64,000 nucleotides of DNA, taken from Bacteroidota bacterium. GTDB taxonomy: Bacteria > Bacteroidota > Bacteroidia > Chitinophagales > Chitinophagaceae. The notes beneath the pieces were generated by a model, which had not been told where the DNA came from, searched no databases, and saw only the letters and a program-made list of their open reading frames with translations. Of the stretch, positions 1 through 64,000 are shown one piece after another. The stretch lies in NCBI GenBank assembly GCA_947460175.1, contig CANHGW010000007.1, positions 15,302 through 79,301 on the forward strand. Reading direction: 5' to 3'. Position numbers and translations under genes: made by a program. Within the stretch, counting starts at the first letter, position 1, and every line of letters begins with the position of its first letter.

Positions 1-923
1 AAATAGCCAATGGCAAAAAAGAATGGAGTAAAATGCTTGGGGAATTCTATACACCTTTTCATGAATTGGTGGAAACTACCATGGATACTGCTGAGCGTGC
101 CAGTGGTGAGCGTGATTTAGGCATTGATCCAGTAAGTGGCAAGCGAGTATTTGCTCGTATTGGCCGGTTTGGTCCTATGATACAAATAGGCAATACCGAA
201 GACGAAGAAAAACCTCGTTTTGCTCGACTAAGAAATACACAAAGCATCGAAACAATTACATTTGAAGAAGCGCTTGAACTTTTCAAGTTACCACTTACAT
301 TGGGTGAACACCAAGGATTGGAAGTGAGCGTCAATATTGGGCGATTTGGCCCCTATGTAAAACATGGTGAACAATTTATATCACTTGCAAAGGGTGAAGA
401 ACCTATGGATGTGACGTTGGACAGAGCTATTGAAGTAATTACATCTAAGCAAATAGAAGATGCTCCTATTGGACATTACGATGCCAAACCAATCACAAAA
501 GGGAAAGGACGCTTTGGTCCATTTATCAAATGGAACGACATGTTTATCAATATTCCTCGTGCGTATGATTTTGATACCATTACTGAAAAAGAATGCGAAG
601 AATTGATATTGAAGAAAATTGACAAGGAGGCGAATCGTTATATTCTCAATTTCCCTGAAGAAAAAATTTCTGTAGAAAATGGACGATGGGGACCTTTTAT
701 CAAATTCAATAAAAAAATGTTGAAACTGACACCTAAAACCGAAGGTGGTAAATACACAGCCGAAGAAGTTGCGGTATTTAGTTTAGATGAAATTAAGAAA
801 ATGATTGAAACTCAGGTACCTGATGCATTCACGAAGAAAACCAAGGCTGCACCTAAAAAAGCTGCTGCCAAAAAATCATCAGGAACTAAAACTGTAGCCA
901 AGAAAACTGCTAAAGCCAAGTAA
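1..923 (+). CDS. topA: DNA topoisomerase I, C-terminal part (5' end lies outside the window)
   Basis: The reading frame stays open to the window edge upstream of the listed ATG at 33. It has repeated GRFGPM/GRFGPY/GRFGPF/GRWGPF topoisomerase-I C-terminal repeat motifs and a Lys/Ala-rich basic tail. Confidence 0.8.
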   Translation, partial: IANGKKEWSKMLGEFYTPFHELVETTMDTAERASGERDLGIDPVSGKRVFARIGRFGPMIQIGNTEDEEKPRFARLRNTQSIETITFEEALELFKLPLTLGEHQGLEVSVNIGRFGPYVKHGEQFISLAKGEEPMDVTLDRAIEVITSKQIEDAPIGHYDAKPITKGKGRFGPFIKWNDMFINIPRAYDFDTITEKECEELILKKIDKEANRYILNFPEEKISVENGRWGPFIKFNKKMLKLTPKTEGGKYTAEEVAVFSLDEIKKMIETQVPDAFTKKTKAAPKKAAAKKSSGTKTVAKKTAKAK

Positions 924-946
924 CACCGCAGTGATGTAAAAAATAA

Positions 947-1225
947 ATGGAGGAAGAAAAAGAAAATAAAGCGTATGTGAGTTTTAGAGCATCGGTCGAT
1001 GTTGCTATGGGTGTTTTATATGTTTTCATTTCGGTTTATTGCATGCTATTACCAGCTATACTGGAACAATATGGTCGCAACTATGTATACATACTAGGAG
1101 GTTTGTTTTCATTCTATGGTATATTTCGATTTGTGAGAGGACTGTTAAAATTCAAAAAAGCATTTTTGAACAAACCCACGCGTAGAAGCTTTCCAAGGGA
1201 AGATTCATTATCAAATCAAAATTGA
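947..1225 (+). CDS. small hypothetical membrane protein
   Basis: 92-aa ORF with two hydrophobic helices, lying directly after topA. No recognisable family. Confidence 0.35.
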   Translation: MEEEKENKAYVSFRASVDVAMGVLYVFISVYCMLLPAILEQYGRNYVYILGGLFSFYGIFRFVRGLLKFKKAFLNKPTRRSFPREDSLSNQN

Positions 1226-1283
1226 GTAACTTTGCATGAAATAATCATCTAACAATCTACGTTATTTTTCAAACCTAAACTGT

Positions 1284-2192
1284 ATGAATTTCATCAAACA
1301 TCTTTTCTCAACCACAATCTTGATTAGCTTCCTTTCACTCACCTTCACTTCATGTGTAGAAGAAAAAGTATTAGACAACCAAACTTCAGGTAGCATTAAA
1401 ATCAGCATTGACGAAACCTATCGACCTGTCATGGAAGAGCAATTGAAAATATTCACAGCTCGATTCCCAGATGCTCACATCATTGCAGAATATAAGCCTG
1501 AAGCTGACTGCTTCAAAGATTTTTTTGAAGACACGACTCGGGTTATTTTTGTAACACGCGAACTCAGCGAACAAGAAAAACAATTTTGCCTCAACAAACA
1601 ATGGGTGACTAAAAGCATGGCCATGGCTCGCGATGCAGTAGTATTTATTACTTCTACAAAAAATGTAAATCCAGAATTTAAATTAACCAAATTGAGAGAA
1701 TACATGACGGGTATGGATTCAACCTATAAAATTGTATTTGACAACAAAAAGTCCAGTACGGTTCGATATATAACTGATTCGATGATAGCTGGTAAAACAC
1801 TTTCTACAAAAATATTTGCTACCAACACAAGCGAAGAAGTGATAGATTATGTATCTAAAAATGACAAAGCCATAGGTGTAATAGGTGTAAGTTGGGTAGC
1901 AGACCATAGCGATTCTACCACTGAAACATTTCTTAAAAAAGTGAACGTAGCAGGAATTTGGCCCGACAATGATTCAACCAATGCATTTGTAAAACCTTTT
2001 CAAGCCTATATAGGATTGAAAGAATACCCTTGCACTCGTAACTTCTATTTTATTTCCAAAGAATCTTGGCAAGGATTAGGTACAGGTTTAGTCAATTATC
2101 TTTGTCGTGATGGGCAAATCGTATTCAAACAAGCCAAAATGTTTCCACTTAGGGTAAATGTACTTTTACGCGACGCCAAAGTGAATCAATAA
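1284..2192 (+). CDS. PstS-like periplasmic substrate-binding lipoprotein
   Basis: Signal peptide with a lipobox-like Cys (LTFTSC). SGSIKIS and IGVIGVSW segments resemble type-2 phosphate-binding-protein folds. Confidence 0.45.
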   Translation: MNFIKHLFSTTILISFLSLTFTSCVEEKVLDNQTSGSIKISIDETYRPVMEEQLKIFTARFPDAHIIAEYKPEADCFKDFFEDTTRVIFVTRELSEQEKQFCLNKQWVTKSMAMARDAVVFITSTKNVNPEFKLTKLREYMTGMDSTYKIVFDNKKSSTVRYITDSMIAGKTLSTKIFATNTSEEVIDYVSKNDKAIGVIGVSWVADHSDSTTETFLKKVNVAGIWPDNDSTNAFVKPFQAYIGLKEYPCTRNFYFISKESWQGLGTGLVNYLCRDGQIVFKQAKMFPLRVNVLLRDAKVNQ

Positions 2193-2317
2193 TTATAAAG
2201 GAAACGTTAATTCAAGTATTAAAAACAACTATGTTGCTTGAATATAGTCAAATATGAAATATGTTTATACCCTCAAAAGTTAAAATAAAAAAACAACATA
2301 CAATTAAAGTCACAAAA

Positions 2318-3898
2318 ATGAAAAAAGTAATCAGTATCCATTTATTCTTCACACTACTATTGGTAGGGTTTACATCCCAAGCACAAACAATAGACGATGG
2401 TATTCAAATGGTGAAATACGAACGATTTGAAAGCGCAAAAAATATTTTAACCCCATTGGCTGCTACAGATGCTAAAGCCAATTATTATCTAGGTTTATGC
2501 GAATTGGCCAATGACAATACCATGGGAGCAAAAGCATTGTTTCAAAAATATCCAGATGATGCTGCAAACCTTGCAGGCATGGCTCGTGTTTTCTTCAATG
2601 AAAACAAAGCCCCAGAAGCCATGAGTATGCTTACCAAAGTAGCTAGTAAAGCTAAAAAGAAAGATTGGTCTCCATTTAAATATGCTGCAGATGCCATCAC
2701 TTATTCAGAAGGTGGAGATCCGAATGTAGCAATTGATTGGTATAAAAAAGCAATGGAAATAACTAAAAATGGTGATTTGTATATTGGATCTGGGGATGCT
2801 TATCGTAAAATACAAGGTGGCGGTGGTAATGCCATGACGAATTATGAATATGCAGAAGGCTATTCTGAAACTCAATCCCTTGCCAATCAAAAAATGGGTA
2901 ACCTTTGGTATGCAGCAAAAAACTACGATAGTGCGCTTGCCAAATATGCTCGTGCATCTCAATTAGATGTCAAAAATCCATTGCCTTTTAAAGCATTAGC
3001 AGATGCATACTATCGAATTGCGAAGTATAAAATCTCTAAAGAAAATATTGAGAAATATCTTGAATTATCAGATAAAACAACCGATGATCAAATTCAATAT
3101 GCTAATACACTTTATTTAGCAAAAGAGTATACGCCTGCTATTAATAAAATGACCGAATTAATCTCAAAAGGAATTGAGAAACCTTACATGTATCGTATCA
3201 TTGGTTATAGTCAATACGAAACAAAAGATTATACCAATGCCTTAATGAATATGGACAAATTCTTTGCCAAACAAGATCCTAAAAAAGTAATCCCTTCTGA
3301 TTACACATATTATGGTAAAATCCTTTTGACAGATACATCCAAGGCTTCACAAGCAAGTTCATACTTCCAAAAAGGAATCGATATGGATACAACCAAAGAC
3401 AAAGCACCTCTTCATCGTGAAATAGCTGAATCATTCAAAGACGCTCAAAAATATGCAACAGCAGCTGAGTGGTACAAAAAAACCTTGAATTTGAATACAG
3501 CTAGCGTAGAACCGCTTGATTATTGGTGGAGTGGCGTTATGTATTTTTATGCAAAAGATTATACAAACGCAGAGCCTATGCTGAAAACAATGAGTGAAAA
3601 ATATCCAAATGAGCCATCTAGTTATTACTGGCTTGGTAGAGTGATCACTTCTTCTAAAGACAAAGAATACAAAAACGGCATGGCTACAAATTACTTTACA
3701 CAATGGCTAGGTATGGTAAAAGCCGATGATCCTGCCAAAAAGAATGACCTTATCAAAGCATATACCTACCTTGCTATGGTGGCATATAATAACTCTAAAA
3801 AGGATGAAGCTATTCAGTTTTCAAACAAATTAACAACGCTTGACCCAAATGACAACACTGCCAAACAAATCATGAAGGCTGTTGGCACCATGAAATAA
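2318..3898 (+). CDS. secreted tetratricopeptide-repeat protein
   Basis: An internal ATG at 2318 gives the signal peptide MKKVISIHLFFTLLLVGFTSQAQ. The protein has many A/Y/W-rich 34-aa-like repeats (YYLGL, WYKKA, AEWYKK). Confidence 0.65.
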   Translation: MKKVISIHLFFTLLLVGFTSQAQTIDDGIQMVKYERFESAKNILTPLAATDAKANYYLGLCELANDNTMGAKALFQKYPDDAANLAGMARVFFNENKAPEAMSMLTKVASKAKKKDWSPFKYAADAITYSEGGDPNVAIDWYKKAMEITKNGDLYIGSGDAYRKIQGGGGNAMTNYEYAEGYSETQSLANQKMGNLWYAAKNYDSALAKYARASQLDVKNPLPFKALADAYYRIAKYKISKENIEKYLELSDKTTDDQIQYANTLYLAKEYTPAINKMTELISKGIEKPYMYRIIGYSQYETKDYTNALMNMDKFFAKQDPKKVIPSDYTYYGKILLTDTSKASQASSYFQKGIDMDTTKDKAPLHREIAESFKDAQKYATAAEWYKKTLNLNTASVEPLDYWWSGVMYFYAKDYTNAEPMLKTMSEKYPNEPSSYYWLGRVITSSKDKEYKNGMATNYFTQWLGMVKADDPAKKNDLIKAYTYLAMVAYNNSKKDEAIQFSNKLTTLDPNDNTAKQIMKAVGTMK

Positions 3899-3914
3899 AC
3901 AAGATAATTTTATC

Positions 3915-3943
3915 AAAAACGCCTAGAAATAGGCGTTTTTTTT
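3915..3943 (+). terminator. rho-independent terminator
   Basis: ACGCCTA-gaaa-TAGGCGT hairpin followed by a T-run. Confidence 0.8.
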
Positions 3944-4012
3944 GTTTACAAGAATTATTTCCACATTTGTGCCGAATTAACTTAAACTAACAAAAGAATG
4001 AAATTTCTTTTT

Positions 4013-4020
4013 TACCTTTG
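4013..4020 (+). promoter_or_regulatory. candidate Bacteroidota -7 promoter box for atpG
   Basis: TACCTTTG matches TAnnTTTG, lies 22 nt upstream of the atpG ATG and sits downstream of a terminator. Confidence 0.35.
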
Positions 4021-4042
4021 CGCCCAATATTAAACATTCCCA

Positions 4043-4921
4043 ATGTCAGGACAATTAAAAGAAGTAAGACTTAGAATAAAATCTGTAGGTACAACTCAAC
4101 AGATAACGAAAGCTATGAAAATGGTGAGTGCTGCCAAATTGCGACGTGCACAAGATGCAATCACTCAAATGCGCCCTTATGCAGAAAAACTTCAAGAAAT
4201 GCTTAGTAACATTATTGGTAGTGTTGATGGCAATATCGGTGGCGGACTAAATGTAGAACGTCCAATTGAAAAAGTATTAATCATAGTAGTTACAAGTGAT
4301 CGTGGATTATGTGGTGCATTCAACTCTAATTCTATCAAATTGGCAAAGAATGTGATTAACGAAAAGTACAAAACACAATACGAAAAAGGAAATGTAAGTA
4401 TACTTCCTCTTGGAAAAAAAGGTTGGGAAAATTTTGTACGCAATGGCTATCCGGTGATAGACCAATTTTGGACTATTTTTAGCGACTTGAATTTTGACAA
4501 TGTAAAAGTTGCAGCTGAATATGTACGCAAAGCATTTATCAATAAAGAATTTGACAGAGTAGATTTAATATACAGCAAATTCCGCAATGCAGCTACGCAA
4601 GAATTTGTATGCGAACAGCATTTGCCAATCGCCAAATCAAAAGCACAAACTCAAAGTAACAATGACTTTATTTTTGAACCTTCAAAAGAAGTATTGATAC
4701 AAGAATTAATGCCAAAGATATTAAATACTCAAATTTTTAAAGGGATATTGGATAGCAATGCATCTGAACATGGTGCTAGAATGACTGCAATGGACAAAGC
4801 AACCGAGAATGCTGAAGAAATGCTACGCTCGCTACGTATATCATACAACAGAGCACGTCAAGCTGCAATTACAACTGAGTTGACCGAGATTGTAAGTGGT
4901 GCTGCCGCATTAGAAGGGTAA
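4043..4921 (+). CDS. atpG: F0F1 ATP synthase gamma subunit
   Basis: N-terminus LKEVRLRIKSVGTTQQITKAMKMVSAAKLRRAQ and C-terminus ITTELTEIVSGAAAL are the conserved gamma-subunit ends. Confidence 0.9.
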   Translation: MSGQLKEVRLRIKSVGTTQQITKAMKMVSAAKLRRAQDAITQMRPYAEKLQEMLSNIIGSVDGNIGGGLNVERPIEKVLIIVVTSDRGLCGAFNSNSIKLAKNVINEKYKTQYEKGNVSILPLGKKGWENFVRNGYPVIDQFWTIFSDLNFDNVKVAAEYVRKAFINKEFDRVDLIYSKFRNAATQEFVCEQHLPIAKSKAQTQSNNDFIFEPSKEVLIQELMPKILNTQIFKGILDSNASEHGARMTAMDKATENAEEMLRSLRISYNRARQAAITTELTEIVSGAAALEG

Positions 4922-4946
4922 TTTATTTTAATAAACCATTTATAAT

Positions 4947-4975
4947 AACACTGTTTTAGGGCAGTGTTTTTTTTT
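4947..4975 (+). terminator. rho-independent terminator
   Basis: AACACTG-loop-CAGTGTT hairpin followed by a long T-run. Confidence 0.75.
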
Positions 4976-4991
4976 ATAATTTCAACACTAA

Positions 4992-5468
4992 ATGATTATA
5001 AGACCTATTCAACCATCAGATAACATTGCTCTTGCTAAAATAATTCGTGAATCTATAGAATCACTTGGATTACCTACTGAAGGCACCGCACACTCAGACC
5101 CAAGTACCGATGATTTATTCAAGCTATTTAAATGTGAAAAATCCTATTATTGGGTTTTAGAAATTGACCAAGAAGTAGTTGGTGGTTGTGGCATATACCC
5201 TACCAATGGTTTACCAAATGGATGTTGTGAGTTAGTTCGATTTTTTCTGAAAGAAAAAGTAAGAGGGAAGGGATATGGGAAAATATTAATGCAAAAATCA
5301 GAAGAAACTGCAATTCAATTTGGATTCAAGTTAATCTACTTAGAGTCTTTTCCTGATATGAAAGCTGCTATCGCTTTGTATGAAAAATATGCTTACCAAT
5401 ATTTATCAAATTCCTTAGGGAATACTGGTCATCATGCTTGCAATGTATGGATGCTGAAAACGCTCTAA
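4992..5468 (+). CDS. GNAT family N-acetyltransferase
   Basis: 158 aa with an acetyl-CoA binding motif (RGKGYGKILM). Confidence 0.75.
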   Translation: MIIRPIQPSDNIALAKIIRESIESLGLPTEGTAHSDPSTDDLFKLFKCEKSYYWVLEIDQEVVGGCGIYPTNGLPNGCCELVRFFLKEKVRGKGYGKILMQKSEETAIQFGFKLIYLESFPDMKAAIALYEKYAYQYLSNSLGNTGHHACNVWMLKTL

Positions 5469-6101
5469 TTACTTATTAAATTTCAATAGCATAGTAGATT
5501 CTTGCTCTCCCCAAGATGGCATTAACTCATCGGCATTTTGGAAATTATAAAATAGAGAAATCATTTTTTCAATAGAATTAATTTCATTAGCATCAATATT
5601 AAATTGTACTTCTTCTGGCTTTGACTGATTCAATAAGGTTTTACAAAAAATATATCTTGGATTTTCAGGATTTCGAATTCCAGCCAATTCTAACTGCTGG
5701 GTAATTTCATTCCCATATAAATTATAGCCGTCACTAATTCGTTTCATTTTTAAAATAAGATGAAAGGCTTTTAAAATAAAAACCTCCTCATTGTCATCTG
5801 TGTCCTTAAATTTCAAAATACACTTTTCTGCTTGTGATAAATAATTATCTATATCTTCTTTATTAGGTGTAAAAACGGATGATTTGAGTCTCGAGTATAC
5901 AGTGTAGTAAGTATACAACCAATTTGATGGATTTGACTGACTTAATTTATCAAATGTAACAGTTAATGTTCTCAAATCATCTTGACTCCTCAACGTATTC
6001 AAAGCTCTTATAGATTCTTTTAACAGTTGGTTGTCCTTTTCATTTTGTCCATAACAAATTGAGCTTATAATTAAAAAAAATATACTTATTCCAATCTTCA
6101 T
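5469..6101 (-). CDS. secreted hypothetical protein
   Basis: An internal Met gives the signal peptide MKIGISIFFLIISSICYGQ. Predicted helical protein with no recognised family. Confidence 0.4.
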   Translation of the reverse strand: MKIGISIFFLIISSICYGQNEKDNQLLKESIRALNTLRSQDDLRTLTVTFDKLSQSNPSNWLYTYYTVYSRLKSSVFTPNKEDIDNYLSQAEKCILKFKDTDDNEEVFILKAFHLILKMKRISDGYNLYGNEITQQLELAGIRNPENPRYIFCKTLLNQSKPEEVQFNIDANEINSIEKMISLFYNFQNADELMPSWGEQESTMLLKFNK

Positions 6102-6222
6102 TTTAAAACTTATTAGAATACAAATATAGTTGAAAAAAAATATTTCATTTGTTAAAAACAGCAAGAACAAAACCAATTTTCTTTTCTAGATTTAACTATT
6201 TTTAGAATGTACTTTTGTACAA

Positions 6223-7137
6223 ATGAAACCTGCAATCTTAGTTATTTATTATAGTCAAACTGGTCAATTAAAGAATCTGTTAGATAGTATATTAGCACCC
6301 ATTCAAGCACAAGCTGATATTGATATTGTTGCCATTGAACCCACTAGAAAATTCCCCTTCCCTTGGACCAATAATGCTTTCTTTGATTGTATGCCTGAAT
6401 GCGTATTACAGATACCAGAGGAAATCAATAAAATGCATATTCCTGAAAAAAAATATGATCTAGTCATTTTAGGCTATCAACCATGGTTTTTATCTCCTTC
6501 TATACCTATAACTAGTTTTTTGGAAAGTAACTATGCACACATATTGAAAAAATCGAACGTAATAACAGTGATAGGCTCGAGAAATATGTGGCTCAATGCA
6601 CAAGAAAAAATAAAAGAAAAATTAAAATCATTCGATGCTCATCTTATCGGGAATATCGTATTCAGAGATAAAAATCCAAATCTTACCTCTATACTTACAG
6701 TCATTAGGTGGTCATTTAAAGGTAAAAAAGAAGCAGGTAAATTTCTTCCAGAAGCAGGTATAAGTCAACTTGATATTCAAGATGCTTCTAAATTCGGACC
6801 TATAATACTTTCAAATTTGACAGAGACACAACATCTTCACAATCATTTACTACATAATGGAAGTGTGTTTCTCAATCCAGCATTAATAATTCTTGAAAAA
6901 AGGGGTATTGCCAATTTCAGAAAATTCGCTTCTTATATTCGAGAAAAAGGAGAAAGAGGTAATCCAAACCGATTATCAAGAGTAAAATTATTTAATCGTT
7001 TGTTATTGGTAGGTGTATTTCTCCTTTCCCCGATTAGTACTATTACAGCCAAACTGAGTGTACTTTTCAACAAAAAAACCATCGAAAAGGAAGTAAGCTA
7101 TTTTAAAAGTATAGGATATAAGCAAAATGCTATTTAA
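6223..7137 (+). CDS. darA: dialkylresorcinol condensing enzyme DarA-like protein
   Basis: Flavodoxin-like N-terminus (ILVIYYSQTGQL), about 300 aa, immediately followed by a KAS-III-like gene. This is the conserved darA-darB pairing. Confidence 0.6.
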   Translation: MKPAILVIYYSQTGQLKNLLDSILAPIQAQADIDIVAIEPTRKFPFPWTNNAFFDCMPECVLQIPEEINKMHIPEKKYDLVILGYQPWFLSPSIPITSFLESNYAHILKKSNVITVIGSRNMWLNAQEKIKEKLKSFDAHLIGNIVFRDKNPNLTSILTVIRWSFKGKKEAGKFLPEAGISQLDIQDASKFGPIILSNLTETQHLHNHLLHNGSVFLNPALIILEKRGIANFRKFASYIREKGERGNPNRLSRVKLFNRLLLVGVFLLSPISTITAKLSVLFNKKTIEKEVSYFKSIGYKQNAI

Positions 7138-7191
7138 GTAATTCGTTTTTTAATGTGAACTTTGTTAAATTGCGCTCAAATTAAGCCATTG

Positions 7192-8331
7192 ATGAGTGAA
7201 GTTTATATAACAAGGTTGGCAAAGTTTTTACCGAATGATCCCATTAGTAATGATCAAATGGAGGATTATTTAGGAAAAATTGATGGGCGTCCTTCGAAAG
7301 CAAAAGGAATTGTATTACGTAATAATCAAATCAAAACTCGATATTATGCAATAGATAAAAATACTGGCAAAAGCACACATACCAACTATCAATTGGCAGC
7401 TCTTGCTATAGAAGGTTTGCTAGATGAAAATTTCTCGAAAAATGACATTGAATTAATCGCATGCGGATGTGTTGCTCCTGACCAATTGTTACCAAGTCAT
7501 GCTGCGATGGTACATGGTGAACTCAATTGCAAACCTGTCGAAATTGTATCAATTAGCACTGCATGTTGCGCTGGGTTACAAGCATTTAAATATGCATACA
7601 TGAGTGTCAAAAGCGGCAATAGTAACAATGCCATAGCTTCTGGTTCTGAAAAAGTATCTGGGTGGCTCAAATCAGATAAATTTGATGAAGAAGCCGAAGA
7701 TCATAAAATATTAGAAACGAATCCTATCATAGCATTTGAAAAAGACTTTCTTCGTTGGATGTTGAGTGATGGATCAGGTGCTGCCTTACTTGAAAACAAA
7801 CCTAACGAACAAGGTGTTTCATTAAGAGTAGATTGGATTGATATCTTATCATTTGCAAACGAAATAGAAGCTTGCATGTATGCAGGTTGTGAAAAAAATG
7901 AAGATGGATCGCTTACAGGATGGGCCGAATTGACTCCTCATGATTGGGCTACTAAAAGTACATTTGCATTTAAACAGGATACTCGATTGCTTGGAGAAAA
8001 TATAGTTCGACTTGGCGGAGTCATGTGGAAAGATATCTGCATTAAACGAAACATTGATACAAATCAAATTACTTATTTCCTTCCTCACCTATCATCTGAA
8101 TTTTTCAGACCTAGAATTATGGAGGAATTAGCTAAAGTTGGATTTAATATTCCTGCAGAAAAGTGGTTTACTAATTTATCTAGAGTAGGAAACATTGGCT
8201 GTGCATCACCTTACTTAATGCTTGAAGAATTGTTCAACGAAAATAAAATCAAGAAAGGCGATGTAATTGTACTGATGGTACCTGAAAGTGCCCGCTTTAG
8301 TTATGGTTATATGCAGTTAACAGCTGTATAG
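7192..8331 (+). CDS. darB: beta-ketoacyl-ACP synthase III family protein (DarB-like)
   Basis: KAS III catalytic Cys context (ISTACCAGLQA), His (LPHLSS) and Asn (VGNIGCAS). An ATG at 7192 is preferred over the upstream TTG. Confidence 0.7.
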   Translation: MSEVYITRLAKFLPNDPISNDQMEDYLGKIDGRPSKAKGIVLRNNQIKTRYYAIDKNTGKSTHTNYQLAALAIEGLLDENFSKNDIELIACGCVAPDQLLPSHAAMVHGELNCKPVEIVSISTACCAGLQAFKYAYMSVKSGNSNNAIASGSEKVSGWLKSDKFDEEAEDHKILETNPIIAFEKDFLRWMLSDGSGAALLENKPNEQGVSLRVDWIDILSFANEIEACMYAGCEKNEDGSLTGWAELTPHDWATKSTFAFKQDTRLLGENIVRLGGVMWKDICIKRNIDTNQITYFLPHLSSEFFRPRIMEELAKVGFNIPAEKWFTNLSRVGNIGCASPYLMLEELFNENKIKKGDVIVLMVPESARFSYGYMQLTAV

Positions 8332-8332
8332 A

Positions 8333-10162
8333 TTAAGCTTCAAATTGCATTCGACTTAACTTTTGATAAAATCCATCTTCGAGGTTTATCAATTCTTGGT
8401 GTGTACCCATTTCTTTTATTTCACCTTTTTGTAACACTACAATTTTGTCAGCATTTTTGATAGTAGCAAATCGATGAGCAATCACTATACTCGTTCGACC
8501 TATCATTAATTGATCGAGTGCATCTTGTACTAGCTTTTCACTTTCGCTATCCAAGCTACTTGTAGCTTCATCTAATATCAATATCATTGGATCTTTTAAT
8601 ACAGCCCGTGCAATGGCAATTCGTTGACGCTGACCACCTGAAAGTTGAATTCCTCGTTCACCTACGAGCGTATTCATTTGCTCAGGAAATGACTGTATAA
8701 AATCAAGTGCATTCGCTTTTTTGGCAGCAGCAATAATCTCATCATCACTTGCATTGGGTTTTCCATAAGCAATATTTTCTTTGATAGTACCTGCAAACAA
8801 TAAAACCTCTTGAGGTACTAAGGCAATCTTTTCTCTCAACGTTGTCAACGGAATATTACGAGCATCAATGCCTCCTACTAAAATTTGTCCTTTTTGAATA
8901 TCATAAAACCTTAGTATTAATGATGCGATGGTAGTTTTGCCCGATCCACTTGAACCTACAAGAGCTACTGTTTCTCCACTATTAATTTTAAACGAAACCG
9001 ATTTCAATACATCATAATCTGCACGAGTAGGATAATTAAAAGATACATGAGAAAATTCAATACTACCATCTTGCAATTCATCATGTAGTGAATTAGAATT
9101 ATGTTGATTCAATAGTTCTATATCGCCATCTATTAATTCAAATACCCTGTCTGTTGCACCCAATGCACGTTGAATAGAAGCAATTTGCTCGGGCAAGCCT
9201 CCTAATGAGCCTGCTACAAATAAAGATAGCATCATAAAGCGTCCAAATTCTTCAGCAGAAATATTACCTGTTGTTTTGAGTAATAACATTTTCCATAATA
9301 TAAAAAAAACAGACCCGAAAACACATGTAATTACAAAAGAAAAAAATGAACCACGTATGATTCCATATCTGATTCCAAATAATTTAATTTCTATGACTTT
9401 CGCATTGTAACGATTCATTTCATAATGTTCGTTGGTAAACGATTTTACATTGCTAATGCCTGCCAAAGACTCTCCGACTATTACATTTGCATCGGCTATT
9501 TTATCTTGAAAATTTTTAGAAAACCCTCTTATTTTTTTTGCAAATAATAATGCTATAACTATAATAGGTGGAATAATAATTAAAAACCATTTTGCAATAT
9601 CCCATGATGTATAATACATCATCAAACACAAGCCTCCAATACCTACAATACTTTGGCGAATCAATTCAGCGATATTCAACGTAAAAGCCTCTGAAATAAC
9701 ATTAATATCTGTAGCTAAGCGACTACTCAATTCTGCTACTTGATGTTGCGAAAAAAACAACATTGGTTTCTGAATTATCTTACTAAAAGCATCTCGACGA
9801 AGCCCGCTCAATAAATTTTCGGTGACTTGTGTAAACATATAAACACGACCAAATGAAAAGAATCCTTGAATCAATAAAATGACCAATAAAACCCCTCCTA
9901 AATTATAGAGGTCTTTAATCATCTCGGCTTGTGGCTTATTACTTTCACCAAAATAGCCAAACATGGTACCACTCTTTAAAGGGAAAAGCAACCCAACACC
10001 AGCTGTTGCAATTAAAAAAAACATACCAAGTGCAAACTGCCATTTGTAGCTGCCCAAATATGAAAACAATCGAAAAGAGCGTTTAAGATTTGCCCAGGAT
10101 AATTTTACTTTTGGCAATTCATCTACTTCATCATGTTGCCCTCTATTCCCTCTACGTGCCAT
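8333..10162 (-). CDS. ABC transporter permease/ATP-binding protein (MsbA-type exporter)
   Basis: Six-helix TM domain, Walker A GSSGSGKTT, signature LSGGQRQRIAIARA and Walker B ILILDEATS. Confidence 0.9.
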   Translation of the reverse strand: MARRGNRGQHDEVDELPKVKLSWANLKRSFRLFSYLGSYKWQFALGMFFLIATAGVGLLFPLKSGTMFGYFGESNKPQAEMIKDLYNLGGVLLVILLIQGFFSFGRVYMFTQVTENLLSGLRRDAFSKIIQKPMLFFSQHQVAELSSRLATDINVISEAFTLNIAELIRQSIVGIGGLCLMMYYTSWDIAKWFLIIIPPIIVIALLFAKKIRGFSKNFQDKIADANVIVGESLAGISNVKSFTNEHYEMNRYNAKVIEIKLFGIRYGIIRGSFFSFVITCVFGSVFFILWKMLLLKTTGNISAEEFGRFMMLSLFVAGSLGGLPEQIASIQRALGATDRVFELIDGDIELLNQHNSNSLHDELQDGSIEFSHVSFNYPTRADYDVLKSVSFKINSGETVALVGSSGSGKTTIASLILRFYDIQKGQILVGGIDARNIPLTTLREKIALVPQEVLLFAGTIKENIAYGKPNASDDEIIAAAKKANALDFIQSFPEQMNTLVGERGIQLSGGQRQRIAIARAVLKDPMILILDEATSSLDSESEKLVQDALDQLMIGRTSIVIAHRFATIKNADKIVVLQKGEIKEMGTHQELINLEDGFYQKLSRMQFEA

Positions 10163-10211
10163 ATAATCTAATTAGAAACGCAAAGATATGTAAAATAGTT
10201 ATTTCAATATT

Positions 10212-10571
10212 TTAAACATAACTCACGACCATCTTTGTAATTACCATATCATCATTTATAGTAAGGTTTCCATAAGAATAAGAATCGTCAATTGAATTAT
10301 AAAATTTGAGGATTAACACATTACCTTTGAAATTAATTTCACTTAACTTGTACTTAAAATAAGGGAATTTTTCTCGCGCAAATTCCCAATATTTTCTTAA
10401 GGTTTCTTTACCTGAAATTGTACCATTTGATTCGTTTACGAATCTTAAAATATTAGAAGAAACGATTTCAACATCTTCTGTAAAATAATTTAAGAAATCA
10501 TTTATTTCTTGAGAATTCCAATCAGATTCTAATTGATAGGCAAATTTTTCAGCCGACTCTTGATTAAACAT
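10212..10571 (-). CDS. NTF2/SnoaL-like fold small protein
   Basis: 119 aa. Size and sequence pattern suggest an NTF2-like alpha+beta cone. Weak call. Confidence 0.35.
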   Translation of the reverse strand: MFNQESAEKFAYQLESDWNSQEINDFLNYFTEDVEIVSSNILRFVNESNGTISGKETLRKYWEFAREKFPYFKYKLSEINFKGNVLILKFYNSIDDSYSYGNLTINDDMVITKMVVSYV

Positions 10572-10613
10572 ATATCGAAAATAATCTATAAAATAGATAT
10601 AAAAAAACTAGTA

Positions 10614-12104
10614 TTAACTTTTTAATTCATCATCTAAATGCAATAAGTTATTATTCAGCCTTCGTTGAAAGATGAATTTATTATAATCAGTTGAATTTGA
10701 ATAAATTGGTATCATTGTAGCCAATTTTTGCTTCCAAGCATCCGTATTCATTTCATTTGTAAAACATTTTTTCAACACATCCAACATGGCTTTTACTGAA
10801 GTAGATGCACCTGGCGAAGCACCTAATAAAGCTGCAAGTGATCCATCTGCACTACATACCAATTCAGTACCAAACTCAAGCACCCCTCCTTTTTCAGGAT
10901 CATCTTTTATTACTTGCACTCGTTGTCCTGCAATCTTGATATCCCAATCCTCTAATTTTGCTTCGGGATAATATTCTTTTAATGCTTCTACTTTTTCCTC
11001 ATGAGACATGCTAACTTGTAAAATCAAATATTTCGTCAATTCTATATTATCCCATCCAGCTTGTAGCATTGGAATTACATTATCAAATTCAATGGACATT
11101 GGCAAATCAAAATAGGACCCATGTTTTAAAAACTTAGTTGAAAAGCCTGCAAATGGTCCAAACAACAATTCTTTTTTCCCATCTATCATTCTTGTATCGA
11201 GATGTGGTACACTCATAGGTGGTGCACCCACACTTGCCTTCCCATACACTTTCGCAGCATGCTGTTCTATCACTTCGGGATTATTACACACAAGCCATTC
11301 GCCACTTACTGGGAATCCACCATATCCTTTGGCTTCTTCTATATCTGACTTATCTAGTAATGGCAGTGATCCACCACCTGCTCCTAAAAATACAAAATCA
11401 GTATCGATGTATTTTTTCACACCATTTAATTCGTCTTTTACTTTCAATCGCCATTGGCCATTTTCTAACTTTTCTAAATCTCTTAATTCATGATTCAAAT
11501 GCAATGTTACATTTGGCAACGATTCGAGATAATTAAATAAAACCCTTGTAAGATTTCCAAAATTAACATCAGTTCCAATATCCATTTTAGTTGCTGCGAA
11601 TACTTCATCGGGCTTTCTTGATTGCATCACCAAAGGCATCCATTCAAGGAGTACATCATGATGATTCGAAAATCTCATTTCACTAAACAGTGGATGTGCT
11701 TGCATTAAGTGAGCTCTCCTTCTTAGGAAGTCAACATTTTCTTCACCCCATACGAAACTTATATGTGGGATATTATTGATAAATGACTCCGGATTTTCAA
11801 TAAAACGTTTACTCACTAAATAGGCCCAAAAAGATTTTGACATTTCAAATTGTGTTGCAATTTTCACAGCTTTAGATATATCAATTTGACCATTAATTTC
11901 AGGTGTATAATTCAACTCACAAAAGGCTGAATGGCCTGTGCCAGCATTATTCCATGCATCGCTACTTTCAGCTGCTACTTGATCCATTCGTTCGAAAAAT
12001 TCGATTTCAAATTCAGGATTTAATTCATTTAATAAGATACCCAATGTTGCACTCATGATGCCAGCACCAATTAGGGTTATGTGTTTCTTGTCTTTCTGTC
12101 GCAT
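10614..12104 (-). CDS. mqo: malate:quinone oxidoreductase
   Basis: N-terminal FAD fold ITLIGAGIMSATLG, about 500 aa, and conserved GASPGASTS near the C-terminus. Confidence 0.85.
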   Translation of the reverse strand: MRQKDKKHITLIGAGIMSATLGILLNELNPEFEIEFFERMDQVAAESSDAWNNAGTGHSAFCELNYTPEINGQIDISKAVKIATQFEMSKSFWAYLVSKRFIENPESFINNIPHISFVWGEENVDFLRRRAHLMQAHPLFSEMRFSNHHDVLLEWMPLVMQSRKPDEVFAATKMDIGTDVNFGNLTRVLFNYLESLPNVTLHLNHELRDLEKLENGQWRLKVKDELNGVKKYIDTDFVFLGAGGGSLPLLDKSDIEEAKGYGGFPVSGEWLVCNNPEVIEQHAAKVYGKASVGAPPMSVPHLDTRMIDGKKELLFGPFAGFSTKFLKHGSYFDLPMSIEFDNVIPMLQAGWDNIELTKYLILQVSMSHEEKVEALKEYYPEAKLEDWDIKIAGQRVQVIKDDPEKGGVLEFGTELVCSADGSLAALLGASPGASTSVKAMLDVLKKCFTNEMNTDAWKQKLATMIPIYSNSTDYNKFIFQRRLNNNLLHLDDELKS

Positions 12105-12127
12105 CTCAATAAATGTATTAATGTATA

Positions 12128-13420
12128 TTAAAAAAATCGTTTCCCAAATCTTGCAAATGCCTCTTGTTCTAAGGCCTCACGATGTGACGGATGAGCAATA
12201 TCTATCAAGGCGTAGGCCCGTTGTTTTAAGTTTTTGCCAAATAGATAGGCAATTCCGTATTCTGTAATTACATAGTGTACATGAGCACGAGTGGTTACAA
12301 CGCCTGCACCTGGTTTAAGAAAAGGTACAATTTTAGATTCCCCTTTATTAGTAGTACTAGACAATGCTATAATAGGCTTCCCACCTAACGATAAATTGGC
12401 CCCACGAATAAAATCCATTTGTCCACCTACCCCTGAATACTGGTAGGTTCCGATAGAGTCGGCGCATACTTGACCAGTAATATCTATTTCAATAGCAGAA
12501 TTAATAGCAACTACTTTTGGATTTTTGGCTATAATATAAGCATCATTTACATAATCAGATTCAAGAAATTCGAACTCAGGATGATCATTTATAAAAGCAT
12601 ATAGTTCTTTAGAACCTATTGCAAATGTAGTTACATTTTTTTGTCGATGCTTCTTCTTAAATCGATTGGTGATCACCCCTTTTTTGACTAAATCAATGAC
12701 ACCATTAGAAAACATTTCAGTATGGACTCCTAAATCTTTATGTCCTTCCAATTGTTCCATTACCGCATCAGGAATAGCACCAATACCCATTTGCAATGTA
12801 GATCCATCTTCGATTATTGAAGAGCAATGTTTGCCTATTTCAATATCGGCCGATGTAATTTTACTTTTGTAATCTACTACAGGCAATTCATCATTGACCT
12901 CTACGATAGCACTAAATTCACTCACATGCATCACGCCATCACCCAATGTTCTAGGCATTTGTGGATTCACCTGTGCAATAACATACTTCGAATTCCGTAC
13001 TGCAGATTTAGTAATATCGACCGATACACCTAATGAACAAAAACCATGTTTATCAGGTGGTGATACATGCACCAATGCCACATCCAGTTCTAAAATATGC
13101 TGGTTGAATAATCGGGGAATTTCACTTAAAAAAACAGGTATATAATCCCCACGATCATCATTAACTGCCTCTCTGGTATTGGCTGATACAAATAATGAAT
13201 TAAAATAAAAACTTGTAGGATATTGATCATTTAACAAATTCAACTCGCCCAATGTTGTCAGTGATATTATTTCAACTTGTTGTAGTTCAGATGCACGTTG
13301 CCCCAATGCTTTTGTAAGCACCATTGGAGTGGCAGCACTCCCTTGCACAAATACTCTATCACCTGATTTTATTTTACTTACTGCTTCTGCAGCACTTAAC
13401 GAATTGGGGTATCTTCTCAT
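12128..13420 (-). CDS. acetyl-CoA hydrolase/transferase family protein (4-hydroxybutyrate CoA-transferase-like)
   Basis: 430 aa with GIGAIPDAV and GVGGQMDFIRGA motifs typical of this family. Confidence 0.85.
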   Translation of the reverse strand: MRRYPNSLSAAEAVSKIKSGDRVFVQGSAATPMVLTKALGQRASELQQVEIISLTTLGELNLLNDQYPTSFYFNSLFVSANTREAVNDDRGDYIPVFLSEIPRLFNQHILELDVALVHVSPPDKHGFCSLGVSVDITKSAVRNSKYVIAQVNPQMPRTLGDGVMHVSEFSAIVEVNDELPVVDYKSKITSADIEIGKHCSSIIEDGSTLQMGIGAIPDAVMEQLEGHKDLGVHTEMFSNGVIDLVKKGVITNRFKKKHRQKNVTTFAIGSKELYAFINDHPEFEFLESDYVNDAYIIAKNPKVVAINSAIEIDITGQVCADSIGTYQYSGVGGQMDFIRGANLSLGGKPIIALSSTTNKGESKIVPFLKPGAGVVTTRAHVHYVITEYGIAYLFGKNLKQRAYALIDIAHPSHREALEQEAFARFGKRFF

Positions 13421-13592
13421 TTAAAAGGGTACTATTTTTAATTGGTAAATGACAAAATTAACTCATTGTTTATCATCTATGTTGATGAATTCTTTTTAGT
13501 TTTTATAAAATTTAATCAAATCTTAATCACTATTAAGTGTAATACTGAATGGTATGGAATTAAGAATAAAAAAAAAATTGTACGTTTGCCAT

Positions 13593-14417
13593 ATGGAAAA
13601 TTTAAATATTGCTAAACTCAACGAAACGGTTGCTTTTATTCAATCTAATACAACTACCAAACCTGTTGCTGGAATTATTCTTGGTAGCGGATTAGGCGGA
13701 TTGGTGAATGACCTAATAATAGAAACATCCTTAGCTTATGAAGATATCCCAAACTTCCCCGTTAGTACAGTAAAAGGGCATGGAGGCAAACTATTATTTG
13801 GCAGCCTGAATGGCAAAGAAGTAGTAATGTTAAGTGGACGATTTCATTACTACGAAGGGTATACAATGCAAGAAGTTACATTTCCAGTAAGAGTGATGAA
13901 AATGCTTGGAGCCGAATTACTAATGGTGTCGAATGCTGCTGGTGGTATGAATAGCCAATTCAAGGTGGGAGACTTAATGATTATCAATGATCATATCAAT
14001 TTATTTCCAGAGCATCCATTGCGTGGTAAAAATGATGAAAATATTGGACCTCGATTCCCTGACATGACAGAACCATACGAATTAGATTTAATTTCGAAAG
14101 CTAAAGAAATCGCAGCAAAAAATAATATCCTCGTGCATGAAGGCGTTTATATCGGCTTACAAGGCCCTACATTCGAAACTAAAGCTGAATATAAATACAT
14201 GCATATAATAGGTGGGGATACAGTAGGCATGAGCACGGTACCAGAAGTAATTGTTGCAAAGCACATGCATATGAAGGTATTTGGCATGAGCGTAGTTACA
14301 GACTTAGGAATACGTGAAGAGATGAATGTAATTACGCATGAAGAAGTATTGGAAGCTGCCAATGCAGCTGCACCAAAGATGGCTTTAATCTTTAAGGAAT
14401 TATTAGGACAAATCTAG
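13593..14417 (+). CDS. purine nucleoside phosphorylase (trimeric PNP family)
   Basis: GHGGKLLFG, SGRFHYYEGY, VSNAAGG and VGMSTVPEV motifs. Confidence 0.9.
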   Translation: MENLNIAKLNETVAFIQSNTTTKPVAGIILGSGLGGLVNDLIIETSLAYEDIPNFPVSTVKGHGGKLLFGSLNGKEVVMLSGRFHYYEGYTMQEVTFPVRVMKMLGAELLMVSNAAGGMNSQFKVGDLMIINDHINLFPEHPLRGKNDENIGPRFPDMTEPYELDLISKAKEIAAKNNILVHEGVYIGLQGPTFETKAEYKYMHIIGGDTVGMSTVPEVIVAKHMHMKVFGMSVVTDLGIREEMNVITHEEVLEAANAAAPKMALIFKELLGQI

Positions 14418-14423
14418 TCTAGA

Positions 14424-16433
14424 GTGTGTATTTTTGAAACCTTATCTTTCATCCGATTGAGGTTACACAATTATTCATATCATTTTGCTTTTGTTTTTAC
14501 AGTTTGCTTTCTTTTTTTAACTCAAAAAAGTGACGCTCAAGTATTTTCAAACAATAAGGTAGGAAATAGTATGCAGAGTGATCAAAAAATCATCTCAGAT
14601 ACGAACAATAAAAAACAAACTACTATTGATGACAAAGTCAAAATAGTATGTTTTACCATACATGATACCACAAAGCTGAAACCAGATACAAGTATTCATT
14701 TATTACATCGTAATCAACTCATAGGACTTTGGGATGTAGATTTAGGCAATACTGGATCATCTGTGAATTCTTTGCTTTTTACACCTGATGTTACTACTTC
14801 AATGCAATTAGGCATTAGGTCAATAAGGCCTTACCTTTTCAAATGGGATAGTTTAAAATTTTATAATACCACCAGACCATATACAGACGTTTATTACAGA
14901 TTAGGTAGTAAACAAGAACAAATGATTAACTTGTTTCATACTCAAAATATTTTACCTCGGTGGAATATAGCCGCCAATTATCATAAAACTGGTTCGCCAG
15001 GCTTTTACAAACTCCAACGAACAAATCATGATCATTTTGCATTAAACACCCATTATCAATCAATCAATTTACGATATGATTTAAAGGCAGCATTGATATA
15101 CAACAAAATGCAACAAGATGAAAACAGAGGAATAGTAGATGAACGTTTTCTAAATGATGCAAACTACAACGATAAACGATTAGTACCTGTGAATGCATTC
15201 AATGCTGAAGGCTCCACTAATCGGTCTTCTGTTACAAATTATTTTCGTTCTATATCATTTAATCTTCAACATCAGTATTTTATTGGCAAAGCTGACAGTG
15301 TAATGAATATTGACAGCACTGAAACTATTTATACATTTAAACCAATTATTGGCATCAAACATCGACTATATTCTACTTATAGTTATTACAGATATAAAGA
15401 CATGCTTCCTGATAGCTTACAATACAATGTATCCATACTACCCAATGACTCACTCTATTCAAAATACTTTTTGAATCAATTAGGCAATGCATTCTCGTTG
15501 ACAGGCGATATTCGATTTAAAGATAAAATTCTTCAATCAGAAGCAGGTTATGGAATAGAGATTGAAAGTCCTACCAACATGACCTATCACAATCGATTTG
15601 CTAATAATTATCTTTTTGCTCAAATTAATAAAGAAGCTACTATTCCAAATGAGTGGCTATATAAAGCATCATTGAAATTTTATTTTACTGGGAATGCTAT
15701 TGGAAATACATCATTAAACATTCAAGCAGGCCGCAATTTTTCAGATCGGACTGGAAATGTTCGAGCTGGTTTAGATTTTTGCATCAATTCACCTTCATAT
15801 ATTCAATCGAATTACGAATCCAATTATTTTATTACAAATACTTCTTTAAGCAAACAAAGTATTAATAAAGTATACATTCGTTATATTAATCAATATTTAA
15901 AAACACATATTGATTTAAATTATTTCGTTGTTGGGAATTATATTTATTTTGATACTTCCTCCACAAAAGCCCAACAATACAATAAAGCCATTTCAATATT
16001 ACAAGGCAAACTGAATAAAGAATTCACATTTAAAAAATTTCATTTAAGAAATGAACTTGTATTGCAAGGCGTACCAAATAATCCTGCTATTCATTTGCCA
16101 TGGCTTGCCGGAAGACATATCCTTTCATATCAAAATTTTATACTTAAGAAAAAACTACAAATAGCTACAGGATTAGAAACTCGATACAATACTGCTTATC
16201 AAACAGATGTATACAATCCATTGATATTTGGATTTGCGAGTCAGCAAAGTTATAAAATTGGCAATATTCCTCAATTCAATTATTTTTTCAATTTCAAGGT
16301 AAAACGATTTAGATCTTCAATTTCTTTTGATGAACTACAACAGTTTTTTGTTCGAAACAATCTTAATTACAAAGGTTATGCAGCGCAAAATTTTATTATC
16401 CGATTCGGATTTCATTGGGTATTTATAAACTAA
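14424..16433 (+). CDS. putative outer-membrane beta-barrel protein (porin-like)
   Basis: Signal peptide, alternating Y/N/S-rich beta-strand pattern and an aromatic C-terminal end (FHWVFIN). GTG start as listed. Confidence 0.4.
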   Translation: MCIFETLSFIRLRLHNYSYHFAFVFTVCFLFLTQKSDAQVFSNNKVGNSMQSDQKIISDTNNKKQTTIDDKVKIVCFTIHDTTKLKPDTSIHLLHRNQLIGLWDVDLGNTGSSVNSLLFTPDVTTSMQLGIRSIRPYLFKWDSLKFYNTTRPYTDVYYRLGSKQEQMINLFHTQNILPRWNIAANYHKTGSPGFYKLQRTNHDHFALNTHYQSINLRYDLKAALIYNKMQQDENRGIVDERFLNDANYNDKRLVPVNAFNAEGSTNRSSVTNYFRSISFNLQHQYFIGKADSVMNIDSTETIYTFKPIIGIKHRLYSTYSYYRYKDMLPDSLQYNVSILPNDSLYSKYFLNQLGNAFSLTGDIRFKDKILQSEAGYGIEIESPTNMTYHNRFANNYLFAQINKEATIPNEWLYKASLKFYFTGNAIGNTSLNIQAGRNFSDRTGNVRAGLDFCINSPSYIQSNYESNYFITNTSLSKQSINKVYIRYINQYLKTHIDLNYFVVGNYIYFDTSSTKAQQYNKAISILQGKLNKEFTFKKFHLRNELVLQGVPNNPAIHLPWLAGRHILSYQNFILKKKLQIATGLETRYNTAYQTDVYNPLIFGFASQQSYKIGNIPQFNYFFNFKVKRFRSSISFDELQQFFVRNNLNYKGYAAQNFIIRFGFHWVFIN

Positions 16434-16471
16434 CTTACACAATATTTCAAGCCCCATTTAGTTATAAAGTA

Positions 16472-17116
16472 ATGAAAAGTACAATTCTATGTTGGATACT
16501 TACATGTTTCATTGGCGAAGCGTTCGCACAAGCATCTAAAGCACCCTTAAAAAAATACATGTCTGATGAGACTAAAACTCAGTTAGCGAACGAGAACATG
16601 ACACCTGTTCAACGGGATTCGATGTCTGCAATGAAATACTCAGCTGTAAAGTATCCTTGTAATTATATGACTGAAAAGGAAAAAGAAGTCATTCATTATT
16701 TAAACCTTGCTCGCATGTATCCAAAATGGTTTGTTTATTTTTTCCTCAAACATCCTACAACAGAAAATGAAAAATCATTATACAAAACAATGATGGAAAT
16801 GAAAACAATACCTGAGCCACTCAAACCATCGAAGGATTTATTTGAAAGTGCAAAATGCCATGCAATATCAAGTGGCAAGGTTGGCTATGTAGGACATGAT
16901 AGAATCGCAGGTTGCAAAAGTAATTTCAGAGGGGAATGTTGCGATTATGGGGTTTACGCCCCTGCACAAATTGTATTAAGTTTATTGGTTGACGAAGGGG
17001 TGCCATCATTGGGTCATCGTTTTATATGTCTCTCCGATGGTTTTCAATCCGTAGGCATTAGCATTCAACCACATAAAAACTATGGAACAAATTGTGTACT
17101 TGATTTTGGATATTAA
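16472..17116 (+). CDS. CAP/SCP (cysteine-rich secretory protein) domain protein
   Basis: Signal peptide from the internal ATG at 16472. NLARMYP and GHRFICLS motifs are typical of YkwD/CAP domains. Confidence 0.55.
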   Translation: MKSTILCWILTCFIGEAFAQASKAPLKKYMSDETKTQLANENMTPVQRDSMSAMKYSAVKYPCNYMTEKEKEVIHYLNLARMYPKWFVYFFLKHPTTENEKSLYKTMMEMKTIPEPLKPSKDLFESAKCHAISSGKVGYVGHDRIAGCKSNFRGECCDYGVYAPAQIVLSLLVDEGVPSLGHRFICLSDGFQSVGISIQPHKNYGTNCVLDFGY

Positions 17117-18033
17117 GGCTTCTTTCCCTTGTAAACTACTATAGCCAATAATGTATTGTCATTTGAAATCGAAACACGATAAAATTGATTGATACCGAAT
17201 TCATTTAAATCGGCCAATTCATCCCATGTAGCATTTTGATTACGAAATGGATTCTTCTTCATGTATAATTTACCCTCATGCCCCATTAGTATACTTCCGT
17301 CTTGCATAAAGCAATAATCTTCTTCATTGGGTAATGTTTCTGTCAAAATAGGGTTTGTCACTTTTTGCCCCTTTTTAGATTTAGCTAAATTTTCCTTTGC
17401 GACAGTTCGAATCATCCAATGCAATGAATCCGATTTGTCAACATATACAATTTTACCTTTTGATCTAAGATTGTAAAACGTACGACCAACATTTGTTGCA
17501 ATCGTGTCAGCTGTTTTCTGAATATAATTTCGTTTCACTAAATAAAAAGGCTCGGGTAGCTCAAATGATAAAAATTCATTTTGAGAAATCCAATCATAAT
17601 AGCCTATTGATTTAAGTTCAGGCAATATGACTTGAGGTTTTTTACCTTTCATATCATACGTATAGAAATGCTGGGTAGTTTTATCTGATTCTACTTTCAC
17701 ACACGAAATACGTTCCATATCTGGTGTATACTTAGGTGAATATTCTGGCTCTTTTGTTTTGGTTATTCGTTTAGATTTTTTCTTTTCTATATCATAGCGA
17801 TATAGTTCTGTATTGCTAGTATCTATCGAACTCACATAAAACAACCACTTTCCATCCAATGTAAAATTGGGTTGATTATTATAGCCATTTGGTTTAGAAA
17901 TAATTTTTGGATTAAGTAGCTTGTAACCTTTTGGACTTCGTTGAATTTGAAATAGATACACAACGGTTTCTGGTAATTGTGCATATACATGTGATGCATA
18001 CAACAACATAAAAACTAAAAACACTTTTTTCAT
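17113..18033 (-). CDS. secreted TolB-like beta-propeller repeat protein
   Basis: Signal peptide and PD40-like repeats (NNQPNFTLDGKWLFYVS, EPEYSPKYTPD). Confidence 0.4.
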   Translation of the reverse strand: MKKVFLVFMLLYASHVYAQLPETVVYLFQIQRSPKGYKLLNPKIISKPNGYNNQPNFTLDGKWLFYVSSIDTSNTELYRYDIEKKKSKRITKTKEPEYSPKYTPDMERISCVKVESDKTTQHFYTYDMKGKKPQVILPELKSIGYYDWISQNEFLSFELPEPFYLVKRNYIQKTADTIATNVGRTFYNLRSKGKIVYVDKSDSLHWMIRTVAKENLAKSKKGQKVTNPILTETLPNEEDYCFMQDGSILMGHEGKLYMKKNPFRNQNATWDELADLNEFGINQFYRVSISNDNTLLAIVVYKGKKP

Positions 18034-18042
18034 AGTTCAAAT

Positions 18043-19674
18043 TTAATACAAATCTACAAATTCAAATTTCCCTCCATCAAAAAGTCCTTTATCACTTAGT
18101 TTCAACTGAGGAATAACTAGCAATGCCATAAATGACAAGGTCATAAAAGGAGCAGATAAATTACTACCCAACTGCTTTGCAGCATGATCTAATTCAGAAT
18201 ATTTCTCAGCTATAACCTCAGCCTTTTCATTACTCATTAAACCTGCTACAGGCAATGGCATCACATTGATAGTTTCATCATCTACCACTACAATACCTCC
18301 CTTACATTCAATCAAGGCATTCACAGCTTTACATATCATCTCATCATTCACACCTACACAAATGATATTGTGACTATCATGGGCAACTGTTGATGCAATA
18401 GCTCCTTTTTTCAGTCCCAAATGATGGATAAAAGCCTTTGCAATAGGTGCATTCGTATATCTATTAACTACGACCATTTTTAATACATCTTGATCTATAT
18501 CTGATACTATTTGTCCATGTTGAATTTTTGGCATTACCAACTTTGTACGCGTTATCAACTGACCATCCAATGCTTCAATCACCTTTATTGATTGAGGTTG
18601 CTCATTAATTTCAACAGCAAATTCATTGATTAATTTCGGATCACATGAAAACTGATTAATGCATTTTTCATCAACAGAATCAAATTTAACCTCCCCATTT
18701 TCATAACACACTACCCCATCAATGACTGTTTTACGAATAGTAAAATCAGCCAAATTATCAACTACTATAAAATCTGCTTTGTCACCTTCTCTTAACAAAC
18801 CTACATCTAAATTATAATGCAACACTGGATTTACACATGCGACCTTAAGTACTTTAAATATATCAATATCTTTGGCTAGCGCTCTTTTTACATGATTATT
18901 GATATGATGTAGTATTAATTCATCAGGATGTTTATCATCGCAACAAAACATTAGTTGGTTTTCATTATCATTAATAAGATCAACCAATACATCAAAATTT
19001 TTAGCCGCACTTCCTTCTCTGATTAATATTTTCATTCCATAGCTCAACTTCTCATACGCTTCGTCATATGTCACGCATTCATGATCGGTTGAAATCCCAG
19101 CATCGATATACTGTTTAGCATTTTCACCTCTTAATCCAGGAGCATGTCCATCGACAGGTTTATTGTATTTATGAGCAATGGCAATTTTTTTCATTACTTC
19201 TTCATCATGAAACAACACACCGGGATAATTCATCATTTCACTTAAGTAATAAATATCATCTCGTTGCATTAATTGTTCAATTCCATTGGAATCGATTATG
19301 GCACCAGCTGTTTCGAATCCAGTAGCAGGCACACATGACGGAGCTCCAAAATGAAACTTAAAGGGAACCTTTTTGGCGTTATGAATCATATATTCAACCC
19401 CCTCAATCCCACATACATTAGCGATTTCGTGAGGATCACTGATGGTTGCAACAGTGCCATGCTTCACCGCCATTCGAGCAAATTCAGAAGGAATAAGCAT
19501 TGAACTTTCTATATGAACATGCGCATCAATAAATCCTGGTAGAATGTATCCTTCACATGGAAGAGATGTTTCTTTTACAGATAAAATCCGATCATTTTCA
19601 ACAATAATTTCAGCTGGAAAAATTTGAGATGAATGCAAATCAACTAAATGATGTAATAATGTGGTTGTTGACAT
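18043..19674 (-). CDS. ade: adenine deaminase
   Basis: Amidohydrolase metal motif [12 protein letters not shown]. Length of about 540 aa and overall pattern fit adenine deaminase. The start could instead be at 19695. Confidence 0.85.
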
Positions 19675-19726
19675 ACCACAAAGATAATCAACCATCAGCT
19701 TATAAAAACATCTAGAATAGGGTCAA

Positions 19727-22700
19727 TTATTCTTTTGTCAATTTAATCACCTTTGAAGTTATTCCATCATGGATTAATACAGAATATATTCCTGTAGGCA
19801 ATTGCTCAATAGGGAGAGAAATCACCTTAGTTTCATTCAGTACCTCCAATGATGTATTATAAACTTGTTGACCAATAGAATTAATTATACGAATTTCATA
19901 GAATCCATCCGATTCATTTTTTACCATCAAATTGGTATATGAACCCGCTGGATTTGGATATAACTGAATATCACTATTTTCTTGATTACAATTAATCCGC
20001 AATGCTTTTTCAGGACTATATTGGTATTTAGAATCTATATCAACCATTTTAAGTCGATATACATACACTGCTGGATTAGGTTTAGTATCCATGTAAGAAT
20101 AATGTTGTATTCCTTCATTACCTGTAGAATAAACAGAAGCTATTGTTTCAAAATTAGTTGCAACCTTTCGTTCAATATTATAATGAGAAAAATTTACTTC
20201 GTCGTTTACTGTCCAATTAATTTTAGTGCTACAATCACTTTCATACACTACAAATTCTTTAAGAGTTACAGGTAGTGGCAATGTAGGATCTATTAAAGAC
20301 ATTGAGCGTAATCCTATATTATTCGGATGGAATTGTTCTACTTGGTCTTTCAATGGATTAACTTCTACTTCAAATTTCATATTGGAATACATGTTCAGTG
20401 TACTCAATTCATATTCAACTACAATCGTATCGGCACCGGGAAGTGGCTGATAACGTTTTGATTCAATCAATGATTTATTATTAAACCGATCATACATGTA
20501 AAATGAAATCAACATACTATCCATCGGAACATTTGTAAGATTTTCAATTGCTATTCTAATTCGTTTAGTGTTCGGCATACCTCCTTCCGATACTGAGTAC
20601 ATACTTGCAGGATTTAATGCTGCCTCTGGCATAGGAGTATAATAAATTCTCCAATATTTCATTTGCTCTGGCGTTCTAGCACGTTTGTCAGCATTCAACA
20701 TTTCTATTTTCAAGTAAGGGTATTGATTGGCATCGATAAAACTAAGCGAAGTATCGTTTTGAACTTTTGCAATCAATGTTTCGTTTTGATTTTTGCCTAT
20801 ACCATAAATTAAAAACATACTTTTATCATCCGAACCTTGATCCAATGTATATAGCGAGCGTTGAAAATCATTCCAAACAGATGCAGGGCCTATTTTTGGT
20901 GTTGTGATTGTACCTTCGGTTTGTAATATTTTATAATCAAATTCACCATACAATTTCACAGTAGCATCTGCACCTACATATTGCTTTACAGATGATGGCA
21001 CATTTTTTTGAGTCCAAAATATCATTGGTCGATTTTTATAAAATGAGTCAATGGTATTAAAGCCCATATTTTTCAATTTATGATAAAGTGAGACATTAGA
21101 ACCCAATGTCGTCGTATCTGTCTTCCAATGACGTATAAATGTAGAATTAATAATACCACAACCACTACCAACACACAAACGTGGCTGTATCATTACATAA
21201 TACCCTGCAGGTATTGAATCTATAAAATCCATGATGGTTTTTCGAGAAGCTGCAGATAAAAAACTAAATTCAAAAAATGGGTCTTCTTTGATTGAGCCAT
21301 TCGCTATACGACATGGATCAAAACTGCCATATTTACCCATTGCAACATTAATATCTGGTCGAGTATTCAACCATGGTTTCCCTGTCAATGTATCTATAAC
21401 AATAAATTGAAGACTTGAATATCCAGGATAAGGATCACATCCAAAAGTATACAATGTACTACCATTCATCTTTACTAAATATTCAGGCCAGATATAATTA
21501 AAAGGTACAGCCCCGTTCATACATACATTTTGTACTTGAAGCAACTTATTTGTGCTCGTATATGTAAATTGTCTCGATGCAGAATCCAAGTTGATTTTAG
21601 AATATTCATCTTTTTGAAATTGATAATAATGCGATTGATTCCAACCTGGCAAACTTTGATCAATGTAAATAAATGAACTAGTTGCCCAAATCGTTGGTCC
21701 ATTGTTGTTGCTTGTACGCCAGTAATAAACGACACTATCATTGTAAACCAATGTAGGTGTCCATTTAACCACACCACCTGCACTTGTTATAATTGATGAT
21801 TGTTTTATTGGACTATTAAATAATTCTGTTGTGTCTATTTCAAATGTATAGTCCATTACTTCTTCAAAAGGATTCAAGGTGGATGCTTTCAAAGTAATAC
21901 CTTGATTGCCTATAATGCTAAATTCAGTGGGATATACAGGTGTGATTCCACTGTTACGAATTACAAACGTTCTAGTAGAAGTGTTATTCGTCTCCGACAT
22001 TTCAGTTATTGCATTATATCTATCTATAGAAACGATCAATTGATTTGTACCTTTTCCTATATCTCCCATGATAGGCACTCTTAAATTCAATGGTAAATTA
22101 TTTGAAAAGCCCGGCACTTTTTGAACTAATAATGTTTTTTCAGTAAAATCATTCAATCTTCTTTTTACAACGATTTCAACACTATCAGAACTATACTTAC
22201 CTAAATTATTATATAAAACAGACACATCAAACGAATCCATAGCCAGCGACAAATCTGATTGCTTAATTACAATATCTTTTAATTCTATTGAATAATCAGG
22301 TAGTGTTGATGCTGCTAATCGTATAGCAGGATCGCCATTCAATAGAATTTGTTCTGCATGCATTTTGAAAAGAAAATCATTTTGAAAATTAGGTAGTGAA
22401 ATTAATGAGGTTATATTATTAATTAATTGTTCTCCAATACTTTGACCATACATACTCATTCCAATTCTTGCATACAATGAGTCGGTATAAAAACCTAAGT
22501 AACCTGAAAATCCAGTATTAACACTAGCTAAAAATCCAATTGCCCCTGCATTGGGTGTAAATAAAAAACGTTCACTTAAATATTTTTGACCTGTAAATAA
22601 AAATATATTTCCAGCACCACATCCATTAGCAATCATTAGAGGATACTTTTTATTGTTAGAATACTTTTCAGGAAAATCTAACCCATAATCAATTGTAGAT

Positions 22701-24655
22701 GCAGATGAGTGACCAAAAAACTGAACAATAGATGATCCATTATTTATAAATGAATCAATAATCGTATTATTAATCGATTCTTGTTCGGGATTACTGCTTT
22801 TATATACGTTGGTCGCATTCGCACCAAAAAAAGGATTCTCAATAATTATTTTATGCTTTTCGAGCGAAGAAACAATCGGCAATAATTGAAGGCTATCTGA
22901 TGCACCTGCAATTTGCAACACTCTCTTTTGCCACATCTTATTCTCACTCGTTTGATTGGTATTTGTCAATGCGATTTCTTGATCTTTAACTTTATCCAAA
23001 TATGTTTTTATATCATTTGCATTGAATGCTGATAATCGACCAATTGAAATTAAAGGTCTATCATTACTTCCAAAATCTGTGAATAATAAATCAGAACCAG
23101 GTTGACCAAATGTAGGAACAGCAGTAAATGGATATGCAACCGAAGACGCGGCTTTATATGCTATATAAGAATTGTATTCAAGCCCTTTTCCGATTATAAA
23201 TACATGTTTTGGTTTATCAGTCCATGATGCATTTGTGTAAGCATATTCTAAAAAATTACGAATGGCTAAGCCACTGAAATCATAACCATACCCAAATTCA
23301 TTGTAAATATCATTGACAAAAGCAACGGTTGAATTGTAAGCACCACCCGCTACTGAAGAACGATAATTTTTATATGCATCAACATGATTATTGCCATTTC
23401 CATCATTGGTATATTTACTATCTGTAATGATGATATAATTTCCTTGATGCGAATTTTGAGTAAAATTCTTAAATGTTACATTCGTAAGTCCTAGTTTAGA
23501 CTTATAAGCAATATCATTTTTACTTTGTAATACATAAGTATTCGCTATCCCAGATGCTGGTAATAAAAACCTTACTATTCCTGGCAATGAAATATCTCCG
23601 AGTATATAATTTGAAGTAGTAAGATTATATAAAACAGGCTGAATCCCTCCGTGATTGAAGTTAGTTATTTCAATATAGTGGCTAGCTAGTTTAGGTTGTA
23701 TTTCAAATTTAAAAGAAGTTAGGTTGTTGAAATCATAGGTAACTGGATATTTAATTTCCATAGAAGAAATTCCATAGTTATCATTTGCAATACCAGATGG
23801 TTCATACATTATTTTAAATGTATTAGTTGCAGATATCGTTGACATTGGAAACGACCTATTTAATCTAACAAAATCAAAACGAGCATAGGTAGTATCACCT
23901 AGCAAATTATTGTTTGCATACAATTTTATATTATGATTTCCAATGTATCCTCTTCCTACAATTGTTGTTTTTATAGATACATTAGGTGCAGATGGATCTA
24001 TATAAGGATTTGTACAATTGACTACAATTGAATCTTTGTTTGATGTAATGGATTTTACATATCCTTCTTGTTGAAAATGTGACAAGTTAAGATGATACAT
24101 TATTGGGTTTTGATATTGCCCTTCTGCAGCCGAAGGACCTGCAGTAAATGAATTACGATAATTAAAGCGTTGACTTACTAAGCAATAATTTTCTTTAACT
24201 GGCAAGCTAACCAAATTATTTGGTAGTGAATTATAACGTTTATGTCCTGAAGCATTATTATATGTAATAAAATAAACCGCAGTATCTGAAACTAAGTTTT
24301 GCGTAGGATTTAAATTGAGCGTAGAATCTTTGTACAACCGTTTTTCAACATTCCCATTTGCTTTTTCACCATAAAATTCTATAAAATCAGTTGAACTTAA
24401 AACTCCAGTATTAGAAACAAAAATTGGCTGTTCAACGCCATCTCTATATAATTGTAAGTTATCACCTAATACACCAGCAGGCAAACCAATATTGGTTAAT
24501 GCTGAGATAGATATTTTATAAAATCCATCTTGATAAACTTTACACTTGTAATATGATTGATTATAATTGATCCACTCGTTGCCTATATTTTGAGCACTCG
24601 AGTAAGTCGTAAATCCAAGTATGGTAGCCAATAAAAAAAGTGAAAATTTGTTCAT
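19727..24655 (-). CDS. very large secreted peptidase C25 (gingipain)-like protein with a T9SS C-terminal sorting domain
   Basis: Signal peptide. Central candidate catalytic motifs are His (QFFGHSSAS) and Cys (IANGCGAGN). The last 80 aa or so (LYPNPAGSYTNL...GIYSVLI...VIKLTKE) match the type A T9SS CTD pattern. Confidence 0.65.
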   Translation of the reverse strand: MNKFSLFLLATILGFTTYSSAQNIGNEWINYNQSYYKCKVYQDGFYKISISALTNIGLPAGVLGDNLQLYRDGVEQPIFVSNTGVLSSTDFIEFYGEKANGNVEKRLYKDSTLNLNPTQNLVSDTAVYFITYNNASGHKRYNSLPNNLVSLPVKENYCLVSQRFNYRNSFTAGPSAAEGQYQNPIMYHLNLSHFQQEGYVKSITSNKDSIVVNCTNPYIDPSAPNVSIKTTIVGRGYIGNHNIKLYANNNLLGDTTYARFDFVRLNRSFPMSTISATNTFKIMYEPSGIANDNYGISSMEIKYPVTYDFNNLTSFKFEIQPKLASHYIEITNFNHGGIQPVLYNLTTSNYILGDISLPGIVRFLLPASGIANTYVLQSKNDIAYKSKLGLTNVTFKNFTQNSHQGNYIIITDSKYTNDGNGNNHVDAYKNYRSSVAGGAYNSTVAFVNDIYNEFGYGYDFSGLAIRNFLEYAYTNASWTDKPKHVFIIGKGLEYNSYIAYKAASSVAYPFTAVPTFGQPGSDLLFTDFGSNDRPLISIGRLSAFNANDIKTYLDKVKDQEIALTNTNQTSENKMWQKRVLQIAGASDSLQLLPIVSSLEKHKIIIENPFFGANATNVYKSSNPEQESINNTIIDSFINNGSSIVQFFGHSSASTIDYGLDFPEKYSNNKKYPLMIANGCGAGNIFLFTGQKYLSERFLFTPNAGAIGFLASVNTGFSGYLGFYTDSLYARIGMSMYGQSIGEQLINNITSLISLPNFQNDFLFKMHAEQILLNGDPAIRLAASTLPDYSIELKDIVIKQSDLSLAMDSFDVSVLYNNLGKYSSDSVEIVVKRRLNDFTEKTLLVQKVPGFSNNLPLNLRVPIMGDIGKGTNQLIVSIDRYNAITEMSETNNTSTRTFVIRNSGITPVYPTEFSIIGNQGITLKASTLNPFEEVMDYTFEIDTTELFNSPIKQSSIITSAGGVVKWTPTLVYNDSVVYYWRTSNNNGPTIWATSSFIYIDQSLPGWNQSHYYQFQKDEYSKINLDSASRQFTYTSTNKLLQVQNVCMNGAVPFNYIWPEYLVKMNGSTLYTFGCDPYPGYSSLQFIVIDTLTGKPWLNTRPDINVAMGKYGSFDPCRIANGSIKEDPFFEFSFLSAASRKTIMDFIDSIPAGYYVMIQPRLCVGSGCGIINSTFIRHWKTDTTTLGSNVSLYHKLKNMGFNTIDSFYKNRPMIFWTQKNVPSSVKQYVGADATVKLYGEFDYKILQTEGTITTPKIGPASVWNDFQRSLYTLDQGSDDKSMFLIYGIGKNQNETLIAKVQNDTSLSFIDANQYPYLKIEMLNADKRARTPEQMKYWRIYYTPMPEAALNPASMYSVSEGGMPNTKRIRIAIENLTNVPMDSMLISFYMYDRFNNKSLIESKRYQPLPGADTIVVEYELSTLNMYSNMKFEVEVNPLKDQVEQFHPNNIGLRSMSLIDPTLPLPVTLKEFVVYESDCSTKINWTVNDEVNFSHYNIERKVATNFETIASVYSTGNEGIQHYSYMDTKPNPAVYVYRLKMVDIDSKYQYSPEKALRINCNQENSDIQLYPNPAGSYTNLMVKNESDGFYEIRIINSIGQQVYNTSLEVLNETKVISLPIEQLPTGIYSVLIHDGITSKVIKLTKE

Positions 24656-24942
24656 GTTCGTATGTGAAGTTTTTTATAGTAGGGGGTGCAAATAAATTGT
24701 ATTTATGAGTTCATTCGTATTTTAAAATGTTGTTTAACTGTAGGTTTTCAATACTTTAAAGGAAGAATTGTGCCAAAATTAAAATTACATTTATAAAATT
24801 ATAATACCAATTATAACTATGCATTAAAAATTAAATATTAATATGTAATACATATACAATAAATATATGTTTTATAAAAAAAACATATCATACTAAATCA
24901 ATAATTTCTAATCTTTAAGAAGAAAAAGAGTAAGTAGGAAAA

Positions 24943-25593
24943 TTAAAAACGGTAACCCATGTTGAAATTCAACTGAAACGTTTGGGAAACAGAATTATTT
25001 CCATTTCCACCAAAAGGAGAAATCCCAGTAAAATTATTTCGATTTGGCATGCTATCAAAATATTTCAAGCCAAGACTAAAATCTAAAGCCAAGTACAACG
25101 CTTTAGAAAAAGTAAAATTTACGCTATTATTAATCAAAAAACCAAGTTGACTTCTGGTATCTGTTACCAATTTTTCATATACAACACCTCCAGATCCAGT
25201 TACATATGAAGAGTAAGTTTCTTCTCTTGTCGCAAATAAAAACTGAGGTCCAATTGCGTATTTTACTAGACCTTGTTTTTTAGGATATAATTTGATGGTA
25301 GGCATAAAATAATATGCCTTTTTTTCTATTGATACACTTACAGGTAAACGAAAACTAATCATTTCGTTATTGAAAATTCGTTCATAACTCAATCCAATCG
25401 TCAAATCAGGATTTTCATTAAAAATATCATTTGCAATTATTTGAACAGGTGTAAAAGAAATTATATTCTTCCCCAATTCTCCATTTCGAATGTTTACCTT
25501 TTTCTTTTCTTCGGTGCGATTCACTCTATACCCTTGGGCAAAACTAGTAAGCGACATAATCAAAAGGAAAGCAGATGTTAGTATTGTACGCAT
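24943..25593 (-). CDS. small outer-membrane beta-barrel protein
   Basis: Signal peptide, alternating hydrophobic strands and a C-terminal aromatic residue (MGYRF). Confidence 0.45.
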   Translation of the reverse strand: MRTILTSAFLLIMSLTSFAQGYRVNRTEEKKKVNIRNGELGKNIISFTPVQIIANDIFNENPDLTIGLSYERIFNNEMISFRLPVSVSIEKKAYYFMPTIKLYPKKQGLVKYAIGPQFLFATREETYSSYVTGSGGVVYEKLVTDTRSQLGFLINNSVNFTFSKALYLALDFSLGLKYFDSMPNRNNFTGISPFGGNGNNSVSQTFQLNFNMGYRF

Positions 25594-25633
25594 TTGATAG
25601 AATTTATTGAATATCGAAATTAACTAAATATAG

Positions 25634-26356
25634 CTACTTCAACCATTTTCTACATTGCATTAACATAGCATTCATATCTCTAGGTAGTGGCGCTTGCACA
25701 TCCAATTCCTTACCATGCATAGATAAAAATTTCAATTGAAATGCATGCAGTCCTAATCGGTTAAGTATTGGCTTTTCTTCTTCTACATCTTTAGATAGAT
25801 TAAACTTTCGCTTAAACCCTGAAAGAAAAACCGGCTTGCCATCACCATACAATTCATCACAAACGAGTGGATAACCAATAAATGAAGTATGCACTCTTAT
25901 TTGATGTGTACGCCCTGTATGGAGTTGAAATTTCATATAACTAAAAAGACCAAAAGATTCCAATACTTCATAATCTGTAATACTCATTTTACCAATTCGA
26001 TCATTGATCACCATTTTACCTTTTACAGTAGGATGTTCCATAATTCCATGTTCTATGCGTCCTGATTTTTCTATAGGACTTCCATGCACAATACCAGTAT
26101 AAAATTTGGCCACTTCTCTCTTTTCAAATAACTGTGATGTATACTTATGTGTCATTTCATTTTTGGCAAAACACATACAACCACTTGTATCTTTATCTAA
26201 TCGATGCACTGTATATATATCCTCATATTGACGTTTCAACAATCCAGATACAGAAGGCAACTCTAATTTGTGTCTATCAGGAATAGATAATAATCCAGTA
26301 GGCTTATTCACAAATACATAATCGTCATCTTCAAAAATAATATCTAATTTCACCAT
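25634..26356 (-). CDS. RluA family pseudouridine synthase
   Basis: Catalytic motif HRLDKDTSG and HQIRVH. Confidence 0.85.
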   Translation of the reverse strand: MVKLDIIFEDDDYVFVNKPTGLLSIPDRHKLELPSVSGLLKRQYEDIYTVHRLDKDTSGCMCFAKNEMTHKYTSQLFEKREVAKFYTGIVHGSPIEKSGRIEHGIMEHPTVKGKMVINDRIGKMSITDYEVLESFGLFSYMKFQLHTGRTHQIRVHTSFIGYPLVCDELYGDGKPVFLSGFKRKFNLSKDVEEEKPILNRLGLHAFQLKFLSMHGKELDVQAPLPRDMNAMLMQCRKWLK

Positions 26357-26368
26357 ACAATTCTCTTT

Positions 26369-27826
26369 CTATTTAAAATGTTTTAGATATACAATTTCCT
26401 TCTCGTCCAATGCTCTCCATTTACCTCGTGGCAAATTCTTTTTAGTAAGCCCAGCATATACTACTCTATCGAGTGTTTTCACTTGATAATTTAAATGTTC
26501 AAATATTCGACGTACAATTCTATTTCTTCCAATATGAATTTGAATACCTATCTCAGTTTTATCTTTCGGATTAGTAAATGCAATTTCGTCCACCGTAGCG
26601 ACGCCATCTTCCAATGTAAGGCCATTGGCTATGGCATCAAAATCTTGCATAGTCAATGGTTTATCCAAGCCTACTTGATATATTTTCTTGGTGTTATGCT
26701 TTGGATGTGACAATCGTTGGGCAAGCTCTCCATCATTGGTAAATAAAAGTAATCCAGTGGTATTTCGATCCAATCGCCCTACTGGAAATATTCGACTATC
26801 TTCGATCCCTTTGAATAAATCCATCACTGTTTTTCGACCTTCAGGATCGTCTGTAGTGGTGATATAATCTTTAGGTTTATTCAGAAGGTAGTAGACTAGC
26901 TTTCGTTGTGCAACAACTCTTTTTTCTTCGTAAAGAACTATATCATTGTCTTTTATTTTTAATCCTGGCGTTAATTCTACTACACCATTGACTTTTACTT
27001 TGCCTTTTTTAATCAATTCTACTGCATCTCTACGCGAACAAATACCACAGTGTGCAATAAACTTATTCAACGGCATTTCTTCTTCCTTTTTTTCTTCTAC
27101 TATATTTTTGGGAATACGAGGTTTCTTGATGGTTGATTTGTAAAACGCATGATCTGAATCATTGAATTTCTTATCATCACTTTTAGCAACTCTTGTATCA
27201 CCCCCTTTAGTATAAGTACGCTTAGGCTTATCTTCAAATGAACCCGCCTTTTCGTTACACTTAGAATGTACTGCAGGTGCTCTTTTATCAGACTTATTCG
27301 CAGCTCTATAATCGTTGTAGGATGACCTTTCATTCATGAAAGTTGAACCACGTTGTTGTTTTTCGTAAGGACCATCATCCGTTCTGAAATTTCCACCATG
27401 CTGTTCCGATTTGGTATCAGTTGATTTACGATCTCTTTTGTCATTTGCAAATCGATCCGATTTGAAATTCCCTTTTCCTTGACCTGGCTTAGCATCAAAT
27501 GATGTTCGAGCACGTTTTTCATATGGAGTTTTGTCTGACTTGTAACCACTTTTAGACTGAGGCGATTTTGAACCGTAAGCATTTCGTTCTTTCTTTTCAA
27601 AAGAGGATTGGTCACCTTCCGATTTACTTTTAAAACCTGCCGACGTTGAACTACCTGCACTTCGATCGTATTTCTTAGCAGGTTTACTTTCATCAAATCG
27701 AGGCTTGTCCGATTTAAATGGCTTTCGTTCTTTTTTTTCAAAAGGTGGTTTGTCTGCCTTTCTAGAATTTGTGACAGGTTTCTTTTTGGTATAATCAGAT
27801 GAAATTTTAGATACTTTCTTTGCCAT
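26369..27826 (-). CDS. rluB: RsuA/RluB family pseudouridine synthase with a long basic N-terminal extension
   Basis: S4 domain (LNKFIAHCGICSRRDAVELIKKGKVKVNG) and catalytic GRLDRNTTGLL. These are preceded by about 250 aa of K/S/D/F-rich low-complexity sequence. Confidence 0.8.
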   Translation of the reverse strand: MAKKVSKISSDYTKKKPVTNSRKADKPPFEKKERKPFKSDKPRFDESKPAKKYDRSAGSSTSAGFKSKSEGDQSSFEKKERNAYGSKSPQSKSGYKSDKTPYEKRARTSFDAKPGQGKGNFKSDRFANDKRDRKSTDTKSEQHGGNFRTDDGPYEKQQRGSTFMNERSSYNDYRAANKSDKRAPAVHSKCNEKAGSFEDKPKRTYTKGGDTRVAKSDDKKFNDSDHAFYKSTIKKPRIPKNIVEEKKEEEMPLNKFIAHCGICSRRDAVELIKKGKVKVNGVVELTPGLKIKDNDIVLYEEKRVVAQRKLVYYLLNKPKDYITTTDDPEGRKTVMDLFKGIEDSRIFPVGRLDRNTTGLLLFTNDGELAQRLSHPKHNTKKIYQVGLDKPLTMQDFDAIANGLTLEDGVATVDEIAFTNPKDKTEIGIQIHIGRNRIVRRIFEHLNYQVKTLDRVVYAGLTKKNLPRGKWRALDEKEIVYLKHFK

Positions 27827-27828
27827 GT

Positions 27829-28875
27829 TTATTTTGAATTTGTAGGATGATTAATATTGGCCAATTGACCACACGCTGCGTCTATATCCTTACCTCTACT
27901 TCTTCGCAATCGAGCATTGACTCTATTGCGATCAAGATACTGCATAAATGTTTCTACTTTCTCTTCAGAAGGTTTAGCAAATGATGCTAATTCGATTGGA
28001 TTGTATTCAATGATATTGACTTTACTAGGCACTTTTCTACATATCTTAATTAATTCATCTGCATCTTCGACTGAATCATTAAAGTTGGCAAATAAGATAT
28101 ATTCGAATGTGATTGGATTTTTTGTAGCCCTATAAAAATAATTCAACGAATCAATTAACACTTCTAAATTATTGGCTTCATTGATGGGCATGATTTCGTT
28201 TCGCTTAGTATCATTCGCAGCATGCAACGATAATGCAAGATTAAACCTTACTTTATCGTCAGCTAATTTTTTAATCATTTTAGAAACACCTGCTGTAGAA
28301 ACTGTAATTCGTGAAGGTGACATGCCCATTCCATCGGGAGATGTAATACGCTCAATAGACTTTAATACATTATTGTAATTCAACAAGGGCTCGCCCATTC
28401 CCATAAACACAATATTGGACAATGGTTTGCCATAATTATCCAATGCTTGCTTGTTGAGATGCATCACTTGATCTACAATTTCATCAAACTCTAAATTTCG
28501 TTTACGATCCATATAACCTGTAGCGCAAAATTTACAACTCAAACTACATCCAACTTGAGAAGACACACAAGCTGTCATACGTGTATCAGTCGGTATCAGA
28601 ACCCCTTCTACATAATGGCCATCATGTAATACAAATCGATTTTTAATGGTAGTATCTTCACTCAATTGTGTATGATCTATATTCAGTTTGAATAAATCAT
28701 AATCTTGCTTCAATTTTTCTTTAAACGCTTTAGAAAGGTTACTCATATCATCTATGGATGTAACGCCTTTTTGCCAAAGCCATTCGTGAATTTGTTTTGC
28801 TCGATAGGGTTTTTCTCCCATATCAGAAACGAGTGTTTCTATTTCAGCCTTTGATAGATGTCGCAGATTTTTCAT
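27829..28875 (-). CDS. rlmN: 23S rRNA/tRNA adenine-C2 methyltransferase RlmN (radical SAM)
   Basis: CSLSCKFCATG radical-SAM cluster motif, GMGEPLLN, and a C-terminal catalytic Cys (DIDAACGQL). Confidence 0.9.
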   Translation of the reverse strand: MKNLRHLSKAEIETLVSDMGEKPYRAKQIHEWLWQKGVTSIDDMSNLSKAFKEKLKQDYDLFKLNIDHTQLSEDTTIKNRFVLHDGHYVEGVLIPTDTRMTACVSSQVGCSLSCKFCATGYMDRKRNLEFDEIVDQVMHLNKQALDNYGKPLSNIVFMGMGEPLLNYNNVLKSIERITSPDGMGMSPSRITVSTAGVSKMIKKLADDKVRFNLALSLHAANDTKRNEIMPINEANNLEVLIDSLNYFYRATKNPITFEYILFANFNDSVEDADELIKICRKVPSKVNIIEYNPIELASFAKPSEEKVETFMQYLDRNRVNARLRRSRGKDIDAACGQLANINHPTNSK

Positions 28876-29024
28876 CTGTGTATAGTTTTAAGATTCAGGT
28901 TGCAGTTAAAATACAATAAACTTTCGTTAAAATTCATTTTAATTGCAAGCTACAAATGTAACCTTATTCTATGATTTAACGTAAGACTCTCAAACACTAT
29001 ATTGTTAATACACTACTTAATGAA

Positions 29025-30152
29025 TCATAAATAAACATCCATGACAGATCGAACAAATTGTTCAGTAGTGAATTTATCTAGTGCTTCTGTACCCTTTTGA
29101 ATCAACTGTTTTCGATCAGAATCATTACCAAGTATTGTTTGAAAAGCATCGATATACTGCGCTTCATCCGATGGATCTATTAACAGTGCTGCACCTTGCC
29201 CAATCTCTTGCATACTCGAACAATCAGAGGTAATAACGGGAATAGCAGAACTAAAAGCTTCTACAATCGGTATACCAAAACCTTCCATTTGGGAAGGATA
29301 AATTAAACCTATCGAACGTTGGTACAACAAGGGTAAATCTCGAAAAATATCGGCAGACGTAAAATGATCTTCGAGAAAAATAACTTGATGTTCAATGCCT
29401 TCTTTTTTTATTAAATCAACCACCTTTTGTTTGTATTCGCTCCCCTGTCCCACCACGACTAATCCTATGTTATTATTTTCAAGTTTTGAAAAGGCGCTAC
29501 ATATTTTTAGTAAATTTTTTCGCTCTATAATACTACCCACTGAAATAAAATATTGATCAGGTAATGAATAGCGTTTATTCAATTGTTGAAATTCTACTTC
29601 TGAAAATCGATTCAAAAAACGATCGTCACATGACTGATAACAAACAGTGATTTTTGAAGAGTCAACTCCATACAATTTGATAATATCTTGCTTAGTTGCC
29701 TCACTGATTGCGATAATTTCATGTGCAACATCACATGCTTTTTTAAACTTGTGTCGATAAATCTTTACATCGCTTGCATTGTATTGTTCAGGATAATATT
29801 CAAATATCAAATCATGAATAGTAACAATATTGCGGGAAGTACATTTTTCAATACCAGTTGGCAATTCATTGCTTAAGCCATGAAAGACATCTATTTTTAA
29901 TTCATTGATTTCTTTCTTCATTCTTGAAGATCGCCACAAACTCGGCAAACATTTATCAAGGAAAGAGGTAGGATTTACTTCAATATATTTAGCGTTGAAC
30001 CCAACGCTATAATTCAAATTTCTGACAGGATTGAAACCATAATATTCATGCATAGGGTAAAAATGCATTAACCCATTCATTAGTGTACGGCTATAATTAC
30101 CCAAACCAGTTGAATTATGATAAGCCCTTTTTGCATCAAATCCTATACGCAT
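29025..30152 (-). CDS. glycosyltransferase family 4 (GT-B fold)
   Basis: EGFGIPIVEA motif in the C-terminal Rossmann domain; 375 aa. Confidence 0.8.
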   Translation of the reverse strand: MRIGFDAKRAYHNSTGLGNYSRTLMNGLMHFYPMHEYYGFNPVRNLNYSVGFNAKYIEVNPTSFLDKCLPSLWRSSRMKKEINELKIDVFHGLSNELPTGIEKCTSRNIVTIHDLIFEYYPEQYNASDVKIYRHKFKKACDVAHEIIAISEATKQDIIKLYGVDSSKITVCYQSCDDRFLNRFSEVEFQQLNKRYSLPDQYFISVGSIIERKNLLKICSAFSKLENNNIGLVVVGQGSEYKQKVVDLIKKEGIEHQVIFLEDHFTSADIFRDLPLLYQRSIGLIYPSQMEGFGIPIVEAFSSAIPVITSDCSSMQEIGQGAALLIDPSDEAQYIDAFQTILGNDSDRKQLIQKGTEALDKFTTEQFVRSVMDVYL

Positions 30153-30214
30153 TGTATCCTTGAAAATTGTTGCAATTTACGTACCTCAATGTATAGAGTT
30201 CTCAAAATTTCGAA

Positions 30215-30862
30215 TTATTTAACCCCAAGATTCTTCTCAAAATATTTACAAGCCATCGTAATACCACATTCATTGCATTTTGGATTTCGAGCCAAACAAG
30301 TATACCTTCCATGTAGAATTATCCAATGATGAGCTTTATGTACTAACTCCTTGGGAATATGCTTGATCAATTGAAGTTCAGCTTGCAAGGGCGTTTTAGC
30401 ATTTGTTGTTAATCCAACTCGAGCCGAAACACGAAACACGTGGGTATCCACTGCCATATTCGGCTGTTGGTCTACGACCGAAGTAATTACATTCGCCGTT
30501 TTACGGCCAACACCTGGCAATTTTATCAATTCATTGACTGTCAATGGCACTTCTTCATTGAAATCTTGCACTAGCATTTGCGCCATTCCAATCAAATGTT
30601 TGGTTTTATTATTGGGATAACTAATACTTCGTATGAGAGGAAACAAATTGTCAAACGTTGCATAGGACATGCTTTTAGCATCAGGATATTGGCGAAAAAT
30701 AGCTGGAGTAGTTAAATTGACTCGTTTATCGGTACATTGAGCTGAGAGTATCACTGCTACCAGCAACTGAAAAGGATTATCGTATAAAAGTTCCGTTTCG
30801 GCATTGGGTGCATGTGTCGAAAAATATTCGATTATATATTCATACCGCTGTTTTTTAGTCAT
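30215..30862 (-). CDS. nth: endonuclease III
   Basis: HhH motif LPGVGRKTANV, catalytic region VDTHVFRV and a 4Fe-4S cluster loop C-x6-C-x2-C-x5-C (CLARNPKCNECGITMAC). Confidence 0.9.
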   Translation of the reverse strand: MTKKQRYEYIIEYFSTHAPNAETELLYDNPFQLLVAVILSAQCTDKRVNLTTPAIFRQYPDAKSMSYATFDNLFPLIRSISYPNNKTKHLIGMAQMLVQDFNEEVPLTVNELIKLPGVGRKTANVITSVVDQQPNMAVDTHVFRVSARVGLTTNAKTPLQAELQLIKHIPKELVHKAHHWIILHGRYTCLARNPKCNECGITMACKYFEKNLGVK

Positions 30863-30941
30863 GGGGCAAAGTTAGTGTCTATAAGTATTGGGATAAAATT
30901 ATACATTTAATTAAATTCTCTGTTAAATTTGTGACTTGTCA

Positions 30942-31988
30942 ATGAAAAAATTAATATTTATAACTGTTTACGTATTGCTAGCACAGTATATGTATGCACA
31001 AACGTTGGTAAGTAGCAATCCTGAAGCAAGAGAGTTGTATACCAATGCTCGAAACTATTTACAAAATGCTGATTTTGCTAATGCCATCATGGTATTTAAT
31101 CAGGCAGTACAAGTAGATCTCGAAAATCTTATTTTAAGACGAGAACTTGCCAATGCCTATTATATGCAAGGCGATTTAATGCGTGGCGAAAAAATGGTCA
31201 TGCCATTGTTGAAACGTGATGAAGCCGATGAACAAACTTTTCAAGTTGCTTCAAACATACTCGCAGGTATGAATAAAATGGATGATGCCAAAGATGCAAT
31301 TAATAAAGGTATCGATAAGTTTCCTAATTCTGGAATCCTATATTCAAACAAAGGCGAGATATATACCAAACAGAAAAAATATAAATCTGCCGCAGCAGCT
31401 TGGGAAAAAGGAATTGAAAAAGACCCACGCTATCACTTGAATTATTACAATTTAAGCAAAGTATACTTTTTCACTAAAAACTACATCTGGGCTATTTTAT
31501 ATGGAGAAACCTTTGTGAATCTTGAAAGCTTTTCGAGTAAGTCGCAAGAAATGAAAAAAATTGTTTTTGAAAGTTACAAATTCATGATTGCAGAATTGAA
31601 TAATATATCATTGGATGGCAAGCTAAACCGATATGATAATCCTAAAAACTTCGAACAATCTTGTTTGAAAATTTATGACAATCTTAGAAACGTAGTGACT
31701 GGAGGTATCAATGCAGAAAACCTTACGATGCTTCGCATCCGATTTTTATTAGAATGGAATCGTAGCTATGCTAAAAAATATCCTTCAGAACTCATAGACC
31801 ATCAACAACGATTCTTGACCAAAGGTTTTTATGACACCTATAATCAATGGATGTTTGGAAAATTAGACAACGATAAAATATACAAAAACTGGACTCAGAA
31901 AAATGCTGACATAATGAATCGATTTGATCAGTATTTTAGAAACAACAAATTACAACCTCGAGACAATCAGTATTACCATATCAACTAA
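30942..31988 (+). CDS. secreted TPR-repeat protein
   Basis: ATG at 30942 gives a signal peptide. TPR-like repeats are present (ANAIMVFNQAV, LANAYYMQGD). Confidence 0.55.
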   Translation: MKKLIFITVYVLLAQYMYAQTLVSSNPEARELYTNARNYLQNADFANAIMVFNQAVQVDLENLILRRELANAYYMQGDLMRGEKMVMPLLKRDEADEQTFQVASNILAGMNKMDDAKDAINKGIDKFPNSGILYSNKGEIYTKQKKYKSAAAAWEKGIEKDPRYHLNYYNLSKVYFFTKNYIWAILYGETFVNLESFSSKSQEMKKIVFESYKFMIAELNNISLDGKLNRYDNPKNFEQSCLKIYDNLRNVVTGGINAENLTMLRIRFLLEWNRSYAKKYPSELIDHQQRFLTKGFYDTYNQWMFGKLDNDKIYKNWTQKNADIMNRFDQYFRNNKLQPRDNQYYHIN

Positions 31989-31996
31989 TATAGTGT

Positions 31997-33781
31997 ATGC
32001 ATCATATCAAACGACTATTTGATTTATTAGATAATTATTCTACCCAATTTCCTTCTAAAAAAATGCTATATGCAAAAATCCAAGGAAGTTGGATTGGTCA
32101 TACTTCATCAGAAGTAAAAGAAAGTAGTTTGCAACTAGCTGCTTCTTTAATCAAATTGGGAATCTCTGGTAATGATATGACGCCCGATCATCAAGATAAA
32201 ATCAGTATCATTTCAGCCAATCGACCAGAGTGGGTAATTACCGATTTTGCTGTACAACAAACAGGTGCAGTATTGGTTCCTATTTACCCGTCTATCAGCA
32301 ATATTGAACTTGCATATATTCTCAACGAAGCTCAAATCTCAATTCTATTTATTTCTGACAAACATATATATAAAAAAGTAGCTCAAATTAAAGATCAGCT
32401 TCCATTTCTTAGGCACATATATAGTTACGATGAAATAGAAGGTGTTGACCATTGGACTACATTATTATCACAACCTAGTTTAGAAAGTTTACAACATATA
32501 GAAACAATCAAAGCAAGTATTGCACCCGAACATCTTGCTACAATCATATATACTTCAGGCACTACAGGCAATCCCAAGGGGGTTATGTTATCTCATTACA
32601 ATATTGCAAGCAATGTGATTAGCAGTATGGATGCATTTAACTTTTGTAATAGCGAAGAGTGTACGCTAAGTTTTTTACCATTGAATCACATATTCGAACG
32701 CACCGTTTTGTATATTTATTTGTGTAAAGGGGTTGCTGTCTATTTTGCGGAAGGAATGGAAACAATCGGAAACGACCTCAAAGAAGTCAAACCAGTTGTA
32801 TTTACTACCGTGCCAAGATTACTCGAAAAGGTTTATGAGAAAATTGATGCAAAAGGAAGTCAGCTAGAAGGTTTCAAACGAAAAATATTTGACTGGGCTG
32901 TTAATATAGCATTGCAGTATGATATCAATAAACCAAAATCAATTTTCTACTCGATTCAGTTATCAATTGCAGACCGTTTAGTTTACTCCAAATGGAGAGA
33001 AGCTGTAGGAGGTAAAATCAAAGCTATTGTAACTGGCTCTGCAGCTTGTCAAGTAAAATTATTACGACTTTTCACGGCTGCAAAAATCATTGTTATGGAA
33101 GGTTATGGCCTTACTGAAACATCACCAGTCATTAGTGTAAACCGATTTGAAGAAGCAAATCGAAAATTCGGCACCGTGGGAACTATCTTAAATGATGTGG
33201 AAGTGAAAATAGGATACGATGGTGAAATCATTTGCAAAGGTCCCAATGTAATGATGGGTTACTATAAACATCAAGACCAAACTGATGAAGTACTCAAAGA
33301 CGGATGGTTTCATACAGGAGATATAGGTGAAATAGTAGATGGTAAATTTTTAAAAATTACTGATCGAAAAAAAGAAATATTTAAGCTCTCTGCTGGAAAA
33401 TATATTGCACCACTAGCAATTGAAAACAAAATGAAAGAATCTCCTTTTATCGAACAGATCATGGTAGTTGGTAGTAACGAAAAGTTTGCCGGAGCGCTCA
33501 TAGTTCCTGCGATCGACAAAATCAAAGATTATTTTCAACGCATGAGTGTAAATATTGATGCTGGTATTGATATTACTACAGATAAAGATATACTCAAACT
33601 AATACGCAGTGAGTTAGATAAATTCAACAAACTATTTTCTGCACATGAACACGTGAAAAAATTTCAATTGATCCCGAACGAATGGACGATAGATGGAGGC
33701 GAATTAACCCCCACCTTAAAGCTCAAGCGAAAAAAAATCATGGAGAAATATGGGCATTTGGTCGAAAAAATATATGCTTAA
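31997..33781 (+). CDS. long-chain fatty acid-CoA ligase (AMP-forming)
   Basis: AMP-binding motif IIYTSGTTGNPKGVMLSH, plus GYGLTETSP and HTGDIG. Confidence 0.85.
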   Translation: MHHIKRLFDLLDNYSTQFPSKKMLYAKIQGSWIGHTSSEVKESSLQLAASLIKLGISGNDMTPDHQDKISIISANRPEWVITDFAVQQTGAVLVPIYPSISNIELAYILNEAQISILFISDKHIYKKVAQIKDQLPFLRHIYSYDEIEGVDHWTTLLSQPSLESLQHIETIKASIAPEHLATIIYTSGTTGNPKGVMLSHYNIASNVISSMDAFNFCNSEECTLSFLPLNHIFERTVLYIYLCKGVAVYFAEGMETIGNDLKEVKPVVFTTVPRLLEKVYEKIDAKGSQLEGFKRKIFDWAVNIALQYDINKPKSIFYSIQLSIADRLVYSKWREAVGGKIKAIVTGSAACQVKLLRLFTAAKIIVMEGYGLTETSPVISVNRFEEANRKFGTVGTILNDVEVKIGYDGEIICKGPNVMMGYYKHQDQTDEVLKDGWFHTGDIGEIVDGKFLKITDRKKEIFKLSAGKYIAPLAIENKMKESPFIEQIMVVGSNEKFAGALIVPAIDKIKDYFQRMSVNIDAGIDITTDKDILKLIRSELDKFNKLFSAHEHVKKFQLIPNEWTIDGGELTPTLKLKRKKIMEKYGHLVEKIYA

Positions 33782-33855
33782 TAAAATTAATCACACATCT
33801 TTGAGCTAAGAATTTAAGAGCGTACTTTTTCTTTTATTTTTATATACAAGCTGTT

Positions 33856-33927
33856 GGTCCCATAGTTTAATGGATAAAACGGAAGTTTCCTAAACTTTTG
33901 ATCCAAGTTCGATTCTTGGTGGGACTA
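33856..33927 (+). tRNA. tRNA-Arg (anticodon CCT)
   Basis: Hand-folded cloverleaf. Acceptor GGTCCCA/TGGGACT, D arm GTTT-AATGGATA-AAAC, anticodon stem GAAGT/ACTTT with loop TTCCTAA, and T arm CCAAG-TTCGATT-CTTGG. CCA is not encoded. Confidence 0.85.
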
Positions 33928-34046
33928 CATTTACAAGTATTTATTTTTTCTGTTACATATTCTTCAGATTCTAATGCACTAAATTTCAAGCATATATATT
34001 CGTATACCTTCATAGGAATAAGTATATTTACCGACATTTTTTTGGA

Positions 34047-36143
34047 ATGGATAAAAATATTTTATTACGCGCATACAGACTCATGATGACTGCCAAAGCA
34101 ATGGCTGAAATATATGAAGAAAACAGACCTATATGCAAATATGTACATAGCACATCGCGTGGACACGAAGCCATCCAATTGGCAACTGGTCTTCAACTAA
34201 AACCAAGTGATTATATAAGTCCCTATTACCGTGACGAAAGCATTATGTTAGGCATGGGTTGGCGACCATATGAAATGATGTTGCAATTATTAGCCAAAGG
34301 CGACGACCCATTTACAGGTGGCAGAGAATATTACAATCACCCTAATTCTCGAAGAGAAAATTACCCTAAAATAATCCATCAAAGTAGCGCTACAGGCATG
34401 CAGGCAGTACCTACAACGGGTATTGCACAAGGATTTCAGTATATCGAAAAACTATTAAGCAAAACGTCTGAAACTGCATTAAGCGAAGATGAAAAAGATA
34501 GTTTTCAAGCTATCGTAAAAGACAAGCCCGTTGTAGTTTGTTGCTTCGGTGATGGAAGTATCACAGAAGGTGAAGTGAGTGAAGCATTTCAATTTGCTGC
34601 ACTTAAACAACTCCCTATTATTTATTTAGTGGAAGACAATGATTGGGGCATCAGTGTAAGTAGCGATGAAGCAAGGTCTATGAATGCATATGAATTCATA
34701 GCAGGATTCAAAGGCATCGAACGATTGCAAGTAGATGGCAGCGACTTTGAAAAAAGTTATGCATGCATGGAAAATGCCATTCATTATGTACGCGAAAATC
34801 GCAAACCTATTTTAGTGCATGCCACAGTTCCATTACTTGGCCATCATACCAGTGGTGTTCGTAAAGAATGGTATAGACCAGAAGATGATTTAACCAAACA
34901 TGCGAAAGATGATCCGGGTCCAAAATTGAGAAAAAAACTACTTGAAAAAGGAGTTTCAGCATCCGAGTTAGATACCATCGAACAAGAAGAAAAAGAATTT
35001 ATTGCAAAAGAATTTCAACTTGCAGTTGAAGCACCCGATCCAAACCCTTTAAGCGTAAGCGATTTTGTATTTGCAGAAAACCTTATCACAGAAGAAGTAG
35101 GATGCAGAACCCCTGCCCATGGCGAAAAAGTAGTGATGGTAGATGCGGCTTTACATGCCATCGAAGAGCTTATGCGTAAGCACCCTGAATGTCTTTTTTA
35201 TGGACAGGATGTTGGTCGTCGAATAGGTGGTGTATTTCGCGAAGCAGCTACCTTAGCCGAGAAATTTGGTGATGACAGAGTCTTCAATACTGCTATACAA
35301 GAAGCATACATTATAGGTAGTACCATTGGCTTGAGTGCATTGGGACTAAAGGCTTTTGTTGAAGTCCAATTTGCAGATTATATCTATCCGGGTATAAATC
35401 AATTGGTGACAGAAATTTCAAAATCAAGTTATTTAACCTGTGGTAAATTTCCCGTAAGCATGGTATTAAGAGTTCCGATAGGTGCATATGGTGGCGGAGG
35501 TCCCTATCACAGTGGAAGCATTGAAAGTTTATTAGCCAATATCAAAGGAATTAAAGTAGCCTATCCTAGCAATGCGGCCGATTTAAAAGGATTATTGAAA
35601 GCGGCCTACTATGATCCAAATCCTGTGGTAATGCTTGAGCACAAAGGACTATACTGGAGCAAAGTACCTGGCACCGATGATGCAAAAACAATAGAACCTG
35701 ATGCTGATTATATACTACCTTTTGGCAAAGGACTAAGTGTATTACAAGCCACTGATGAAGCTATTGAAAATGGCGAAAGTATGTGTATTATCACCTATGG
35801 CATGGGTGTACATTGGGCTAAAAATGCAGCTCAACAATATCCTGGTCTTGTAGAAGTGATCGATATACGAACCATTTTTCCATTGGATGAAGCATTGATT
35901 TTCTCCACTGTAAAACGCCATGGCAAATGTTTGGTATTGACAGAAGAGCAACTTCGCAATTCATTTGCAGAGGCCATGGCATGCCGTATACAGCAAGACT
36001 GCTTTTACCAATTGGATGCGCCTGTTAAAACCTTGGGTGCTTTGAATTTACCTGCTGTACCTATGAATACCATATTAGAAGCTGCTATGCTTCCTACAGT
36101 CGAAAAGGTAGAACAGGCCATTGGAGAATTACTTGCTTTTTAA
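34047..36143 (+). CDS. 2-oxoacid dehydrogenase E1 component, fused alpha/beta subunits (TPP-dependent)
   Basis: The N-terminal half has the TPP-binding GDGSITEGE...EDNDWGIS motif. The C-terminal half is transketolase-like beta (FNTAIQEAYIIG, VEVQFADYIYPG). Confidence 0.85.
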   Translation: MDKNILLRAYRLMMTAKAMAEIYEENRPICKYVHSTSRGHEAIQLATGLQLKPSDYISPYYRDESIMLGMGWRPYEMMLQLLAKGDDPFTGGREYYNHPNSRRENYPKIIHQSSATGMQAVPTTGIAQGFQYIEKLLSKTSETALSEDEKDSFQAIVKDKPVVVCCFGDGSITEGEVSEAFQFAALKQLPIIYLVEDNDWGISVSSDEARSMNAYEFIAGFKGIERLQVDGSDFEKSYACMENAIHYVRENRKPILVHATVPLLGHHTSGVRKEWYRPEDDLTKHAKDDPGPKLRKKLLEKGVSASELDTIEQEEKEFIAKEFQLAVEAPDPNPLSVSDFVFAENLITEEVGCRTPAHGEKVVMVDAALHAIEELMRKHPECLFYGQDVGRRIGGVFREAATLAEKFGDDRVFNTAIQEAYIIGSTIGLSALGLKAFVEVQFADYIYPGINQLVTEISKSSYLTCGKFPVSMVLRVPIGAYGGGGPYHSGSIESLLANIKGIKVAYPSNAADLKGLLKAAYYDPNPVVMLEHKGLYWSKVPGTDDAKTIEPDADYILPFGKGLSVLQATDEAIENGESMCIITYGMGVHWAKNAAQQYPGLVEVIDIRTIFPLDEALIFSTVKRHGKCLVLTEEQLRNSFAEAMACRIQQDCFYQLDAPVKTLGALNLPAVPMNTILEAAMLPTVEKVEQAIGELLAF

Positions 36144-36232
36144 ATGAATTAAAAATTTAAAACCAATTTTAGTTTTAAATGAAAAATATTGACAGATTAA
36201 ACAATATGTTGTAATATTGCACTCCTCTTTGA

Positions 36233-36316
36233 GCTCAGATGGCGGAATTGGTAGACGCGCTAGACTCAAAATCTTGTATTCGCAAGGATGTGCAGGTTCG
36301 ATTCCTGTTCTGAGCA
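36233..36316 (+). tRNA. tRNA-Leu (anticodon CAA), class II with long variable arm
   Basis: Acceptor GCTCAGA/TCTGAGC, D arm GCGGAATTGGTAGACGC, anticodon loop CTCAAAA and T arm GCAGG-TTCGATT-CCTGT. There is one U-U mismatch in the anticodon stem. Confidence 0.85.
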
Positions 36317-36320
36317 CTTT

Positions 36321-36351
36321 AAAAGCTTCGTTTTAAAACGGAGCTTTTTTT
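36321..36351 (+). terminator. rho-independent terminator after tRNA-Leu
   Basis: GCTTCGTT/AAACGGAGC hairpin followed by T7. Confidence 0.7.
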
Positions 36352-36459
36352 ATTTCTCCGTATTATTTTTTTATTAAATAGCCTATCATTATTATTTTAA
36401 AGCATTATTTATTTATTTGAGTGTTTTGCATTATTTTTAATGAAATATAAAAAAAATTC

Positions 36460-38151
36460 ATGCAAACACAATATGATGTAATAATTCCTGGAGGCGGACT
36501 TGCAGGTCTTACACTAGCCATACAATTACTACGAGCTAAGCCCGACATTTCAATATTAATACTCGAAAGCAGACCAAGTGTGGCAGCCACAGCAGCACAC
36601 AAAGTAGGCGAATCAACCGTAGAATTGGCGACGCATTACATGCGCGAAGTTCTTGATCTCAAAGGTTACTTGGAAGAACACGAGTTGCCCAAACATGGTC
36701 TTCGATTCTTTTTCAAAACGCATAATAAAGAAGTCATTGCAGATCGAGTAGAACTAGGACCACGTATCAAATTACCGGTACCAAGTCATCAATTAGATAG
36801 AGGTACGCTCGAAAATCATTTAGCTAAAGTTGCATCAGAAATGGGTGCTACCTTATTACTTGGCGCCAAAGCAAAGGAAGTCAACTTTTCACCAGAAGGA
36901 CATGAAGTAATCTATATCAAAGATGAACAAGAAGTAACAGTAACTGCACGATGGGTAGCCGATGCAACGGGAAGAGGTAGCTTACTCAAACGCAAATTGA
37001 AATTCCAAAAACCAATGGATCATGCCGTGAATGCAGTATGGTGGAGAGTAAAAGGCGTGGTTGATGTTGATGATTGGAGCGACAATATGGAATGGCGAAA
37101 TCAATTAGAACCTAAATTACGTTATTTAAGTACAGTCCATTTCATGGATAAAGGCTATTGGGTATGGATTATTCCATTGGGTAGTAAAAATACAAGTATC
37201 GGCATCGTAGCAGACCCTGCAGTGCATCCATTTGATGAAATCAATAAATATGATAAAGCATTGAATTGGCTTGAGAAAAACGAACCATTGTGCTTCGAAC
37301 AATTGAAGCCTTTTGGCGAAGGTGATGGGCTACTTGACTTTAGAGTATTAAAACACTTTGCTCATGACTCAGGTCAATTGTATTCGGCTGATCGATGGGG
37401 TGTAGTGGGAGAATCAGGTGCATTTTTGGATCCATTGTATTCACCAGGTTCCGATTTAATATCACTTGCCAACACTTGGTTGTCCGATTTAATATTGCGC
37501 GATTTGGATGGCGAAGATATTGGATTCCGTACCAAGATTTACGAGCAGGTTCATTTATCACATGTTCACAACTGGATACCTATCTATCAAAACAAGTATT
37601 TGTTGATGGGTAATACGCAAATCATGGTGATGAAAATATTCTGGGATTGGGCTATCTATTGGTCTATCCCATGTTTACTATTTACCAATAAAGCATTTAC
37701 CGACCTTATGCTACTCAAGAAACTCTTTGCATCTGAGGATAGCATTGGTCGTCGATTTGAGAAATTAAATAAAGTAATGCAAGATATGTTTTTGGACTGG
37801 CGACATTTCGAACACGAAACATTTTCGAATCACTACATCGATCCATTGGATGTATCTTATCTTAAAAAATTTCAGCAAGGACTTGACTTCCAACATGGTC
37901 CTAACTTAGTAGCCCAAATAACTGAGAATATTGAAATACTTGAAAAAGTAGCAGCCGAAATATTCAGACTTGCAAGTAATCAAGCAAAAGGCACACCACT
38001 GGATATGCGTGTAGATCCTTATGCCATTTCGTTGGCCGATGATGCTGATATGACACTACATGAAAAAGGCATGGAGCGTGATGATGCTATTGCTGAAGAT
38101 GTAGATCATATGTGGTTTTACAACAAGCAAGAAATATTTCAAACAGTATAA
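36460..38151 (+). CDS. flavin-dependent halogenase (tryptophan-halogenase-like FAD protein)
   Basis: N-terminal GxGxxG (IIPGGGLAGL) plus the WxWxIP signature (GYWVWIIPLG) that separates halogenases from monooxygenases. Confidence 0.65.
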   Translation: MQTQYDVIIPGGGLAGLTLAIQLLRAKPDISILILESRPSVAATAAHKVGESTVELATHYMREVLDLKGYLEEHELPKHGLRFFFKTHNKEVIADRVELGPRIKLPVPSHQLDRGTLENHLAKVASEMGATLLLGAKAKEVNFSPEGHEVIYIKDEQEVTVTARWVADATGRGSLLKRKLKFQKPMDHAVNAVWWRVKGVVDVDDWSDNMEWRNQLEPKLRYLSTVHFMDKGYWVWIIPLGSKNTSIGIVADPAVHPFDEINKYDKALNWLEKNEPLCFEQLKPFGEGDGLLDFRVLKHFAHDSGQLYSADRWGVVGESGAFLDPLYSPGSDLISLANTWLSDLILRDLDGEDIGFRTKIYEQVHLSHVHNWIPIYQNKYLLMGNTQIMVMKIFWDWAIYWSIPCLLFTNKAFTDLMLLKKLFASEDSIGRRFEKLNKVMQDMFLDWRHFEHETFSNHYIDPLDVSYLKKFQQGLDFQHGPNLVAQITENIEILEKVAAEIFRLASNQAKGTPLDMRVDPYAISLADDADMTLHEKGMERDDAIAEDVDHMWFYNKQEIFQTV

Positions 38152-38173
38152 GTTTAAGTAAGCGGTATAATTC

Positions 38174-38201
38174 AGGTCTTGATACGTCAAGACCTTTTTT
38201 T
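38174..38201. terminator. bidirectional rho-independent terminator
   Basis: AGGTCTTGA-tacg-TCAAGACCT hairpin flanked by an A-run and a T-run, between convergent genes. Confidence 0.8.
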
Positions 38202-38212
38202 ATTGAAAAAAA

Positions 38213-39505
38213 TCAAGTATTTAAATAAACCAGAAATCGATTGTACACATCCGACCACCCTTTCCATAATGGATCACTGCCTAATGAAAAATTATGCCAT
38301 ATTGTAATCAATGTACCATGTACATTTTTCACCTCATTGGTATAATGTACCAACTCTTCATAGGTTTGTTCTGTTGTCAATTTTTGTTCGAAAAAAGAAT
38401 TACATTCCATAAAGCAAAATGGAAATAATCGCAACGAAGTGACAGTGTTCTTTTCTAAATCAAACCAAAAATAAGGATGCGAAGTAGATGCTCTAAATCC
38501 ATTGATACTACCATATCCCATGGAGTAATCTTCCTTAATACCAAGCTTGATTAAATTTCGATAGGTTTCGGGCAATGTAAATCTTATGTAATGTTGACGA
38601 CTCAATTTCGTGCCTGCAAGTTGATCCAATTCTTCTTGCAACAGATTGATATCATCATGACTTTGCCATGAAGGATGTATACCTATCGCATGTTTCGATG
38701 TAAGTTTTTCTATCAACGTTTTCATCAAGGGATGCTCTCTATCTATATTTTTATCCATGGTGCCTCCCCTACTCAATAAGAAAAAATAAATAGGATGTAA
38801 ATTATACGTTTGATGAAGCGAATCCAAAAGTGCATAAGTATCATATGGATCATTCTCTTTTTTTCGAAGGACTCGAATTCTTTTAGTCACCAAATCCATT
38901 GCACCTTTTTGAATATCATTTACGACACCACCTAACGTACGCACCCATCCTTTTCCCAGATAGCTGTAGGCAATATCAATATCATACGTAGGTATAAATG
39001 CAAAAGACTTATCCTGAAAAACCAAAGAAGGTTGTAGATGTATTATTTGTTGTTTGAATTCTTTCAACCACAAATCCACCAAGGGAATTTTCAAAAAATC
39101 ATATTCATAGGCTAAGCTATGTGTATGCGGAAATCGTATAAATTCATCGGGCTCGTATGGAAGATATTCCTCGTATCGAGTGATGAGATAAAACACAGCA
39201 GAGAATAAATCAAACGGAATTGCCTTGTCGGAACATTGAAAAAAAATTGGCAACTTATTCCAATACGAAATGGTGATTTCTTTTTCTACTATATCTACTT
39301 CATCGAGCAATCCCATCGAATCGAAATGCAAGTCACATTGCAAGGTACGATGAGAATAATTGATTCGGAAAAAGTCTGATTGTTGAAATTCCTGTTCATC
39401 ATGTGTCAATACATAGCCGATACCTAATACCTCTTCAAATACATAATCCAATACATAGTTCAATCGACTAGATGCAAACGTACTGTATAGAATCACACTG
39501 CTCAA
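38213..39505 (-). CDS. hypothetical protein, possibly polysaccharide-deacetylase-related
   Basis: 430 aa. The YDIDIAYSY and HPSWQSHDD segments are reminiscent of NodB-type deacetylase metal sites. Weak call. Confidence 0.3.
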   Translation of the reverse strand: MSSVILYSTFASSRLNYVLDYVFEEVLGIGYVLTHDEQEFQQSDFFRINYSHRTLQCDLHFDSMGLLDEVDIVEKEITISYWNKLPIFFQCSDKAIPFDLFSAVFYLITRYEEYLPYEPDEFIRFPHTHSLAYEYDFLKIPLVDLWLKEFKQQIIHLQPSLVFQDKSFAFIPTYDIDIAYSYLGKGWVRTLGGVVNDIQKGAMDLVTKRIRVLRKKENDPYDTYALLDSLHQTYNLHPIYFFLLSRGGTMDKNIDREHPLMKTLIEKLTSKHAIGIHPSWQSHDDINLLQEELDQLAGTKLSRQHYIRFTLPETYRNLIKLGIKEDYSMGYGSINGFRASTSHPYFWFDLEKNTVTSLRLFPFCFMECNSFFEQKLTTEQTYEELVHYTNEVKNVHGTLITIWHNFSLGSDPLWKGWSDVYNRFLVYLNT

Positions 39506-39553
39506 TAAATATTTTTTTTAGTTACAATCCATGCATCCTACAAAATGAATATA

Positions 39554-40933
39554 CTAATGCTTTGATCGCTCCGCAAATAGCTGCTTAAACGATTTATGAA
39601 ATTCCAATCCATCCCGTCGCTTACCCCACGAGCCTTTAAACAATGTATTCACTACTTTGGTTTTAATTCCGGCGCCTGCTATATCCATCAGTCCTCGATG
39701 TGTTACCGCTAGTTTCCACATTTTCCAAGCGGTTTTCTCCGACAACTCCACATCATTTTTCTTTACAGCAAGTGTACGATTGTAGTGCAACATGCCATGT
39801 ATATTTATTTTCAATGGACATACTTCGGTACAATTACCACATAAGGTAGAGGCATAACTCAAATGCTTAAACTCTTCAAAATCTTTTAAGTGTGGTGTGA
39901 TTACCGAGCCAATAGGTCCACTGTAGGTAGCACCATAGGTATGACCACCAATGTTTTTATACACCGGACAAGCATTCAAGCACGAACCACATCGTATGCA
40001 ATACATACTCTCACGTACATTAGGATCCTTGAGCAAGTTCGTACGACCATTGTCAAGTAGGATGACATACATCTCCTCAGGTCCATCTACTTCTTTGCTT
40101 TTTTTAGCACCAGTAAAGATTGAATTATACACAGTTACATTTTGCCCTGTACCATAGGTAGCAAGCAAGGGCCAAAACAAATTTAAATCCTCAATCGAAG
40201 GAATCATTTTTTCAATTCCTACAATCGCCACATGTACCTTAGGGAAGGCAGTTGTAAGTCGGCCATTGCCTTCATTCTCTGTTACACATACACCACCTAC
40301 ATCGGCCAATAAAAAGTTGCCACCTGTTACACCTACACCTGCACTCGTATACATAGCTCGTAGATTTTTACGTGCTATCAAGGTTAATTCGCTGGGAGTA
40401 AGGTTGGCTTCCACACCCAATTTCTCGTGAAACAATTTGGCTACATCCTCCTTGCTTTTATGCATGGCAGGTGTTACGATATGATAAGGCGGCTCACCAT
40501 CCAATTGTTGTATATATTCACCCAAATCAGTTTCTACACTTTCGATCTGATGCTTTTCGAGAAAATCATTCAAATGAATTTCCTCCGTCACCATACTCTT
40601 ACTTTTCACCACTTGCGTAGCATTGTGTTTCTTACATATTTCTAATACAGCTTCATTGGCTTCCTTGGCATCTTGCGCCCATATCACTTTGCCTCCATTG
40701 GCTGTGAAGTTTTTTTCAAACTCTACCAAGTATTTATCCAAATTTTCGATGGTACGCCATTTGATATTTTTAGCCTTTTCGCGTGCATGACTCAAATCCG
40801 AAAACTGTTGCTTCCCCTTCACCACCACTTCATTGTATTTGCCAATATTAAACGATAACTTTCGCTTATGCTCGGCATCCATGGCTTTCACCTCGCTTTT
40901 GTTTAAAAATGTTGATTTAAGATTATGACTCAT
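39554..40933 (-). CDS. lutB: LutB/LldF-family iron-sulfur lactate-utilisation protein (LUD domain + 2x 4Fe-4S)
   Basis: Two ferredoxin-type cluster motifs (CIRCGSCLNACPVY, CGNCTEVCPLKI) follow a LUD-like domain. The ATG at 40933 is preferred over the TTG at 40993. Confidence 0.75.
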   Translation of the reverse strand: MSHNLKSTFLNKSEVKAMDAEHKRKLSFNIGKYNEVVVKGKQQFSDLSHAREKAKNIKWRTIENLDKYLVEFEKNFTANGGKVIWAQDAKEANEAVLEICKKHNATQVVKSKSMVTEEIHLNDFLEKHQIESVETDLGEYIQQLDGEPPYHIVTPAMHKSKEDVAKLFHEKLGVEANLTPSELTLIARKNLRAMYTSAGVGVTGGNFLLADVGGVCVTENEGNGRLTTAFPKVHVAIVGIEKMIPSIEDLNLFWPLLATYGTGQNVTVYNSIFTGAKKSKEVDGPEEMYVILLDNGRTNLLKDPNVRESMYCIRCGSCLNACPVYKNIGGHTYGATYSGPIGSVITPHLKDFEEFKHLSYASTLCGNCTEVCPLKINIHGMLHYNRTLAVKKNDVELSEKTAWKMWKLAVTHRGLMDIAGAGIKTKVVNTLFKGSWGKRRDGLEFHKSFKQLFAERSKH

Positions 40934-41470
40934 CGACTGGTATTTGACTACAAAAATAAGCCATAGAACATGAAAAAGAGAGAATAAATTCAACCCAACT
41001 TACGCAATAGGCTTTGACTAAGGAAAAGAATAGTGCGTTAGTTGGGGTTACCCCGATTTAGTATTTGTTATCAGATTTTGCAAAAAGCTGATTTACAAAT
41101 AATTAATCGTTTCAGTGTTTCTAATGCTGATTCTGGGTTCAAGCCTTCTCTCTATGCCATGTTGAATGCATCAATAAAGATAGAGGAGTTCAGCTATCCC
41201 GCTCTATGTTGCCACTTCGTGCTATCCGTTGCGCACGGCGCTTCCAACTATCACGACTAGTTTTCGGCGGCATGTTCATTGTGAATCGGATCAATTGTTT
41301 ACCGAAATTTACACCCATGTAAATACTCGAGAAATTCAAAAAATCAAGAGTCCATTTGATGATTTGTAAGCTTATAATATTTATTTTTGTTTAGCTATTA
41401 ACAATTTATTATAGGCTCTTTGCTCCTTATAGTGTTCATGCATTGGGAGAAAAGTAGCTCCTATAAGTAA

Positions 41471-41480
41471 GTTAGGTGCA
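41471..41480 (+). repeat. left inverted repeat of cassette-like module 1 (GTTAGGTGCA)
   Basis: Perfect 10-bp reverse complement of TGCACCTAAC at 42065-42074. It begins with a GTTRRRY-type core. Confidence 0.6.
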
Positions 41481-41526
41481 ATGTCGCCAAAACCTCAAGA
41501 ATAGAAAATATTGAACGAAATTTGAT

Positions 41527-42057
41527 ATGAAATCAACCGAAGTTTATAAAGAAATAAACAACATAATTTTTCCAAATTTGAAATCTAATGGTTTTAAAAA
41601 GACCAAAAGCGGAATGCTTGGGTATTATAAACAACTAAAAGAACATTATTTAGTATTCTGGTTTCAATGTTCACGAGACGGATTTGACGAATTTGCTGGT
41701 TCAAAATTTATTGTAGAAATACAGATAAGCAGTTCAAACGAAATTGGAACAGCTTCAATAGTTAGACAAAGAATTCCATATTTTTTGACAAAAACAGATT
41801 TTGCAGAAATTGCGAAAACAGAAAACCAAATTAAAGACAAATTACAAAAACCACCGAAGACATATTTTATTTTTAGTTTGACAGAAGACATTCAAAATTG
41901 GAATAAGAAAAAATTTGATAAGACAAATAATTCTTACGACAAATCGAGTGACATTTGGTTTTTATATTATGACAAAACAGACATTGAAAAGTGGTTAGCG
42001 ATAATTGAACCAATGATAAACAAAATAATTTACGACTATGAACAAACAGAATACTAA
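41527..42057 (+). CDS. DUF4304-like hypothetical protein
   Basis: The N-terminal pattern (IIFPNLKSNGFKKTKSG...YLVFWFQ) resembles DUF4304 proteins. No signal peptide. Confidence 0.4.
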   Translation: MKSTEVYKEINNIIFPNLKSNGFKKTKSGMLGYYKQLKEHYLVFWFQCSRDGFDEFAGSKFIVEIQISSSNEIGTASIVRQRIPYFLTKTDFAEIAKTENQIKDKLQKPPKTYFIFSLTEDIQNWNKKKFDKTNNSYDKSSDIWFLYYDKTDIEKWLAIIEPMINKIIYDYEQTEY

Positions 42058-42064
42058 CAAACAC

Positions 42065-42312
42065 TGCACCTAACATTGGTAACTGATGCACAACTCCATT
42101 TTCAAAAACATAAAATTCCTATTATCCTTTATGGAAGATGACTGAAGAGAGTAAAATAATAATTCAGTTAGTGATGTAAGAATCTATACAACCATAAAAA
42201 ATGGCAGAACTGATAATGAAATAACTTCACATTTCTTCTCACTTCGAATGGTTTTATCTATCTTCGATTGGCGCAGTCGATTGAGTTTATTCACAGACTG
42301 TCGTTGTGCGTC
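42065..42312 (+). other. attC-like inter-module spacer 1 (contains 222-bp repeat copy A)
   Basis: Starts with TGCACCTAAC and ends with GTTGTGCGTC. GATGCACAAC (42085-42094) is 9/10 complementary to GTTGTGCGTC (42303-42312). Confidence 0.45.
42079..42300 (+). repeat. 222-bp direct repeat, copy A
   Basis: Aligns by hand with 44407-44627. The 3' 108 nt or so differ at 5 positions; the 5' half is more diverged. Confidence 0.85.
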
Positions 42313-42363
42313 ACTTTATAAAAAACTGCATAGAAAGAAAATAGTGATAAAAATTTAATTAAA

Positions 42364-42795
42364 TTGAAACCAGAAGAACTACAAAATATTATTGACAAAT
42401 TTGACGAAAACGACCTAAAACAAAAAAGTGTTTTTGGCATCTTTCAATATGGAGGGGGCTCTGAAGAGAGTTTTATAAAAGCGAATAAAGAAGGACTTGA
42501 ACTTTTTGCATTACAATTATTAAAAGCTTCAAATGAAGTAGATTTAATTCTTGCTGACAAAGAAAAAAATAATATTCTTCTTGACTATACTGAAAATTGG
42601 ATTCACCAAGACAGTCAAACTTTTTTACAATATATTGAACCTACAACCGAAAAACAAATAAACTATCCAAACGAAGAGAACAAGACAACATTCGCTGACA
42701 AAATTATGCCATACGGCTGTGGACTTATTTTAATTATTCTTGCAATTTCTACCTTTGTTGGGCTTGGAACTATAATTAAATGGATTTCAAATTAA
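42364..42795 (+). CDS. hypothetical protein with C-terminal transmembrane helix
   Basis: 143-aa ORF with a TTG start and a C-terminal hydrophobic helix (GCGLILIILAISTFVGLGTII). It is 6 bp upstream of the next ORF. Confidence 0.4.
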   Translation: MKPEELQNIIDKFDENDLKQKSVFGIFQYGGGSEESFIKANKEGLELFALQLLKASNEVDLILADKEKNNILLDYTENWIHQDSQTFLQYIEPTTEKQINYPNEENKTTFADKIMPYGCGLILIILAISTFVGLGTIIKWISN

Positions 42796-42801
42796 TAACT
42801 T

Positions 42802-43044
42802 ATGGCTACTCAAATTTGTCCAAATTGTAATAAAGATAGTTTTACTTGTTACATATTAGAAGAAGATGATAAATTTACAACTTGGCTATGTCATTCTTGT
42901 TCATTTAAAGCATTTGAAGACGAAAGTTTAGAAAGAATTTGCCTAAACTGTAAGACAAAAACTGAAATACAATTTAATGTACTAGACAAAAAATATTGGT
43001 GGTGTAACAATTGTATGAAGTACGAATTAATAAAAGAAAAATAA
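42802..43044 (+). CDS. small zinc-ribbon protein (four CxxC pairs)
   Basis: CPNC, CHSC, CLNC and CNNC pairs in 80 aa. Confidence 0.5.
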   Translation: MATQICPNCNKDSFTCYILEEDDKFTTWLCHSCSFKAFEDESLERICLNCKTKTEIQFNVLDKKYWWCNNCMKYELIKEK

Positions 43045-43053
43045 AAGCGAACT

Positions 43054-43170
43054 CACAACATCCGTTTTGCGATATTGAGGCTGATGCACAAAATTTGAAC
43101 ATTGGAATTCTATTGATCTTTTGTACTAAATTGAACATTTCCAACATCGCAAAGCCGAGAACCGTTAGGT
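43054..43170 (+). other. attC-like inter-module spacer 2 (117 bp imperfect palindrome)
   Basis: Starts with CACAAC and ends with GTTAGGT. The internal stem TTTGCGATATTG (43066-43077) pairs with CAACATCGCAAA (43142-43153) with one mismatch. It contains CTGATGCACAA at 43081-43091. Confidence 0.5.
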
Positions 43171-43207
43171 ACGACTGCTAAACCTAACTTACATAATTTA
43201 ATTATAT

Positions 43208-43228
43208 TACCAAATTTTGGTACATTTG
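43208..43228 (+). promoter_or_regulatory. candidate parDE promoter with overlapping palindromic operator
   Basis: The palindrome TACCAAA-T-TTTGGTA (43208-43222) overlaps TACATTTG (43221-43228, TAnnTTTG), 15 nt before the parD ATG. Confidence 0.5.
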
Positions 43229-43242
43229 TAAAAAGTATAAAT

Positions 43243-43494
43243 ATGGGACGCAATACATCAATCTCATTAGGCGATCATTTTGAAGACTTTATAGAACATA
43301 CCATAAATGACGGCCGATTTAATAATGCTAGCGAAGTGATTCGTGCTGGACTTCGCCTTCTGGAAGATGAAGAAAACAAAATACTAGCATTACGAAAAGC
43401 AATAGATAAAGGCTTGAAAAGTGGTCGAGCAATCGATTTTAATCCTAAAACGCATCTTGAATTTCTAAAAGCAAAGAAAAAATCAAATGGTTAA
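43243..43494 (+). CDS. parD: type II antitoxin, ParD family (ribbon-helix-helix)
   Basis: NTSISLGDHFEDFI...GRFNNASEVIRAGLRLLEDEE is the conserved ParD/COG3609 core. It overlaps the toxin gene by 8 nt. Confidence 0.85.
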   Translation: MGRNTSISLGDHFEDFIEHTINDGRFNNASEVIRAGLRLLEDEENKILALRKAIDKGLKSGRAIDFNPKTHLEFLKAKKKSNG

Positions 43495-43780
43495 ATACTA
43501 TTTTTCCAATGAAGCCGTCGAAGATTTATCTGAAATATGGAACTACACTTTTAGTACTTGGTCTGAAAAGCAAGCAGACACTTATTATAAATTAATTTTG
43601 AATTCATGCAATGAACTGGCACGAAATCCGAGCATAGGGAAAGAGTATGAAATTGTAACAAAAGGCATATTGGGATTTAGAGCTGGTGAACATATTATAT
43701 TTTATCATGTCATTTCTCAGAATGAAATTGAAGTCGCAAGAATCCTACATAGCATGATGGACTTAAAGAGTAAAATTTAA
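43487..43780 (+). CDS. parE: type II toxin, RelE/ParE family
   Basis: 97 aa with the typical ParE pattern (A.EDL.EIW.Y...W...QA..Y...I......L...P..G...) and translational coupling to parD. Confidence 0.8.
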   Translation: MVKYYFSNEAVEDLSEIWNYTFSTWSEKQADTYYKLILNSCNELARNPSIGKEYEIVTKGILGFRAGEHIIFYHVISQNEIEVARILHSMMDLKSKI

Positions 43781-43785
43781 ACCGA

Positions 43786-43920
43786 ACCTAACAGCGCAGA
43801 AAAGAAATGCCGGGCTGAGTCTAAGGGCTGAACAATTTAATCATCTAAGATCTGCGAATAAATGTTTTACTTTTTCTCTATCTTTGTCTGGCACAGCTTC
43901 TGCGGTCAGAACGTTGGCGG
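43786..43920 (+). other. attC-like inter-module spacer 3 (135 bp)
   Basis: Starts with ACCTAAC and ends with GTTGGCGG. The inner stem is CGCAGAA (43795-43801) with TTCTGCG (43898-43904). Confidence 0.5.
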
Positions 43921-43957
43921 AAAGGCAAGAACCGATACGATATCTAATGTAGATTTG

Positions 43958-44410
43958 ATGAATTTAAAAAATAAGTTGGATGAATATCTGATAAATGGGT
44001 TAGACAGGAATAATATCTTGATATACAAAATTGATATTCAGAAGGATGAATGCTCTAGATATGTATTCACTATAAGATTTCAAATTCCGATTCCAAAACC
44101 TTTTCCATTATCAAGAACTATTCTCTTTGATGTAACGAATGAGAAATATAAAAGGAAAGATATTGTAACAAACATATACATCTTCATCGCGAATATCATA
44201 ATGTCAATAATAGTAAGTTGTGATATTTTATGCAATTTAGATGAAATACAATCTGAATTTAGGATAATACAAATAATAGCAATATTATTAACTCCATTGG
44301 TTATGACAATATTTCCTTACTTGATAATTAGAAAATATATGTCTAGAATAACTCTCGGATACGAAGATAAAGAAATGATAAATGATCATCCCTACCGCCA
44401 ACAGCAGTAA
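43958..44410 (+). CDS. small hypothetical membrane protein
   Basis: The ATG at 43958 lies downstream of the GTTGGCGG boundary. Two hydrophobic helices. The stop overlaps the CCGCCAAC site. Confidence 0.4.
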   Translation: MNLKNKLDEYLINGLDRNNILIYKIDIQKDECSRYVFTIRFQIPIPKPFPLSRTILFDVTNEKYKRKDIVTNIYIFIANIIMSIIVSCDILCNLDEIQSEFRIIQIIAILLTPLVMTIFPYLIIRKYMSRITLGYEDKEMINDHPYRQQQ

Positions 44411-44627
44411 CTGATACACAACTACTATTTAAAAATCAAGAATATCCTATTATCGTATATGGAAGATGACAGAATAGAGAAAAATAAAAATTCAATTAGT
44501 GATGCGAGTATGTATAGAACATAAAAAATGGCAGAACTGATATTGAAAAAACTTCACATTTCTTCTCACTTCGAATGGTTTTATCTATCTTCGATTGACG
44601 CAGTCGACTGAGTTTTTTCACAGACTG
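44407..44627 (+). repeat. 222-bp direct repeat, copy B
   Basis: Aligns with 42079-42300. Unlike copy A it is not followed by a GTTGTGC core. It ends 54 bp before the ATPase start. Confidence 0.85.
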
Positions 44628-44680
44628 CCTTTAGTAGCTAGTATAAGTGTCATCACAGCATAAATCAGACAATCATTTAA

Positions 44681-47170
44681 ATGATAAACGGACTAACAAG
44701 TATTCAAGCAGCAGAAAAAATAAAACTTGAAGGTTACAATGAATTAGCATCTGCTAAACCAAAGAACATACTAAGCATTGCGTTGGAGGTAATAAAAGAA
44801 CCTATGTTTCTTTTATTAATAAGTTGTGGAATTCTTTACATGATTCTGGGAGATTACAAGGAAGGCATCATTTTACTATCAGCGATCTTCATCATCATCT
44901 TCATTACCTTTTATCAATATCAAAAAACAGAAAAAGCCTTAGAGGCACTCAAAAAACTTTCTTCGCCTCGGGCATTGGTTATTCGTGATGGAAAAGAAAT
45001 AAGAATACCTGGCAGAGAAGTGGTAACAGATGACATTATTATAATAAACGAAGGCGACCGCATACCCGCTGACGCTGTTCTACTTGACAGCTTGAACATA
45101 TCCGTTGATGAATCATTGCTTACGGGCGAATCAGTTCCAGTGGTAAAAAATGTTCAGTTAGATGAAGCGAATACCCAAGTAATGCTTTTCAGCGGCACAC
45201 TTGTGGTTCAGGGAAAAGGAATAGCGAAGGTTTTAAGCACTGGAACTAAAACACAATTTGGCAAAATAGGAATATCGTTGCAAAGCATTGAACAGGATGA
45301 AACCCGATTGCAAAAGGAAATGAAAGTTCTTATTCGTAATCTCTTTATTGCCGGTGCTATTATCAGCATAGGTGTTGTGGCGGCATTTTATTTTACACGA
45401 GGAAATTTAATACAATCAGTGCTCAATGGACTAGCAGCTGCCATGGCCATTTTACCTGAAGAATTTCCAGTAGTGCTTACTGTATTTCTTGCGTTGGGAG
45501 CATGGCGTTTATCCAAGAAAAATGTATTGACCCGAAAGCCATCAGCTATTGAAACGCTGGGTTCTGCGACTGTTTTGTGCAGCGATAAAACAGGCACGAT
45601 TACACTAAACAAAATGGAAGTAGTTGCTTTGTGTGACGACAATAAAATCTATCATAAAAGTGACTTCAAAGATAATAAAGAACTTCTTCAGGATTTAATT
45701 ACGTCTGCATTTCGTGCCTCGCAAAATGATTCAATTGACCCTATGGAAAAAGCTATTGTAAATGCATATCGAGAAATAGTAACAGAAAAAAATCAATCAG
45801 AAAAATTAATAAAGGAGTATCCATTAAGCAAACAACTCTTTGCCATGACAAGAGTGTTGGAGGGCGCATCTCATGAATCCTTTTCTGTATTTAGTAAAGG
45901 GGCGCCAGAAGCCATTTTTGCTTTATGCAAAATGAACGAGCAGGAAATTGCACCGCAAATTGCTTCTGTAAATCAAATGGCAGAAAAAGGCTATCGGGTT
46001 ATTGCCGTTGCAATAACATCATGGAATCAGCAAACATTACCAGAAACTCAATACGATTTTGATTTTAAATTTCTCGGACTCATCGGCTTTGAAGACCCTA
46101 TACGACCCGAAGTTCCTCAAGCTATCAAGGAATGTAATGAAGCAGGAATAAAAGTAATTATGATTACCGGAGATTTCCCCGCAACTGCAACCAGTATCGC
46201 CTCACAAATCGGGCTTCAATCTGCTGAAAATGTATTAACGGGAAATGATTTAAAAAAATTGAATGATGCGCAACTACAGGAAAAAATTAAAACAGTGAAT
46301 GTTTTTGCACGAATTATTCCTGAGCAAAAACTCCAAATCATAAAAGCATTAAAAGCAAATGGTGAAATCGTAGCCATGACGGGAGATGGCGTAAATGATG
46401 CACCTGCATTAAAAGCTGCTGACATTGGAGTGGCTATGGGTGGTAAAGGTACCGATGTAGCAAGAGAGGCATCTTCCTTGGTTTTGCTTGATGACAACTT
46501 CGCTTCCATTGTTTCAGCTATTCGCTCAGGAAGAAAAATATACGATAACCTGCAAAAAGCAATGTCATATATTCTTGCTATTCATATACCGATAATTGGA
46601 CTTGCGCTATTGCCTGCGTTTTTCACTTCGCTACCATTACTATTAATGCCATTGCACATTGTTTTTATGGAACTAATTATTGATCCTGTTTGCTCTGTTG
46701 CTTTTGAATCGGAACAAGAAGAAAAAGGAATAATGCAACGTCCACCTCGAAACCCCAATGAATTATTTTTTGGTTGGCACAAAATGGTATTCAGTTTAAT
46801 TCAAGGATTATTGCTATTGATAATGGTACTAGTCGTTTATTTTTTATCCATTCACGAAGGACATAACGAGCGTGAAGTTAGAGCAATTGCCTTTTCCTCA
46901 CTTATAATCGGTAATATATTCCTTATTCTTACATCACTTTCAAAAACCAGAAATTTCATTTCAATATTGATGGAAAAAAATATTGCAGTAATTCTTATTA
47001 TTGCAATCGCATTGACGCTATTGTTTGTGATAATATCTGTTCCTGCACTACAACAAATTTTCAGTTTTCAATTTCCTGGGTACAACCATTTTATTTCTTC
47101 GATAACTGGTGCTGCTATCATTTTACTGATATTTGAATCATATAAATTTATCAAGACAAAATGGAGATAA
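44681..47170 (+). CDS. cation-translocating P-type ATPase (type II, Ca2+/Mg2+-like)
   Basis: Phosphorylation site DKTGTIT, TGES actuator motif, hinge GDGVNDAPALKAADIGVAMG and about 10 TM helices. Confidence 0.9.
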   Translation: MINGLTSIQAAEKIKLEGYNELASAKPKNILSIALEVIKEPMFLLLISCGILYMILGDYKEGIILLSAIFIIIFITFYQYQKTEKALEALKKLSSPRALVIRDGKEIRIPGREVVTDDIIIINEGDRIPADAVLLDSLNISVDESLLTGESVPVVKNVQLDEANTQVMLFSGTLVVQGKGIAKVLSTGTKTQFGKIGISLQSIEQDETRLQKEMKVLIRNLFIAGAIISIGVVAAFYFTRGNLIQSVLNGLAAAMAILPEEFPVVLTVFLALGAWRLSKKNVLTRKPSAIETLGSATVLCSDKTGTITLNKMEVVALCDDNKIYHKSDFKDNKELLQDLITSAFRASQNDSIDPMEKAIVNAYREIVTEKNQSEKLIKEYPLSKQLFAMTRVLEGASHESFSVFSKGAPEAIFALCKMNEQEIAPQIASVNQMAEKGYRVIAVAITSWNQQTLPETQYDFDFKFLGLIGFEDPIRPEVPQAIKECNEAGIKVIMITGDFPATATSIASQIGLQSAENVLTGNDLKKLNDAQLQEKIKTVNVFARIIPEQKLQIIKALKANGEIVAMTGDGVNDAPALKAADIGVAMGGKGTDVAREASSLVLLDDNFASIVSAIRSGRKIYDNLQKAMSYILAIHIPIIGLALLPAFFTSLPLLLMPLHIVFMELIIDPVCSVAFESEQEEKGIMQRPPRNPNELFFGWHKMVFSLIQGLLLLIMVLVVYFLSIHEGHNEREVRAIAFSSLIIGNIFLILTSLSKTRNFISILMEKNIAVILIIAIALTLLFVIISVPALQQIFSFQFPGYNHFISSITGAAIILLIFESYKFIKTKWR

Positions 47171-47446
47171 ATATGAGTTGCATCAGTTTTCTACTTTTAT
47201 CAATAACAAATAAGCCATTACATAAAAATACATTTTCAATAGGCAAGATTTTGTGATCAGCAGACAGTTTTGTGGTAACCGTAAGTTCAGTTTTCGGCAT
47301 CTGTATTTATGGTCAAAAACCCGCTCATATTAATTCTGAAAAGTCTTGGTTTGAAAAAAATAAATTTTTGAATTTCATTTCAATAAACAAATTATTTGTA
47401 GAAGTTAACTAGTTTTCATTAGAAGTTAACTAAGTGACTAAATTTT

Positions 47447-49438
47447 TTATTCCACTAAAATCTTTTTCACCATGAGTTGCTTACCTGCAATGATTTTAAC
47501 GGTATAAATACCTTTTGCTAATTGCAACGGCACCTTTGTTTCATTTACAAAAGAACTAGTTGAAACCAATTGTCCTTGCAAGGTATAAATTTGATAAATA
47601 GCTTCCCCTTTGATGCCTTCTATCGTTAACAAATTGCGTACAGGATTTGGATATAAATTACAATCAAGTGATACAATATCCTTGATGGATGTAGGATTAT
47701 ACCAAACCTGACCTACATTATTCCCATATATATAACTAGCCAACTCGGGCATATCAATAAATGGATTTCGATTGAGCTGCCATGTATAAATATAATTGTT
47801 TCGATACATTTCAAAATCATCGCGTGGGTCTGAAAGATTCCAAGAAAGCAGGCTATCCAAATCTCCCAATTTATATGTAGTAGTATCATCAGGATTACCG
47901 CTTACAAGTGATAGACCATTGTAACGTACAGCCATATAAAATAATGCACGAGACACATCTCCTCTCCAGCTATTCATAGTTCCTACAGGGCCATTATAAT
48001 CGGTACCGCCATAATCCTTGTTGTTACGGGTACTATTTTCGGGACCATCCTCTGCACGTAAATGATGTGCATCTGCATGACCAGCTAAAAGGTCATTGGC
48101 ATTCGTTGGCAAATACACATTGATACCATCTGAGGTATCACTTGTACCATTTGAAAATCCACCTCTTGATTGTGGAAAGATATGTTCTCGATTCCATTTA
48201 CCTGTTCCACTGCCTGTAGTTTGATAATCTAATTTAGCACGTGGTGTCTCAACATACATCAACCACACTTGATTCCCGTTTTTAGGATTATGATCAGCCT
48301 CTTTGAGTAAATCTGGCATATCACCATAGCAATGAGCATGTACCACATTGGAATCGGCAATAATATTTTGCAAAGCTTGTTTCAATGCAGCACCAGATAG
48401 CCCATTGATAGAATTATAATAACCGGCAGGCGCTGTACTTGTAACTACACCATAGGTTGGTTGCAATGGCGTACCCCATGGGTCAACGGTATAATCATTA
48501 TCCACCACACGTATTTCTACATTGTCGTTCAATCGATTATAACCTGTAGGCAGGGGCGCAAATTTTATTTTCAACACTTCATCTCCTTCATTAAGTATAT
48601 CGTCGACCAAGGTAATAGTTGTTGTAGTAGAATTGAGTCCAATAGGTATTGTCATATTGATTACACCTGTATAATCAGAAGTATTAAAACTTCCATTGGT
48701 TAAACTAAAAGAAAAATTCAACGTTGATACAACATTCGTTTGTGTGGTAAACGTAATGTGCATTGTATCACCCTCTCCACGATGGGCTGTATTAGCCCAT
48801 ATCTTTACTCCATTATATACAACTCCACTTCCATCATTCATGGCTCCTGGTGTTGGCAATTTCACTTCGTAGCTACCATCATTTTTACGTTGTATAGATT
48901 CCGTAGCTTGAGCATTATTTTCATTTTCATTCATTTGGACTTGCGGCAATACAATGCCAAGCAATGCCATAAGTGCAAGTGCATCAGGATCGCTTGTATC
49001 ATATGCCAATGCATGCACCAAATTGGCGGTAGAAGCCAATGTACCATCTGGAAAATCAGCAACTGTTCCTTGATAAACAGCTATAGCATCTTCCCCATTT
49101 TGGATAATATTATCTGAAAAAATAATATCTGGTACTGGAGATACAAGATTATTACCTAGCGTTGCTATCCCGTTAGCATCGGTTACTAATCCATTCAAAC
49201 TAAGTGTATAATAACTCATGTTGGCATTGCTGGCTGTGGGATTACCATTGAAAAAAACCAATACATGTCCATTTAATGAAGTGAATGGTATCAGCGTACG
49301 TAACTCTACAAATTCCATATTATCAATGCCAGGAGTATCCGAATCCAATTCATTGATAAAGATTTGTGCTTTAGATAGATTGCTGATGAAAACAAAAAAT
49401 GTGAGCAGCAGCAAACTAGTTAGTTTATATATATTCAT
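47447..49438 (-). CDS. secreted endonuclease I family nuclease with lamin-tail, Calx-beta-like and T9SS sorting domains
   Basis: Signal peptide. LTD-like start (IFINELDSDTPGIDNMEFVELR), Calx-beta-like DDILNEGDE, endonuclease I motifs (WNREHIFPQSRGG, DAHHL, RNPFID) and CTD (LYPNPV...GIYTVKI). Confidence 0.8.
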   Translation of the reverse strand: MNIYKLTSLLLLTFFVFISNLSKAQIFINELDSDTPGIDNMEFVELRTLIPFTSLNGHVLVFFNGNPTASNANMSYYTLSLNGLVTDANGIATLGNNLVSPVPDIIFSDNIIQNGEDAIAVYQGTVADFPDGTLASTANLVHALAYDTSDPDALALMALLGIVLPQVQMNENENNAQATESIQRKNDGSYEVKLPTPGAMNDGSGVVYNGVKIWANTAHRGEGDTMHITFTTQTNVVSTLNFSFSLTNGSFNTSDYTGVINMTIPIGLNSTTTTITLVDDILNEGDEVLKIKFAPLPTGYNRLNDNVEIRVVDNDYTVDPWGTPLQPTYGVVTSTAPAGYYNSINGLSGAALKQALQNIIADSNVVHAHCYGDMPDLLKEADHNPKNGNQVWLMYVETPRAKLDYQTTGSGTGKWNREHIFPQSRGGFSNGTSDTSDGINVYLPTNANDLLAGHADAHHLRAEDGPENSTRNNKDYGGTDYNGPVGTMNSWRGDVSRALFYMAVRYNGLSLVSGNPDDTTTYKLGDLDSLLSWNLSDPRDDFEMYRNNYIYTWQLNRNPFIDMPELASYIYGNNVGQVWYNPTSIKDIVSLDCNLYPNPVRNLLTIEGIKGEAIYQIYTLQGQLVSTSSFVNETKVPLQLAKGIYTVKIIAGKQLMVKKILVE

Positions 49439-49581
49439 TGTGTATATTTATAAAAGGAAATAATTTTTATTGATTTTGTATAGTAAAGATAACCCTTTCA
49501 TATAATGTAATAAAAAATAATATTTAAGAAATGATATTACCTTCACATTCAAATTTTACAAATACCTAAAAAAAAAATACA

Positions 49582-50019
49582 ATGAAATCGATCAAACTAT
49601 TTAGCATTCTCTTTTCAATGAGCCTTTTTTCATTTAGCTGTAACGAAACATCCGAATCAGAGAAAATCGCATCTGAAAATTTATCTGACAATAAACCTAA
49701 AACGGAAGTACCGCAACCAATTGACACACCTAAATCCAATGAAGCTGATATCCGTACATTTCTTCATTCTATCGAAGGAACCTATGGTTGGCAAACAACT
49801 TCTGATAGTATCTCATACGATTATTTTGAAGATGGTCGACTACATATACAAGGACCCGATGGCGAAGCCACTATGTGGACTGGCACTTGGAAATTGGCAG
49901 GCGACCAATTAACAATGGTTTGCAAAGACATTCAAAAAGATGAAACTGTAACTGTAAAAATCGATGGTGAAAAATTGGTCTTAGGAGATAAAGTCTATAC
50001 AAGATATAAACCTAATTAA
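49582..50019 (+). CDS. small lipoprotein, hypothetical
   Basis: Signal peptide with lipobox-like FSFSC. Confidence 0.45.
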   Translation: MKSIKLFSILFSMSLFSFSCNETSESEKIASENLSDNKPKTEVPQPIDTPKSNEADIRTFLHSIEGTYGWQTTSDSISYDYFEDGRLHIQGPDGEATMWTGTWKLAGDQLTMVCKDIQKDETVTVKIDGEKLVLGDKVYTRYKPN

Positions 50020-51519
50020 TCATTTCAAGTATTTACCAATAATAGGAAATGAAGCAAATTCCTTTTTCTCTACTTTGAGTATATAGATTGTATATGAAGC
50101 AAATAAGAATGTACTTAATGCAATCTTCATCCATAAATTGGGCAAGTATTGATTACTGACCATTGATATGATTGTAAGCGTAGTAATGACTAAAATGAAA
50201 ATTGCTATTTTTCTTACATCATACGGTACTGGAAAATATTTTTGCCCCATAAAATAACTGATAAGCATCATTGCCAAATAACATATAAAAGTGGCCCAAG
50301 CACTTCCAACATATCCATACTTAGGTATCCAAAGAATATTTAATAAGATGGTAATTACAGCTCCGAAAATTGTAATCCATGCACCATACCAATTTTTATT
50401 AGTCAATTTATACCAAATGGAAAGATTGTAGTAAATTCCTAAAAACACACTCCCCATCGCTAATATTGGTACTATCTGAATTCCTTCACCATATTCTTTA
50501 TACTTTAATGTCATTATCTCTTTAAATACATCGAGGTATAATCCTACTAATAAAAACATAAATGAACATGCAACTACAAACATATTCATTACGCGTGCAT
50601 AGGTTTCGGGTGCATTTTTATTTTTCGATTGATTAAAAAAGAATGGCTCAGCAGCCATGCGAAACATTTGAATGAATATTGTAATCAATACAGCTAATCG
50701 ATAATTGGCTGCGAACACACCTAGTTGTCTTTTGGCCTCTGCTACTGGCAAATCGGTCACATGTTGAAAAACCAATCGACTCAACATATCATTGATCATA
50801 CCCCCTAACCCCACAATAATAAGTGGATACGAATATTTCATTACTTCTTTCCAAAGATCTTTGTCAAATTCAAATTTAAATCCTTTGAATTCTCCTAACA
50901 ACAATAAAAAGGTAAGAATACTTCCTACAATATTTCCTATTAGATAATACCCAATTCCTATAGATGAATTGTAACCCAAGAGCAATATGCTTGATGGATT
51001 TTTAGCAGCTATGTTGGGACAAAAACCTATAAACCAAATCACAACAATCACATTGATAATAATACCCAATAATTTTATAAACGCATACTTTCGTGGTCGT
51101 TCTTCTTGTCTTAATTTGGCAAATGGCAATGCAGAAAGTGTATCAAAAAAAACAATGGCAGCCATCCATGTTATAAATTCTGGATGCTCTTCCATAGCAG
51201 TGAATTCAATCAATGGACCTCTGCAAACAATCATGATCGCAGTTAATAATATAGTTGAGAAAATAATAGAAACACTCAGCGTATTAAACAAGGTTTGATG
51301 TGGCTTGTTTTGTATAAACCTAAAATAGCTCGTTTCAACACCATATGTAAATAAAATATTGAGAAAAGGAAAGATTGCATATATCTGCGTAAGGTCTGCT
51401 GTGCTAACAGCCTGATATAAAAATATAAGAGAGAAATTTAAGATATATCCAATGAACCGGGTTGCGATACTTGGCACTCCATACCACAATGTTTGTCCTG
51501 CCAATTTTTTAATACTCAA
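50020..51519 (-). CDS. MOP-superfamily polysaccharide/oligosaccharide flippase (Wzx-like)
   Basis: 499 aa, about 12-14 TM helices, typical polysaccharide biosynthesis protein layout. Confidence 0.65.
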   Translation of the reverse strand: MSIKKLAGQTLWYGVPSIATRFIGYILNFSLIFLYQAVSTADLTQIYAIFPFLNILFTYGVETSYFRFIQNKPHQTLFNTLSVSIIFSTILLTAIMIVCRGPLIEFTAMEEHPEFITWMAAIVFFDTLSALPFAKLRQEERPRKYAFIKLLGIIINVIVVIWFIGFCPNIAAKNPSSILLLGYNSSIGIGYYLIGNIVGSILTFLLLLGEFKGFKFEFDKDLWKEVMKYSYPLIIVGLGGMINDMLSRLVFQHVTDLPVAEAKRQLGVFAANYRLAVLITIFIQMFRMAAEPFFFNQSKNKNAPETYARVMNMFVVACSFMFLLVGLYLDVFKEIMTLKYKEYGEGIQIVPILAMGSVFLGIYYNLSIWYKLTNKNWYGAWITIFGAVITILLNILWIPKYGYVGSAWATFICYLAMMLISYFMGQKYFPVPYDVRKIAIFILVITTLTIISMVSNQYLPNLWMKIALSTFLFASYTIYILKVEKKEFASFPIIGKYLK

Positions 51520-51654
51520 TCGTGCAATATTTTAGTATGGTAAAAATAATTCAAGCATATTATATTTAAGACTTTTTAACCAGAATACCGAAGTAATAAC
51601 TAAATATTAGCCTATTCACCTTTACTTTTGTATACAATAAATAAACGAAAAAAC

Positions 51655-52533
51655 ATGAAAAAGCAATTTTTAACCTTAACAGCTTTACTTTCATTAAGCT
51701 TAACATCATTTGCACAAAATCCTCAAACTGGAACTACTGTCATCAATAAAGCTAGTCAGCCATGTGTATATGCCGATTACCAAATGCCAGGTTCTATAGT
51801 AGAGGGAGCATTGAAAAAGAAATTGACAGATGCAAAAATTGGCTCAGATAGCAAAGCAAGCGATGGATTCAGAGTATACAAAGGAGTCGTATTTCAACAA
51901 ATCTCTAAAGACAAAATGGATTTGTATGTAAAAGTAGAAGAGAAAAAACCTATTTCAACTGTTTACATTTTAACTTCCAAAGGATATGATAATTTTATCA
52001 ATAAAGAAACTGATTCAAACGTTATCAATAATAGCATGGCTTTTTTAACCAACTTTTTGAATGATGTGAATGCATTTAAATTAAATAAGGATATAGAAGC
52101 TCAACAAGATGTGATTGAAAGTGCTGAAAAGAAAAACAAAAGCATTGCTAAAGATGGTGAATCATTGTTGAAAGACAAATCAAAAATTGAATCTAAGATT
52201 TCAAAAACAAACATCGAAATTGGCTCGTTGAAATCAGATATGGATAATCAACAAAAGCAACTTGAAGCTGTAAAAGCTAAAACTGCTACTATCGACCAAA
52301 TGGATGCATTGAAAAAAGAAGTAAGCAAACAAGAAGATGCAGCTCGCAAATCGATTAAAAAATACAACGATGCTTTAAAAGATGCAGAAGACTACAAGGC
52401 TGATTTGAAAAAGAATGAAGACGAAATTGCAAAGAATAAAAAAGAACAAGAAGATCAGATTGCTGAAGTTAAAAAACAAAAAGAAGCTTTAGAAGCTATC
52501 AAAGTAGAATTGTCTAAAATAATTATTAAATAA
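51655..52533 (+). CDS. secreted coiled-coil protein
   Basis: Signal peptide from the ATG at 51655. The C-terminal half is K/E/D-rich heptad-like coiled coil. Confidence 0.5.
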   Translation: MKKQFLTLTALLSLSLTSFAQNPQTGTTVINKASQPCVYADYQMPGSIVEGALKKKLTDAKIGSDSKASDGFRVYKGVVFQQISKDKMDLYVKVEEKKPISTVYILTSKGYDNFINKETDSNVINNSMAFLTNFLNDVNAFKLNKDIEAQQDVIESAEKKNKSIAKDGESLLKDKSKIESKISKTNIEIGSLKSDMDNQQKQLEAVKAKTATIDQMDALKKEVSKQEDAARKSIKKYNDALKDAEDYKADLKKNEDEIAKNKKEQEDQIAEVKKQKEALEAIKVELSKIIIK

Positions 52534-52556
52534 TTACCTTATTTTATATTCTAATA

Positions 52557-52592
52557 AAAGAAATGGTGCGCCTGCGGCGCACCATTTCTTTT
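52557..52592. terminator. bidirectional rho-independent terminator
   Basis: 12-bp GC-rich stem AAATGGTGCGCC/GGCGCACCATTT with a 3-nt loop, an A-run and a T-run, between convergent genes. Confidence 0.9.
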
Positions 52593-52610
52593 AGGTAACA
52601 TATTTAGCTA

Positions 52611-53984
52611 TTACGCTTTGCTCATTTCTGCAAAATACTTATGGAAATAAGGAATAGTTTCTATTCCCTTGTAATAATTCACAAGATCAAATTTTTCATT
52701 CGGTGAATGAATATTATCATTATCTAATCCAAAGCCCATCAAGACTGTTTTCAATCCCAATACTTTTTCAAACAACGCTATGATTGGGATACTACCACCA
52801 CCTCGTGTTGGTATTGGTTTTTTATTAAAGGTGGTTTCTATAGCTTTTTCGGCTGCTTTGTAAGCGATAGAATCAGTAGGTGTTACAACTGGCTCACCTC
52901 CATGATGTTCAGTCACTTTGACTGTTACACTATTGGGTGCAATTTTGTTAAAGTGTGCTGTAAACAATTCTGCTATTTCATGTGAATTTTGATGTGGGAC
53001 CAATCGCATTGAAATTTTTGCAAAGGCTTTCGATGGCAAAACAGTTTTGGCACCTTCGCCAATATAACCACCCCAAATACCATTTAATTCCAATGTGGGT
53101 CTTACACCTGTGCGCTCCAATGAAGTATACCCTTTTTCACCCCAATCTTCTTTAACGCCTAATTCTTCTTTATATTCATTTAAATCAAAAGGCGCAGAGT
53201 TTAATGCAGTTCGTTCTTCTGAAGTTAATTCAACTACTTTATCGTAAAAACCATCTACAGTGATATGATTGTTTTCATCATGCATACTCGCAATCATTTT
53301 ACTTAAAATTGTAATCGGGTTAGCAACTGCACCACCATATACTCCACTATGCAAATCGCGATTTGGACCAGTAACTTCAACTTCCATATAAGCTAAACCT
53401 CGCAAACCAGTTTCGATACTAGGATGCTCCATACTTATCATAGATGTATCACTTACAAGTACGATATCGGCTTTTAAACGGTCTTTGTTTTCTTCTAAGA
53501 ATTTACCTAAATTGGTACTACCAACTTCTTCTTCACCTTCAATTATAAATTTCACATTGCATGCTAATGTATTGGTCGCATTCATTACTTCGAGTGCTTT
53601 TACATGCATAAACATTTGACCTTTGTCATCGCAAGCGCCACGAGCATATATTTTACCATCAGTGATAACTGGTTCAAATGGTCCACTTGTCCATAAATCC
53701 AATGGATCGGGCGGTTGCACGTCGTAATGTCCATAAGTAAGCACAGTTGGCAATGATGGATCAATCATTTTTTCTCCATAGACTATTGGATGTCCTGCAG
53801 TCGTACATACTTCAGCTGTAGTACAACCTGCAGCAATAAGTGCATTTTTCACTGCTTCGGCACAACTCGCGGTATCTCCATTGTGGGCTGGCACAGCACT
53901 TACAGAAGGTATTTTAAGTAATTCAATTAATTCATTGAGAAATTTGTCTTTATGTTGATTTTGATAATCTGTCCAAGTTTGCAT
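52611..53984 (-). CDS. M20 family dipeptidase
   Basis: Metal-binding motifs HYDVQP, GACDDKG and EGEEEVGS; 457 aa. Confidence 0.85.
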   Translation of the reverse strand: MQTWTDYQNQHKDKFLNELIELLKIPSVSAVPAHNGDTASCAEAVKNALIAAGCTTAEVCTTAGHPIVYGEKMIDPSLPTVLTYGHYDVQPPDPLDLWTSGPFEPVITDGKIYARGACDDKGQMFMHVKALEVMNATNTLACNVKFIIEGEEEVGSTNLGKFLEENKDRLKADIVLVSDTSMISMEHPSIETGLRGLAYMEVEVTGPNRDLHSGVYGGAVANPITILSKMIASMHDENNHITVDGFYDKVVELTSEERTALNSAPFDLNEYKEELGVKEDWGEKGYTSLERTGVRPTLELNGIWGGYIGEGAKTVLPSKAFAKISMRLVPHQNSHEIAELFTAHFNKIAPNSVTVKVTEHHGGEPVVTPTDSIAYKAAEKAIETTFNKKPIPTRGGGSIPIIALFEKVLGLKTVLMGFGLDNDNIHSPNEKFDLVNYYKGIETIPYFHKYFAEMSKA

Positions 53985-54069
53985 AATTGTATTATTTTTT
54001 AGAATTAAAAAAAGTTGTTTTTACGGAGTGTAAAATAACTAAATTAACTTCACATCTTTGCACCTGAAT

Positions 54070-54555
54070 ATGGAAATTTTAAAACCTTCATTGAACGACA
54101 TTCCAGCCATCATTTCATTGGCAACTCATACTTGGCATACAACCTATTCTAGTATTATTTCGAAGGAACAAATTGAATACATGTTGCAACTATTTTACAA
54201 TAAAGAATTAATTGCAACTCAATTTTCTGATCCTACTCATTTTTTTCTACTAGCGAAAGAAGAAAATCAACTACTTGGATATTCGCATTGCTATATCGAA
54301 TATGATAAACTCAAATTGAGCAAACTGTATATTTCACCATTGGCACAAGGCAAGGGAATAGGCAAACAACTTCTCAACCGAATTGAAGCTGACATGAATG
54401 AATTAGATATTTCGACACTTATTTTGAATGTAAACCGAAACAATCCAGCGTTAAATTTTTATCAAAAAATGGGATTTGAAATTATTGAAACAGTTGATAT
54501 CCCTTTAGATAAATTTTGGCTCAATGACTTTGTGATGCAGAAAACTATTTCTTAA
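54070..54555 (+). CDS. GNAT family N-acetyltransferase
   Basis: Acetyl-CoA motif QGKGIGKQLL. The ATG at 54070 is preferred over the upstream TTG. Confidence 0.75.
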   Translation: MEILKPSLNDIPAIISLATHTWHTTYSSIISKEQIEYMLQLFYNKELIATQFSDPTHFFLLAKEENQLLGYSHCYIEYDKLKLSKLYISPLAQGKGIGKQLLNRIEADMNELDISTLILNVNRNNPALNFYQKMGFEIIETVDIPLDKFWLNDFVMQKTIS

Positions 54556-55435
54556 TAAAAATAATATTATCGGACTCTAATTTTGAATGTCTTAAATAAG
54601 CATCCAAATCCAACTCAGGTGTAAGCATCCCTTTACCATCAATTACATAGGAATGATAATGAAGTGATTTTAAAAGCTGAACTGCAGATTTATGCGATTC
54701 ATTTCCACGTTCAGGAGCCAAATATTCCATAGCAAGAATGACAGAATGAGTAGAAAATAAATCAATAGCTCCACGTATTGCTTTATCCTCTGCGCCTTCT
54801 ACATCCATTTTAATAAACTTAGGAAATACTCCATTGGATGTACAAAATGCATCAATGGTAATCGCATCTAACACTGTTAATGTAGGCTTATTATCTTGAA
54901 ACCATTTCTCATCTTTGTATTGTAGTTGATTGGTTGAATTATATTCTGAATAGTAAACCGGAAATTCATAAAAATTAATTTTTTCAACGCAATCACTTAT
55001 TGCCAAGTGCCGGATTTGAATGTTTTTTTTATTCAATGCATTTTCTTGCAAAACATTGTAATTAATTTTGGATGCCTCGAAAGAATACACCTTACCTGTT
55101 TTTACAAGACTCGACATGAATATAGAGAAAAAACCAAAATGTGCACCGATATCAAATACAATATCCTTGTCTTTTAAATTTTTAATTAAAAACTTACAAA
55201 GCCTTATTTCAGAATCGTGTGTTTTACCTCCCGACAAATAAATATCGGATGAGGCTGGAAGTAAAACTGAAAAATCATCACCCCAAAAAGTACGTATTTT
55301 TTTCATTACGCCATGAGGTGACTTAATCAAATGCCTTGTCAACATTAAATGCCAATATTTATGGGGCATTGAAATGAAACGCTTTAATCTGGTAGCGCTG
55401 GCAAATGATTCTACTTTTCTTAACTTAGTTTCCAA
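54545..55435 (-). CDS. FkbM family methyltransferase
   Basis: SAM motif FDIGAHFGFFS and IKMDVEGAE. Confidence 0.8.
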   Translation of the reverse strand: METKLRKVESFASATRLKRFISMPHKYWHLMLTRHLIKSPHGVMKKIRTFWGDDFSVLLPASSDIYLSGGKTHDSEIRLCKFLIKNLKDKDIVFDIGAHFGFFSIFMSSLVKTGKVYSFEASKINYNVLQENALNKKNIQIRHLAISDCVEKINFYEFPVYYSEYNSTNQLQYKDEKWFQDNKPTLTVLDAITIDAFCTSNGVFPKFIKMDVEGAEDKAIRGAIDLFSTHSVILAMEYLAPERGNESHKSAVQLLKSLHYHSYVIDGKGMLTPELDLDAYLRHSKLESDNIIFIKK

Positions 55436-55444
55436 TAGCTTTTA

Positions 55445-56149
55445 TTATCTTTTTTCTATTTTAAATGATTGCAAAAAGTTGTTTTGCTCATTTTTTAAAA
55501 TTACAAAATAAATTCCTTTTGACAAGTTATTTAAACCCAATTTCATTTCATGCTGACCTGCAATTAATTCCTTTTTTACTACCAATTGGCCATATATTGT
55601 TTTTAATTCAACAGAAGTAAAATCATTTGAACTCAAGCCTTGAATTGTAATTTCGTCATCCGCAGGAATAGGATAAATTGAAACAACTGACCTTTTAATT
55701 GCTTCACCCGTAGAGGTCACACAGCCATTATTAATCGAAAGTAATATTGAATTTGGAATAGCAGCTTGATTATTGGGATCTGTAATTTCAAGCTTAGTGG
55801 TATGAGAACCATTCGCAGCACCAAGTTCAAAAAGATATGTAAAAATCAAACTACAAGAATCAATTACACTCCCATTGGTATCACTTTGATAATATGAAAA
55901 TGTGTAACACTGATCGCAATCACATACATATGCACTCCATCCGCTTGGCAAAGCACAAATATCTGTTCTTTTCCATTGGTACTTTTTAATGGCACCAGAC
56001 GTGTTGTGTAATTTCAGCTTTAATTCAATATTTGCTTCAAAGCCAGAGTATGTTTTATCAGTATCACTCGAGTTGAAATAAAGATATGATTGACTTTGTA
56101 CACCCAATGCAAAACTGATAAATAAAAGAAAAAGCAGACTTTTTCGCAT
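55445..56149 (-). CDS. secreted hypothetical protein with T9SS C-terminal sorting domain
   Basis: Signal peptide and a C-terminal IYPIPADDEITIQG...GIYFVILKNE pattern. Confidence 0.55.
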   Translation of the reverse strand: MRKSLLFLLFISFALGVQSQSYLYFNSSDTDKTYSGFEANIELKLKLHNTSGAIKKYQWKRTDICALPSGWSAYVCDCDQCYTFSYYQSDTNGSVIDSCSLIFTYLFELGAANGSHTTKLEITDPNNQAAIPNSILLSINNGCVTSTGEAIKRSVVSIYPIPADDEITIQGLSSNDFTSVELKTIYGQLVVKKELIAGQHEMKLGLNNLSKGIYFVILKNEQNNFLQSFKIEKR

Positions 56150-56221
56150 TTAGAAATATAATTTACTAGGTAAATATAAGTAGAAATCGACAAAATGCCT
56201 CAAATCTATTATTTTTGAATA

Positions 56222-56575
56222 ATGCATACACCCGAAGATTATATATATTCCATTGAAGATGTAACGCTACGCGAAACGGCTCTTTTTCTTCATTCGTTTA
56301 TATTATCTTATGAAGGCTTTACTTGTAAATTAGCCTATAAGATACCCTTTTATTATCGAAATAAATGGGTATGCTATATCAATATTTATAAAAAACATTC
56401 AATAGAATTAGCTTTTATCAGAGGGAATGAGATGAAAAACGAGGCAGGCATGTTGGATAATCGAGGGCGAAAATTGGTCTATGGCATTATTATTAAATCA
56501 ATAGACGATTTAAATGAATTACTTTTGGATGAGTGGATGCAAGATGCAATCGAAGTAGACGAAAGAAAGAAATAA
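56222..56575 (+). CDS. DUF1801 (YdhG-like) domain protein
   Basis: 117 aa. The pattern YKIPFYYRNKWVCYI resembles DUF1801. Confidence 0.4.
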   Translation: MHTPEDYIYSIEDVTLRETALFLHSFILSYEGFTCKLAYKIPFYYRNKWVCYINIYKKHSIELAFIRGNEMKNEAGMLDNRGRKLVYGIIIKSIDDLNELLLDEWMQDAIEVDERKK

Positions 56576-56621
56576 TTCTAATTTAAATCGATTAATTTTG
56601 CACTACTATAATAGTAGAAAA

Positions 56622-57302
56622 ATGAAATTAACATATTACGGTCATGCATGCTTCAGTGTTGAAATCAATGGGAAAACATTACTTTTCGACCCCTTTATAT
56701 CTGCAAATGAATTAGCCAAGCATATTCATGTTGTAGAAATAAAAGCTGACTATATTTTATTATCACATGGTCATGCCGATCATATAATGGATTGTGAATC
56801 CATTGCTTTGCGAAATGGCGCAAAAGTTATTTGCAGTTGGGAAATACATGAATGGCTGAATGCAAAAGGAGTTACTAATACGCATCCTATGAATACAGGG
56901 GGCAAATGGACATTTGATGAATTTACAGTTAAATGTACTGTAGCCCAACACAGCAGTAGCTTGCCTGATGGCAATTATGGTGGTAATCCTATGGGATTTA
57001 TTATCTATGCCAATGGTGAGTCCTTTTACTATAGTGGTGATACAGCGCTTACACTTGACATGCAATTGATTCCACTTTGGGCCAACCTTAAATTTGCGGT
57101 ACTTCCATTAGGTGACAATTTCACCATGGGAATTGAGGATGCTATTCGCGCGGCACAATTTACAAAAACGACCAACGTATTAGGTGTTCATTATGATACA
57201 TTTGGATTTATTAAAATAGACCATATCGACGCGGTAGAAGCATTTAGAAAAGAAAACCTTGAACTTACTTTACTGGCTATTGGCGAACAAAAGGATTTTT
57301 AA
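56622..57302 (+). CDS. metallo-beta-lactamase-fold metal-dependent hydrolase (UPF0173 family)
   Basis: LTYYGHACF start and the HGHADH metal motif. Confidence 0.75.
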   Translation: MKLTYYGHACFSVEINGKTLLFDPFISANELAKHIHVVEIKADYILLSHGHADHIMDCESIALRNGAKVICSWEIHEWLNAKGVTNTHPMNTGGKWTFDEFTVKCTVAQHSSSLPDGNYGGNPMGFIIYANGESFYYSGDTALTLDMQLIPLWANLKFAVLPLGDNFTMGIEDAIRAAQFTKTTNVLGVHYDTFGFIKIDHIDAVEAFRKENLELTLLAIGEQKDF

Positions 57303-57303
57303 A

Positions 57304-57996
57304 TTATAAAATACCTTCATCTGCAAAACTAAAATAAGCATTTTCGGCTAGTATTACGTGATCCAATAAAGTCAATTCTAGTACTTTGCCACCTTCTTTT
57401 ATTCGTTGTGTCAATACTTTGTCGGCTTCGCTTGGTGTCAAATTGCCGGATGGATGATTGTGTGCCAATACAATTCTCGAAGTTCCTGTAATCTCAAGAG
57501 CTTTTTTGAAAATAATACGCGGATCTACAACAGTTGAAGTCATACCCCCTTTACTGATAAGTTCTATGGACAATACTCTGTGTGCCTGATTGAGGTATAC
57601 AACATAAAACTCTTCAGCTTGTTTGTCAAGAAAATAAGAGTTCAATAAATTAAAAATGTCTTTACTCGTATTGATTTTAGGTTTTTCGAGAGCCGAAGCC
57701 AATTGCCGTCGTTTTCCCAATTCAAGAGCTGTCAATATTGTAATCGCTTTCTTTTCTCCAATTCCTTTCACTTTACTGATATCTTTTAATGTAAGCTTTC
57801 CCAGTTCCAACAAATTGTCATTACCTAAGGAAAGAATTTCCTTAGCAATATCCAAAGCACTCTTCTGTTTTGAACCTGTATTGATTAAAATTGCCAATAA
57901 TTCAGCATTCGTTAAGGCACTTGGGCCTTTTTGAATCATTTTTTCCCTAGGTCGCTCATCTAAAGTCCAGTTTTTTATACTTTTAAAATTTTCCAT
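57304..57996 (-). CDS. radC: RadC-family JAB-domain protein
   Basis: HhH region (VKGIGEKKA) and JAMM motif LAHNHPSG. The ATG at 57996 is preferred over the TTG at 58005. Confidence 0.85.
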   Translation of the reverse strand: MENFKSIKNWTLDERPREKMIQKGPSALTNAELLAILINTGSKQKSALDIAKEILSLGNDNLLELGKLTLKDISKVKGIGEKKAITILTALELGKRRQLASALEKPKINTSKDIFNLLNSYFLDKQAEEFYVVYLNQAHRVLSIELISKGGMTSTVVDPRIIFKKALEITGTSRIVLAHNHPSGNLTPSEADKVLTQRIKEGGKVLELTLLDHVILAENAYFSFADEGIL

Positions 57997-58000
57997 ATTT

Positions 58001-58092
58001 ACCAAATTCTAATTGGAAACTACCAAATACTCATTAAAAAGTGCAATTTACTCATTTGTCTTCAAAAAAAATAGCCTACCAATATACATTTG
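58001..58092 (+). promoter_or_regulatory. upstream module of sRNA copy 1: three 21-bp-phased 13-mers plus -7 box
   Basis: 13-mers start at 58001 (ACCAAATTCTAAT), 58022 (ACCAAATACTCAT) and 58043 (GCAATTTACTCAT). TACATTTG is at 58085-58092. Confidence 0.55.
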
Positions 58093-58095
58093 CAT

Positions 58096-58153
58096 CAAGT
58101 AGGTTATTTATGTGATTTTTCAATCAGAGCCCATCGTCAAGATGGGCTTTTTT
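58096..58153 (+). ncRNA. candidate small RNA, paralog 1
   Basis: The conserved block AGTAGGTTATTTATGTGATTTTTCAATC starts 6 nt after the -7 box. It ends in the terminator AGCCCATC-GTCAA-GATGGGCT plus a T-run. Confidence 0.55.
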
Positions 58154-58286
58154 GTTTTTATTCCTTTTTTTGAGACTTTATCATTATAATTCATATTTAA
58201 AACTAGTTGATTATTTTAATAGCTTAAAAATCAGAAATTTCACTTGAAAGAAATTAATTTAAAATTTCAATTGAAACATTTAATTC

Positions 58287-58377
58287 ACCAAATACTCATC
58301 TTAAACTACCAAATACTCATCTTAAACTACCAAATACTCATTTTGCCCAACAAAAATATATATTCACTTTATATTTG
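58287..58377 (+). promoter_or_regulatory. upstream module of sRNA copy 2: perfect 21-bp tandem repeat x3 plus -7 box
   Basis: ACCAAATACTCAT occurs at 58287, 58308 and 58329. TATATTTG is at 58370-58377. Confidence 0.6.
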
Positions 58378-58380
58378 CAC

Positions 58381-58441
58381 TCAGTAGGTTATTTATGTGA
58401 CTTTTTCAATCACAGGCCCATCGCAAGATGGGCTTTTTTTA
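58381..58441 (+). ncRNA. candidate small RNA, paralog 2
   Basis: Same conserved 5' block, terminator GCCCATC-GCAA-GATGGGC plus T8. Confidence 0.55.
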
Positions 58442-58507
58442 TTTCGATATCTTGATTTATTACATACATTTAATTTATCGATATATATGTGTTTGAATAC
58501 ATATTTA

Positions 58508-58599
58508 TCCAAATTCTCATAGATTATTACCAAATACTCATTTAAAACGACCGAATACTCATTTAACTATAAAAAGTTAGCTCAACAGCTATACATTTG
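58508..58599 (+). promoter_or_regulatory. upstream module of sRNA copy 3: three 21-bp-phased 13-mers plus -7 box
   Basis: 13-mers start at 58508 (TCCAAATTCTCAT), 58529 (ACCAAATACTCAT) and 58550 (ACCGAATACTCAT). TACATTTG is at 58592-58599. Confidence 0.55.
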
Positions 58600-58602
58600 T
58601 TC

Positions 58603-58662
58603 TCAGTAGGTTATTTATGTGATTTTTCAATCCGAAGCCCATCGTAAGATGGGCTTTTTTTT
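58603..58662 (+). ncRNA. candidate small RNA, paralog 3
   Basis: Same conserved 5' block, terminator AGCCCATC-GTAA-GATGGGCT plus T8. The hairpin abuts the stop of the convergent NUDIX gene. Confidence 0.55.
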
Positions 58663-59263
58663 ATACTATCCGAAACAAATCTTGAATAGATTCATAGGTA
58701 TTGTTTAATTGAAATTGAATATTGTTCAAGTGTATCCATAGCGCTTTTTTAATTCCTTCTGCCTCTTGTGGAATCAGTATCAAATCATCGGATGTCATTT
58801 TGTACCAATAAGTGGTTTTAAAAACCATGGAATCTTCTAAATATAAATGGTAAGTAGTTAAAAGATGATGTTGAATAACCAATGATTGAACACCCGTTTC
58901 TTCTTTTACTTCTCTTACTGCACATTCTTCAATGGACTCTCCAGGATCTAATTTCCCTTTTGGCAAATCCCATTTTTTTCTACGATATATAAACAACACT
59001 TCATTCTTTGAATTAAAGACAAGTCCACCAGCTGCAGTAATAGAGCTGAGAGAAGATGAAATGATTGATAAATTAGTTTCAATATTTCCTTCTATAATGA
59101 AATGCTGAATATCTGATACCATCAGCTGATCTAAAATATAATTCAACTTCTGAGAATTCAACTCAAATACTATATAGGCATTTTTTAGTTGCAATTCATC
59201 GATCAATGTTCGATGATTCTCGATAAGATATATTCGTTTATCGTTAAAGTTGATTTTAATCAT
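58661..59263 (-). CDS. NUDIX hydrolase
   Basis: Nudix box GKLDPGESIEECAVREVKEETG. Confidence 0.8.
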   Translation of the reverse strand: MIKINFNDKRIYLIENHRTLIDELQLKNAYIVFELNSQKLNYILDQLMVSDIQHFIIEGNIETNLSIISSSLSSITAAGGLVFNSKNEVLFIYRRKKWDLPKGKLDPGESIEECAVREVKEETGVQSLVIQHHLLTTYHLYLEDSMVFKTTYWYKMTSDDLILIPQEAEGIKKALWIHLNNIQFQLNNTYESIQDLFRIV

Positions 59264-59310
59264 TGTTGCTTATTTGTATTTTATGGTTTCAAGGTGTAGG
59301 TTTGCGGACT

Positions 59311-59940
59311 ATGAAGCGTGAATTAGCTGTTGCCGAAAAATTACTACAAATTAATGCAGTAAAATTAAATCCTCAAAATCCATTTACTTGGGCAAGTGGT
59401 TGGAAAAGTCCTATTTACTGTGATAATCGCACCATACTATCTTTTCCTCATGTAAGAGATTTCATAAAAAGTGAAATGACCAATGCTGTATTTACAGAAT
59501 TTCCAGATGCAGAAGTAATAGCTGGTGTAGCTACTGCAGGTATACCACATGGTGCGCTTGTGGCCGATTTATTGAGTTTGCCATTTATATATGTTCGATC
59601 AAAACCAAAAGAGCATGGTATGGGTAACCAAATTGAAGGTGTGTTACAAAAAGGTCAGAAAGTAGTCGTGATAGAAGACTTAATAAGCACTGGCAAAAGC
59701 AGTATGGAAGCTGTTGTTGCTATTCAAGAAGCTGGCGGGGAAGTCATTGGACTCACAAGTGTATTTACCTATGGTTTTCCGTTGGCCGAAAAAGTATTTG
59801 GCGAAGCAGGCATCAAAACATTGAGTTTAAGTAATTACAATGCACTTCTCGAATTAGCAATGCAAAAAAATCTAATATCGGAAACAGAACTTGAATTATT
59901 AAAACAATGGAGAGAAAATCCATCGGCATGGGGTCGATAA
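59311..59940 (+). CDS. pyrE: orotate phosphoribosyltransferase
   Basis: FTWASGWKSPIYCDNR and the PRPP-binding loop VVVIEDLISTGKS. Start at the ATG at 59311. Confidence 0.9.
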   Translation: MKRELAVAEKLLQINAVKLNPQNPFTWASGWKSPIYCDNRTILSFPHVRDFIKSEMTNAVFTEFPDAEVIAGVATAGIPHGALVADLLSLPFIYVRSKPKEHGMGNQIEGVLQKGQKVVVIEDLISTGKSSMEAVVAIQEAGGEVIGLTSVFTYGFPLAEKVFGEAGIKTLSLSNYNALLELAMQKNLISETELELLKQWRENPSAWGR

Positions 59941-59941
59941 A

Positions 59942-60463
59942 TTAATGTATTGACTTTATCTGATTCAAGGTTTCAGCATCCAATGCATTACTATACAAAA
60001 GCTGAAAATCTTTATCTTTCTCTACATTAATATTTTGATCTGCTATTCTAAAATTACCATTCGTAAAATTCAATTTACACCCCCATTTTTTATCAGTATT
60101 GCCATTTTTATAATATTGAATATAGTAACTACTTTTTGACTGTTTAATATTATATCGATGCGTAACTCCAATCAATCGAAGTGTTTTTACAGTTTTCAAA
60201 TGAGCTAATAAATAATTGGCTATCCCTTTTTTTACATTTGATTGAAAAACCGACACTTTAGACAACGAAGTGTAAAAAGAAGAATCTTTATAACTGTAAT
60301 CTAACATACCCTCTCCATCATCGTTCCTATAACTTGTGTGCTCTATGACTGTGCTAGATTGATTCTCAATGGTTGTAGTAGAAATATCATTCGTATCAGC
60401 ATATTTATCTTTACATGAGAAAATTATAACAACGAATACAATGAATGAAATATACTTAAGCAT
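59942..60463 (-). CDS. hypothetical lipoprotein
   Basis: The internal Met gives a signal peptide with a lipobox-like IIFSC. It abuts the glyQS stop. Confidence 0.4.
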   Translation of the reverse strand: MLKYISFIVFVVIIFSCKDKYADTNDISTTTIENQSSTVIEHTSYRNDDGEGMLDYSYKDSSFYTSLSKVSVFQSNVKKGIANYLLAHLKTVKTLRLIGVTHRYNIKQSKSSYYIQYYKNGNTDKKWGCKLNFTNGNFRIADQNINVEKDKDFQLLYSNALDAETLNQIKSIH

Positions 60464-60464
60464 T

Positions 60465-61925
60465 TTATGATTTAATTGCATTTAATACAATCGCTTTCAC
60501 ATCGCTCATTTTCACACGCTCTTGATCCATGCTATCACGATAACGAATAGTCACTGTTCCATCTTCTTTAGTTTGATGATCGATCGTAACACAGAAAGGA
60601 GTTCCTAATGCATCCATTCGTCTGTAACGCTTACCAATTGCATCCTTTTCTTCGTAAAAGCAAAAGAAATCTTCACGATACTCATTCATCATTTCACGAG
60701 CAAGTTCTGCCAAGCCATCTTTTTTCATTAATGGAAAAATGGCTAATTTAATAGGTGCTAGTTTAGGTGGGAATTTCAAAACAACTCGGCTATCTTTTTT
60801 GTCTTCTGTGCTTAAATCTTCTACAGTGTATGCTTCACTCAATACCATTAAAATAGTACGATCCAATCCAATAGAGGTCTCAACTACATAAGGGATATAA
60901 TTACCATAGGGTTTGCCCGTAGCTTCATCTATGTCATTGTCAAAATACATTTGTTTTTTCTTACTGTACTCTTGATGTTGACTCAAATCAAAATTAGTTC
61001 GTGAGTGTATGCCTTCTACTTCTTTGAATCCCATTGGAAAATCAAATTCAATATCACAAGCTGCATCGGCATAGTGCGCTAATTTCACATGATCATGGAA
61101 ACGATACTTTGATGCTGAAATACCCAATGCCAAATGCCATTTCATACGAGCTTCTTTCCAGTATTCATACCATTCTTTTTGAGTCCCAGGTCTTACAAAA
61201 AATTGCATTTCCATTTGCTCAAATTCACGCATTCGGAAAATAAAACCACGAGCAACTATTTCATTTCTGAAGGCCTTCCCTATCTGTGCAATTCCAAATG
61301 GAATTTTCATACGGCCTGTTTTTTGTACATTTAAAAAATTTACAAAAATGCCTTGCGCCGTTTCTGGCCGTAAATAAATAGTATCACTATCTTCAGCCAC
61401 TGAGCCCAATTGCGTACTGAACATTAAATTAAACTGACGAACATCTGTCCAATTGCATGTACCGCTTACAGCACATTTCATGTTGTTGTCAACAATCAAT
61501 TGCTTCAAACCTACAAAATCATCAGCAGCTAATAAGGCATCCATTTTTACCAATAATTCATCTGCTAATTGTTTATTACTATCTGCCACCTGCTCACAAA
61601 ATCCTTCAATTAAATGGTCAACACGATAACGTTTTTTACTATCTAGATTATCAATCATAGGATCACTGAAATTGTCCACATGACCACTAGCCTTCCAAAT
61701 AGTAGGATGCATAAAGATTGCAGAGTCTATTCCAACAATATTTTCGTGCATGTACACCATGCTTTTCCACCATATATCCTTGATATTTTTCTTCAACTCT
61801 ACGCCCCATTGTCCGTAATCGTATACTGCACTTAAACCATCATAAATATCACTTGAAGGAAAAATAAAACCATATTCTTTGCAATGAGAAATGATATCTG
61901 GTAAATTGTTTTGTTCTGTTGCCAT
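60465..61925 (-). CDS. glyQS: glycine-tRNA ligase (homodimeric class II type)
   Basis: YLRPETAQG, FRNEI and GIGLDR-type class II motifs. Length of about 490 aa and an anticodon-binding C-terminus. Confidence 0.9.
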   Translation of the reverse strand: MATEQNNLPDIISHCKEYGFIFPSSDIYDGLSAVYDYGQWGVELKKNIKDIWWKSMVYMHENIVGIDSAIFMHPTIWKASGHVDNFSDPMIDNLDSKKRYRVDHLIEGFCEQVADSNKQLADELLVKMDALLAADDFVGLKQLIVDNNMKCAVSGTCNWTDVRQFNLMFSTQLGSVAEDSDTIYLRPETAQGIFVNFLNVQKTGRMKIPFGIAQIGKAFRNEIVARGFIFRMREFEQMEMQFFVRPGTQKEWYEYWKEARMKWHLALGISASKYRFHDHVKLAHYADAACDIEFDFPMGFKEVEGIHSRTNFDLSQHQEYSKKKQMYFDNDIDEATGKPYGNYIPYVVETSIGLDRTILMVLSEAYTVEDLSTEDKKDSRVVLKFPPKLAPIKLAIFPLMKKDGLAELAREMMNEYREDFFCFYEEKDAIGKRYRRMDALGTPFCVTIDHQTKEDGTVTIRYRDSMDQERVKMSDVKAIVLNAIKS

Positions 61926-62043
61926 AAGTGCGCAAATATACTTATTTCAAGTTTTATATTAACATTTCGACAATCCTAGAAATGATTTTTTATTCATACA
62001 AATGCATAACTTTGCATAGTAACACTAAAAACAACAAAAAGTC

Positions 62044-62412
62044 ATGCAAGAATTAATCAACAAATTGATGAGTGAAGTAGGTTTAACTGCTGAACAAGCT
62101 CAAAAAACAACCACAACCGTAATGGATTTTGTCAAATCCAAATTACCATCTTCTCTTTCAGGTAATCTAGATGCTATGTTCTCTGGCGTTAAAGGTGAAG
62201 TAAAAGAAGAAAGTTATCAAGAAAAAGCAAGTGAGTTTGCAGATGCTACTAAAGAAAAACTAGAAGATTTTGCAGGTGATGCAAAAGAAAAATTAGAAGA
62301 TATAGCTGGTGAAGCAAAAGAAAAATTATCTGAAGCTGCAGATAAAGCTGAGGAAATGGCTAAAGATGCTTTAGGCAAATTGAAAGGATTATTTGGCGGT
62401 GGAGATAAATAA
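62044..62412 (+). CDS. small acidic protein with tandem 11-residue amphipathic repeats
   Basis: 122 aa containing DAKEKLEDIAG / EAKEKLSEAAD / KAEEMAKDALG repeats. Confidence 0.45.
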   Translation: MQELINKLMSEVGLTAEQAQKTTTTVMDFVKSKLPSSLSGNLDAMFSGVKGEVKEESYQEKASEFADATKEKLEDFAGDAKEKLEDIAGEAKEKLSEAADKAEEMAKDALGKLKGLFGGGDK

Positions 62413-62436
62413 TTATTTCTACTCATAAAATTATGA

Positions 62437-62465
62437 AAAGCCACTTATTATGAGTGGCTTTTTTA
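62437..62465 (+). terminator. rho-independent terminator
   Basis: GCCACTTA-tta-TGAGTGGC hairpin followed by T6. Confidence 0.75.
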
Positions 62466-62536
62466 ATTCGTTTTTTTAACAACTCATTTGAGTGAATCTC
62501 TATTTACACCAAAAAAATAAAGTAAATTTGTTACGT

Positions 62537-63469
62537 ATGAAAATGACAATCAAACTAATAATCACCTTGTCGCTTATTATTTGTTTCAAACTAAATATTC
62601 AAGCACAAGATTTTGAAAATTCTGCACCAGCACGATATCAAGTACACCAAACAGATATTAGCACTTTGACAGAACTTGAAATATTAGAGGACTCGTTGGT
62701 TTTCTTTGCAGATAGCATGTATAATTCTCCAGTAGCAGAAAATAGAATTGAGGGCAACGATCGATTTATTCAAGTAATGAAACGATTTTTGAGAGCCAAC
62801 AATAGTTATAATTTCCCTTGCAAAAAATTATCGACCAAAATTACCTTATTAAGTTCACCAGACAATGCTTTCAAATTATACAATTGGGAGATCATGCAAG
62901 CCAATGATGCGGGACGATACTATGGTGTAATACAATTAGCCGATGGCAACATAGTACCTATGGTAGATATTTCTGACAAGGTATTGAGAGGTGGAGAAGA
63001 CTCTGTGTTTACCGATACTCGATGGTATGGATGTTTATACTACAATATCATACCACAAGACATTGGTGGACAAAAAGTATATTTCTTATTAGGTTGGAAT
63101 GGCAACTCAATCAATAGCGAACGAAAAGTAATTGAACCTTTTGGATTCAACTCACGTGGCAAAGCTATTTTCGGAGCACCTATGTTTAATATTATAGATC
63201 GTGGTAAACGTAAAAGTGCCAATCGATTTATGATTGAATATCAGAAAGGAGCGCGAGTATCTATGAACTTTGATAAAGAAACAGATATGATCATACTCGA
63301 CCATTGCGAATCACAAATAGGAGATCCTGCCAAAAAATATACTTACATACCCGATGGCACTTACGATGGGCTTAAATGGGATGGTATGAAATGGAACATG
63401 TCTGAAAATGTAATTCAAATTCAAGATTTACAACAAGGTAATGCTCCAGCCGACAAACCAATAAAGTAA
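62537..63469 (+). CDS. secreted hypothetical protein
   Basis: The ATG at 62537 gives a signal peptide (MKMTIKLIITLSLIICFKLNIQAQ). No recognised family. Confidence 0.45.
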   Translation: MKMTIKLIITLSLIICFKLNIQAQDFENSAPARYQVHQTDISTLTELEILEDSLVFFADSMYNSPVAENRIEGNDRFIQVMKRFLRANNSYNFPCKKLSTKITLLSSPDNAFKLYNWEIMQANDAGRYYGVIQLADGNIVPMVDISDKVLRGGEDSVFTDTRWYGCLYYNIIPQDIGGQKVYFLLGWNGNSINSERKVIEPFGFNSRGKAIFGAPMFNIIDRGKRKSANRFMIEYQKGARVSMNFDKETDMIILDHCESQIGDPAKKYTYIPDGTYDGLKWDGMKWNMSENVIQIQDLQQGNAPADKPIK

Positions 63470-63537
63470 ACCATCTCCCATTATTCTATTTTCAGTTCAT
63501 TTCTTTCATTTACACTTCTCAATTATTCTAATCATTC

Positions 63538-64000
63538 ATGCATTACGCTAGTATCGACAATATCTCCAAATCATTTGGAATCCGCAATCTTTTTTCAAAC
63601 ATCACATTTCATATATCCGAAGGAGACAAAATAGCCTTAATAGCTAGGAATGGATTTGGCAAATCAACCTTACTTAATATACTAACTGGGAAGGACCATC
63701 CTGACTCAGGAACAGTGTGGGTTCACAAAGACATCAAATTGGTCATGTTGCATCAAGAAAATGAATTTGAAGGTGAGAAATCAATTTGGGACAATATCCT
63801 TGGGATGAAAAATGAAATAGTCAATGTAGTCAAAGACTATGAAGAGTATATGGAAAGTGGATCTGAAGATCCCGATCAATTGCAAGAGTTATTGAATAAA
63901 ATGGAAGAGCTCGATGCTTGGAATTTTGAAAACGAGTTACAACAAATACTATCGAAACTCAATATTCATAATCTAAATCAAAAAGTCAATACACTGAGTG
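63538..64000 (+). CDS. ABC-F family ATPase, N-terminal part (3' end outside window)
   Basis: My own translation from the ATG at 63538 gives MHYASIDNISKSFG...IALIARNGFGKSTLLNILTG (Walker A). The frame stays open to the window end. Confidence 0.8.
   Translation, partial: MHYASIDNISKSFGIRNLFSNITFHISEGDKIALIARNGFGKSTLLNILTGKDHPDSGTVWVHKDIKLVMLHQENEFEGEKSIWDNILGMKNEIVNVVKDYEEYMESGSEDPDQLQELLNKMEELDAWNFENELQQILSKLNIHNLNQKVNTLS

Follow-up and report, generated by a model that had tools for sequence, protein, structure and literature searches.

The closest described system to the locus analysed here is rAID-1 of Bacteroidales, in which a predicted Xer-family tyrosine recombinase sits at the 5′ end of an array of short, low-G+C genes and is co-oriented with it, and in which the intergenic repeats, where contigs often break, were considered "reminiscent of integrons" by the authors (bioRxiv 10.1101/471110; PMC12247911). 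The accessible portions of these sources describe neither a G|TT crossover nor 10-bp covarying arms, and they make no mention of stem architecture, an attI-like junction or a relation to IntI. rAID-1 is defined by identity to the recombinase of B. fragilis and has been described in Bacteroidales only. As for integrons, IntegronFinder surveys found essentially no complete ones in Bacteroidetes proper (PMC9024848).

The stretch of DNA studied here (the window, 64,000 nt from a member of the Chitinophagaceae) carries four mobile gene cassettes that form a real array, built like that of an integron but tied to an Xer/IntI-related recombinase. Judged from sequence, we consider that the interval 41301-44632 is, with a probability of roughly 0.85, what is left of a gene-capture platform that resembles an integron and belongs to a type widespread in Bacteroidota (Table 1); most of the support for this reading comes from comparisons between genomes. 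Compared by description, the locus resembles rAID-1 in its 5′ co-oriented Xer-family recombinase, its short low-G+C genes (30.6% G+C for the array vs 36-40% in the flanking genes) and its repetitive spacers. The cargo of rAID-1, however, consists of immunity genes, whereas family searches of the array cargo returned no immunity or defence family, and a function is recognised for parDE only, a toxin-antitoxin pair. The product of cassette 1 has no Pfam match and that of cassette 4 no family match.

Table 1. Annotated features of the array and of its upstream junction, in window coordinates.
Feature	Position	Strand	Description
3′ remnant of tyrosine recombinase gene	41301..41369	+	22 codons TEIYTHVNTREIQKIKSPFDDL and stop
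attI-like region	41370..41471	+	ends TATAAGTAA|GTTA
-7 box in attI-like region, Bacteroidota-type	41382-41389		TATTTTTG, facing array
Cassette 1	41472..42303	+	left arm TTAGGTGCA; inverse-core arm TGCACCTAAC, 42065-42074; S1-type site to G 42303
Cassette 1 ORF	41527-42057	+	176 aa
S1 site body	42072..42305	+	AAC...GTT, 234 bp; 3′ arm TTCACAGACTGTC, degenerate 5′ arm GTAACTGATGCACAAC
Cassette 2 (tentative)	42304..43164	+	inverse-core arm 43050-43059 (8/10); S2 site to G 43164
Cassette 2 ORF 1	42364-42795	+	143 aa, hydrophobic C-terminal stretch (by eye)
Cassette 2 ORF 2	42802-43044	+	80 aa, four CxxC motifs
S2 site body	43057..43166	+	AAC...GTT, 110 bp; stem GTTTTGCGATATTG / CAACATCGCAAAGC
Cassette 3	43165..43913	+	inverse-core arm CGAACCTAAC, 43783-43792 (9/10); S3 site to G 43913
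Cassette 3 own -7 box	43221		TACATTTG
parD	43243-43494	+	Pfam ParD 1.6e-25
parE	43487-43780	+	Pfam ParE 1.3e-17
S3 site body	43790..43915	+	126 bp; stem CGCAGAA/TTCTGCG plus TGCC/GGCA
S3 -7 box	43879		TATCTTTG, facing cassette 4
Cassette 4	43914..44632	+	inverse-core arm 44393-44402 (9/10), overlapping ORF end
Cassette 4 ORF	43958-44410	+	150 aa, hydrophobic stretches (by eye)
Module 1 boundary repeat	41471-41480 / 42065-42074		GTTAGGTGCA / TGCACCTAAC, 10/10 complementary
Module 2 boundary repeat	42303 / 43054-43059		GTTGTGCG / CACAAC
Module 3 boundary repeat	43164 / 43786-43792		GTTAGGT / ACCTAAC
Module 4 boundary repeat	43913 / 44395-44402		GTTGGCGG / CCGCCAAC

Cassette boundaries in the window and in other genomes

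The initial annotation had divided the interval into four modules with matched GTT/AAC boundaries, and all the motifs that it quoted are in place. Scored over 10 bp, the arm length used by related arrays (as opposed to 7 bp in integrons), the arms of modules 1-4 match at 10/10, 8/10, 9/10 and 9/10 positions; shuffling of the downstream spacers gave P = 0.0013, 0.49, 0.03 and 0.017, respectively, which is only moderate inside the window. Perfect GTT/AAC repeats of ≥7 bp also flank 3 of the 52 ORFs taken as controls from the rest of the window. The window as a whole holds 73 perfect pairs of ≥8 bp spaced within 4 kb, and short arms alone therefore prove nothing. Such numbers, together with the value for module 2 and with spacers that, instead of folding stably as had been expected, have no folding advantage over shuffled sequence (z -1.4 to +1.1), would suit repeats that arose by chance in intergenic DNA rich in A+T, the locus then being a small-gene cluster with a duplicated intergenic repeat (S1/S4). 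This explanation is barely credible, however: it is already contradicted by homology with unrelated genomes that breaks exactly at G|TT in cassettes 1 and 3, and the arms covary, with S2 and S3 belonging to site families whose stems covary as well.

The homology of cassette 1 and the parDE cassette with unrelated genomes starts at G|TT (41471 and 43164), and that of recurring cassettes stops either at their own ...AAC or at the next G|TT. Homologues of cassette 1 (P0004) occur in at least four distinct upstream settings, and what they have in common begins only at G|TTAGGTGCA; the BLAST alignment of this cassette to L013 has its endpoints at 41471 and 42073. The two arms covary among these homologues (GTTAGCGGCT/AGCCGCTAAC, GTTAGGTGTA/TACACCTAAC), as do end arms across taxa (GTGCA/TGCAC, GTGTA/TACAC, CGGCT/AGCCG; 14 bp in a Gemmatimonadales MAG). 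Seven MAG or metagenome loci share the parDE cassette between G|TTAGGT and the following G|TT, and in the MAG loci L046-L055 the window homology runs exactly from G|TTAGGT through an S3-type site to the next G|TT. A difference in whole cassettes is seen between L046 and L052, namely a 4.4-kb cassette block located between two 139-nt site copies.

For modules 1 and 3, these comparisons bear out three earlier proposals, namely that the modules are mobile cassettes, that crossover occurs at G|TT, and that the first bases of a cassette are complementary to its own inverse core; the last two are features of integrons. The matched boundaries of module 2 did not fare as well, its 8/10 arms being no better than chance in the spacer shuffling and finding no confirmation in other genomes. 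A homologue of its 80-aa ORF is present in a co-oriented but decayed array (L176), next to another upstream partner. The simple model of a site travelling with its ORF does not predict the three different site bodies found after the cassette-1 ORF, which are S1-type in the window, S3-type in L029 (a copy 90% identical to S3) and of 122 bp in the P0004 loci, and which therefore point to extra exchange at ...AAC or to repeated cassette formation.

Architecture of the inter-cassette sites

The palindromic recombination sites postulated between cassettes find support in related arrays, where the inter-cassette sites fall into families with covarying stems, arranged as AAC-3 nt-18-bp stem...stem-5 nt-GTT and with strand-biased mismatches. 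Matched arms pair at -19.2 kcal/mol vs -9.6 kcal/mol for mismatched ones, a site's own arm ranks first or second in 22 of 26 sites, and 18 of the 26 have ungapped stems. Nearly all stem mismatches (48/53) are A/G or T/C, in a ratio of 35:13, and the bottom strand is the more stable one in 21 of 26 sites (p = 0.0026). In an Agriterribacter MAG, an array of more than 20 kb has AAC...GTT sites and 10-bp arms of the same kind. Like those of integrons, the sites are imperfectly palindromic and have inner stems as well as AAC/GTT cores, and site types are homogeneous within an array; they differ from integron sites in having transition mismatches instead of extrahelical bases, in reaching 260 bp and in often bearing their own promoter.

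Within the window, the inner stems noted earlier in S2 and S3 are the top two AAC-hairpin-GTT structures on both strands of the 64 kb, in that order (-13.3 and -13.2 vs -12.5 kcal/mol for the next). Among the 26 3′ arms, the best partner for S2 is its own (-13.3 kcal/mol), and the mismatches of S2 (T/C and A/G) fit the family pattern; the arm pairing of S3 is weak (-11.1 kcal/mol, rank 5/26). By arm-pairing energy, no convincing L''/L' stem was found in S1 (-5.6 kcal/mol, rank 12/26), nor any convincing stem in S4. These two sites form a direct repeat of ~235 bp (S4, 44400-44632), 78-94% identical from AAC up to the base preceding the core, and represent a promoter-bearing type whose 3′-arm family occurs at least 120 times in metagenomes, mostly with TAnnTTTG just before it. 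S4 closes the array with a degenerate core, TTT in place of GTT at 44630-44632. The initial annotation had overlooked this repeat and this core, as well as the recombinase remnant. It had also listed CTGATGCACAAC (42083, 43081 and 44411) as a separate recurring motif, which turns out to be the degenerate 5′ arm of the S1-type site, its 8 matches against 4.7 expected not being significant by count; the supposed inverted copies at 41161 and 47177 can be aligned only with indels and are unsupported.

The S1-type repeat is dispersed, abundant and promoter-bearing, and the recombinase discussed below is about equally close to Xer proteins and to IntI; both facts would suit another route, either Xer-dependent dif-like modules (cf. 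pdif of Acinetobacter plasmids) or homologous recombination between MITE/REP-type promoter-bearing repeats, and the latter, acting on the 139-nt copies, could also account for the L046/L052 difference. We nonetheless regard such a route as very unlikely: no conserved 28-bp dif-like site flanks the modules, their arms are module-specific and covary, and the junctions are base-precise at G|TT even between unrelated site bodies, a precision that homologous recombination does not give.

An Xer/IntI-related recombinase and its attI-like junction

The array was at first taken to be without an integrase, but the last 22 codons of its cognate recombinase gene, which is deleted down to this remnant, lie with an attI-like junction directly upstream (41301-41471) and contiguous with cassette 1. 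The remnant contains the catalytic-Tyr motif YTHV and a C-terminal SPFD tail, is 73% identical over 22 aa to a fragment in L010 (tblastn, whole window, E = 6e-6), and aligns at the nucleotide level with four recombinase 3′ ends from 41301 onward. We propose G 41471 as the crossover base of the junction; in L010, L040, L041 and L042, the TATA....AGTTA junction is invariant and the distance from the stop codon is alike (95-101 bp). An attI adjoining the recombinase with an outward promoter, as well as toxin-antitoxin cassettes, are likewise known from integrons.

Flavobacterium daemonense has an intact 347-aa homologue directly upstream of a comparable array, in the same orientation, and F. gilvum and one metagenome contig show the same layout with a disrupted recombinase gene. 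Co-oriented recombinase genes directly precede the arrays in L040, L041 and L042 and, on the short contigs L010 and L111, a lone cassette or site; where the downstream sequence is at hand, the gene always adjoins an array, a link that covers six loci including the window, with several of the recombinase copies themselves disrupted. This type of recombinase is common in Bacteroidota; homologous protein clusters number at least 8000, and a 68%-identical protein is encoded in a Bacteroidales MAG (Paludibacter).

In sequence, the recombinase is closest to archaeal XerA and bacterial XerC/XerD resolvases (NCBIfam XerA_Arch, 223-227 bits vs a cut-off of 220; top PDB matches 4a8e and 5hxy), which differ in using one conserved double-stranded dif site per replicon with no cassette array behind. 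The protein aligns with IntI4 (2a3v) through the C-terminal SPxD tail, with residues 186-242 skipped. We rejected its assignment as an IntI, as it is without the IntI-specific insertion and scores 204-213 bits with the NCBIfam integron-integrase model, below the cut-off of 265; its 75-aa N-terminal extension and its co-orientation with the array are further differences from integrons. A XerC/D-type gene near a cassette in L017 encodes a different, housekeeping protein (XerC model 317 bits, integron model 120 bits). The evidence points to the non-IntI recombinase that had been raised as a hedge, as in recombinase-associated islands of Bacteroidales.

An ordinary integron remnant (CALIN), with canonical attC sites, a classical IntI elsewhere or lost and an unrelated Xer-like neighbour, would show the same crossover base and AAC/GTT cores, and the cassette-1 gene family, with GTTAGsC.../...GsCTAAC arms, is also found in MAGs of Gemmatimonadales, Planctomycetota, Blastocatellia and Proteobacteria, phyla with known integrons (PMC8618304). 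It is an unlikely source of the array, however: neither the window nor ~40 loci of 10-20 kb, collected through protein homology, yielded an IntI, the remnant and junction abut cassette 1 at the spacing of four other loci, the sites lack bulged bases, can be as long as 260 bp and often bear promoters, and surveys with IntegronFinder list essentially no complete integron for Bacteroidetes proper (PMC9024848).

Proposed mechanism

Based on the integron-like reading, we propose that an intact platform would comprise a tyrosine recombinase gene (345-348 aa), an attI-like site ~100 bp beyond it in the same orientation, ending TATA....A|GTTA and bearing an outward-facing promoter, and the cassettes, all co-oriented. 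Each cassette would start with TT and ~8 bases, continue with one or two small ORFs and end in a 10-base arm (...AAC) complementary to its own start; a recombination site of 110-260 bp would come next, consisting of AAC, 3 nt, an ungapped ~18-bp stem, a variable body, the other stem half, 5 nt and G. Like IntI, the recombinase would cut and rejoin at G|TT between folded single-stranded sites, with a preference for the bottom strand, a single-strand mechanism suggested by the mismatch asymmetry. Neither extrahelical bases nor the IntI insertion by which these are read would take part. A Bacteroidota promoter (TAnnTTTG) is present in many of the sites, and the cassettes would thereby be expressed individually. 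In the window, only 22 codons of the recombinase gene are left and the last site is without its GTT, so that the four cassettes have probably become immobile, barring the action in trans of a second copy of the recombinase.

Cassette boundaries in the array and in other genomes

Six small plus-strand ORFs lie between the lutB-like and P-type ATPase genes and are grouped in four cassettes, all co-oriented (see table). Every GTT/AAC motif that the initial annotation quoted for these modules is present at its position; the observation is confirmed, and the integron-like interpretation placed on it is supported and has been sharpened. ParD and ParE are the only Pfam families above cut-off among the six cargo ORFs. 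The remaining four gave no Pfam and no PADLOC match, and an exact look-up of the cassette-4 150-aa protein returned no record. The G+C content is 30.6% in the array, 36-40% in the flanking genes and 34% in the whole window. The site bodies S1 and S4 form a 235-bp direct repeat, 78-94% identical, whose ends fall exactly at the AAC of one boundary and at the base preceding the next core; the core closing S4 is TTT instead of GTT (44630-44632). In a global alignment of the five spacers, only S1 and S4 were alignable. Rfam, searched over 40.9-47.4 kb with gathering thresholds and as an E-value scan, gave nothing relevant and one weak match, a sub-threshold Flavo-1 RNA (41211-41262, minus strand; score 23 bits, gathering score 42 bits, E = 0.21) located in the gap that precedes the recombinase remnant. 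To the right of the array, the T9SS Por_Secre_tail domain of the Endonuclease I protein supports a Bacteroidota host.

Features of the array and its surroundings
Feature	Coordinates	Strand	Content or setting
tRNA genes (two)	33856-33927; 36233-36316	plus	5-8 kb left of the array
lutB-like gene	39554-40993	minus	left flank of the array
Cassette 1 cargo		plus	one ORF, 176 aa
S1	42072-42305		site body after cassette 1
Cassette 2 cargo		plus	two ORFs, 143 aa and 80 aa
S2	43057-43166		site body after cassette 2
-7 box TACATTTG	43221		parDE's own
Cassette 3 cargo		plus	ParD, 83 aa, and ParE, 97 aa (Pfam)
S3	43790-43915		site body after cassette 3
Perfect -7 box TATCTTTG	43879		in S3, facing cassette 4
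Cassette 4 cargo		plus	one ORF, 150 aa
S4	44400-44632		site body after cassette 4
P-type ATPase gene	44681-47170		right flank of the array
Endonuclease I protein gene	47447-49438	minus	663 aa, C-terminal Por_Secre_tail (T9SS) sorting domain

When the downstream spacer was shuffled, the arm pairs of modules 1-4, that is, the first bases of a cassette (GTT...) and its complementary last bases (...AAC, the inverse core), gave P = 0.0013, 0.49, 0.03 and 0.017, respectively. Elsewhere in the window, 3 of 52 control ORFs have a GTT/AAC repeat that is perfect over 7 bp or more, and perfect pairs of at least 8 bp, no more than 4 kb apart, number 73 in the window. The in-window evidence is by itself only moderate and leaves the question open, and module 2 fails.

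Comparison with other genomes settles the G|TT boundaries of cassettes 1 and 3, at which flank homology breaks; the claim of a cassette boundary at G|TT with self-complementary arms stands for these two, and the comparison did not confirm it for module 2. P0004, a homologue 85% identical to the 176-aa protein of cassette 1, occurs in several distinct genomic settings (between DEAD helicase and DprA-like genes, beside an LlaJI restriction system, beside a Fic gene and beside an IS), and in all of them the identity starts exactly at G|TTAGGTGCA, behind four distinct upstream flanks. When a Saprospiraceae MAG locus (L013) was compared blind with the window by BLAST, 41471-42073 aligned at 91% identity and nothing else did. 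In one locus (L006:9223-10548, GCA_964269105.1), which has an LlaJI-type restriction system as neighbour, the cassette-1 homologue is tandem-duplicated, the period being 721 bp. For the parDE cassette, homology to the window at seven loci begins exactly at G|TTAGGT, continues through the S3-type site and ends at the next G|TT, and the site upstream is a different one, with an S1-type 3' arm. The window ParD is at least 90% identical to proteins in many Bacteroidota MAGs. Presence/absence polymorphism of whole modules, which the initial annotation had named as a check on its reading, was found: the arrays of loci L046 and L052 are 99% identical, and L046 alone carries an extra 4.4-kb cassette block bracketed by two 139-nt site copies, where L052 has one copy. 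An IS with a DDE_Tnp_1 transposase lies in opposite orientation ~170 bp upstream of parD in L046-L053 (e.g. L046:4290-5834), its transposase gene being fragmented in some of these loci; the IS near parDE is seen in several MAGs and, from a reading of the flanks, splits the S1-type site ~60 nt before G|TT.

A genome-collection scan recovered the cassette-1 gene family from Flavobacterium, Chryseobacterium, Saprospiraceae, Chitinophagaceae, Agriterribacter, Niabella, Kapaibacterium and Sphingobacterium, and also from MAGs of Gemmatimonadales, Planctomycetota, Blastocatellia and Proteobacteria. Of 24 loci of the family examined, 13 have GTT.../...AAC arms at the same position that pair perfectly over 7 bp or more, and the variable bases of these arms covary (GTTAGGTGCA / TGCACCTAAC, GTTAGGTGTA / TACACCTAAC, GTTAGCGGCT / AGCCGCTAAC and GTTAGCCCCCACCG / CGGTGGGGGCTAAC). 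Distant homologues of the cassette-1 protein (33-38% identity) in Gemmatimonadales, Proteobacteria, Blastocatellia and Planctomycetota MAGs (L033-L036) bear arms of 7-14 bp, GTTAGsC.../...GsCTAAC, as is typical of classical integron cassettes; the flanks examined at these four loci hold no integrase. Their integron-type arms suggest that classical integrons and platforms of the window type both carry the cassette-1 gene family in circulation.

The closest relatives of the window cassettes belong to Saprospiraceae, Flavobacterium, Chitinophagaceae and unclassified Bacteroidota MAGs. The 80-aa ORF of module 2 has a homologue in a decayed array (L176), where the junction motifs are degenerate, and module 2 is only tentatively a cassette. 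Three ~1-kb Logan contigs (L001-L003), from independent read-set assemblies, correspond to window ~41087-42107 and carry cassette 1 only, with breaks inside S1 at ~42107 and at ~41087. The right-hand break fits a repeat; the left-hand one might reflect differences between strains where the recombinase is deleted.

Hairpin sites, strand bias and putative promoters

The spacers had been described as palindromes with inner stems. Folded on both strands with DNA parameters, S1-S4 show no stability excess over dinucleotide shuffles (z -1.4 to +1.1), and the minimum free energy is therefore unsuited as a detector here. The description holds better for S2 and S3 in a scan of the arm-duplex energy of every AAC...GTT interval of 70-300 nt on both strands of the 64 kb, in which they are the top two hairpins (-13.3 and -13.2 kcal/mol, the next being -12.5). 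Near the top of the same scan (-12.3 kcal/mol), an AAC...GTT interval at 40967-41163 (40962-41168), with the start of lutB on one side and the recombinase remnant on the other, has 23-nt inverted arms that are 78% complementary (CATAGAACATGAAAAAGAGAGAA / TTCTCTCTATGCCATGTTGAATG); either a relic site or a chance match would account for it. This interval overlaps the inverted motif previously reported at 41161, and a mismatch search recovers neither that copy nor the one at 47177. Directly past the ATPase stop, the minus strand at 47174-47188 reads AACTGATGCAACTC, which equals the S1 5' arm AACTGATGCACAACTC with a 2-nt gap.

An Agriterribacter MAG (L012; GCA_047601545.1) contains a co-oriented array of more than 20 kb, with acetyltransferase, glyoxalase, SnoaL and RibD_C genes among its cassettes. 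Almost all of its spacers read ...AAC-ATTGGTATTGCCAATAGTGGGGCTGAC...CCAACCATCGGCAATACCTGTTC-GTT..., and the first 10 bases of a cassette are complementary to its own last 10, exactly 10 bp in most. We compared 26 distinct AAC...GTT sites from the window and seven other loci, S4 not being among those scored. Pairing of 5' and 3' arms within a site averages -19.2 kcal/mol, versus -9.6 ± 3.2 across different sites, and the own partner arm ranks first or second in 22 of the 26. Ungapped stems with at least 15 of 18 positions matched occur in 18 sites, usually beginning 3 nt past AAC and ending 5 nt ahead of GTT. Nearly all stem mismatches are transitions (48/53; 35 A-for-G and 13 T-for-C, read on the 5' arm) and, from a reading of the arm sequences, they occupy the same stem positions across diverged site families. 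The 35 A-for-G mismatches become G·T wobbles on the bottom strand, whose hairpin is the stabler one in 21/26 sites (Wilcoxon p = 0.0026). Extrahelical bases of the integron style were not found in this set: 18 of the 26 stems are ungapped, and the asymmetry comes from the A/G and T/C mismatches. Among the window sites, S2 follows this architecture in a short form, its own arm ranking first and the T/C and A/G pattern being present; S3 is weaker (own arm rank 5), and S1 lacks a convincing stem (rank 12), with S4 sharing its degenerate 5' arm.

The 3' arm of the S1-type sites, GTTTTTTCACAGnCTGnC|GTT, was found in at least 120 metagenome stretches, and a metagenome scan with a 24-mer from the S1/S4 body gave no match. 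Among the 3'-arm matches listed, many lie ~100 nt from a contig end, and most have a Bacteroidota -7 box, TAnnTTTG, ~25-30 nt before the arm and then a different cassette start each, roughly GTTRnnnGCAA. The 3'-arm pattern is nearly its own reverse complement. Full S1-type members start AAC|GTCAGnCTGTGAAAAAAC, and one locus (L100) bears both arms, ~100 nt apart. In the window, the AAC is followed in both S1 and S4 by GTAACTGATGCACAAC, which looks like a degenerate version of the S1-type 5' arm; this explains the recurring CTGATGCACAAC motif of the initial annotation. Predicted promoters carried cassette by cassette, presumably active, set window-type arrays apart from classical integrons.

Downstream of the cassette-1 ORF, the inverse-core arm stays the same while the site body is of three unrelated kinds: S1-type in the window, S3-type in L029 and a 122-bp type at the P0004 loci. 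The simple integron model does not predict this. Exchange might also occur at ...AAC, for instance by top-strand recombination; alternatively, the cassette may have been re-formed repeatedly.

Recombinase remnant and family

The window holds no tyrosine recombinase ORF, as the initial annotation stated, but a 22-codon remnant had been missed. In a short metagenome contig (L010), a recombinase gene ends just upstream of the cassette, and window 41301-41366 encodes TEIYTHVNTREIQKIKSPFDDL, 73% identical to the final 22 residues of that gene product, and then a stop (E = 6e-6 over the whole window). Aligned as nucleotides with the 3' ends of four recombinase genes, the window matches from 41301 onward, and ~100 poorly conserved bases come next; TATA....AGTTA at the first cassette junction is common to all five sequences, and a -7 box lies at 41382, just past the stop codon of the remnant. 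From the shared 3' end and junction we infer that cassette 1 sits at an attI-like site and that the recombinase gene was deleted up to 41300. Continued mobility of the array would then depend on a recombinase copy elsewhere in the genome. A further recombinase end lies upstream of an S1-type site in locus L111. The tyrosine recombinase of locus L017 was rejected as a cognate enzyme, being of the housekeeping XerC/D type and separated from the cassette by a 1057-aa gene.

The family is large, with 3077 matches to the fragment query and at least 8000 clusters for the full-length query, which matched all 8000 candidates scored. Intact members of 345-348 aa occur in Flavobacterium, Pedobacter, Pelobium and Paludibacter, and some are entered at NCBI as 'site-specific tyrosine recombinase/integron integrase'; a homologue in a Paludibacter (Bacteroidales) MAG is 68% identical. 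In F. daemonense (GCA_007341385.1), at least 12 small ORFs, PemK and ParDE pairs among them, stand behind an intact 347-aa recombinase gene in the same orientation. F. gilvum (L041:9314-10465, JNCP01000021.1) shows this arrangement too, its sites being very uniform at 125 bp, and its recombinase gene carries two frameshifts. Many database entries of the family consist of the catalytic domain only (154-192 aa) and lie mostly on ~1-kb contigs, which may come from frequent inactivation, from a frameshift site that recurs or from breaks in the contigs. An 87-aa GIY-YIG endonuclease ORF stands in frame inside one recombinase gene (L040:9692-9955; JGI 3300057098, Ga0574184_000003), between the SAM-like and catalytic domains and with stop codons on both sides; it looks like a mobile insertion splitting the gene.

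Scored against NCBIfam models, the intact family member P0230 and one reconstructed homologue exceed the cut-off for archaeal XerA (223-227 bits; cut-off 220) and fall below those for the integron integrase TIGR02249 (204-213; 265), XerD (193-198; 330) and XerC (187-189; 335). Alignment with IntI4 of Vibrio (2a3v) is split in two, leaving out IntI4 residues 186-242, where the IntI-specific insertion lies, and extends into the C-terminal SPxD tail, with the catalytic R, K, H-x-x-R, H and Y visible. With TIGR02249 below its cut-off and the insertion skipped, the family is therefore close to IntI but without the IntI-defining feature, which agrees with the earlier suggestion of a recombinase specificity other than that of IntI. 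The insertion is considered essential for attC recombination; by the 2006 account of MacDonald and colleagues, it reportedly contacts the extrahelical bases of attC. Its absence from the recombinase and the absence of bulged bases from the sites would fit together.

Relation to integrons and rAID-1

The array shares with integrons the G|TT boundary and the complementarity of a cassette to its own inverse core, seen here for cassettes 1 and 3. The sites may or may not qualify as imperfect palindromes (R''-L''...L'-R') of the kind that the attC covariance model recognises: the palindromic layout and covarying stems are present in the site family and in S2 and S3, S1 and S4 are stemless, and Rfam at gathering thresholds gives no match in the array interval. 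The catalytic-domain insertion, an IntI feature (IntegronFinder intI_Cterm, TIGR02249), is lacking in the homologues, and the window has a remnant. Within the integron-like recombinase subgroup, Smyshlyaev et al. state that the insertion 'is not fully conserved' (PMC8138268). For Bacteroidetes, IntegronFinder formerly knew In0 elements only and, in version 2.0, one complete integron, in Salinibacter; this near-absence from the surveys was called intriguing (PMC9024848). Modules of the pdif type are flanked by inverted conserved 28-bp XerC/XerD binding sites, and we rejected them as a model here, the boundary arms being module-specific and sharing GTTR...YAAC only.

rAID-1 arrays were defined by a XerD-like recombinase at the 5' end with 44% or more identity to B. 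fragilis BF9343_RS08045, at least two co-directional downstream genes with G+C ≤41% and repetitive intergenic motifs, with orphan immunity gene cargo and a Bacteroidales host (Ross et al. 2019); a 2025 follow-up still defines them by recombinase, array and 'conserved intergenic sequence motifs' (PMC12247911). Compared by gene content, repeats, cargo and host, the window array has six co-directional low-G+C ORFs (array 30.6%) and repetitive intergenic motifs, namely the S1/S4 repeat and S2, S3 and S1-type sites that recur in other arrays. It differs in host and in cargo, of which ParD/ParE alone are recognised. In the literature, incompletely covered, we found no description of the crossover point, arms, stem architecture or attI-like site of such arrays, nor of such arrays outside Bacteroidales, which is no proof of novelty.

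The best classification for the window element is a decayed representative of an integron analogue that is rAID-1-like and Bacteroidota-wide. We give slightly better than even odds (about 0.55) to the reading that Bacteroidota possess an integron analogue of their own, phylum-wide, with an XerA/IntI-related recombinase without the insertion, strand-biased and often promoter-bearing hairpins, and a cross-phylum gene family. In such a system, fixed strand-biased mismatches may replace the extrahelical bases of hairpin sites, and a cassette gene family with matching G|TT ends may also occur in the phyla of classical integrons; the rAID-1 arrays of gut Bacteroidales would then form one of its branches. 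The window and its relatives point to an abundant system parallel to integrons (at least 8000 recombinase clusters and at least 120 matches for one site type), with the same crossover base and cassette logic and a recombinase without the IntI-defining insertion. If confirmed, it would offer a natural experiment on structure-specific, strand-selective recombination without extrahelical bases, and a simple annotation rule for Bacteroidota cassettes (G|TT, 10-bp arms, 3-nt and 5-nt spacers). It would also explain many small Bacteroidota genes found on ~1-kb contigs in assemblies, and would extend the concept of rAID-1 to hosts other than gut Bacteroidales and to cargo other than immunity genes.

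Follow-up and report, generated by a model that had tools for sequence, protein, structure and literature searches.

A repeated 222-bp element, likely built from the ends of two IS1182-family insertion sequences, in a probable cassette array of a Bacteroidota genome

A 222-bp sequence that occurs twice, each time shortly before a plus-strand gene, raises the question of what such an element is and how it came to lie between these genes. The repeat is found in the window analysed here, a 64,000-nucleotide stretch of DNA on contig C7 of a 3.1-Mb genome assembled in 108 contigs (G000). The initial annotation had described it and offered several readings, among them an unusually long attC recombination site, a shared leader or promoter, and the gene of a tiny basic protein. 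Copy A lies at 42079-42300 and copy B at 44407-44627, in direct orientation relative to copy A, and both are read on the minus strand. The two are 87.4% identical across 222 nt (E 1e-73), so that a direct repeat is indeed present, and the similarity falls in two blocks, one of 129 nt (78%) and one of 113 nt (94%). By part, identity is 81% over the 5' ~122 nt and 95% over the 3' ~100 nt, with 5 differences per ~100 nt in the 3' part, in line with the uneven divergence noted earlier. The internal direct repeat is also real; in copy A it consists of TTCGAATG at 42243-42250 and TTCGATTG at 42263-42270, and in copy B it occupies 44570-44577 and 44590-44597. From the end of copy A to the TTG start at 42364 there are 63 nt, and from the end of copy B to the ATG start of an ATPase gene at 44681 there are 53 nt.

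The repeat (hereafter the unit) is a member of a dispersed family. A third full unit is present in the same genome at C3:122415-122629, and three more were found in a sister genome, G121; among 35 genomes of the genus, these two are the only ones with full units. The halves of the unit occur apart from each other in five other genomes of the genus. By the relatives of its transposases and recombinase, the organism belongs to the Chitinophagaceae. Unit bases 1-114 were also found alone, at C103:2100-2214, and the 3' 58 nt are present at ~13 loci in this genome. Unit length ranges from 222 to 248 nt. The flanks are unrelated, with each of the 3 + 3 copies in the two genomes following a different gene, and the 5' halves of the copies are 59-81% identical, the 3' half being the more conserved across copies. 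The internal junction between the halves is identical in all six. The dispersal and the conservation of the 3' half agree with the earlier view that the pair in the window is not a recent local duplication.

The first part of copy A (42079-42203, minus strand) corresponds to the right end of an insertion sequence, IS-A, and is 87% identical to C103:2100-2214. Read on the reverse strand, unit bases 1-114 overlap the 3' end of a 528-aa transposase ORF on C103, and the alignment extends past the transposase stop codon to unit base ~142. The transposase scores 340 bits on the NF033551 (IS1182) model, which has a cut-off of 270, and contains DDE_Tnp_1_6 and DUF772 domains. The intact copy of IS-A spans C103:457-2214 (1758 bp), has the terminal repeats GTGTGCGTGTTGCACAACT and GGAGTTGTGCATCAGTTAC, and is flanked by a CCC/CCC target duplication inside a palindromic site. 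The IS-A terminal repeat is recognisable in copy A as GTAACTGATGCACAACTCC (42079-42097) and in copy B at 44407-44425 (minus strand). The IS-A transposase terminates in MLYRFSHH followed by a stop codon, and decayed forms of this C-terminus survive in both copies. In copy A it reads FLWLYRFLHH-stop, the last ~11 codons (~42168-42203), in a different frame from the small ORF of the same copy, and in copy B it reads FFMFYTYSHH-stop (~44496-44531, minus strand). This remnant is the only coding content of the unit.

The second part of copy A (42204-42300, minus strand) corresponds to the left end of another lineage, IS-B, with whose copies it shares a 58-nt block. The IS-B terminal repeat is seen as GAGTTTATTCACAGACTG at 42283-42300, and the IS-B end of copy B lies at 44610-44627 (minus strand). 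When reversed, the 58-nt block is located ~85 nt upstream of transposase N-termini (MKYQQGIPREQL… and MKYQQGIPREQLQMLSFDSMISPENPVR with variants). This arrangement was observed at C103:3232, where the contig ends, at C15:2245, on C3, at three sites of G002 (a genome of a sister genus) and on L199, a contig of a metagenome-assembled genome (MAG). G002 carries three tandem IS-B copies, one of them intact with a transposase of 514 aa; the assembly of the genome studied here contains no such gene in intact form. Across 16 aligned copies, the invariant parts are a pair of TTCGATTG direct repeats separated by 13 nt and a terminal GTTTTTTCACAGACTG, while the sequence between these blocks varies freely. 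Judged from the alignment, the conservation of the IS-B end has the pattern of protein-binding DNA at the end of an insertion sequence, and the two subterminal TTCGATTG repeats are presumably transposase-binding sites.

On these sequence comparisons, the unit reads on the minus strand as the left end of IS-B joined to the right end of IS-A, with nearly everything between them deleted, and we hold its identity as fused IS1182-family ends with high confidence. The two ends of the unit match each other at ~11-13 of 20 positions, gaps included, and derive from two lineages. It was considered whether both might be ends of a single IS-A, and this was excluded since IS-A has a left end of its own at C103:457. 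A scan for a full-length insertion sequence carrying both unit ends gave seven stretches, none of them full length. The unit may be a chimera or the descendant of an unsampled hybrid parent. The CTAACA and GTTRGC boxes that flank the copies were likewise rejected as termini of the element, because the 2-3 nt between box and element vary and because each box has its match at the far end of the neighbouring cassette.

These cassettes form the setting of both copies. Upstream of copy A, at 41262-41370 on the plus strand, a tyrosine recombinase survives as a C-terminal remnant (…FTEIYTHVNTREIQKIKSPFDDL, then a stop codon; tblastn 64% identity, residues 324-345). Its intact 345-aa relative at C47:334-1371 passes the cut-off of the NF040815 model, "site-specific tyrosine recombinase/integron integrase", with 224 bits against 220; the closest solved relatives of this intact protein are XerA, an XerC-like protein and IntI4. 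The remnant is followed by an attI-like junction, TATAAGTAA↓GTTAGGTGCAATG (41462-41483, plus strand; arrows mark boundaries within motifs). The TATAA-NNN-A↓GTT motif of this junction recurs 110-130 nt downstream of intact homologues of the recombinase in more than 20 Bacteroidota MAGs, where a palindrome precedes TATAA-NNN-A↓GTT(A/G)nnG(G/T)nAAT and the contigs usually break soon after.

Four cassettes, all on the plus strand, follow the junction in the window. Cassette 1 (41471-42074, ORF 41527-42057) has the ends GTTAGGTGCA and TGCACCTAAC, which match at 10/10 positions. Copy A separates it from cassette 2 (42303-43059, ORFs 42364-42795 and 42802-43044), with ends GTTGTGCGTC and AACTCACAAC matching at 8/10. 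An IS-free hairpin site, CACAACA … agaacc↓GTTAGGT (43050-43175), leads to cassette 3 (43164-43792; ends GTTAGGTACG and CGAACCTAAC, 9/10), which encodes a parDE toxin-antitoxin pair (Pfam ParD 1.6e-25, ParE 1.3e-17). In a DNA fold this site forms 12 end-to-end pairs. A second IS-free site, CCTAACA … agaac↓GTTGGCG (43783-43922), is degenerate; it is 78% identical to a site of G121, and has 0 end pairs in the window against 15-22 in G121. Cassette 4 (43913-44402, ORF ~43958-44410; ends GTTGGCGGAA and TACCGCCAAC, 9/10) is followed by copy B. Matched ends are also seen in a cassette on C103 (14/15). To the left of every unit copy stands …C(T/C)AACA, 3 nt away; to its right GTTRGC, at times degenerate, follows after 2 nt. 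The boxes are CCTAACA…GTTGTGC around copy A and GCCAACA…(T)TTAGT around copy B, where the degenerate start box CCTTTAGTAGC occupies 44628-44638. Each box has its pairing partner at the far end of the neighbouring cassette, not in the other box. Matched ends that are specific to each cassette, GTT first and AAC last, are what recombination at the G↓TT of a hairpin site yields. A genome-wide search for GTT…AAC pairs was uninformative on its own (4251 pairs, compared to 10289 in a reversed control), owing to the high background that AT-rich DNA gives.

Comparison with G121, whose flanking genes are 92-99% identical to those of the window, indicated where the array has changed. Synteny runs from a lutB-like gene to window position 41474, which is the G↓TT of the attI-like junction, and restarts at 44452, inside copy B, with 94% identity from there on. 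Between the two breaks G121 carries different cassettes, which begin at G↓TT and are also end-matched (GTTATAGGCA/TGCCTATAAC and GTTAGTGGC/GCCACTAAC). The ORFs of cassettes 1 and 4 have no counterpart in 34 other genomes of the genus, and the G121 cassettes are absent from the present genome except for one diverged homologue that is not in a cassette. At the C3 locus, synteny likewise breaks at an N↓TTAACC junction. Copy B is the orthologue of the terminal unit in the G121 array, and a further unit on contig C83 of G121 is, together with its downstream gene, paralogous to the array unit and cassette 3 of that genome. The recombinase remnant with its attI-like junction, the exchange of cassettes in G121 and the IS-free hairpins point to an array driven by a recombinase. 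We therefore place the unit, with good though not full confidence, in a cassette junction of an integron-like array. Taken as one statement, that the unit is a non-coding, non-autonomous IS1182-family derivative in such a junction is a likely description of it.

The parental lineages themselves are selective in where they insert. Relatives of IS-A occur in Marinifilum, Maribacter, Cloacibacterium and several MAGs, and 34 distinct junctions of the right end, taken from many genera of Bacteroidota, follow the pattern NNN-TGTT(A/G)(G/T)(C). At positions +4 to +7 of these junctions, T is present in 31, G in 33, T in 33 and T in all 34. Of 23 paired ends, 13 carry a second copy of the 3-bp NNN at the left end. 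In reverse complement, TGTTAG reads CTAACA, the cassette-end box; a palindrome partner was found on the opposite side in 13 of 34 junctions, compared to ~1 expected; in the recurring geometry the partner is ~95-110 nt off and AAC..GTTT lies at about -120. One Maribacter genome alone carries ~18 relatives of IS-B, and there are others elsewhere. Their junctions were tabulated by anchoring on the pattern, as automatic detection of terminal repeats was too noisy, and tables so made give AAC before the end in 29 junctions (21/29 at each position) and, in 25 junctions, CGT followed by T in 25/25 and then (G/A)(G/T)C..CAAT, with the consensus TGGCAACAAT. This pattern corresponds to insertion into AAC↓CGT↓TRGC, between the hairpin spacer and the cassette-start box. 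In G002 each IS-B lies between an intact hairpin body and GTT, and on C103 the CGCTAACA box is on one side of IS-A and the inner arm on the other. Both parental lineages thus insert site-specifically, at the two feet of hairpin sites, across Bacteroidota.

The unit differs from its parents at these sites. The copies inspected have neither a target duplication nor the hairpin body of the site, a combination that rules out ordinary insertion. IS1272, a member of the IS1182 family, is reported to replace target stem-loops of 21-85 bp without duplication, and its model includes alternative pathways in which the loop or the whole stem is duplicated (PMC5678879). Since this behaviour reproduces the signature seen here, we take replacement to be the most likely route. 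The unit would then be a MITE, mobilised in trans, whose insertion replaces the hairpin between both feet and leaves no target duplication. Such a replacement would disable the recombination site and tend to freeze the junction, and the 3' half of the unit would stay conserved because it carries the putative binding sites. The missing duplication lowers the case for mobility but does not exclude it, given that stem-loop replacement leaves none (PMC5678879). Counter to replacement, the full-length IS-A and IS-B copies are inserted beside the hairpin and not in place of it. Also counter to it are the outcome of the scan for a parent with both ends, which bears on whether a single transposase would recognise the two, and the missing intact IS-B transposase gene of this genome. 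A search for an occupied and empty pair of sites yielded none for the unit, the upstream cassette genes being unique to this genome; scans of metagenomes gave 0 matches for the end of cassette 1 and, for the unit junction, 29 chance matches and no real copy. From this analysis we put the chances of hairpin-replacing transposition of the unit at about even.

The main rival to replacement is that the unit is a passive scar. An IS-A and an IS-B at the two feet of one hairpin would have been joined by a single deletion that took both transposase genes and the hairpin, after which the product would have spread within arrays by block duplication and by homologous or site-specific recombination, with no transposition at all. 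The identity of the internal junction in 6/6 copies fits a single deletion, and the paralogy of the C83 unit and its downstream gene, the homology break inside copy B and the at least 13 left-end copies that could serve as recombination substrates fit the mode of spread. That the full-length elements do not replace hairpins also favours the scar. The apparent block duplication in G121 and the break inside copy B suggest that at least some of the spread was by recombination. Six units, however, follow six different cassettes, each abutted by that cassette's own matched end box, whereas by integron logic the body of a site stays linked to its upstream cassette; moreover, a 5' half of 59-81% identity is a poor substrate for homologous recombination. 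A purely passive origin is therefore, in our estimation, rather unlikely.

The remaining alternatives assign a function to the unit itself. As a long attC site it would serve the recombinase of the array, with the IS terminal repeats taking the place of the inner arms of the hairpin. The unit does sit exactly between the …AAC and GTT… boxes, so the earlier attC reading was correct as to position, and the flanking cassettes differ between the sister genomes. The closure of copy A on which that reading drew is present as well, GATGCACAAC (42085-42094) pairing with GTTGTGCGTC (42303-42312) in folded DNA, but its two arms are the core of the IS-A terminal repeat and the start of cassette 2, and it is found in copy A only. 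Folds gave 10-11 end pairs for copy A and 7-8 for the C3 copy, as opposed to 0 for copy B and for the middle copy of the G121 array, so that two of four copies have no end pairing, whereas the IS-free sites of the same arrays have 12-22. The three G002 sites with the IS removed in silico have 12-21 end pairs and minimum free energies of -20 to -29 kcal/mol, compared to -12 to -16 for shuffles; with the C103 site included, sites restored in this way show 10-21 pairs on at least one strand. The start box is degenerate after four of the six units (TTTAGT after copy B, CTTAGC on C3, GAAGGT after the middle G121 copy and AATAAT after the C83 copy), both copy B and its orthologue in G121 are fixed at the array's end, and the 222-248 nt of the unit far exceed the ~60-140 nt of the IS-free sites. 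The unit, being IS-derived, occupies an attC-type position but is not such a site, and we regard a functional long attC as very improbable. Nor did the genome yield a classical IntI. Its best match to the TIGR02249 model is the C47 recombinase, which at 206 bits stays under the cut-off of 265 and lacks an insertion between model positions 177 and 238. Nothing in the genome passed the cut-off, and a sample of 81 family genomes gave no match at E <= 1e-40; as control genomes were blank too, this does not prove absence. In a published survey, classical integrons are nearly absent from Bacteroidetes (PMC9024848).

The suggestion of a shared leader, promoter or small RNA acting on the plus-strand genes at 42364 and 44681 is favoured by the short distance of both window copies from a start codon and by the conserved 3' half. 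Ends of insertion sequences at times carry outward promoters. The suggestion did not hold up, as no Rfam family matched the unit at E <= 1, RNA folds of the conserved half, computed for both strands, had z-scores of +0.4 to -0.9 with copies A and B folding differently, and RNAalifold on 16 copies gave 7 pairs, none of them compensatory, at -2.4 kcal/mol. The Bacteroidota -7 box TAnnTTTG is missing from both strands of the unit, and other unit copies precede unrelated genes or none. We consider a regulatory role of this kind remote. Elsewhere in the window, Rfam matches were confined to two tRNAs. A tiny basic protein of 36-41 aa on the minus strand is remoter still. Both window copies do keep the open frames that had been described, each starting from GTG, but across 12 copies the frame ranges from 8 to 41 codons and GTG is missing in 4/12, and one unit copy has two 1-nt indels in it. 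The C-terminal residues …YSHH are those of the transposase remnant, read in a shifted context.

With these alternatives set aside, we return to the reading in which mobile elements have adapted to cassette junctions. Tentatively, and with somewhat less than even confidence, we propose that two IS1182 lineages, ranging from Chitinophagaceae to Maribacter and Marinifilum, parasitise the hairpins of an undescribed cassette system of Bacteroidota, and that the unit is their MITE, which would replace hairpins and switch junctions off. As part of the same tentative reading, the cassette system would consist of an NF040815/XerA-like recombinase, an attI-like junction, TATAA-NNN-A↓GTT, and cassettes whose ends match as GTT… and …AAC. 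By itself the repeat is an inert-looking transposon relic, yet it marks the homing of IS1182 elements to the boxes of hairpin sites, a parallel to the behaviour of IS1111-attC elements and group IIC-attC introns in classical integrons. If replacement is true, such elements would erase recombination hairpins, freeze cassettes and so shape the evolution of arrays. In practice, relics of IS ends can be misread as long attC sites or as repeats with a regulatory role, and short-read assemblies break at them at the borders of arrays.

Among known systems, IS1272 is alike in belonging to the NF033551 family, in using inverted-repeat or hairpin targets, and in the loss of the hairpin without target duplication; its related pathways give short or long duplications, and full-length IS-A here gives one of 3 bp (PMC5678879). 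Unlike those of IS1272, the targets here share …AAC and GTTRGC boxes in cassette arrays and are not arbitrary hairpins, and the element is a 222-bp non-autonomous one with ends from two lineages, for which replacement is an interpretation of the junctions. The IS1111-attC elements similarly invade inter-cassette recombination sites at a fixed position and orientation, but have a DEDD transposase, a seekRNA guide and no classical terminal repeats (PMC11187229), whereas the elements described here are DDE elements of the IS1182 family (DDE_Tnp_1, DUF772) with terminal inverted repeats, in arrays without a classical IntI. The resemblance is functional only. Group IIC-attC introns (PMC3001079) are also mobile elements specialised on the attC sites of cassette arrays, but are retroelements with a ribozyme and a reverse transcriptase, neither of which is present in the unit. 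No paper on such targeting came up in our literature search for IS1182 combined with attC.

As to its general type, the unit resembles MITEs in being short, non-coding and multi-copy and in being made of IS ends, with what may be imperfect terminal inverted repeats; it departs from them in lacking a target duplication, in combining two IS lineages and in having all its copies in one type of structured site. It is an IS relic or MITE, but one set apart by its two-lineage make-up and by its lodging, probably through hairpin replacement, in the hairpin sites of a non-classical cassette array. Compared to integron attC sites, the unit lacks a conserved hairpin, is IS-derived and has its own length range, in a genome that, like the sample of 81 from the family, gave no classical integrase. 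What it shares with them, and with the VCRs of Vibrio in particular, is its position after a cassette ORF, the RYYYAAC-like and GTTRRRY-like boxes on its two sides, and the recurrence of one sequence type next to unrelated cassettes of one species.

A conserved TATAA-NNN-A|GTT… junction was found 110-130 nt 3' of a recombinase of the NF040815 (XerA-like) type in more than 20 Bacteroidota MAGs, the layout being read at window positions 41262-41483, at C47:1-1371 in the source genome and at loci L090-L130. Contigs commonly ended shortly past this junction. In the window (41262-41483) the junction is accompanied by only a C-terminal remnant of the recombinase. Together, the recombinase and junction resemble a platform for an integron-like system that lacks a classical IntI.

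The leader 5' of cassette 1 contains dispersed repeats at 41203-41297, present in ~10 copies, and at 41305-41383, for which a single copy (87%) was detected on contig C34. Some copies of these repeats adjoin IS-A fragments (contig C79) or a 60-nt hairpin unit (contig C19). Upstream of the array, a 144-bp MITE with ends CCCAACTTACGC…GCTGATTCTGGG occupies 40994-41137 and is flanked by a 5-bp TTCAA duplication (40989-40993 and 41138-41142). More than 15 copies of this MITE occur in the source genome, and its absence from the window's counterpart in the sister genome G121 is precise, leaving a clean empty site.

The 60-nt hairpin unit, …TTAACC CTCTCCGAAGCC ttt GGCTTCGTGAGG … GTTGGC, occurs ~12 times in the source genome (C30:2439-2496, C1:26364-26421, C19:42617-42674, C3:122308-122365 and ~8 others) and looks like a family of short attC-type sites. 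It is often followed directly by GCCAAC and a relic of the IS-B left end. The sister-genus genome G002 carries three consecutive IS-B copies within a span of 9 kb (locus L039, G002:C2:8000-27000). These copies share one orientation, and each occupies a hairpin site of its own; one copy is intact (514 aa), whereas the transposase genes of the other two are broken.

We also compared orthologous array ends in G121 (contig C8; L236, 4500-4580) and the source genome (contig C1; L012, 240-500). In G121 the last …ACA box is followed by a 41-nt tip of the IS-A right end, whereas at the corresponding place in the source genome …CACATAACA precedes ~95 nt of unrelated sequence. The difference may represent another replacement event.

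Downstream of the ATPase gene, an IS-A-type terminal repeat, GAGTTGCATCAGTT, lies at 47175-47188, 5 bases past the stop codon, and ~100 nt beyond it a stretch at ~47270-47310 resembles the hairpin-site body at C103:380-440. The ATPase gene may therefore be situated inside the variable segment.

Follow-up and report, generated by a model that had tools for sequence, protein, structure and literature searches.

The VirS/VirR system of Clostridium perfringens, for which Cheung & Rood 2000 is reportedly the source, illustrates how a LytTR regulator can pass a signal to small RNAs (sRNAs): VirR boxes drive the sRNAs VR-RNA, VirT and VirU in addition to pfoA. These boxes are imperfect direct repeats of 12-13 nt, set ~21 bp apart centre to centre in strict helical phase, and lie immediately upstream of the promoter. 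Sets of sibling sRNAs offer a second point of reference. Qrr1-5 under LuxO, csRNA1-5 under CiaR and LhrC1-5 under LisR each comprise several near-identical short sRNAs, some of them in tandem, with a regulator site for every copy and a conserved seed. Their regulators are either NtrC-type, working with sigma-54, or OmpR-type, and none comes from Bacteroidota. To our knowledge, members of this phylum are mostly without Hfq, their LytS/LytTR systems are very numerous and almost uncharacterised, and sRNA regulation among them is poorly mapped.

On the DNA side, LytTR operators are built from 9-11-nt repeats separated by 11-13 nt (PMC4847170). AgrA repeats lie just upstream of intrinsically suboptimal promoters (PMC4227749), as at agr P2 and P3 of Staphylococcus aureus, where the first of the two promoters serves autoregulation of the two-component operon and the second yields a regulatory RNA, the single-copy, 514-nt RNAIII. 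In Escherichia coli, YpdA/YpdB and BtsS/BtsR pair kinases and regulators of the LytS and LytTR families; their sites are direct repeats of ~10 nt with an 11-13-nt spacer, and a strong and a weak site are filled sequentially and cooperatively (PMC4847170).

Here we describe a locus from a 64-kb stretch of Bacteroidota DNA, hereafter the window, that resembles each of these systems in part. Positions 57990-58667 hold three tandem units, with starts 286 and 221 bp apart and a mean column identity of 84% in the alignment. Each unit presents three 13-mers at an exact spacing of 21 bp, then a -7 box of the Bacteroidota type (TAnnTTTG), then a putative terminated sRNA of ~57 nt, whose transcription start was placed from the position of the -7 box (Table 1).

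Table 1. Features of the array and its flanks in the window, and positions of the phased sites in four orthologous LytS-LytTR loci (L216 to L219, numbered within each locus).
Feature	Position	Strand	Remarks
radC	57304..57996	-	RadC JAB domain and UPF0758_N; divergent from unit 1
Unit 1 distal site	58001..58013	+	ACCAAATTCTAAT, 2 mismatches; 5 nt from radC start codon
Unit 1 middle site	58022..58034	+	exact ACCAAATACTCAT
Unit 1 proximal site	58043..58055	+	GCAATTTACTCAT, 4 mismatches, TACTCAT core retained
Unit 1 -7 box	58085..58092	+	TACATTTG; begins 29 nt past proximal site end
sRNA copy 1, ~56 nt	58098..58153	+	conserved 5' AGUAGGUUAUUUAUGUGAUUUUUCAAUC, then GC hairpin, U-run
Unit 2 distal site	58287..58299	+	exact
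Unit 2 middle site	58308..58320	+	exact
Unit 2 proximal site	58329..58341	+	exact
Unit 2 -7 box	58370..58377	+	TATATTTG; begins 28 nt past proximal site end
sRNA copy 2, ~58 nt	58383..58440	+	
Unit 3 distal site	58508..58520	+	TCCAAATTCTCAT, 2 mismatches
Unit 3 middle site	58529..58541	+	exact
Unit 3 proximal site	58550..58562	+	ACCGAATACTCAT, 1 mismatch
Unit 3 -7 box	58592..58599	+	TACATTTG; begins 29 nt past proximal site end
sRNA copy 3, ~58 nt	58605..58662	+	U-run overlaps stop codon of convergent NUDIX gene
NUDIX hydrolase gene	58661..59263	-	convergent with array; syntenic marker
L216	sites 2947 and 2968		ACCGAATCCTCAT twice
L217	sites 2908 and 2929		
L218 (Roseivirga misakiensis)	sites 2908 and 2929		ACCGAATTCTAAT and ACCGAATCCTCAT
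L219	sites 2908 and 2929		

The first-pass annotation of this DNA had reported nine copies of the 13-mer arranged as three triplets with exact 21-bp phasing. All coordinates and the phasing of every triplet proved correct, but the nine are not uniform copies: five are exact, and the remainder carry 1, 2, 2 and 4 mismatches. All nine lie on the + strand. The most divergent, at 58043, falls outside a search at two mismatches; the same variant, GCAATTTACTCAT, is found at the same proximal position in another locus, L056. The perfect tandem repeat described for unit 2 was recovered by Tandem Repeats Finder (58287-58341, period 21, 2.6 copies, 100% matches) and is made up of three 13-mers and two identical 8-nt spacers. 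With at most one mismatch allowed, the 13-mer occurs six times in the window against 0.21 expected, a count reached in none of 100 shuffles, and all six occurrences are on the + strand within a span of 541 bp. The window holds no other copies at this threshold, and the 13-mer is thus not a dispersed, unphased repeat. From the end of the proximal 13-mer to the TAnnTTTG box we measure 29, 28 and 29 nt in units 1, 2 and 3, which agrees within counting convention with the 29-30 bp given earlier. Terminator-like hairpins at 58126-58150, 58414-58435 and 58634-58657 complete the units, three against 0.2 in shuffled sequence.

With VirR boxes the array shares the size of the repeats, their ~21-bp direct arrangement, the position immediately upstream of the promoter and the strict helical phasing. 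It would also share a LytTR regulator, as we propose below, and the use of several sRNAs as direct targets that spread the signal. VirR promoters differ in having two boxes, not three sites, and the -35/-10 elements of Firmicutes sigma-70 where the present promoters have a Bacteroidota -7 box; the VirR motif (CCCAGTT...CAC) is unrelated, and the VirR-dependent sRNAs are single-copy and unrelated in sequence. The agr locus resembles the present case in that a LytTR regulator acts on direct repeats upstream of weak promoters (PMC4227749), and its division of labour between two promoters has a parallel here, where an apparently autoregulated LytS/LytTR operon is found in some genomes and the sRNA promoters in others. 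AgrC, however, is a peptide-sensing kinase of the HPK10 type and not a PF06580 LytS-type kinase, the agr promoters have two repeats and not three, and RNAIII is single-copy and far from the ~57 nt seen here. Sequential filling as at the YpdB and BtsR sites would fit the graded strength of the sites described below, although those systems control transporter genes from one promoter per regulon through a different motif, GGCATTTCAT. The sibling sRNAs resemble the array in forming sets of several near-identical short RNAs with individual regulator sites and a conserved seed, but the arrays considered here reach at least six copies, vary in copy number between strains and belong to Bacteroidota.

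How far this anatomy extends was judged from related copies. An exact 17-mer from the sRNA retrieved 88 metagenome stretches, about half of them chance matches and the rest true copies, in which the same 5' sequence is followed by TTTTTCA and then by an individual terminator; the design of the search itself accounts in part for the lack of variation in the 17-mer and in the TTTT.CA after it. Together with the copies among the listed matches of a genome scan, these yielded a sample of 53 distinct sRNA promoters that includes Chitinophagaceae and other Bacteroidota MAGs. Two to four sites are present in 44 of the 53 (three sites in 31, two in 12, four in 1); a single site is seen in four promoters and no site in five. 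Of 77 pairs of neighbouring sites, 74 are spaced by 21 bp and the remaining three by 20 bp. The register to the promoter is fixed: counted from the G of GTAGG, 41 of 48 promoters have a proximal site that begins at -56 or -55, and in 41 of 43 the distance from its end to the -7 box is 28-29 nt, a figure in which ties were settled toward 29 nt, flattering weak boxes. The box itself lies at positions -15 to -13 in 41 of 53 copies and is present in all three window units. The phasing noted for the window is thereby conserved in its relatives.

Conservation is concentrated in the sites. Information content is high in the 13-mers (T7, C9, T10, C11 and A12 foremost) and low in the 8-nt spacers except for two A's; it vanishes downstream of the proximal site, and the flanks diverge. 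Site strength is graded, with mean position weight matrix (PWM) scores over 43 promoters of 17.2 for the proximal, 15.7 for the middle and 7.7 for the distal site, the last being weakest and often AAATTCT. In L056 the array extends to at least seven copies. The same sRNA/site module is conserved across several orders of Bacteroidota, and we found no earlier description of it.

Bacteroidota sigma-A recognises promoters in which the TAnnTTTG -7 box is preceded, at a distance of about 17-21 nt, by a TTTG -33 element. A -33-like TTTG is found in only 4 of the 44 site-bearing promoters, a scarcity that would fit dependence on an activator. Three of the five site-less copies have this element, at a spacing of 16-18 nt (L035, L038 and L054, on digester- or gut-type contigs).

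The same sites also occur away from the sRNA. When genomes were scanned for pairs of degenerate sites spaced by 21 bp, at least 119 stretches were returned, the loci sampled being an arbitrary subset. Many of these are noise: in cyanobacteria and other phyla, tandem repeats of 7 nt also fit the 21-bp pattern. The genuine matches fall into two groups. One consists of additional sRNA promoters, from Chitinophagaceae and from unclassified Bacteroidota MAGs; the other, among the matches listed, of some 22 non-sRNA Bacteroidota promoters with two phased sites. In 20 of these 22 a -7-like box lies 28-29 nt past the proximal site, ties again being settled toward 29, and 14 of the 20 match the box at five or more of six positions. 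Downstream lie, for instance, genes for ~170-aa T9SS-tailed proteins followed by collagen-repeat proteins (L098, L130, L141) and for collagen-like lipoproteins (L103, L152, L184); further products are an FGE-sulfatase-domain protein, a DUF5128 lipoprotein, a DUF4397 lipoprotein and a Peptidase_S74-domain protein. The presence of T9SS cargo and collagen-like lipoproteins near the sites hints at control of the cell surface. Other sites outside the sRNA family precede short terminated transcripts of a different kind. The site variant CCGAATCCTCA occurs in the L019 sRNA promoters as well.

It is among these non-sRNA promoters that a candidate regulator family comes into view. Considering ORFs within 3.5 kb of the sites in the matches listed, the commonest families are LytS kinases (four loci) and LytTR regulators (three), and no other transcription factor family recurs. 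Sites within ~130 nt of LytS/LytTR genes are seen in L112 (Roseivirga), L151 (Arcticibacter), L164 (Lewinellaceae) and L183 (Salibacteraceae), each from a different order. In the Roseivirga MAG (L112) two sites lie directly upstream of an operon that encodes a PF06580 LytS-type kinase and a receiver-LytTR regulator. Four full-length orthologues of this kinase, at 38-49% identity, are likewise encoded in kinase-LytTR operons with two 21-bp-phased sites upstream, so that all five operons (L112 and L216-L219) carry the site pair in their own promoter; the distance from the sites to the ATG (3001) is identical in L217, L218 and L219. A site pair kept in five of five divergent LytS-LytTR operons looks like a signature of autoregulation. 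These operons come from lineages other than that of the window, and operon and sRNA array were seen in separate genomes. Not every LytTR system carries such sites, since none that are phased lie near the genes of L211, L214 and L215, whose LytTR regulators are 43-44% identical to that of L183. The anatomy of the array, its conservation and its genomic association with LytS/LytTR systems are what these data show.

That the phased 13-mers bind a transcription factor of some kind is, in our assessment, highly probable. The identity of that factor is a step further: judging from the comparative data, it is probably a LytTR response regulator that acts as an activator and places the sRNA copies under common control, because direct repeats with a period of ~21 bp abutting a promoter are the known LytTR architecture, as in AgrA, VirR and YpdB. 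The repeat period (in all three window units as in the wider sample), the placement at the upstream edge of a weak core promoter and the occurrence of sites in the promoter of a kinase-regulator operon, in other Bacteroidota genomes, are each what such an operator would display. The first-pass annotation had suggested a response-regulator- or AraC-type activator, bound cooperatively on one face of the DNA and common to the sRNAs; the comparative data lend support to this suggestion and would narrow the class to LytTR. Binding, activation rather than repression, the transcription start and a function for the sRNA are what we infer beyond the anatomy.

In the proposed mechanism, a two-component response regulator would occupy the array through its LytTR DNA-binding domain, one domain docking on each 13-mer (consensus (A/G)CCAAATACTCAT). 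The partner of this regulator would be a sensor kinase of the LytS family (PF06580), with its gene at another place in the genome. Phosphorylated regulators would bind head to tail on one DNA face, one every 21 bp or two helical turns. The strongest site would be the promoter-proximal one, which ends at about -42, 28-29 nt upstream of the TAnnTTTG box of a promoter with no -33 element of its own, and the weaker middle and distal sites would be filled cooperatively. The bound regulator would then recruit RNA polymerase, and the ~57-nt terminated sRNA would be transcribed. Because every copy in an array has the same sites, all tandem copies would be expected to fire together, amplifying the output.

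A factor from another family, either an OmpR/PhoB-type winged-helix protein or one of AraC type, may bind the sites instead, in which case the LytS/LytTR operons would be its targets and not its source; we consider this unlikely. Such a factor would sit comfortably with several observations. Three sites per promoter depart from the textbook LytTR pair and are unusual for LytTR operators, and a gene for a hybrid HisKA kinase lies directly upstream of the LytS operon in L218. The site-adjacent LytTR regulators are mutually 36-37% identical, no closer than to regulators of site-less loci, and are not detectably orthologous to each other; pairwise identities among the regulators defined no orthologous "site-binding" subgroup. 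The cognate regulator gene would moreover lie outside the window. Pfam detected no transcription factor domain in 50 of the window's 53 ORFs of at least 110 aa (the set excludes one giant ORF of 1642 aa and two that lie within larger ORFs), and phmmer found no relatives of LytS kinases or LytTR regulators among its six-frame ORFs of at least 90 aa, in keeping with the earlier remark that no regulator gene is obvious nearby. An OmpR/PhoB-type factor, however, would be expected to have half-sites every 10-11 bp, and none are seen: mean PWM scores at +10 (-30) and +11 (-22) are at background, whereas those at offsets 0, 21 and 42 range from +8 to +17. The period of the direct repeats, 13 + 8 = 21 bp, follows the LytTR rule, the site pair in the five orthologous operons resembles classic autoregulation, and LytS/LytTR stands alone as the recurrent regulatory association among the matches listed.

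Less probable still is that the sites are mainly repressor operators, or serve to control the divergent radC, with sRNA activation not their main role. The radC start codon is indeed at 57996 on the - strand, as first annotated, and with the unit 1 distal site only 5 nt away the radC promoter must overlap the site region; radC also flanks the array in nine loci. Yet units 2 and 3, and most copies in the longer arrays of L001 and L056, keep their sites with no divergent gene beside them, the register is fixed to the -7 box of the sRNA and not to radC, and sites upstream of a core promoter that lacks a -33 element have the geometry of an activator. It is very improbable that the repeats, without any binding function, arose as a 21-bp minisatellite within an sRNA unit that was recently duplicated in tandem. 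In favour of this account, the 21-bp repeat of unit 2 is perfect, strains that are nearly identical carry different numbers of copies (three in the window, six in L001) and pattern scans also catch unrelated short tandem repeats in other phyla. The account is contradicted by the comparative data, in which the 13-mer, its period and its distance to the promoter are kept across several orders while the 8-nt spacers differ, and in which the same site pair stands at unrelated single-copy promoters.

What a LytTR-controlled array would deliver is a short RNA. Its invariant 5' part, AGTAGGTTATTTATGTGA(C)TTTTTCAATC, precedes a GC-rich hairpin with a T-run. No Rfam 15 family reaches its gathering threshold in the sRNA region; the best sub-threshold matches, isrD (26 bits vs 37) and Ysr49 (26 vs 95), owe their alignment largely to the terminator hairpin and U-run. 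In published full texts the sRNA sequence was found neither in DNA nor in RNA letters, it is absent from the Flavobacterium psychrophilum transcriptome paper and its supplements, and a literature search on LytTR, Bacteroidetes and sRNA gave nothing relevant. An ATG-TGA within the sRNA is not a conserved mini-ORF, because the GTAGGTTATTTTTGTGA variant in L056 and L083 removes the ATG. RNAalifold, applied to 23 sRNA copies, predicts only a weak invariant 5' hairpin of -3.4 kcal/mol; the terminators are too divergent for MAFFT alignment, and this run was made without covariation statistics. Among the 51 translation-initiation regions of the window, the best predicted duplex with the sRNA (-14.9 kcal/mol) is weaker than the mean best for shuffled seeds (-15.9 kcal/mol). 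Most likely, we infer, the largely unstructured conserved 5' stretch of ~25 nt acts in trans, by base pairing or by binding a protein. The sRNA thus matches no Rfam family, and its control would appear to follow a known operator logic while being new in phylum, in promoter type, in its third, graded site and in its copy-variable array.

We regard the wider picture as evenly poised: LytS/LytTR systems of Bacteroidota, across several orders, may feed a copy-variable array of ~57-nt sRNAs through a shared three-site operator, and the systems' own operon, along with T9SS-secreted and collagen-like surface proteins, may be under the control of the same operator. If true, Bacteroidota would possess an equivalent of the agr/RNAIII or LuxO/Qrr circuits. 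The module offers a DNA motif, (A/G)CCAAATACTCAT every 21 bp, together with a promoter geometry, a conserved sRNA and a candidate regulator family, and the whole regulon would thereby become directly testable. It may equally serve as a search key for annotating sRNAs and regulons in thousands of environmental and host-associated Bacteroidota genomes.

The surroundings of the array are themselves recurrent. Beyond the NUDIX gene lie a gene with a phosphoribosyltransferase domain (orotate phosphoribosyltransferase-like) and then glyS. Across 28 sRNA loci the NUDIX and pyrE-like genes are found in 14-16, and the only recurrent flanking genes are NUDIX, pyrE, radC and glyS; no regulator recurs. 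The NUDIX protein was considered as an NrtR-like regulator and rejected: its Nudix box is intact, no HTH domain was detected, its best structural relatives are Ndx1 and Ap4A hydrolases, and its gene is convergent with the array. In two cultured species, Chryseobacterium koreense and Dokdonia sinensis, the surroundings of the NUDIX gene leave no intergenic space for an array. The GC content of the window (30-40%, mostly 31-37%), the T9SS sorting domains it encodes and the -7 box together point to a MAG of Flavobacteriia-like Bacteroidota. Its proteins recur in assemblies from NCBI, ENA and Logan. Other assemblies break within the array.

The sRNA is conserved across Bacteroidota, Chitinophagaceae MAGs and others included, with 50 further copies found among related metagenomic and genomic loci L001-L210. 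Its 5' stretch of about 25 nt is conserved and its terminators differ by lineage; no Rfam family was matched, and no match was found in the literature. Five copies, all on digester- or gut-type contigs, have no phased sites, and in some of these a canonical -33 TTTG is present in their place.

In L151 (Arcticibacter), L183 (Salibacteraceae) and L185, phased sites also precede short transcripts that end in a terminator and whose sequences are not related to that of the window sRNA; LytS/LytTR genes directly adjoin them in L151 and L183. Between lineages, the operator may control different sRNAs. In its two-site form, the recurrent predicted protein-coding targets are T9SS-tailed proteins of about 170 aa followed by collagen-triple-helix proteins (L098, L130, L141), and collagen-like lipoproteins of about 180 aa (L103, L152, L184), a recurrence that suggests a cell-surface regulon.

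In a near-identical strain (L001; ENA ERZ19570727), the NUDIX-radC interval carries six sRNA units (10603-11920), versus three in the window (57990-58667), and window unit 3 resembles a fusion between L001 unit 3, contributing its 5' part, and L001 unit 6, contributing its 3' flank. The further assemblies L002 and L003 both stop within the array. The difference reflects either true copy-number variation or assembly collapse. Directly upstream of the distal site of window unit 2 lies an AT-rich palindrome, AATTTAAAATTTCAATTG / CAATTGAAACATTTAATT, with 83% complementarity.

Of 28 loci, 16 have the NUDIX gene next to the array. In the window, the stop codon of this convergent gene and the U-run of sRNA copy 3 overlap, so the hairpin of that copy probably serves as terminator for both. 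The encoded protein is Ndx1/Ap4A-hydrolase-like with an intact Nudix box, and its 75-aa N-terminal extension had no Pfam match.

Inside an ORF resembling sigma-70 region 2 (...STFIWMVVRNHINNLLKAKKE...), on contigs of 42-44% GC, a stretch of 23 nt in antisense orientation is identical to the 5' end of the sRNA. Judged by sequence, the mRNA of this ORF would be a perfect complement of the sRNA 5' end. The identity could mark an sRNA target, or it could have arisen by chance, as some 50 random 17-mer matches are expected.

Elsewhere in the window, a 122-aa apolipoprotein-like ORF contains a tandem repeat of 33 bp, present in 2.4-2.7 copies with 84-88% matches, which yields 11-residue protein repeats; synteny of this ORF is kept in several related loci.

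Coordinates of the features discussed, with the largest ORF of the window
Feature	Sequence	Position	Strand
sRNA copy 1	window	58098-58153	
sRNA copy 2	window	58383-58440	
sRNA copy 3	window	58605-58662	
U-run/NUDIX stop overlap	window	58655-58663	
Palindrome	window	58256-58285	
33-bp repeat	window	62236-62328	
Apolipoprotein-like ORF	window	62044-62412	
Largest ORF, 1642 aa	window	19727-24655	-
Unrelated short transcript	L151	639-800	
Unrelated short transcript	L183	5380-5630	-
Unrelated short transcript	L185	141-400	
Antisense 23-nt match	L007	2072-2088	
Antisense 23-nt match	L010	31-47	
Antisense 23-nt match	L018		
Antisense 23-nt match	L091

Follow-up and report, generated by a model that had tools for sequence, protein, structure and literature searches.

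A new family of candidate sibling small RNAs found in tandem arrays in Chitinophagaceae

Three tandem units residing between radC and a NUDIX hydrolase gene in a 64-kb window of Chitinophagaceae DNA (the whole stretch that was analyzed) very probably represent independently transcribed small RNA (sRNA) genes. Judged by its sequences, the family to which they belong is new, in that it matches no family in Rfam 15. The kind of RNA is a familiar one, namely sibling sRNAs, and its unusual characteristics are a clear operator, a long invariant region, and copy-number polymorphism. For the complete chain of events set out below, in which activator-induced, multicopy ("sibling") sRNAs would act in trans with their 5' block as the seed, we estimate a probability of roughly 55%.

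According to this interpretation, each unit would be a separate gene for a noncoding RNA of ~57 nt, and a sigma-A-type Bacteroidota promoter would initiate its synthesis at the A of AGUAGG. A GC-rich hairpin followed by a U-run would end it. An activator with LytTR-like or AraC-like site geometry would bind the repeats located upstream, which recur every 21 bp (two helical turns). With the box cores phase-locked at about -48, -69, and -90, all copies would be switched on together, and tandem amplification to between one and seven copies would serve as a dosage device. The near-invariant and weakly structured 26-28 nt at the 5' end would be the functional part of the RNA and would most likely pair in trans with mRNAs, in the manner of the 5' seeds of FopS/GibS from Bacteroides, a genus of the same Hfq-less phylum. 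The 3' hairpin would function as a terminator and stabilizer only, and probably also ends the convergent NUDIX transcript. We infer transcription, activator binding, and trans base-pairing from the features described below.

Anatomy and conservation of the RNA genes

The organization of the locus is directly evident from the window, and its features are as follows.

57304..57996, minus strand: radC, divergent from unit 1; the upstream neighbor in about 20 loci
58001..58055, plus strand: putative operator of unit 1, with ACCAAATTCTAAT at 58001-58013, ACCAAATACTCAT at 58022-58034, and GCAATTTACTCAT at 58043-58055
58085..58092, plus strand: -7 box of copy 1, TACATTTG
58098-58153, plus strand: candidate sRNA copy 1, with 5' block 58098-58125, stem 58129-58135/58141-58147, loop GTCAA, and T6
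58287..58341, plus strand: putative operator of unit 2, with three perfect ACCAAATACTCAT boxes at 58287, 58308, and 58329
58370..58377, plus strand: -7 box of copy 2, TATATTTG
58383-58440, plus strand: candidate sRNA copy 2, with an extra C, stem 58416-58422/58427-58433, loop GCAA, and T7
58508..58562, plus strand: putative operator of unit 3, with TCCAAATTCTCAT at 58508, ACCAAATACTCAT at 58529, and ACCGAATACTCAT at 58550
58592..58599, plus strand: -7 box of copy 3, TACATTTG
58605-58662, plus strand: candidate sRNA copy 3, with stem 58637-58643/58648-58654, loop GTAA, and T8
58661..59263, minus strand: NUDIX hydrolase gene, convergent with the array; the most conserved neighbor of the sRNAs

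An earlier, sequence-only reading of this DNA had already described three plus-strand units, and the -7 boxes, the block, the hairpins with their loops, the runs of six to eight T residues, and an ATG-TGA within the block were all recovered at the same positions. Two of its details required revision. The T/C substitution reported in the block is actually a 1-nt insertion in copy 2 (GTGA-C-TTTTT), and the units span ~165 nt rather than ~70 nt, because they reach ~100 nt further upstream and include three 13-nt boxes that had been missed. The RNA gene itself accounts for ~57 nt of this repeat unit.

The 5' block is near-invariant among the window copies and reads AGUAGGUUAUUUAUGUGA(C)UUUUUCAAUC, where the C is present in copy 2 only. 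It can also be written as AGTAGGTTATTTATGTGA[C]TTTTTCAATC, with AGTAGG at positions 58098, 58383, and 58605. In all three units, five variable nucleotides separate AGTAGG from the TAnnTTTG of the -7 box, and within 57990-58700 this motif occurs on the plus strand at the three unit sites only. The same -7 motif is positioned at -12 to -5 relative to the start site in Flavobacterium psychrophilum (PMC9723704). Downstream from the block, a linker of 3-5 nt that varies among the three copies leads into their common terminator stem, GCCCATC-loop-GATGGGC, which is followed by T6, T7, or T8. All three hairpins were called as terminators in a terminator scan, and each of the three ~60-nt RNAs folds with -18 to -19 kcal/mol and a z-score of about -4 to -4.6 (copy 1: -18.4 kcal/mol, z -4.0; copy 2: -19.0 kcal/mol, z -4.6). 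The 29-nt block found no matches in 100 shuffles. A covariance model built from relatives scored the copies at 66.3, 79, and 68.6 bits, respectively, and the next-best match in the 64-kb window reached 21 bits, so that exactly three copies were found.

Within the block, a putative hairpin (AGGUUAU-UUAU-GUGACUU) is predicted to fold at only -1.5 to -3.9 kcal/mol, which is no better than shuffles. Because this structure is marginal, the block is probably accessible, and its original description as a single-stranded seed appears reasonable. The block has no CAU that could cover a start codon.

A genome scan with GTAGGTTATTTWTGTGA, using one genome per species, yielded 97 stretches, and the 17 nt of this search pattern are therefore invariant partly by ascertainment. 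The block proved to be conserved well beyond this strain, and ~70 distinct homologous sequences were collected from some 40-plus Chitinophagaceae metagenome-assembled genomes (MAGs), in arrays of one to seven copies. True copies are confined to MAGs of Chitinophagaceae, Chitinophagales, or Bacteroidota, including a few TPA bins titled as other taxa; matches in other phyla are bare 17-mers in unrelated sequence, with neither promoter nor terminator. The true copies carry the full anatomy, consisting of a -7-type box (the canonical TAnnTTTG in most), five or six variable bases, the block, the terminator, and a T-run. The -7-type box is present in 70 of 70 sequences, and an A precedes the pattern in all except one of them (69/70). 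The genomes in which the RNA was found are MAGs without exception, and the carriers are uncultured Chitinophagaceae from freshwater and sludge.

Alignment of 55 sequences revealed that the GC-rich stem-loop and its U-run have the makeup of an intrinsic terminator, with compensatory double changes at all nine stem pairs. Stem variants across species include GCCCATC, GTCTTTCA, CCCTCC, ACCCGTC, and GTGTCCGAC, among others. In the same alignment, variation in the 5' block is limited to exchanges between G-C and G-U. The covariance model derived from it assigns true copies at least 39 bits (mostly 54-80), and noise within the loci reaches at most 23.5 bits. RNA positions +18 to +26, which lie outside the search pattern, are 89% conserved, compared to ~42% for the spacer between the boxes and the -7 box. 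Copies reached by synteny are equally invariant in the block, and paralogs within an array all retain it. The presence of diverged spacers beside an identical block favors selection on the RNA over gene conversion or homogenization of whole units. The same RNA, with ~26 invariant nt, is present in species whose NUDIX proteins share only 50%-60% identity. In Ferruginibacter sp. SUN002, a cultured relative, a synteny check found no space for the RNA after the NUDIX gene, and viral contigs gave no matches.

This comparative evidence supports the original proposal that the units are small and independently transcribed, each with conservation in the 5' region and an intrinsic terminator at its end. 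The RNA also lacks a counterpart among the families of Rfam 15. When the whole window was compared with Rfam 15, only two tRNAs exceeded the gathering threshold, and a cmscan of 57900-58800 at E<=10 produced as its best match isrD with 26 bits (gathering threshold 37), all matches being driven by the terminator hairpin. No mention of this RNA family was found in the literature searched. One paper does mention small RNAs of Chitinophagaceae, and these are dCas12f guide RNAs of other anatomy and context (PMC13472631).

Upstream boxes and variation in copy number

Each of the three promoters in the window is preceded by three 13-nt direct repeats, (A/T)CCAAAT(A/T)CTCAT, with a spacing of exactly 21 nt and at a fixed distance from the start site. 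The nine boxes score 12.5-27 bits against a position weight matrix built from relatives (20.1, 26.3, and 15.4 bits for those of unit 1), and 5 nt separate the distal box of unit 1 from the start codon of radC. Consecutive box pairs with 21-nt spacing number six in the window and zero in 20 dinucleotide-preserving shuffles. Across the family, the box consensus is TACCAAATACTCATT, with TACCAAATACTCATT.AAA as an extended form, and there are two to four boxes per promoter. Boxes precede 72 of 79 distinct promoters, with the ACTCAT core located at -49, -70, and -91 (+-1), counted from the G of GTAGG.

This periodic arrangement is exclusive to the sRNA genes in the DNA examined. In ~0.84 Mb (1.68 Mb counting both strands), all 137 box pairs occur at sRNA units, and 133 of these are directly upstream of an sRNA with the exact pattern. 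The remaining four are likewise at sRNA units and are explained by a copy with a 1-nt deletion, an extra pair, and a copy cut by the edge of its locus. That the boxes are shared, maintain a fixed phase, and are found only at these genes is a sequence pattern implying co-regulation. Scanning metagenome contigs for box pairs gave a result dominated by heptamer microsatellites, (TACTCAT)n, whose repetition imitates the 21-nt period; the true sRNA promoters in that scan were at loci L131 and L216 only, joined by L134, one candidate promoter that belongs to a lipoprotein gene and is not associated with an sRNA.

The window promoters, and likewise most promoters of the family, are missing a good -33 TTTG at the canonical distance. 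Promoters of this type look activator-dependent, and the box triplets look like an activator operator. Eight promoters are devoid of boxes and have instead an A-tract and a TTG at about -33, which looks like a constitutive design. These boxless promoters come from genomes that often have several unlinked copies.

Direct repeats with a comparable geometry are well known. LytTR regulators recognize 9-bp repeats separated by 12-bp spacers, which yields a 21-bp period, and the sites of AraC/XylS activators have a similar geometry. One LytTR protein, AgrA, itself drives an RNA regulator, RNAIII. Among the LytTR and AraC consensus sequences that have been published, we know of none that is similar to the box, CCAAATACTCAT. 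The likeness to the sites of LytTR proteins (AgrA, ComE, PlnC) and of AraC/XylS proteins is one of geometry only: the repeats are direct rather than inverted, the period is ~21 bp, and the upstream promoter element is poor. However, there are usually three boxes here instead of two, and the genes linked to the locus include no such regulator. AgrA binds direct repeats upstream of the P2 and P3 promoters (PMC4227749). Clustering of open reading frames (ORFs) from 55 loci uncovered housekeeping neighbors and no linked regulator gene, and there was no transcription factor among ten mid-size ORFs of the window.

The number of units varies even within a species. A contig encoding an identical NUDIX protein, and thus from the same species, has six copies in the same NUDIX-radC gap, and two further contigs end inside the array. 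Copy 3 of the window is a mosaic, in which the upstream part of copy 3/4 of the six-copy contig is joined to the downstream part of copy 6 from the same contig. Such a structure suggests either that units were deleted when copies recombined or that the assembly collapsed, and the three copies of the window are a strain or assembly variant. Another species, whose NUDIX protein is 59% identical, carries seven copies in the same gap, three of which have an A-to-T change in the block. A third species (NUDIX 54% identical, with a different neighbor) has a single copy with an unrelated terminator stem, again next to NUDIX. There is also just one copy in a MAG named 'Filimonas sp.', and further relatives have arrays of five or more. 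Such variation would explain why assemblies break at this locus.

Genomic context, targets, and alternative functions

The genes surrounding the arrays are all of a housekeeping type (NUDIX, pyrE, radC, an MBL-fold gene, arfB, YebC, accA, and coaD). ORF clustering placed NUDIX near the sRNA in 34 of 55 loci at a median distance of 57 nt, with pyrE behind NUDIX in 32 and radC present in 20. The homologs of the window NUDIX protein carry the names Filimonas, Ferruginibacter, Flavitalea, and Chitinophagaceae, and the DNA stems from an uncultured freshwater bacterium of this family with low GC content (about 33%). In the window, the T-run of copy 3 (58655-58662) overlaps the NUDIX stop codon (58661-58663). 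Similarly, in about 27 loci the last sRNA terminator overlaps this stop codon or lies 0-8 nt from it, and the abutment holds whether the upstream neighbor is radC, arfB, YebC, or another gene. The linkage with NUDIX is most simply explained by a terminator that is shared and works partly in both directions. Copies also occur at unrelated loci, for example between a membrane-protein gene and accA or near a gene for an S8 peptidase. Because these loci lack NUDIX and radC, they favor a function in trans.

Searches for a pairing partner covered several types of sequence. In a duplex scan of the whole window, the best non-self complementarity was 15 bp within pyrE (59393-59407), which is about chance level. 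We rejected pyrE as a target, given that the synonymous positions of this site vary freely in 27 orthologs. Complementarity to the initiation regions of NUDIX, pyrE, radC, MBL, and glyS across species equaled background, and the initiation regions of 51 window ORFs offered nothing convincing. Pairing to the 3' domain of 16S rRNA was no better than shuffles (60/500).

The invariant stretch of ~26 nt is longer than typical seeds and is just as compatible with being recognized by a protein or another conserved partner. The 5' domain might thus be recognized whole by a conserved structural RNA or by a protein, such as an RRM of the RbpB type or another global factor, and the activator-driven arrays would then release a burst of titrating or decoy RNA. 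The protein would contact the weak hairpin and the U-rich tail, and it would be sequestered or delivered by the many copies through a CsrB- or 6S-like logic. The persistence of so long a sequence across species with divergent NUDIX proteins is consistent with this possibility, as are the multicopy arrays, which suggest a stoichiometric role, and the failure to find a complementary target in the window and in the initiation regions of neighboring genes. Moreover, the FopS RNAs of Bacteroides are bound by RbpB via their 5' part (PMC11697453). However, each RNA offers a single short motif, where known sponges present their binding motifs repeatedly; the stability of the 5' hairpin does not exceed that of shuffles, and its pairs do not covary; and the genes linked to the locus include no candidate protein. 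We therefore consider this explanation unlikely. If true, it would establish a CsrB/6S-like principle in Bacteroidota, where we know of no such titrating system. A more remote variant holds that the A-initiated RNA and the adjacent NUDIX enzyme form a capping/decapping pair; the NUDIX protein is similar to Ndx1 and to Ap4A hydrolases, and an Ap4A/Ap6A-hydrolase-like activity is presumed in this variant.

The proximity of the arrays to NUDIX and radC raises the prospect of a cis-acting module, in which convergent transcription, together with the hairpins, would end or process transcripts that read through from NUDIX and so set the expression of radC. This could occur through transcriptional interference or antisense pairing, and an activator bound over the radC leader and promoter would couple the two. 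The tight abutment of the sRNA 3' end and the NUDIX stop codon argues for such an arrangement, and in about 20 loci the array is flanked by NUDIX and radC in the same orientation. In addition to the distal box that nearly touches the radC ATG, a minus-strand TAnnTTGY-like motif (TAAATTGC) overlaps the proximal box of unit 1. Nevertheless, the RNA also occurs where NUDIX and radC are both absent, interference needs no invariant 26-nt sequence, and six or seven full promoter-RNA units would be excessive for termination alone. Control in cis strikes us as improbable.

Two further proposals are essentially excluded. That the array is a nonfunctional or selfish tandem repeat, or an assembly artefact with fortuitous promoter- and terminator-like sequences, could account for three versus six copies between assemblies of one species and for contigs that break within the array. 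This is very hard to reconcile with its presence at a syntenic site in dozens of species, often as a single copy, with the sharply different conservation of block and spacer, with terminator covariation, and with its absence from viral contigs. A dispersed REP- or MITE-type repeat, the outcome that the sequence-only reading had named as fatal to its proposal, is ruled out as well, since the block occurs in the window only in this gap, is syntenic with NUDIX in ~34 of 55 loci, and is always accompanied by a promoter.

Least probable of all is that the locus functions through translation, with the AUG-UGA start-stop as the functional element or with a type I toxin or other small peptide encoded on either strand. 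The start-stop mini-ORF noted earlier does exist, with ATG-TGA at 58110-58115 in copy 1, 5 nt past an AGGU. It is probably incidental because the ATG is TTG in some paralogs (three of seven in the seven-copy array), and initiation led by Shine-Dalgarno sequences is rare in Bacteroidota. Furthermore, a 1-nt indel between paralogs breaks longer frames, on the antisense strand of the block all three frames are interrupted by stops, and ORFs across the units are not conserved. These same observations led us to reject a type I toxin-antitoxin system of the Sib/Ibs kind.

Other RNA-based candidates were also discarded. A riboswitch or attenuator leader does not suit a locus where the downstream NUDIX gene is convergent in most cases and where Rfam scans gave no riboswitch match. 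Guide RNAs of dCas12f or TnpB have adjacent dcas12f/rpoE or tnpB genes and an 85-105-nt scaffold followed by a 3' guide (PMC13472631). Here, the neighbors are housekeeping genes, and the variable 3' part is a self-complementary terminator rather than a guide.

Relation to known sRNA systems

Our preferred interpretation of the RNAs as trans-acting siblings has its closest precedent, by analogy, in the FopS RNAs, and the closest in arrangement would be LhrC1-4. In the window and in relatives, there are at least two paralogs per array, each with its own predicted promoter and terminator (three in the window; six, seven, and at least five in relatives). LhrC1-5 of Listeria monocytogenes, a member of the Firmicutes, are LisRK-dependent, Hfq-associated RNAs of ~110 nt with three CU-rich seeds. 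What they have in common with the RNAs as interpreted here is near-identical tandem genes (LhrC1-4), an individual promoter and terminator for each, one response regulator, shared seeds, and dosage redundancy. In contrast, the sequences are unrelated, and length, seeds, and phylum differ. A common factor site at a fixed distance from the start is also a hallmark of other multicopy sRNAs, including the CiaR-dependent csRNAs of Streptococcus (direct repeat TTTAAG-N5-TTTAAG), Qrr1-5 of Vibrio, OmrA/B, and PrrF1/2, which likewise have a conserved unpaired region and a terminator. Their regulatory sites have 11-bp, sigma-54, or Fur geometry instead of 21-bp triple repeats, and they mostly do not form long arrays.

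FopS of Bacteroides thetaiotaomicron comprises 14 paralogs of ~65-70 nt with a conserved single-stranded 5' end and a terminator; they are transcribed from sigma-A promoters, are bound by RbpB via the 5' part, and repress at susC initiation regions (PMC11697453). [quoted passage not shown] The differences are that FopS genes are dispersed and PUL-associated, whereas those of Chitinophagaceae are head-to-tail arrays at one housekeeping locus; that the 21-bp-periodic operator belongs to the Chitinophagaceae RNA; and that FopS targets susC and occurs in Bacteroidales. A FopS-like match was absent from the cmscan at E<=10, in a copy of Rfam whose inclusion of a FopS model is unconfirmed.

With its operator boxes, promoter, putative seed, and terminator, the family constitutes a complete and sharply defined module. 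The group in which it occurs is poorly studied, and there is so far no cultured carrier among the genomes found. To our knowledge, post-transcriptional regulation is almost unexplored in Bacteroidota beyond gut Bacteroides, and there is no information on it for Chitinophagaceae, a family abundant in lakes, soil, and activated sludge. The 13-nt box and the 26-nt RNA block are directly usable as probes. The box could serve to capture the regulator through DNA-affinity purification or DAP-seq, and the RNA block could read an environmental signal in lake metatranscriptomes and help target prediction across MAGs. Finally, the range of one to seven copies, together with three versus six within one species, amounts to a natural dosage experiment.

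Promoter-proximal elements and the radC start

The first of the sRNA units lies so close to radC that the two regulatory regions cannot be fully separate. Its distal box, the farthest upstream of the 13-nt boxes, is 5 nt from the radC ATG (window 57994-58055 spans the radC start and the unit-1 boxes), so overlap between the putative operator and the leader and promoter of radC is unavoidable. In several species, the radC-proximal unit carries a variant box, GCAATTTACTCAT, and reading this box in reverse complement reveals TAAATTGC, which on the radC strand is a promoter motif of the TAnnTTGY type.

Two AT-rich palindromes, 27 nt apart, are located between unit 1 and the unit-2 boxes:

Window 58238-58249: AT-rich palindrome TTTCACTTGAAA
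Window 58265-58276: AT-rich palindrome TTTCAATTGAAA

Upstream of the distal box, similar motifs (TTTTCAATTG) recur in several units of L004, a locus from a species with seven sRNA copies, and of the locus L044. These elements could constitute a further protein site.

Boxes without the sRNA, and the sRNA without boxes

Three good boxes at 21-nt spacing were encountered on an unrelated metagenome contig:

L134 2040-2180, minus strand: boxes AAATACTCATT, CCAAATACTCATT and TCAAATACTCAAT

These boxes reside upstream of a gene for a 445-aa lipoprotein with internal repeats of ~95 aa, which is possibly a protein-coding member of the same regulon as the sRNA. The scan for box pairs was swamped by long (TACTCAT)n heptamer microsatellites, which imitate the 21-nt periodic pattern and are common in metagenome contigs (L110, L138, L143, L154, L187, L207, L211, L227 and others).

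A second promoter class serves the same sRNA at L016, L023, L031, L048, L060, L061, L099 and L104. Here the ~100 nt upstream of the sRNA are devoid of 21-nt boxes; an A-tract (AAAAAAAATAT...) is present instead, together with a TTG close to -33. The occurrence of this class in genomes with several unlinked sRNA copies suggests that expression in these lineages would be constitutive rather than induced.

Variation among sRNA copies

The window carries three units (58000-58665), whereas six are present on the minus strand of L001 (10600-11900), a contig encoding an identical NUDIX protein. Window copy 3 is a hybrid, with parts that match L001 copies 3/4 and copy 6, and the array interior is the end point of several short-read contigs, as at the contig ends of L002 and L003. 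The difference in unit number between the window and L001 reflects either copy-number polymorphism or assembly collapse.

Two sRNA copies are aberrant:

L105 5199-5254, minus strand: aberrant sRNA copy
L027 3633-3682, minus strand: aberrant sRNA copy

One of the two has a 1-nt deletion within the invariant block (GTAGGT-ATTT); in the other, the U-rich CUUUUUCAA segment is missing. Each may represent a pseudogene, a sequencing error or a functional variant.

Downstream neighbors

The gene pyrE, a conserved neighbor on the same strand, was considered as an sRNA target and rejected. Although GACUUUUUCAAUCAC of sRNA copy 2 could form 15 consecutive base pairs (two of them G-U) with window 59393-59407 (plus strand; pyrE codons ~28-32), this match is probably due to chance because synonymous sites are not conserved.

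The stop codon of the NUDIX gene (window 58661-59263, minus strand) overlaps the sRNA U-run. Its protein product has an N-terminal extension of ~70 aa with no recorded Pfam match and no solved-structure match, followed by a catalytic domain nearest to those of Aquifex Ap4A hydrolase and Thermus Ndx1, the latter known as an Ap6A hydrolase.
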